From NCBI GenBank assembly GCA_048881705.1, contig JBHLSH010000091.1, forward strand, positions 1 to 13,670: a DNA stretch of 13,670 nucleotides, given 5' to 3'. The notes below the pieces were generated by a model. That model did not search any database, was not told the DNA's origin, and saw only the letters and a list, made by a program, of their open reading frames with translations. Positions 1 to 13,670 of this stretch are shown here, in pieces. The translations under genes and the position numbers were made by a program. This DNA comes from Candidatus Heimdallarchaeota archaeon (GTDB lineage Archaea > Asgardarchaeota > Heimdallarchaeia > Hodarchaeales > Hodarchaeaceae). How positions within the stretch are numbered: position 1 is the stretch's first letter; the number at the start of each line of letters is the position of its first letter.

Positions 1-609
1 CGTGGAGTTTACTTTCACCTCTCGGATATTAGTAACATTATTCAAACCATGAAGACATGTTGGGCATCAGCCTATACCCCGGATGTTTTGGCTGATCTCC
101 TCGAATTTGGTCTGCCTCCGGATAGCGTGCGCATCGCTACTATCGTAGAAGAAATGATTCATGCCAAGGTTAGTGGCATAATATCAACTAAAAAGAGAAA
201 TGAGACAACTAACCATGGATTGCATATTCATATCCGATCTAATTGGGGAACGCAGGTGTATGAAGGGGACAATGGGATTTTTTGTGATCATATAATTGTT
301 AACGAGGGCAAGGAAGGGGAACCAGTTGAAACTTTCGTATCATACAAAGAGAACATTACCCAAATTCCTGAAAACTCACAACACGCGGTGGTTGTGGAGA
401 ATCACCCTGATAAGAAAAGAGAGTTATCCCTCTCGCCAGAAAAAATAACAGTATTAACACAGCTGGCAAAGAAGATCCGTCGAGACTTTGAAATTGGCTA
501 TGATGTGGAATTCGCTTTTGACCACGATGATCAACTCTGGGTTTTAGATGCGAGGCCACATTCAATGGATCGCTATCATCGGGTAGGGGGACGTGTCTCT
601 CAACTCTAA
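1..609 (+). CDS. PEP/pyruvate-binding (PPDK_N, ATP-grasp-like) domain protein, 5'-truncated by the window
   Basis: Frame is open from base 1 (RGVYFHLSDISNIIQTMKTCWASAY...). CWAS, DVEFAF and LWVLDARP match the PEP synthase/PPDK N-domain motifs (cWaS, DiEw, LQaRP). The ORF stops 16 aa after DARP, so no downstream His-swivel or PEP domain. Confidence 0.75.
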   Translation, partial: RGVYFHLSDISNIIQTMKTCWASAYTPDVLADLLEFGLPPDSVRIATIVEEMIHAKVSGIISTKKRNETTNHGLHIHIRSNWGTQVYEGDNGIFCDHIIVNEGKEGEPVETFVSYKENITQIPENSQHAVVVENHPDKKRELSLSPEKITVLTQLAKKIRRDFEIGYDVEFAFDHDDQLWVLDARPHSMDRYHRVGGRVSQL

Positions 610-665
610 AAGGGATTCTACCAGTTCATTGGGAATATTCGCCCATTAAATTCGAGGAAGAGAGC

Positions 666-790
666 GTTGAATCGTGATTTCCAATTTTCAAATCAAAACC
701 TCAGAGGATAACCGTGTTATTCCTTTTGGTTTGAATTTCCTTGGGAAATCACAGGGGACTAGGGATGCAGCTCTAAGGTTGGGATTCAAC
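666..790. other. Long imperfect stem-loop / putative structured intergenic element
   Basis: Nested inverted repeats: GTTGAATC(666-673)/GATTCAAC(783-790), GTGATTTCC(674-682)/GGAAATCAC(744-752), TTCAAATCAAAA/TTTTGGTTTGAA (one G-U) and GGATAAC/GTTATTCC around a CGT loop. Confidence 0.5.
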
Positions 791-1034
791 CGATTGGTGT
801 AAGATTGTTAGAACAAGGTAGAATCTGAGTCTGACTTCCAGAGACGAAGATTCTGTCATATAAACGAAAACAGGAATTTGGCGTTTTTTACCCTTCATAA
901 TCCTAGATCCGCCGAATTTAAATTGCATAAAATCCAGTTTTCGCTAAAGGACTTCAAACCGAAGAGGAATGGTACGAGGAGGGAAGAACCTAGAAAGCCA
1001 AGTAGTTTTGATCTTTGGGAATTTAATACAGGTC

Positions 1035-1088
1035 ATTAGGTTACTTTCTATTTACTTGATTACCGAAACCTAAGAAAACCTTCTTATT
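1035..1088 (+). promoter_or_regulatory. Conserved 54-bp operator+promoter element, copy 1
   Basis: ATTAGGTTACTTTCTATTTACTTGATTACCGAAACCTAAGAAAACCTTCTTATT aligns without gaps to 2305-2358 and 9105-9158. This copy has inverted arms TTAGGTT/AACCTAA and ends in a BRE/TATA-like GAAAACC-TTCTTATT. Confidence 0.7.
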
Positions 1089-1216
1089 ATTTGACTTGAT
1101 CCGTTCTCGTGAACTCAGCCAGACATTACTTGAATTTTCATAATATGATCGTCTGGAAGAGTTTAATCGGCAAAGGACATATAAAATTATGGGATCTAAT
1201 CTTTGGAGACAAAAAA

Positions 1217-2134
1217 TTGGATCAAAAGCTTAAGCGTATCGCCATATTTATTCCTTTCATACTTATTTCCGGTTTAATTGGAATACGGATTCTTCAAGGA
1301 GATGTAAGCTCATCTTATTGTTCCACTTTCTGGATTTTCTCGAAGGGGGAAAATGACATGGAACATGGCGAAACCCCCGAAAATCATACTAGATTGGAGA
1401 TTGATCACATTATGGATGAATGCTGTGGGCATACTGATTCAACTCCTCCTGTTATAGCCCTCAATGCATCCTGGGGATGGAACCGTTTTTATAATAATTC
1501 TATTAACACTGGTGGAACAACAATAGATCTGTTGCTTACGGACGATAATCCAATCGACGATAACTTGCCGACGAAAGTCCTGTACCAATGGGATAGCCAA
1601 TCTAACTCGTCGCTAAGCTTTCCGTACAATGTTATCCTACCAACAGAGAAAGGACTACATTTACTGAGCGTTTATGCAAAAGATGGTTCGGAAAATTGGG
1701 CTTCAGCGGTTTTTTGCTTTGTAGTTGGGATTCCTCCTCCTTCAATAATGCTCAAATCACTTACGAATGAAACAACGATCTTGAACGATACAAGTATTGA
1801 GCTGCATGTTGAAGACGGTATTCACGGCATAAATCAGGTTCTCTACAGTTGGGATACAAATCAAGGTAATTCGACCCTAAGCTATCCATATAGTGTTAAT
1901 TCTCCGATTGACAATGGCACATGTAAACTGAGTGTTTATGCAGAAAACGAAGTTGGAAATTGGACTTCAGCTGTGTTCGTTTTTACCATAACCACCGATC
2001 CTTCAGCCGTACACACAACTACTACAACAAGTTTGGGAAGACGAACCGACGGTTACCTGTTATTACCAGCGAGTTTAATTCTTGGCGGTTTGGCAATAAT
2101 CAAGACAAGATTTACTAGAAGAAAAGAAACCTAG
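1217..2134 (+). CDS. Secreted/surface protein with two Ig-like repeats, Thr-rich linker and C-terminal TM sorting-like signal
   Basis: The ORF track starts at GTG 1109. I prefer TTG 1217 (GGAGA at 1205-1209) because it gives a signal-like MDQKLKRIAIFIPFILISGLIG; ATG 1145 is an alternative. Two beta-rich repeats, then TTTTTS, then TDGY-hydrophobic helix-RRK. Confidence 0.7.
   Translation: MDQKLKRIAIFIPFILISGLIGIRILQGDVSSSYCSTFWIFSKGENDMEHGETPENHTRLEIDHIMDECCGHTDSTPPVIALNASWGWNRFYNNSINTGGTTIDLLLTDDNPIDDNLPTKVLYQWDSQSNSSLSFPYNVILPTEKGLHLLSVYAKDGSENWASAVFCFVVGIPPPSIMLKSLTNETTILNDTSIELHVEDGIHGINQVLYSWDTNQGNSTLSYPYSVNSPIDNGTCKLSVYAENEVGNWTSAVFVFTITTDPSAVHTTTTTSLGRRTDGYLLLPASLILGGLAIIKTRFTRRKET
1436..1996 (+). 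repeat. Two tandem ~90-aa Ig-like domain repeats
   Basis: KVLYQWDSQSNSSLSFPYNV...LSVYAKDGSENWASAVFCF vs QVLYSWDTNQGNSTLSYPYSV...LSVYAENEVGNWTSAVFVF. Confidence 0.75.
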
Positions 2135-2304
2135 TGTTAAGTTAGGTGTGATTCATGCTCCATAAGCAATCGATAAGGATTTTTTATGTGATAGCGTGGT
2201 GAGAACCGTTGAATAGTTTTGATTTATCACAAATCACTCAGTTTTCTGCCTTGCAGATTCCTGTAATTTCCAGGGTTTTACCGGATTTTTAACGCTGGTT
2301 CATA

Positions 2305-2358
2305 AGTAGGTTACTTTATTCCTAGTTGCTTATTGAAACATTAGAAAATGTTCAAAAT
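2305..2358 (+). promoter_or_regulatory. Conserved 54-bp operator+promoter element, copy 2 (upstream of the cytochrome)
   Basis: AGTAGGTTACTTTATTCCTAGTTGCTTATTGAAACATTAGAAAATGTTCAAAAT; ungapped match to copies 1 and 3. Confidence 0.7.
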
Positions 2359-2538
2359 TTCTTTATTCCTTTTGTTTAATGGATTCCTTTGTTGTACGAT
2401 AATGTAATGCGATATGCTTTACAAATAAACCAAGTAATAACATAAAAAACATGTACAATTTAGGATCTTCAAAAGAATCAGAGAAGCCGATTTTAGGATC
2501 GGAACTTCATAGTGTAATGCAAATATGGTGGTTTTTTA

Positions 2539-3879
2539 ATGACCGATCAAGAAGAAATTTTAGTACGCCAGAGCAGATGGAGTGGTCGACGAGTGGTCTT
2601 ACTCTACTGGTTTTCCATAGTCTTCGTTGGAACAGCGGCCGCTGCAGGTATCGGGGCAACTGTTTTGAATCAAGGATATTCCATTGATCAAACAAATCCC
2701 CATACGGGCATCACGGAACCCTGGCATCCAAGTGACTGTTCTCCATGTCACGACGAAAAAATAGCATCTTGGAACCAGACGCTCCACTGGAATGCGTCAA
2801 CTTATCTGAATTCCTCACACGTGTTAGTGTGGGGTACAATACCTACTCCCATCGTCGCGTTCAACGGATCTTGTTCCCATTGTATGGCAACACGCTGGAA
2901 TGTAACGGATCTCACTTATTGGGATCTTGGAGTTGCTTGTGCTGCCTGTCATGAGGCCCCTGGAGTAGCCCCAACCTCGTCAACGAGCTGTGATATGACG
3001 TGTCATACGCCAAAAGGTGTTTACCAATCAGACAATTCCGCAGCTGCGCACTCGAGCTCACTTGATGATTTGCTTGCAAATTCCCATGCCCAGGATTTCT
3101 GTTTACATTGTATGGCTGGACAAGGCCTATTTGCGGATCCCGCAGACCTGACACTAGATAATACAGAGCTCTCCAACATCTTCTGCGCAACGTGTCACAA
3201 TCCACATGACTCTACCAATGAAGACCAGCTTAGGAGAGCAAGTGTCACAGAACTTTGTGGAGAATGCCATACTGATTCTGGTGAGTTTCTTACAGATAAG
3301 AGTGACTGGAGAACGACCAGTCCTCATAACGAGCTGGATTGTACCGATTGTCACGGTTCTCAGTATGTTGCAGCTCACAACACCTCTCGAGGCTGGGTTG
3401 ATGCCGCTTATACCCTAAATCACAGTTGGGCCCTGGACGTCCCCGATGCATGTGAACGATGCCACATTGGTGAGAACGCTACTCAAGCTGCTACCTTGGC
3501 AACCATCCAGGCTGACATTGGAGAATTAATGGATAAGGTTGAAGACGAGATAGCAAACGCTACAAGCAAAGCTGATGAGGCAAAGAATGTCACAGGTATC
3601 GATCAGGCAAAAGTGAACAACTCCTATGATCTGATTGAGGAAGCAGAAGATCTGTTTGATGCTGTTGAAGGCGATAATAGCATGGGTTTCCACAATCCTG
3701 ACCTCGCTGAAGAAAAACTGTTGTTGGCATTGGCAAAGTTAGAAGAAGCTTACGAGACTGCTGCGGATGCAATTGATGCAGCTACTCCTGCTGGTACACC
3801 CGGATTCGAACTGCTTGGAATACTGTTAGCTTTAAGCATGATCGGCTTATCAGTATTGATTCGACGCAAGAAACGATAA
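2539..3879 (+). CDS. Multiheme cytochrome c (c554/c552-like heme modules plus C-terminal helical bundle) with PGF-CTERM-like anchor
   Basis: CxxCH at aa 67, 134, 216, 240, 268 and 305; CDMTCH at 151; CSHCM at 112 and CLHCM at 188. GFHNP plus amphipathic helices as in NrfA/c552-family C-termini. N-terminal hydrophobic helix; C-terminal TPGF-TM-RRKKR. Confidence 0.92.
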   Translation: MTDQEEILVRQSRWSGRRVVLLYWFSIVFVGTAAAAGIGATVLNQGYSIDQTNPHTGITEPWHPSDCSPCHDEKIASWNQTLHWNASTYLNSSHVLVWGTIPTPIVAFNGSCSHCMATRWNVTDLTYWDLGVACAACHEAPGVAPTSSTSCDMTCHTPKGVYQSDNSAAAHSSSLDDLLANSHAQDFCLHCMAGQGLFADPADLTLDNTELSNIFCATCHNPHDSTNEDQLRRASVTELCGECHTDSGEFLTDKSDWRTTSPHNELDCTDCHGSQYVAAHNTSRGWVDAAYTLNHSWALDVPDACERCHIGENATQAATLATIQADIGELMDKVEDEIANATSKADEAKNVTGIDQAKVNNSYDLIEEAEDLFDAVEGDNSMGFHNPDLAEEKLLLALAKLEEAYETAADAIDAATPAGTPGFELLGILLALSMIGLSVLIRRKKR

Positions 3880-3945
3880 CGGAGCAGGATAAAGATTCTT
3901 TGGAATCTATTACGTGAATAAGCTTCAGAAAAATCTGTCCATCGT

Positions 3946-3987
3946 AAAAATAGGAGCAGCAGCTGGTTGCTGTTCCTATCGTTTTTT
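3946..3987 (+). terminator. Hairpin plus T-tract terminator after the cytochrome gene
   Basis: ATAGGAGCAGCAG-CTGG-TTGCTGTTCCTAT (3950-3979; 13-bp stem with 2 G-U), followed by CGTTTTTT and preceded by AAAA. Confidence 0.65.
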
Positions 3988-4107
3988 CTATCAGCCGGTC
4001 GGGAATTGGGAAGAAGATCGTTGTATTTTTTGTCTTTTTACCGTCATTTGATAATTAAATCGAAAATTTATTCAGAAATAACTGGTTTAATAGCTTATTT
4101 AAGGAGA

Positions 4108-6330
4108 ATGAACATTATTATGCTGATTACCTTGAGCTTCCGTAATGGAAAAACCAAATGGTTGAATTATGCGCTCGTCATAATTTTGGCGAACTTTCTA
4201 GTCTTTCAGAGCTTCGCAGGTTTTTTGAACCCGAGTTTTATCTGTTCCAACCACGACACAAGGGGAGGGCAAATAATACGGGATTCCGATGAAGATCCTC
4301 AAAATAATTTCGGTGCTAGATCGAAGTTAACCTCAGAAACTGCGGATGATCCTGAAGCATATTTTCCGAATTTCCTTTATTATTCAGTGGAGATTGCAAA
4401 CGCTCTTATTGATTATTTATACGATAATACTTCGGGAGGTTTTTACGTCTCTACGGGCGTAAATTGGGATCCTAGTTCCGTAAATCGTTTGAAACGCACC
4501 TATGATAATGCACAAGCGATTTTGGCATTGTTGAAGCTTTCAGATGCTGTAATTAACGAAGCGGAACGGAATTTTGCTATTGAGATTGCTATAAAGACTG
4601 GAAATTGCTTAATCAGAGACCTATACGACAATAATGTTGGTGGATTCTATATTGCTTCAAATAATCAATATAAAAAGCCAGGAGTGAACGCAAAAGCAAT
4701 CCAAGCGCTCTTAGCCCTTTATGAAACTACTGGAAATCAGAGCTATCATGAAATCGCATTGAGTGCACAAGAATTTCTAGATTCTCATGCATGGAAGAGC
4801 AGTAACGGATATTATGTTTATTTGCTAGCTCATTATGGAGCAACGGCGAGTGAAAATCCAAATCCGAGCGATCCCTTCGATCCTGGATCAATCAGGGTTG
4901 ATCATAACGCACTAATGGGAGATGTGTTACTGAATCTATACAAGGTTGAAAACGATGAAAAGTATCTAAACAAGGCTATACAGATTTTCGATTTCTTGAA
5001 TGAAACGTGCAGAGACCCCAAAACTGGATTATTCTATGATGGATTGGACAGCGAAAATAATGTGGTAAGCCCGTCCTCAGCGGATATTTTCACGAATACA
5101 CTTGTCCTTGGTTTCCTGGCCAATCTTTATAATTCTACAGACGATATCAGATACTATTATGACTTCATGTACCTAATAAACATCGTTATGCTCGATTTTT
5201 GGGATTCTCGCTACGGTGGGTTTTATGCGACCTACTCATCTGATGAATCTGTAAAGCGAGACGAAAAGAAATATACCGAGAGGCTATTTTACGGCATTAG
5301 TGCCCTAGATAAAGCATATAAACTTACAGATAAGGATATATTTTACAATATTATCCTAGATGTCGTTGAATTTCTTAATAATAAGTTGTATGATCAAAAT
5401 CACTTAGGTTATTATCAAATAACAAATGCTGATGGATCTATCGGTTCCGATTATTGGAATAACAAATTCAGTGTCACACAGGCATTATCCATATACGAAT
5501 TGTCAAATCTCTGGATGTACAGCAAACCAGGGGTACTTAATGCCATCTGGTCACCTTCCAATCCCCGTCCCCAAGAATCTGTAACAGTTACTGTCGCTGC
5601 ATCTGATTCTGACGGAATAGCAGACGTATTATTTAATTATACTGTAGATGAGGCCCCTTACGAATTAATAAGCATGGATCCGAGTGCCAAAGTTGGGGAC
5701 CTCTATAATGTAGAACTACCCCCTCATACCGAAGGTACAAAGATCAGGTTTTTTATTATCGTTAATGACACTTTTGGGAATCAGGTTGTACGTGGATTTT
5801 ACGAAATCCTTTGGAGACATGATGTCTGGGCACCTCATATTGCACAGGTGGGGTTTGATCCCTCAGTTGACATCATTCCTGATACAGAATTTTCGATTGT
5901 AGTAACCGCAATTGATGTCCCCGTCCAAGGGGAAGTTCGATCAGTCCGCATGTATTATCATCTTTCTGGGGAGCCCGAAGAATCCGTATCCTTAAACAAG
6001 ATCGGTCCTCATCTCTGGAAAGTCAGTTTCCCCACTGGGTTACATCTTGCAGGTACATATGCCTATTACTTTGAGGCAATAGATGACCGCGGCAATTATG
6101 GTTACGGTCAAAGCGGGGCATTTCAAGTACTTGCACCGTTACAACCAGTTTCAATCTCTTTCATAGTCCTGTTACTAACAGTAGTTTTGGTTGGTGTTCC
6201 GGGAGGGCTTTATGGATATGTCGAATTAAAGAAAAAGAGCGCACGCAAGACATTAAAGTCGATGAGGGCTGAAAGGTACCATCAACGTAGAGGAAGCAGA
6301 GCTAGAAGAGGTGTAAAAAGCACTAAATAG
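4108..6330 (+). CDS. Membrane-anchored six-hairpin (alpha/alpha)6 glycosidase-like protein (AGE/GH76/YyaL-like) with two C-terminal beta-sandwich domains
   Basis: The TTG 3967 start overlaps the terminator; ATG 4108 or 4120 follows AGGAGA. N-terminal hydrophobic helix. Six hairpin turns: LYDNTSGGFY, LYDNNVGGFY, AWKSSNGYYV, CRDPKTGLFY, FWDSRYGGFY, LYDQNHLGYY. RTYDNAQA resembles YyaL KMLYDNA. C-terminal TM plus K/R-rich tail. Confidence 0.7.
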   Translation: MNIIMLITLSFRNGKTKWLNYALVIILANFLVFQSFAGFLNPSFICSNHDTRGGQIIRDSDEDPQNNFGARSKLTSETADDPEAYFPNFLYYSVEIANALIDYLYDNTSGGFYVSTGVNWDPSSVNRLKRTYDNAQAILALLKLSDAVINEAERNFAIEIAIKTGNCLIRDLYDNNVGGFYIASNNQYKKPGVNAKAIQALLALYETTGNQSYHEIALSAQEFLDSHAWKSSNGYYVYLLAHYGATASENPNPSDPFDPGSIRVDHNALMGDVLLNLYKVENDEKYLNKAIQIFDFLNETCRDPKTGLFYDGLDSENNVVSPSSADIFTNTLVLGFLANLYNSTDDIRYYYDFMYLINIVMLDFWDSRYGGFYATYSSDESVKRDEKKYTERLFYGISALDKAYKLTDKDIFYNIILDVVEFLNNKLYDQNHLGYYQITNADGSIGSDYWNNKFSVTQALSIYELSNLWMYSKPGVLNAIWSPSNPRPQESVTVTVAASDSDGIADVLFNYTVDEAPYELISMDPSAKVGDLYNVELPPHTEGTKIRFFIIVNDTFGNQVVRGFYEILWRHDVWAPHIAQVGFDPSVDIIPDTEFSIVVTAIDVPVQGEVRSVRMYYHLSGEPEESVSLNKIGPHLWKVSFPTGLHLAGTYAYYFEAIDDRGNYGYGQSGAFQVLAPLQPVSISFIVLLLTVVLVGVPGGLYGYVELKKKSARKTLKSMRAERYHQRRGSRARRGVKSTK

Positions 6331-6347
6331 ACAATGGAGATGAAAAA

Positions 6348-8573
6348 ATGTTTTACATTAATTTAGGTATATTTGGAATGGATTTAGGAGTAGTTTTACT
6401 CTTTATAGGCCTTATAGGCTTGATTCTTGATTTATTCATTGTACTTTTGGGCGAAAATATCGAAAGATGGGAAGATTATTCTGAGGTCAGCCTCATTATT
6501 AGCGGATTATCTCTGATAACCTCATTTTTTTACTTTGGTTTCTCGGTCATTACTGCTGATTATGGTTTTACATATGTTAGCAGTTTTGTAAATAATAGTA
6601 TGGATATTTTTATGAGGATATCCGCTATTTGGTCAGGCCAAGCAGGCTCTTATTTCTTCTGGGCGTTTCTCGCAGTAGTTATCTATTTGATAACTCGACT
6701 ACTATTCCGGCAATACTCCCATGAAACTTTTTTCTGGCGTGTATTTGCGCTGATGGCATTTCAAGTAGCAATCTTGACCTTGCTGACAATTTTAAGTGAA
6801 CCATTTAGGATCGAACCAATCGCTAAGACAGATGGTATTGGCCTCAATCCACTCTTGATGAATTTCTGGAATTTTATCCACCCGCCCATAATATTTGTGG
6901 GATACGCTCTATGCTTAATTCCAATGGTTATTGGAATTGTCAGAATTTCCATTCTTGAAAAAGGGAAAGTTCCCAATTTTGATGGGAAAGATACCGTGGA
7001 TAAATTCTTTGATTTTGTAGTTTCCTTAGCGTGGCTTGTTCTGGGCTCAGGTATTATCATTGGTGGCTATTGGGCTTATATCACCCTAGGTTGGGGGGGA
7101 TTTTGGGCATGGGATCCCGTAGAGACAGCTTCATTAATACCCTGGTTATTCTTGACCCTTTACTTCCATGGTATTTCCTTTCATCGTAAAAACGAATATC
7201 TTGGGAATTATATCATTAGTATGACGTACCTTGGCGCCTTATTTGCAACGTATCTAACACGAAGCGGAATTCTTTCCAGTGTCCACACCTTTGCTCCTGA
7301 TGGAATTCTGGAAAGTCTTTTGACGATCATCGTACCTTCTAACAGTTTTATTATGGCCATTATTTTAAGAGTAATCCCTGATGAAAGAATGTTGGTGTTA
7401 TTCGTTGTTATTCTCGTAACCTTTATAGCTGTGCATTTTATGGGTATAAAGAACGAAGGAGTTAAACAACTCCCTATTACATTGGGAAAATCTGATTTTC
7501 AGATAAAGAAGGCTCGACGAACCGCCTTAAAAATCTCATATCTCGCGCTTTTTTTCGGCACAATCGTCATGGTACTAGGTTTAATAACGCCCGTCTTGGT
7601 TGACATTCTTGGGTATATTGTTACTTTGAGTCCTAACGGATTTGAATTTACTTTATCCATTGGTCCACCTTTCTTTAATACTATGCTCGCCCTTTTCGGA
7701 GGTATAATGCTTTTAGCGCAATTTTTCTGCACCTTTTATCCCCGAATAAGCGTGAAGCGAAAGTTTGGATTATTGGTTGGAGGAGTAACTGCTGGGGTTC
7801 TGTTCGCTGTGAGCGGAATTCTATATCGAAGCGGATCTCTTTCATCGATTCTAGGAGACGGAAATCTGATTTCGGCATTCTTCAGTAACTTTTGGACTAC
7901 TAGTGATAAAGCAAATCTGGTTATACCTCTGATTGTCTTGGGAATGGTGGGCCTATTCATTGAATTCATAGTTGTCGCTCTAAAAGAAGAAAAACAGTTA
8001 ATGCGGAAATCTTCGCAGACAATGTTGCATTTATCATTCCTAGTGATTATATTAGGGGCAATTTTAAGTGCTAATATGGTCATTGCTCACGAAATCACGG
8101 TTCAAGCGGGAAATGACTATGAAATAGCCGGGACATCTCTCAAAATTTCGATACTGGATTTGGATCAAAGATTTCCTGAAAGCGGGCAAAATTCTGTTGA
8201 ATACGATACCACTTTCATGATTATAGCAGGTACAAGAGTAATCGGTGTTGCGATTAGTCAATTTGCTTTGGATCGTGTAGACAGGCAAAATCCAAAGGTA
8301 ACTATCATCAGTGACTTCCTTGCAGATATATACGTTGTTACGTCTGGAGTATTTCAAAATAGGATTACCAACAGATTTGATATGTCTATTCTGCAAATAA
8401 GAATAATCCCATACATCGGTATTCTCTGGATCGGTTGCCTTCTCCTACATTTTGCAGTAATTCCCTTAACAATCAAGAGATTTGTTGATATGAAACAGGT
8501 ATTCTCTTCATCTACCGCAGAAAAGGGTAGAATTGAGCCTGAAGAAAGGATTCCGACTCAAATGAAAACATAA
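6348..8573 (+). CDS. ccmF: Cytochrome c biogenesis heme lyase CcmF (System I), full-length
   Basis: WWD motif WGGFWAWDPVETASLIPWL; WSGQAGS; GLNPLL; conserved His in IHPP, YFHG and SVHTF; polytopic membrane protein. Confidence 0.95.
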   Translation: MFYINLGIFGMDLGVVLLFIGLIGLILDLFIVLLGENIERWEDYSEVSLIISGLSLITSFFYFGFSVITADYGFTYVSSFVNNSMDIFMRISAIWSGQAGSYFFWAFLAVVIYLITRLLFRQYSHETFFWRVFALMAFQVAILTLLTILSEPFRIEPIAKTDGIGLNPLLMNFWNFIHPPIIFVGYALCLIPMVIGIVRISILEKGKVPNFDGKDTVDKFFDFVVSLAWLVLGSGIIIGGYWAYITLGWGGFWAWDPVETASLIPWLFLTLYFHGISFHRKNEYLGNYIISMTYLGALFATYLTRSGILSSVHTFAPDGILESLLTIIVPSNSFIMAIILRVIPDERMLVLFVVILVTFIAVHFMGIKNEGVKQLPITLGKSDFQIKKARRTALKISYLALFFGTIVMVLGLITPVLVDILGYIVTLSPNGFEFTLSIGPPFFNTMLALFGGIMLLAQFFCTFYPRISVKRKFGLLVGGVTAGVLFAVSGILYRSGSLSSILGDGNLISAFFSNFWTTSDKANLVIPLIVLGMVGLFIEFIVVALKEEKQLMRKSSQTMLHLSFLVIILGAILSANMVIAHEITVQAGNDYEIAGTSLKISILDLDQRFPESGQNSVEYDTTFMIIAGTRVIGVAISQFALDRVDRQNPKVTIISDFLADIYVVTSGVFQNRITNRFDMSILQIRIIPYIGILWIGCLLLHFAVIPLTIKRFVDMKQVFSSSTAEKGRIEPEERIPTQMKT

Positions 8574-8590
8574 CTGTTTGAGGTGAACTA

Positions 8591-8983
8591 GTGATGAGTA
8601 CAAAAAACCTTATCATGGTTGTATCGACAGTCGTTATTTGTTTGAGTGCTTTTTTTCTTCTTATAGCAAATACATCTACTCCAGTATTTACCGTAAAAGA
8701 ACTGATAGATCATTCTCAACCCGATTCTTTAATGAATAAGAACATCCAAGTGATAGGAGTTGTAGAAGATATGAATAGCACGGGTTTCTATATATCTGAT
8801 CCTGAAGACGTTGATAACACCTCATTACTCATTTATGTCAATTCAACTAATGTAATAAGACCCTCAGGATTTGAAACTGGAAAAACAGTGCTTGTTGAAG
8901 GAGAACTCCTCTCTATAACTAGTTTATGGAAATTCAAGGCAAGATTGATCAGTACCAAATGCCCCTCAAAATACACATCGTAA
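8591..8983 (+). CDS. ccmE: Heme chaperone CcmE, CxxxY type (System I*)
   Basis: N-terminal TM, OB-fold-like VIGVV...VLVEG and terminal ISTKCPSKY (CxxxY); 17 bp after ccmF; GAGGTGA SD at 8580-8586. Confidence 0.93.
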   Translation: MMSTKNLIMVVSTVVICLSAFFLLIANTSTPVFTVKELIDHSQPDSLMNKNIQVIGVVEDMNSTGFYISDPEDVDNTSLLIYVNSTNVIRPSGFETGKTVLVEGELLSITSLWKFKARLISTKCPSKYTS

Positions 8984-9088
8984 ACCCCAACTTTCGCCTC
9001 GAAGGATCAAGAATCTATCAAGAAATTTACAAGTTTGCGAAGAGAACTGAATGAATTCCAGAAATTATTGGTAAAATCTTCCCTAGGA

Positions 9089-9208
9089 CAGAGGATTCAG
9101 AGTAATTAGGTTACTTTCTGCATACTAGATTATTAACACTTTAGCAAACGCTCATAATCTTAATCTCCCTAGGAAACCTGTATCAGAAGTAAAAATCTGA
9201 ATCCTCTG
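9089..9208. repeat. Perfect 13-bp inverted repeat pair enclosing 94 bp
   Basis: CAGAGGATTCAGA (9089-9101) and TCTGAATCCTCTG (9196-9208). A TCCCTAGGA direct repeat also occurs at 9080-9088 and 9166-9174. Confidence 0.7.
9105..9158 (+). promoter_or_regulatory. Conserved 54-bp operator+promoter element, copy 3
   Basis: ATTAGGTTACTTTCTGCATACTAGATTATTAACACTTTAGCAAACGCTCATAAT; the first 15 nt are identical to copy 1. Confidence 0.7.
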
Positions 9209-9267
9209 ATCAATTTTCATATCATAAGAACAACGAAAATAGAGGAGAAAAAAGGAAAGGAACAGAT

Positions 9268-9975
9268 TTGAGCAGGAAAACCACAATTTTGTTGATATTG
9301 TCCGGTGCAGCTGCTGCAATCGGATTGGTAAGTGCAATTGGAAGTACATGCACAACTTTTGATCCCCAATGGTGGAAGGTAGCCTCATTCTCCATTATTG
9401 CGGACTTTCAATTGATCTTTATCCTCACTTACATAGTTACTTGGTTGGTGGCCTTGGCATGGGGTGTTCTATTTTGGGCTTTAAGAGTGAAAAAACCATG
9501 GTTCTATCGTTCAGCACTAATCACCAGCATAGCAGGATTCCTAAGTGGATTTATTCCAGTGGCCATCCTATTTTATGAATGGTGGGCCAGTTATGGAGTC
9601 ACTGGTATGGCATTCACGCCTTCATGGTTCCGTACAATTATCAATGCAGTTATTCTAGTCGTACTCCTCCTCCCTGTAATGAGAACTGAAATACAAAACA
9701 TGGTTGAAGAGAAAGCTGCTCTCCCAGGGATGAGTACGGGAACACAGATTTCTGATTTCGCCTTTGTTTTGTTCGGATTCGGGATTGTATTGATGTTACA
9801 ACCATACATTATGCCTGCCACCCATATAATTAATGGTGTGAACGTAGGTTATGATTATGAAGAGCTGCAATTCTTCGGTGGTCTACTCTCTCTCCTCCTT
9901 GGAGTAGCGATTCGGCTAATTGGATATTTACTTAACATGTTTTATTCGCCGATCCCCACCTCTAGCCAAACATAA
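9268..9975 (+). CDS. Hypothetical polytopic membrane protein (about 6 TM)
   Basis: TTG start after a purine-rich AGGAAAGGA; six hydrophobic segments; no family motif I can name with confidence. Confidence 0.8.
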   Translation: MSRKTTILLILSGAAAAIGLVSAIGSTCTTFDPQWWKVASFSIIADFQLIFILTYIVTWLVALAWGVLFWALRVKKPWFYRSALITSIAGFLSGFIPVAILFYEWWASYGVTGMAFTPSWFRTIINAVILVVLLLPVMRTEIQNMVEEKAALPGMSTGTQISDFAFVLFGFGIVLMLQPYIMPATHIINGVNVGYDYEELQFFGGLLSLLLGVAIRLIGYLLNMFYSPIPTSSQT

Positions 9976-10002
9976 AACCCTTAATTGGACTCTTAATGGT
10001 TT

Positions 10003-10089
10003 GATAGGACTGATTTGCTTACTGAAAACTTGATAATTATAGATTCAGTTCCTATCCCCATTTTTTATCCAGAACGCTCTAATCTGGAT
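10003..10089. terminator. Two hairpins and a T-tract between convergent genes (possible bidirectional terminator)
   Basis: GATAGGACTGA(10003-10013)/TCAGTTCCTATC(10045-10056); T6 at 10061-10066; ATCCAGA(10067-10073)/TCTGGAT(10083-10089). Confidence 0.35.
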
Positions 10090-10144
10090 CATCAGAACCC
10101 GCATACTAAATCTACCAACCTTTTCCTCAAAGGATAGCTTTCTC

Positions 10145-10600
10145 CTAAGGAGCATCCAATAGTGATGATGCCTTATCTATATCAATAACTGGAACACTAT
10201 TATGGATGCAATGAAAAGATCGGCATTTCTTTTGTCGTACTGATCCCCATTTGAAACCCCATCCTTTCAAAATGGCGAAAATAACTTGAAAATCAATTCC
10301 TTTTTCAGTCAAAGAGTACCTCACTCTAATGGGCATCGTTCCACCCAAAACCTCTCGTCGAAGGATTCCATTCTCTTCTAATCTACTTAAACACTCTGAT
10401 AGGACTCGCGCGGAGATTTTTCTCCCATAAGTTCCTTCAATTCTTTTCAAGAGGTCAGAAAAGTACAGATTATTCTCCTCAAGTAGTTCACAGATTATCC
10501 AGGGTATCCATTTACGCCCTAGGATCTTAATCGCAATTAAGGCAGAACAATCGTCTACTGAGTGTTGAATTTCAGATTTAACAACTTCTGTTTCTATCAA
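10145..10600 (-). CDS. HxlR/DUF24-family winged-helix transcriptional regulator, Cys-rich
   Basis: C..AIKILGRKW...IICEL...YFSDL...ISARVLSECLSRLEENGILRRE...PIRVRYSLTEKG...LKGWG is the HxlR signature. N-terminal Cys18; C-terminal extension CRSFHCIH. Confidence 0.92.
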   Translation of the reverse strand: MIETEVVKSEIQHSVDDCSALIAIKILGRKWIPWIICELLEENNLYFSDLLKRIEGTYGRKISARVLSECLSRLEENGILRREVLGGTMPIRVRYSLTEKGIDFQVIFAILKGWGFKWGSVRQKKCRSFHCIHNSVPVIDIDKASSLLDAP

Positions 10601-10786
10601 TTCTGTATCAATCCTTAGAGACTGTTTGATTTTCGTTCAAATGTTGGCTTTGGGAGTTGACGTTGATGATCCTTCATCACTTTCACAGATAGGTTTGGAT
10701 GCAAATCATCGCAAATCTGCAAAAGAACGATTCAAATCGTCATGAATTTAAAAATAATTCCTATTCTTAAGTCTTTCCTAGTAAAA

Positions 10787-10809
10787 TTACCAGGTAACTA
10801 TTTCGTAAC
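10787..10809. promoter_or_regulatory. Candidate operator in the divergent hxlR / HCO-like intergenic region
   Basis: Palindrome TTACC-A-GGTAA (10787-10797) overlaps the direct repeat GTAAC-N6-GTAAC (10794-10809). AGGTAACT resembles the AGGTTACT core of the 54-bp element. Confidence 0.4.
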
Positions 10810-11003
10810 AGGCTCCCACAAAGTAAACTTGCTTCTCAAAACCTTACCAAATACTATTAACACGGTTTTTAATTGCAAAACACGAAATCTGATCATAATT
10901 ACTCCATGCTGATTAGAGTTCTCGACTTTTAAATCGTAATCAATCTAACGGAAATTTTTAATAATAAATATGTTTTAACCATTAAAAATGACAAAATCGA
11001 GGT

Positions 11004-12611
11004 ATGTTGATGGTGAATATCCACATTGAGAAAGTCAAAGAAGACTCTTTTCCTGTTAAAAACCAATGGTTACGATCCAAATTAAATTATGGATTTGGAA
11101 CGTATAAAGGATTACTTACAATCACGATTGTTTATGAATTTATCCTTATTTTAACCTTGGGATCATTCTCTGAACCCATGGTCAACCTACTTGGCGCTCC
11201 ACTGCTACCAATCACATTAGATGATGGTACACGAGTTGCACGGATTGTCATGCTTTATCATTCATTTGCACTCCCCTTTGTGGCTGCGATAACCTACTTC
11301 ATTCTGGAATTTTGCGACGTTCGGAAGAATTGGGAATCCCGGACTAAGATTTTGATTTTCCCTGGAAGCATGATCGCTTCCATTTCTGGAATATTATTTG
11401 CCTATTTCTTCCCTCACAACTGGATCATTCATGGGTTCTTTATTTTTGGCCTTTCTTTGGTATTCCTTAGTGGACTTTTTCTATTTATTGGAGTGTTTCC
11501 ATGGAAAAAATTTCCAGATCCAGAAAAGAAGGTGGATGGCCCTTATCTCTTCGGTATCAATATTGCACAAGTCGCATTGGCATTATTTGTTTTTTGTGTC
11601 TTGGTTTCTACGATAATCGGAGCTGCTGCAGGAGCATATTTTGGAAATGGATTTGAAGCATTCCTTGCTGAACACGTTCTTATAGAAAGACATCTTGTAC
11701 ATACTCTCTTTGAAGCCGCAATAATCTCTCATCTCCATATTATGCTCGCACTAATTGATGTCGGGATACTCCTGGTAGTATTTCGTTATACCTTTCCCGA
11801 GCAAAACGGGCGGTGGTATCTCGCATCCATGGTTTTAACCATACCAGGTATGCTAGTAATGTCAATAGGCGCCTGGCTTGTTACTATCGCTGACGAAATT
11901 AATTTGCCATTCGATTCGCATTATTTGATTTATGCTGGCGCTGCTATTCTTCTTTTGGCTGGAATTATTCTCGCCCTTGCTGGTTGGAAGAAGACCAGCA
12001 AAGAAATTTTGGGAAATTCATACGATTCTTCTTCCCTATTCACTCGGATCAGGGCCGCTTTCAAAGACCCCGTGAAATTGGGTTTATATTTCCAATTTAT
12101 CTGGGTAAACATCGTGATGACTCTTCCTGGAATCTTTCTAGCACTCAGTCTACGAGACGATTCAATATTAACCAGAATCACTGGAATTCCATCGTTTCGG
12201 GAAAGTGGCCCCGAATTTGTTGAACTGATGGTCGCTCGAGGACACTGGCATGTTTTGGCGACACTTTCCGCGATCATAATGCTTCTTCTCGCTTTGGACT
12301 ACCTGAATGTTCAAGGCAGGGTTCGTCAAGTAATTGGATGGATACTGAACATAGGCAGTATCCTTGGTTTCCTATTCGCCGTTATCTTCATTTACTCCCC
12401 TCACTTTGATCCCAGAATCACACAAACCATCTATTACGGAGTGGCAAATGTAGAGGCCATTATTGACACATATATCGCAAACACTCCCCTGATGCAGTTA
12501 TCCTTCCTTATCATTGATCTTGGAATAGTTCTTTTTGTAGTTGGGCTTATTGTGTTTTGTCTCCATCAGTTAATAGAAATCCTCAAGGGTAAGATGGATG
12601 TAACAGGATGA
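11004..12611 (+). CDS. 12-TM His-rich membrane protein, putative heme-copper-oxidase-homology (HCOH) fold
   Basis: About 12 TM in three 4-TM units. His in TM2 (LYH86), TM6 (H243LH245) and TM10 (H414WH416), plus H143 (TM4) and H306 (TM8). GAGGT SD favours ATG 11010 as start. The CDS call is firm; the fold call is inference. Confidence 0.6.
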   Translation: MLMVNIHIEKVKEDSFPVKNQWLRSKLNYGFGTYKGLLTITIVYEFILILTLGSFSEPMVNLLGAPLLPITLDDGTRVARIVMLYHSFALPFVAAITYFILEFCDVRKNWESRTKILIFPGSMIASISGILFAYFFPHNWIIHGFFIFGLSLVFLSGLFLFIGVFPWKKFPDPEKKVDGPYLFGINIAQVALALFVFCVLVSTIIGAAAGAYFGNGFEAFLAEHVLIERHLVHTLFEAAIISHLHIMLALIDVGILLVVFRYTFPEQNGRWYLASMVLTIPGMLVMSIGAWLVTIADEINLPFDSHYLIYAGAAILLLAGIILALAGWKKTSKEILGNSYDSSSLFTRIRAAFKDPVKLGLYFQFIWVNIVMTLPGIFLALSLRDDSILTRITGIPSFRESGPEFVELMVARGHWHVLATLSAIIMLLLALDYLNVQGRVRQVIGWILNIGSILGFLFAVIFIYSPHFDPRITQTIYYGVANVEAIIDTYIANTPLMQLSFLIIDLGIVLFVVGLIVFCLHQLIEILKGKMDVTG

Positions 12612-13534
12612 CCCGACTAGAGATCCAGGATTCAATCCAGGGATACGGTGCGCCAATGTATCCCTCCTTTTCTTTTTCTCTTTATGGAGAATTAATTAAG
12701 GCTAAACAAACTTTTCTCTTGATGTATACTGTAGCATTTGCTTTTCTAATAAGTGCATGGCCTATTGGGATTATATTGGCTGATTTTTTCTGGCTCCTAG
12801 TGGGATTATTTCTCGCAATTTCGGGATCAACGATGCTTAACATGTATATAGATCGCGATATCGACGCTACCATGGGGCGGACAAGAGGTCGGCCTTTACC
12901 GAGTAATAGAATAAGGCCTTCAACCGTACTTTTCCACGGTCTTGCATTCTCCACTGCGGGCATTTTAGTTACAGGTGTTTTTATTAATCCCCTTACGATG
13001 ACAATGGTCTTTTTAGGTTGCTTTTTTGACGTAGTGATTTATTCTTTGTGGTTGAAACGACGAACCCGGTTTTCGATCATCTTTGGCGGCATCGCAGGGG
13101 GATTGCCAGCAATAGCAGGACGAACCGCGGTGACTGGAGCATTAGATATAATTGGACTCTTGTTAGGGTTGTTTGTTCTTAGCTGGATTCCGCTGCATAT
13201 CCTTTCAATTGCCCTAATACCAAGGAATTTGGAAGGTTACAAAAACTGTAATATCCCCATCTGGCCGGTCGTAAAAGGCGAGATACAGACATACAGAGTG
13301 ATTACTATTTCTGCGCTTTTGAGTTCATTTATCATTATAGTTTTAGGAATCTTGTTGAAAATCAATCCCTTAGCCTGGCTAATACTTCTTGTTTTCTGTT
13401 TTTTTATATTTTATCAGGCCATAACCAATCTCAAACGCCCTTCCAACACCAGAACATATAGAATATTCAAATTGGCCTCTTTATTCATGGCATTTGCTTT
13501 TTTCTGGCTTTTTATGGGCGTAGCATTTTCTTAA
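12608..13534 (+). CDS. ctaB: Protoheme IX prenyltransferase (heme O synthase, CtaB/CyoE; UbiA superfamily)
   Basis: NMYIDRDIDATMGRTRGRPLP, YSLWLKRRT, IIFGGIAGGLPAIAG, WIPLH and Y...IP motifs; ATGA overlap with the upstream gene. Confidence 0.93.
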   Translation: MTRLEIQDSIQGYGAPMYPSFSFSLYGELIKAKQTFLLMYTVAFAFLISAWPIGIILADFFWLLVGLFLAISGSTMLNMYIDRDIDATMGRTRGRPLPSNRIRPSTVLFHGLAFSTAGILVTGVFINPLTMTMVFLGCFFDVVIYSLWLKRRTRFSIIFGGIAGGLPAIAGRTAVTGALDIIGLLLGLFVLSWIPLHILSIALIPRNLEGYKNCNIPIWPVVKGEIQTYRVITISALLSSFIIIVLGILLKINPLAWLILLVFCFFIFYQAITNLKRPSNTRTYRIFKLASLFMAFAFFWLFMGVAFS

Positions 13535-13568
13535 AAGGATTGCACACAATTTCCAAACGAAAAACCTT

Positions 13569-13670
13569 TCAAATCCCGGCATCTTCTTTGAGAATTGGTG
13601 CAATATCTGTTTTCTCCCACAAGAAATCGGGATCCTCTCGGCCAAAATGACCGTAGGCTGCAGTTTTCCT
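13569..13670 (-). CDS. metK: S-adenosylmethionine synthetase, bacterial/eukaryotic type, C-terminal 33 aa only
   Basis: The reverse strand reads [33 protein letters not shown], matching the MetK/MAT C-terminal signature TAAYGHFGR...F.WE. Absent from the ORF track. Confidence 0.9.

Follow-up and report, generated by a model that had tools for sequence, protein, structure and literature searches.

We found that the window analysed here (the whole 13,670-nucleotide stretch of Candidatus Heimdallarchaeota contig JBHLSH010000091.1) encodes a membrane protein, P0001, whose predicted fold is that of subunit I of the haem-copper oxidases (HCOs) and nitric oxide reductases (NORs), and which is probably a redox enzyme of anaerobes that works with haem and has been overlooked so far. 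P0001 belongs to an uncurated family, for which we use the working label HCOL, and homologs were recovered from at least 581 genomes at the species level, most of which belong to anaerobic lineages. The significance of the family lies in an HCO fold with putative haem ligands that lacks the copper site. The reading we prefer, to which we give as a whole about an even chance, is that HCOL represents an oxidase scaffold with two haems, including haem O, and a re-wired site, and that it reduces a small oxidant. The features involved are listed in Table 1, in which residue numbers count from position 11004. The actual start codon is probably the ATG at 11010, and not 11004 as given in the initial annotation, because a 96%-identical homolog is 533 aa long and a GAGGT element is found 6 nt upstream of this ATG.

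Table 1. Features of the HCOL locus (positions within the window)
Feature	Position	Strand	Remarks
memA, conserved 235-aa polytopic membrane protein	9268..9975	+	no known family
HxlR/RrpB-like redox regulator, divergently transcribed	10145..10600	-	PF01638 2.4e-14, NF047364 5e-15
AT-rich divergent intergenic region	10601..11003	.	read from sequence
HCOL, HCO-fold 12-TM protein, P0001	11004..12611	+	535 aa from ORF
TM2 motif R80..Y85-H86	11241..11261	+	invariant in 221/222 sequences (one gap); H86 on COX1 TM2 H75
H143, outer end of TM4, pseudo-symmetry mate of H306	11430..11432	+	215/222 sequences
TM6 H243-L-H245, second HxH mirroring TM10	11730..11738	+	H243 in 221/222 sequences (one gap)
H306, outer end of TM8	11919..11921	+	co-varies with H245
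TM10 E407...G-H414-W-H416	12222..12251	+	HxH aligned with COX1 H392/H394
ATGA stop/start overlap	12608..12611	+	HCOL TGA 12609-12611, synthase ATG 12608-12610
CtaB-like haem O synthase, HCOL-linked clade, P0002	12608..13534	+	308 aa; PF01040 1.6e-44

The AlphaFold (AF2) model of HCOL has a pLDDT of 88.6 and a pTM of 0.90. Its ten best matches in VIA-align are subunit I of HCOs or NORs throughout (Z 15-21; the next, unrelated match has Z 11.8), and the top 50 of the Foldseek search are HCO/NOR without exception, which bears out the HCO-like fold that had been proposed. The model helices (TM2 74-103, TM4 140-164, TM6 235-263, TM8 305-339, TM10 404-433 and TM12 495-528) contain the named residues where the initial annotation had put them, in agreement with the codon positions (H86 11259, H143 11430, H243 11730, H245 11736, H306 11919, H414 12243, H416 12249). 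Searches of Pfam, NCBIfam and the PDB with P0001 and the family profile gave no relevant match, apart from a weak, chance-level one to an Mrp antiporter subunit, and the profile search of the PDB found no HCO. Fifty HCOL members were without a match, at E-values up to 10, to the COX1 model PF00115 or to PF05940 of NnrS, a family with which the protein had been compared, without support at the sequence level as it turns out; the same members did not match the CtaA/COX15 model PF02628. Alignment to Asgard COX1 using hhalign was in register over 366 columns, yet with a Prob of 2% and an E-value of 0.021; it positions H86 on H75 and H414/H416 on H392/H394, and E407 adjoins the column of the COX1 H384/D385 pair. 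Given the model and this alignment, the haem-ligand pattern of COX1, i.e. the TM2 His and the TM10 HxH, appears to have been kept in HCOL, with H86 as the predicted axial ligand of a low-spin haem.

The seven His (H86, H143, H243, H245, H306, H414 and H416) are invariant in an alignment of 50 sequences that reaches down to 36% identity, like R80, Y85, Y134, E223, W291, E407 and W415. The acidic residues D252 and D505 occur at the annotated positions (codons starting at 11757 and 12516), but are not conserved in this alignment. Extension to 222 relatives, down to ~20% identity, leaves H86, H243, H414 and H416 each present in 220-221 sequences. As had been observed before, the HH pair of TM7 is missing: the same 50 sequences contain no conserved His between residues 270 and 295, where W291 is invariant. 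In addition, neither TM6 nor the outer end of TM7 has an invariant Tyr that could act as the active-site Tyr, the invariant ones being Y85 (TM2) and Y134 (TM3). H243 and H245 are located at the depth expected for the CuB His, although hhalign did not align the TM6 His to the latter. H306 is a candidate ligand of a re-wired non-haem site; it occurs together with H245 in 216 of the 222 sequences, both are missing in four, in only two or more independent events, and neither is ever found singly. We considered whether this loss is tied to that of the neighboring UbiA gene, as the three variants that could be examined have none nearby, but the tie is not specific because three distant branches with both His also lack a UbiA gene in the vicinity.

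The three pseudo-symmetric 4-TM units described in the initial annotation were recovered in profile-profile comparisons, with E-values of 4e-6 (units 1-3), 5e-6 (units 2-3) and 8e-3 (units 1-2). Reversed controls gave 0.05-0.8, and at the level of sequence the pseudo-symmetry is above chance. Within the unit alignments H86/H245/H416, the (P)G motifs and H143/H306/D505 are in register, again as described. The TM6 helix, with the second HxH that had also been pointed out (H243/H245), aligns with TM10 of COX1 (E 4.6e-4). These features could be taken to mean that HCOL is a surviving, near-three-fold-symmetric side branch of the scaffold ancestral to all HCOs and NO reductases. It would then possess three cofactor pockets, two of them for oxidase-like haems and one, at the second HxH, for either another haem or a metal bound by His/Glu, and perform a haem O chemistry in strict anaerobes that is neither canonical O2 nor NO reduction. 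We regard this combination as rather improbable. If true, haem O and the Asgard 'COX10' oxygen-marker genes would predate, or be independent of, aerobic respiration. Since the three-fold repeat is still legible in the HCOL sequence, the family offers in any case a way to probe the evolution of the catalytic site.

The ATGA overlap reported in the initial annotation is present at the given coordinates, and it suggests translational coupling between HCOL and the ctaB-like gene. PF01040 covers 247 of its 250 positions in the ORF at 12608-13534. The score against TIGR01473 was 204.8 bits, at an equivalog cut-off of 210.3, and members of the HCOL-linked clade scored between 191 and 225 bits; the three best NCBIfam models are all haem O synthase, followed by the next UbiA type at 1.5e-18. 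The ORF contains a first Asp-rich motif N-x3-D-x3-D followed by R-T-x2-R-P (NMYIDRDIDATMGRTRGRPLP), which we take to be the signature of the haem O synthase family. A UbiA gene was found downstream of HCOL and on the same strand in 62 of 80 loci, spanning Asgard archaea, Chloroflexota, Aminicenantes, Bacillota and others, and the proposed linkage is therefore not unique to the source genome; in distant branches of the family no UbiA gene is nearby. In a tree without a row for E. coli CyoE, all 49 HCOL-linked synthases fall within a single clade of 53 rows (SH-aLRT 99), which is distinct from COX1-linked and canonical CtaB. An 'orphan' ctaB-like gene (L110) is preceded by an ORF unrelated to HCOL, and relatives of 777-858 aa that were expected to be HCOL-UbiA fusions in fact carry an FGE-sulfatase domain or PD40 propeller as the fused part.

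Among 151 Asgard genomes, HCOL is carried by 23, 22 of which also contain a ctaB-like gene, and COX1 is absent from 16, including genomes in one contig and genomes that are 97-100% complete. The sole ctaB-like gene in these 16 is usually the one adjacent to HCOL, and a Spirochaetota genome displays the same pattern, with an HCOL-adjacent ctaB-like gene and no COX1. The initial annotation offered the possibility that HCOL replaces CtaA, and named an anti-correlation with ctaA as a check. More generally, HCOL might act as a haem-modifying or -inserting factor for canonical oxidases, either as a non-orthologous haem A synthase or as a haem O/A chaperone for COX1. The tight coupling to a haem O synthase, a COX1-family gene directly upstream in three Chloroflexota loci and the fact that no CtaA was detected in four COX1-positive Asgard HCOL genomes would all agree with such a role. 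However, in 16 of the 23 carriers there is no COX1 that it could assist, CtaA was seen solely in COX1-positive Asgard genomes, similarity to COX15/CtaA is absent and all strong fold matches are to the catalytic subunit I. Moreover, replacement of CtaA is unlikely because the source genome possesses, besides HCOL, a normal oxidase (COX1), a canonical CtaB and a CtaA (165 aa, contig C9). The idea is thus mostly ruled out by the phyletic pattern and we consider it extremely unlikely.

As for the other neighbors, the conserved partners of the cluster went unmentioned in the initial annotation and comprise membrane proteins, a regulator of the HxlR or Crp/Fnr type and an FGE-like lipoprotein, the latter in bacteria. 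The product of memA has invariant G25, G90, P118, H186 and G212 and a nearly invariant C28; the gene occurs in both domains, at 28 of 80 loci, and is homologous to the bacterial 'c7' (hhalign Prob 95%). Its AF2 model (pLDDT 88.7) retrieved generic helical-bundle matches only (Z up to 11.7), and therefore no family can be named. A predicted complex of HCOL, two haems and MemA scored 0.00, a value that weighs neither for nor against binding. Another conserved small membrane protein, 'c2', is encoded elsewhere in the source genome. An HxlR-type gene lies beside HCOL in 13 Asgard loci, and the intergenic region between the two genes in the window is probably a shared promoter/operator, judging from its sequence: it contains an A/T-rich, TATA-like run around 30-45 nt upstream of the HCOL start. 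Scans for sigma-70 promoters and terminators remained at chance level, with models not meant for archaea. Bacterial loci feature a Crp/Fnr regulator and, as partner, an exported FGE-like lipoprotein, a Cys-rich lipoprotein or a PD40 propeller, and in the relatives P0129, P0174 and P0217 the FGE or PD40 partner follows an extra helix as part of the same polypeptide. The FGE-like partners possess a PF03781 domain, while the consensus of 37 has no catalytic Cys after 'rGGS'; in FGE, the catalytic Cys pair sits after the RGGS motif. A recognizable redox cofactor motif is absent from the HCOL partners. No CuA cupredoxin or cytochrome c subunit is encoded in the window or among the conserved neighbors of the 80 loci, so the statement that a subunit II gene is lacking holds in that sense, but conserved accessory membrane genes do exist.

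Several further associations were observed. Both in the window and in close relatives the cluster adjoins genes for a surface multihaem cytochrome and for CcmF/CcmE, and MFS transporters adjoin the Asgard HCOL copies. GGDEF and regulator genes are found beside some loci, molybdopterin/FeS oxidoreductases beside distant branches, and a COX1-family gene in the three Chloroflexota loci referred to above. The GGDEF, regulator and MFS genes might be connected to a derivative of the oxidase scaffold with few cofactors, now functioning as a sensor, channel or transporter (e.g. of haem, metal or gas), in which the His bind metal or substrate instead of redox haems. Considering that the exact haem-ligand triad of the oxidases is present in nearly all of the 222 sequences and that a dedicated haem O synthase clade exists, a haem-free HCOL is hard to square with the data and seems very unlikely.

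The preferred reading, a haem-based enzyme on an oxidase scaffold, may be specified as follows. HCOL would share its descent from a triplicated 4-helix scaffold with subunit I of the HCOs and NORs. H86 and H414/H416 would correspond to the positions at which all oxidases bind their low-spin and high-spin haems, and HCOL may thus bind two haems in an oxidase-like manner. At least one of these could be haem O, the product of the coupled CtaB-clade prenyltransferase, given that most genomes with HCOL encode no other protein for the linked synthase to supply. The re-wired site would lie opposite the H414 haem and draw on the second HxH, in TM6, and on H306, where TM8 begins. Since His at positions i and i+2 of a helix face opposite ways, H243 and H245 probably do not share a metal, and a further cofactor might be present on the other face of TM6. 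HCOL would work together with the conserved small membrane proteins (MemA here, 'c2' from elsewhere in the genome) and in bacteria also with the exported FGE-like lipoprotein, Cys-rich lipoprotein or PD40 propeller, under the control of redox-type regulators (HxlR here, Crp/Fnr in bacteria). The membrane, and not a CuA or cytochrome c subunit, would supply the electrons. In anaerobes, HCOL would most likely serve to reduce or scavenge a small oxidant, either NO or trace O2. The presence of Crp/Fnr, HxlR, NrfAH, flavodiiron protein and hemerythrin near HCOL is no more than suggestive of a link to NO or O2, and the nature of the substrate is the weakest step of the proposal.

The same ligands could also support a purely electron-conducting membrane cytochrome with bis-His haems and no open catalytic site, in which two or three haems are held by H86 and H416, by H414 and H245, and by H243 and another residue. 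Such a cytochrome would hand on electrons, moving either across the membrane or along it, to exported partners, be it the FGE-like lipoprotein, the PD40 propeller, the Cys-rich lipoprotein or multihaem cytochromes encoded nearby. The TM10-like HxH in TM6, a scaffold more symmetric than that of the oxidases, the missing active-site Tyr and 3-His copper motif, the C-terminal fusion of exported partners in some members, the multihaem cytochrome and CcmF/CcmE genes and the oxidoreductases beside distant branches are all in line with such a conduit. On the other hand, to our knowledge haem O is otherwise a cofactor of O2-reducing oxidases (bo3-type and related) and not of simple electron carriers, the partners show no recognizable redox cofactor motif, and regulators of the redox-stress type suit a scavenging enzyme at least equally well. 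We consider a conduit rather unlikely.

The haem O synthase of Asgard archaea has been counted as one of their 'O2-dependent enzymes' (10.1101/2024.07.04.601786). Considering that in 16 of 23 carriers a ctaB-like gene, usually next to HCOL, occurs in the absence of an oxidase, a COX10/ctaB gene does not count as evidence for the latter. Should HCOL turn out to be a scavenger of NO or O2, it would constitute a new enzyme class by which anaerobes, and among them the closest relatives of eukaryotes, tolerate oxygen and nitrogen. In all, the initial observation has been confirmed, and the interpretation attached to it is partly supported.

A literature search for a description of the HCOL family yielded none, which is no proof of absence. 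Among the known systems, NorB of cNOR (4xyd_A) is the second-best fold match (Z 20.0), and qNOR (3ayg, 6fwf) matches with Z 16.1 and 15.1. HCOL resembles the NORs in the absence of the active-site Tyr, in conserved Glu residues near the outer side and in its occurrence in anaerobes, and qNOR, like HCOL, has no separate redox subunit. The NORs, however, keep the TM6 His and TM7 HH that bind FeB, contain haem b and match PF00115, whereas HCOL lacks the HH pair and the Glu pattern of the NORs is not in register. Divergent HCO families with altered sites and no Tyr were recovered from metagenomes (eNOR, sNOR, gNOR, nNOR and NOD), and a chemistry other than O2 reduction was proposed for them (Murali et al. 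2024, PMC11214002). Compared to these, HCOL is without two of the three His positions and without a cupredoxin or cytochrome c subunit, and the COX1 model is blind to it. The bo3 oxidase of E. coli (CyoB with CyoE; 1fft, 6wti; Z 17.7) is an HCO in need of haem O from a synthase encoded alongside it, and its electrons come from quinol, with no subunit II that carries a metal. Unlike HCOL it has the complete CuB site, a cross-linked Tyr, subunits II-IV and proton channels, and the HCOL-linked synthases form a clade separate from COX1-linked and canonical CtaB, in a tree that has no row for E. coli CyoE. The best fold match is CcoN of the cbb3 oxidases (C-family HCO; 3mk7_A; Z 20.9 over 408 residues, rmsd 4.3), a minimal 12-TM subunit I in which the TM2 His and the TM10 HxH are equivalently placed. 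HCOL differs from CcoN in lacking the PF00115 match, the TM7 HH, the cross-linked Tyr and the CcoO/CcoP cytochrome c subunits, and where CcoN contains haem b, HCOL has a haem O synthase as neighbor and an HxH in TM6.

The HCOL protein of the window (P0001) matched no Pfam or NCBIfam family, and nothing in the PDB by sequence, also when the family profile was used as query, and the model for COX1, the subunit I family of the haem-copper oxidases (HCOs), does not detect it. Its AlphaFold model (pLDDT 88.6, pTM 0.90) bears out the oxidase-like fold suggested by the initial annotation. In an all-against-representatives structural search the top ten matches were all subunits I of HCOs and nitric-oxide reductases (NORs), namely CcoN of cbb3 (Z 20.9), NorB of cNOR (Z 20.0), the aa3, bo3, ba3 and caa3 oxidases (Z 17-18) and qNOR (Z 15-16), and the next match (Z 11.8) was a designed protein of no relation; the first 50 Foldseek matches were likewise all HCO/NOR. 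A profile alignment with Asgard COX1 had a low probability (Prob 2%, E 0.021), yet was in register over 366 columns. This low-probability alignment placed H86 on the TM2 haem ligand, H414/H416 on the TM10 HxH, and E407 beside the H384/D385 pair of COX1, the counterpart of the Mg-site ligands in bovine oxidase. Residues are numbered from position 11004, although judging from the sequence the true start is more likely the ATG at 11010, because a 96%-identical homologue is 533 aa long and this ATG has GAGGT 6 nt ahead of it.

All residues named in the initial annotation were found at their codons, and in the model they occupy the helices that had been assumed. Among 50 relatives, down to 36% identity, seven histidines (H86, H143, H243, H245, H306, H414, H416) and R80, Y85, Y134, E223, W291, E407 and W415 are invariant, D252 and D505 are not constant, TM7 has no conserved His, as had been noted for the missing HH pair, and the active-site Tyr is absent. 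The subunit I-like predicted fold, the aligned haem-ligand histidines and the lack of both a conserved TM7 His and the active-site Tyr thus mark HCOL, at the level of the model, as truly related to subunit I in structure, with the haem ligands retained and the copper motif lost from view. In a wider survey of 222 relatives, reaching around 20% identity, H86, H243, H414 and H416 were each kept in 220-221, while H245 and H306 were both present in 216, both absent in four and never found alone. Considering that one of these four (P0152) is separate from the clade of the other three (P0207/P0217/P0221), the pair was lost at least twice; the clade also lacks H143 and E407. The model puts H306 where TM8 begins on the outer side, one short loop past the position of the oxidase HH pair.

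The proposed three-unit pseudo-symmetry could be measured in the sequence by profile-profile comparison of TM1-4, TM5-8 and TM9-12 (E 4e-6 for units 1-3, 5e-6 for units 2-3 and 8e-3 for units 1-2, with reversed controls at 0.05-0.8). The unit alignments bring H86/H245/H416, the third-helix (P)G motifs and H143/H306/D505 into register. In canonical Asgard COX1, units 1 and 3 alone recognise each other (E 5e-5), and unit 2, the bearer of the copper ligands, recognises neither. TM6 of HCOL (IISHLHIML...RYTFPEQNGRWY) aligns with TM10 of COX1 (VVGHFHLIA...YYLYPEATGKMY) at E 4.6e-4.

The downstream gene, whose start overlaps the HCOL stop in ATGA as first read, encodes a UbiA-family protein (P0002) with an N-x3-D-x3-D...R-T-x2-R-P motif. 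The top three NCBIfam models for it all describe haem O synthase (CtaB), with a TIGR01473 score of 204.8 bits against a cut-off of 210.3. The linkage is general: a same-strand downstream CtaB-like gene was present in 62 of 80 HCOL loci from species-representative genomes, adjacent or one gene further, past an FGE-like gene, and the pairing recurred on contigs from metagenomes, belonging to Bacillota, a further bacterium and Heimdallarchaeota. A maximum-likelihood tree united all 49 HCOL-linked synthases, from archaea as well as bacteria, in one clade of 53 rows (SH-aLRT 99), outside which were the COX1-linked and canonical CtaB, including the second copy of the source genome (contig C53), which is 34% identical to P0002, against around 40% for the bacterial partners. 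The sister clade comprises the ctaB-like synthases of Asgard family f23 (L112-L117) and locus L110, found in several genomes without COX1 (E ~1e-67); of the five f23 genomes, HCOL was matched in just one (G066), and weakly (E 6e-12).

Across 151 Asgard genomes, matches were obtained for HCOL in 23, COX1 in 10, ctaB-like genes in 31 and CtaA, the haem A synthase, in 6. Co-occurrence with a ctaB-like gene was found in 22 of the 23 HCOL carriers, and in the remaining one the HCOL profile match spans just 64 residues. COX1 was absent from 16 of the 23, including a one-contig genome and genomes estimated to be 97-100% complete, and in these COX1-less carriers the single ctaB-like gene usually adjoins HCOL. 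A Spirochaetota genome also has the partner synthase and lacks COX1. CtaA occurred exclusively alongside COX1. The source genome tells directly against the suggestion that HCOL replaces CtaA, as it encodes a short archaeal CtaA of its own together with a normal COX1 and a canonical CtaB, and the phyletic pattern makes a role as haem A synthase or assembly factor very unlikely.

In three Chloroflexota loci, two of them without an adjacent UbiA gene, HCOL has a divergent COX1-family gene (~210-220 bits) as its immediate upstream neighbour. A search of the source genome (90.9% complete) found no porphobilinogen synthase (ALAD, PF00490), yet this genome has genes for the maturation of c-type cytochromes, for COX1 and CtaA, and two CtaB-like ones; either the ALAD gene is missing from the assembly or the cell imports haem.

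Clustering of the ORFs of the 80 loci revealed a conserved gene cluster beyond what had been seen in the window. The Asgard form comprises memA, a divergent HxlR regulator, c2, HCOL, UbiA and often an MFS transporter; the bacterial form comprises Crp/Fnr, c8 (a Cys-rich lipoprotein), c7, c2, HCOL, a lipoprotein with an FGE-sulfatase domain, UbiA, c2' and memA. The memA and c7 proteins are homologous (hhalign Prob 95%), and memA, c2 and c8 have no Pfam family. In Asgard loci c2 usually lies directly upstream of HCOL; in the source genome it is on another contig, between a NUDIX and an HMG-CoA reductase gene. Of 150 neighbours outside the core, no families recurred other than HxlR (13), Crp/Fnr (10-11) and MFS (5). 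The c8 lipoprotein (~140 aa), which precedes bacterial clusters, has conserved Cys and a terminal GC-x-CH motif, and a metal-binding role is possible.

Coordinates of the features (window positions unless a contig or locus is named)
Feature	Position	Strand	Remark
PEP synthase/pyruvate phosphate dikinase-like gene (part)	1-609		PPDK_N domain; cut by window start; unrelated to HCOL
Multihaem cytochrome c, 446 aa	2539-3879		NrfA/c552-like and paired-CXXCH domains; Heimdall/Loki-CTERM sorting signal at end
GH76/epimerase-like protein, 787 aa	3967-6330		after multihaem cytochrome c
CcmF/NrfE-like haem lyase, 741 aa	6348-8573		after GH76/epimerase-like gene
Small CcmE-like protein	8591-8983		after CcmF/NrfE-like gene
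memA	9268-9975
HxlR regulator	10145-10600	-
HCOL (P0001), 535 aa	11004-12611	+	ORF
UbiA/CtaB-like (P0002), 308 aa	12608-13534	+	ORF
c2 of source genome	G000:C23:38548-39198 (L150 1498-2145)	-	57% identity to L021 copy
c8	L074 4578-5000		also in seven other bacterial loci
COX1-family genes upstream of HCOL, Chloroflexota	L060 3729-5357; L061 3562-5202; L070 4198-5826

The block from the multihaem cytochrome c to the CcmE-like gene (2539-8983) also stands next to an HCOL cluster on one chromosome of Heimdallarchaeota (L015). The 13.7-kb window comes from an Asgard archaeon; the closest public contig carries a Thorarchaeota label, but the relatives are of Heimdall- and Hodarchaeales-type. Distant HCOL branches (20-26% identity; L152, L153, L154, plus the P0221/P0207/P0152 contigs) have no UbiA neighbour, several have GHEH as TM10 motif, and they adjoin PD40/Tricorn propellers, joined in two cases by FeS proteins and large molybdopterin oxidoreductases.

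The FGE-like partner carries a signal typical of lipoproteins; no Cys pair follows its RGGS, and it is therefore not a formylglycine-generating enzyme. In some HCOL relatives an FGE-like domain or PD40 propeller is fused C-terminally behind an extra helix, which places these partners outside the cell. The main rival to a catalytic function is that HCOL serves as a non-catalytic multi-haem electron conduit to such exported partners. Scavenging of NO or trace O2 is suggested by the redox-type regulators, by the anaerobic way of life of the hosts and by NrfAH, flavodiiron and hemerythrin genes that occasionally lie nearby.

HCOL is probably a haem protein on an oxidase scaffold, in which H86 and H416 would bind a low-spin haem and H414 a second haem. 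Facing the H414 haem, H245 and H306 would then form one non-canonical distal site equivalent to CuB/FeB but re-wired. H243 is two residues from H245 and hence on the opposite helix face; it may serve another pocket, like the two TM10 histidines serving two haems. At least one of the haems would be haem O from the coupled synthase; haem O synthesis has been counted as an O2-dependent trait shared by all Heimdallarchaeia (10.1101/2024.07.04.601786). As HCOL has no CuA or cytochrome c partner, the membrane would be the probable source of electrons. The missing active-site Tyr speaks against four-electron O2 reduction of the canonical kind, following the reasoning in PMC11214002.

A literature search returned no published description of the HCOL family. 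The described HCO families all keep three active-site His, one being swapped for Asp in gNOR, and four of the new ones, eNOR, sNOR, nNOR plus gNOR, encode a homolog of the CuA-type secondary subunit (PMC11214002). HCOL has neither the three-His site nor a CuA-type subunit homolog, and adds to the oxidase structural superfamily a new variant at the level of a family, with an inferred function.
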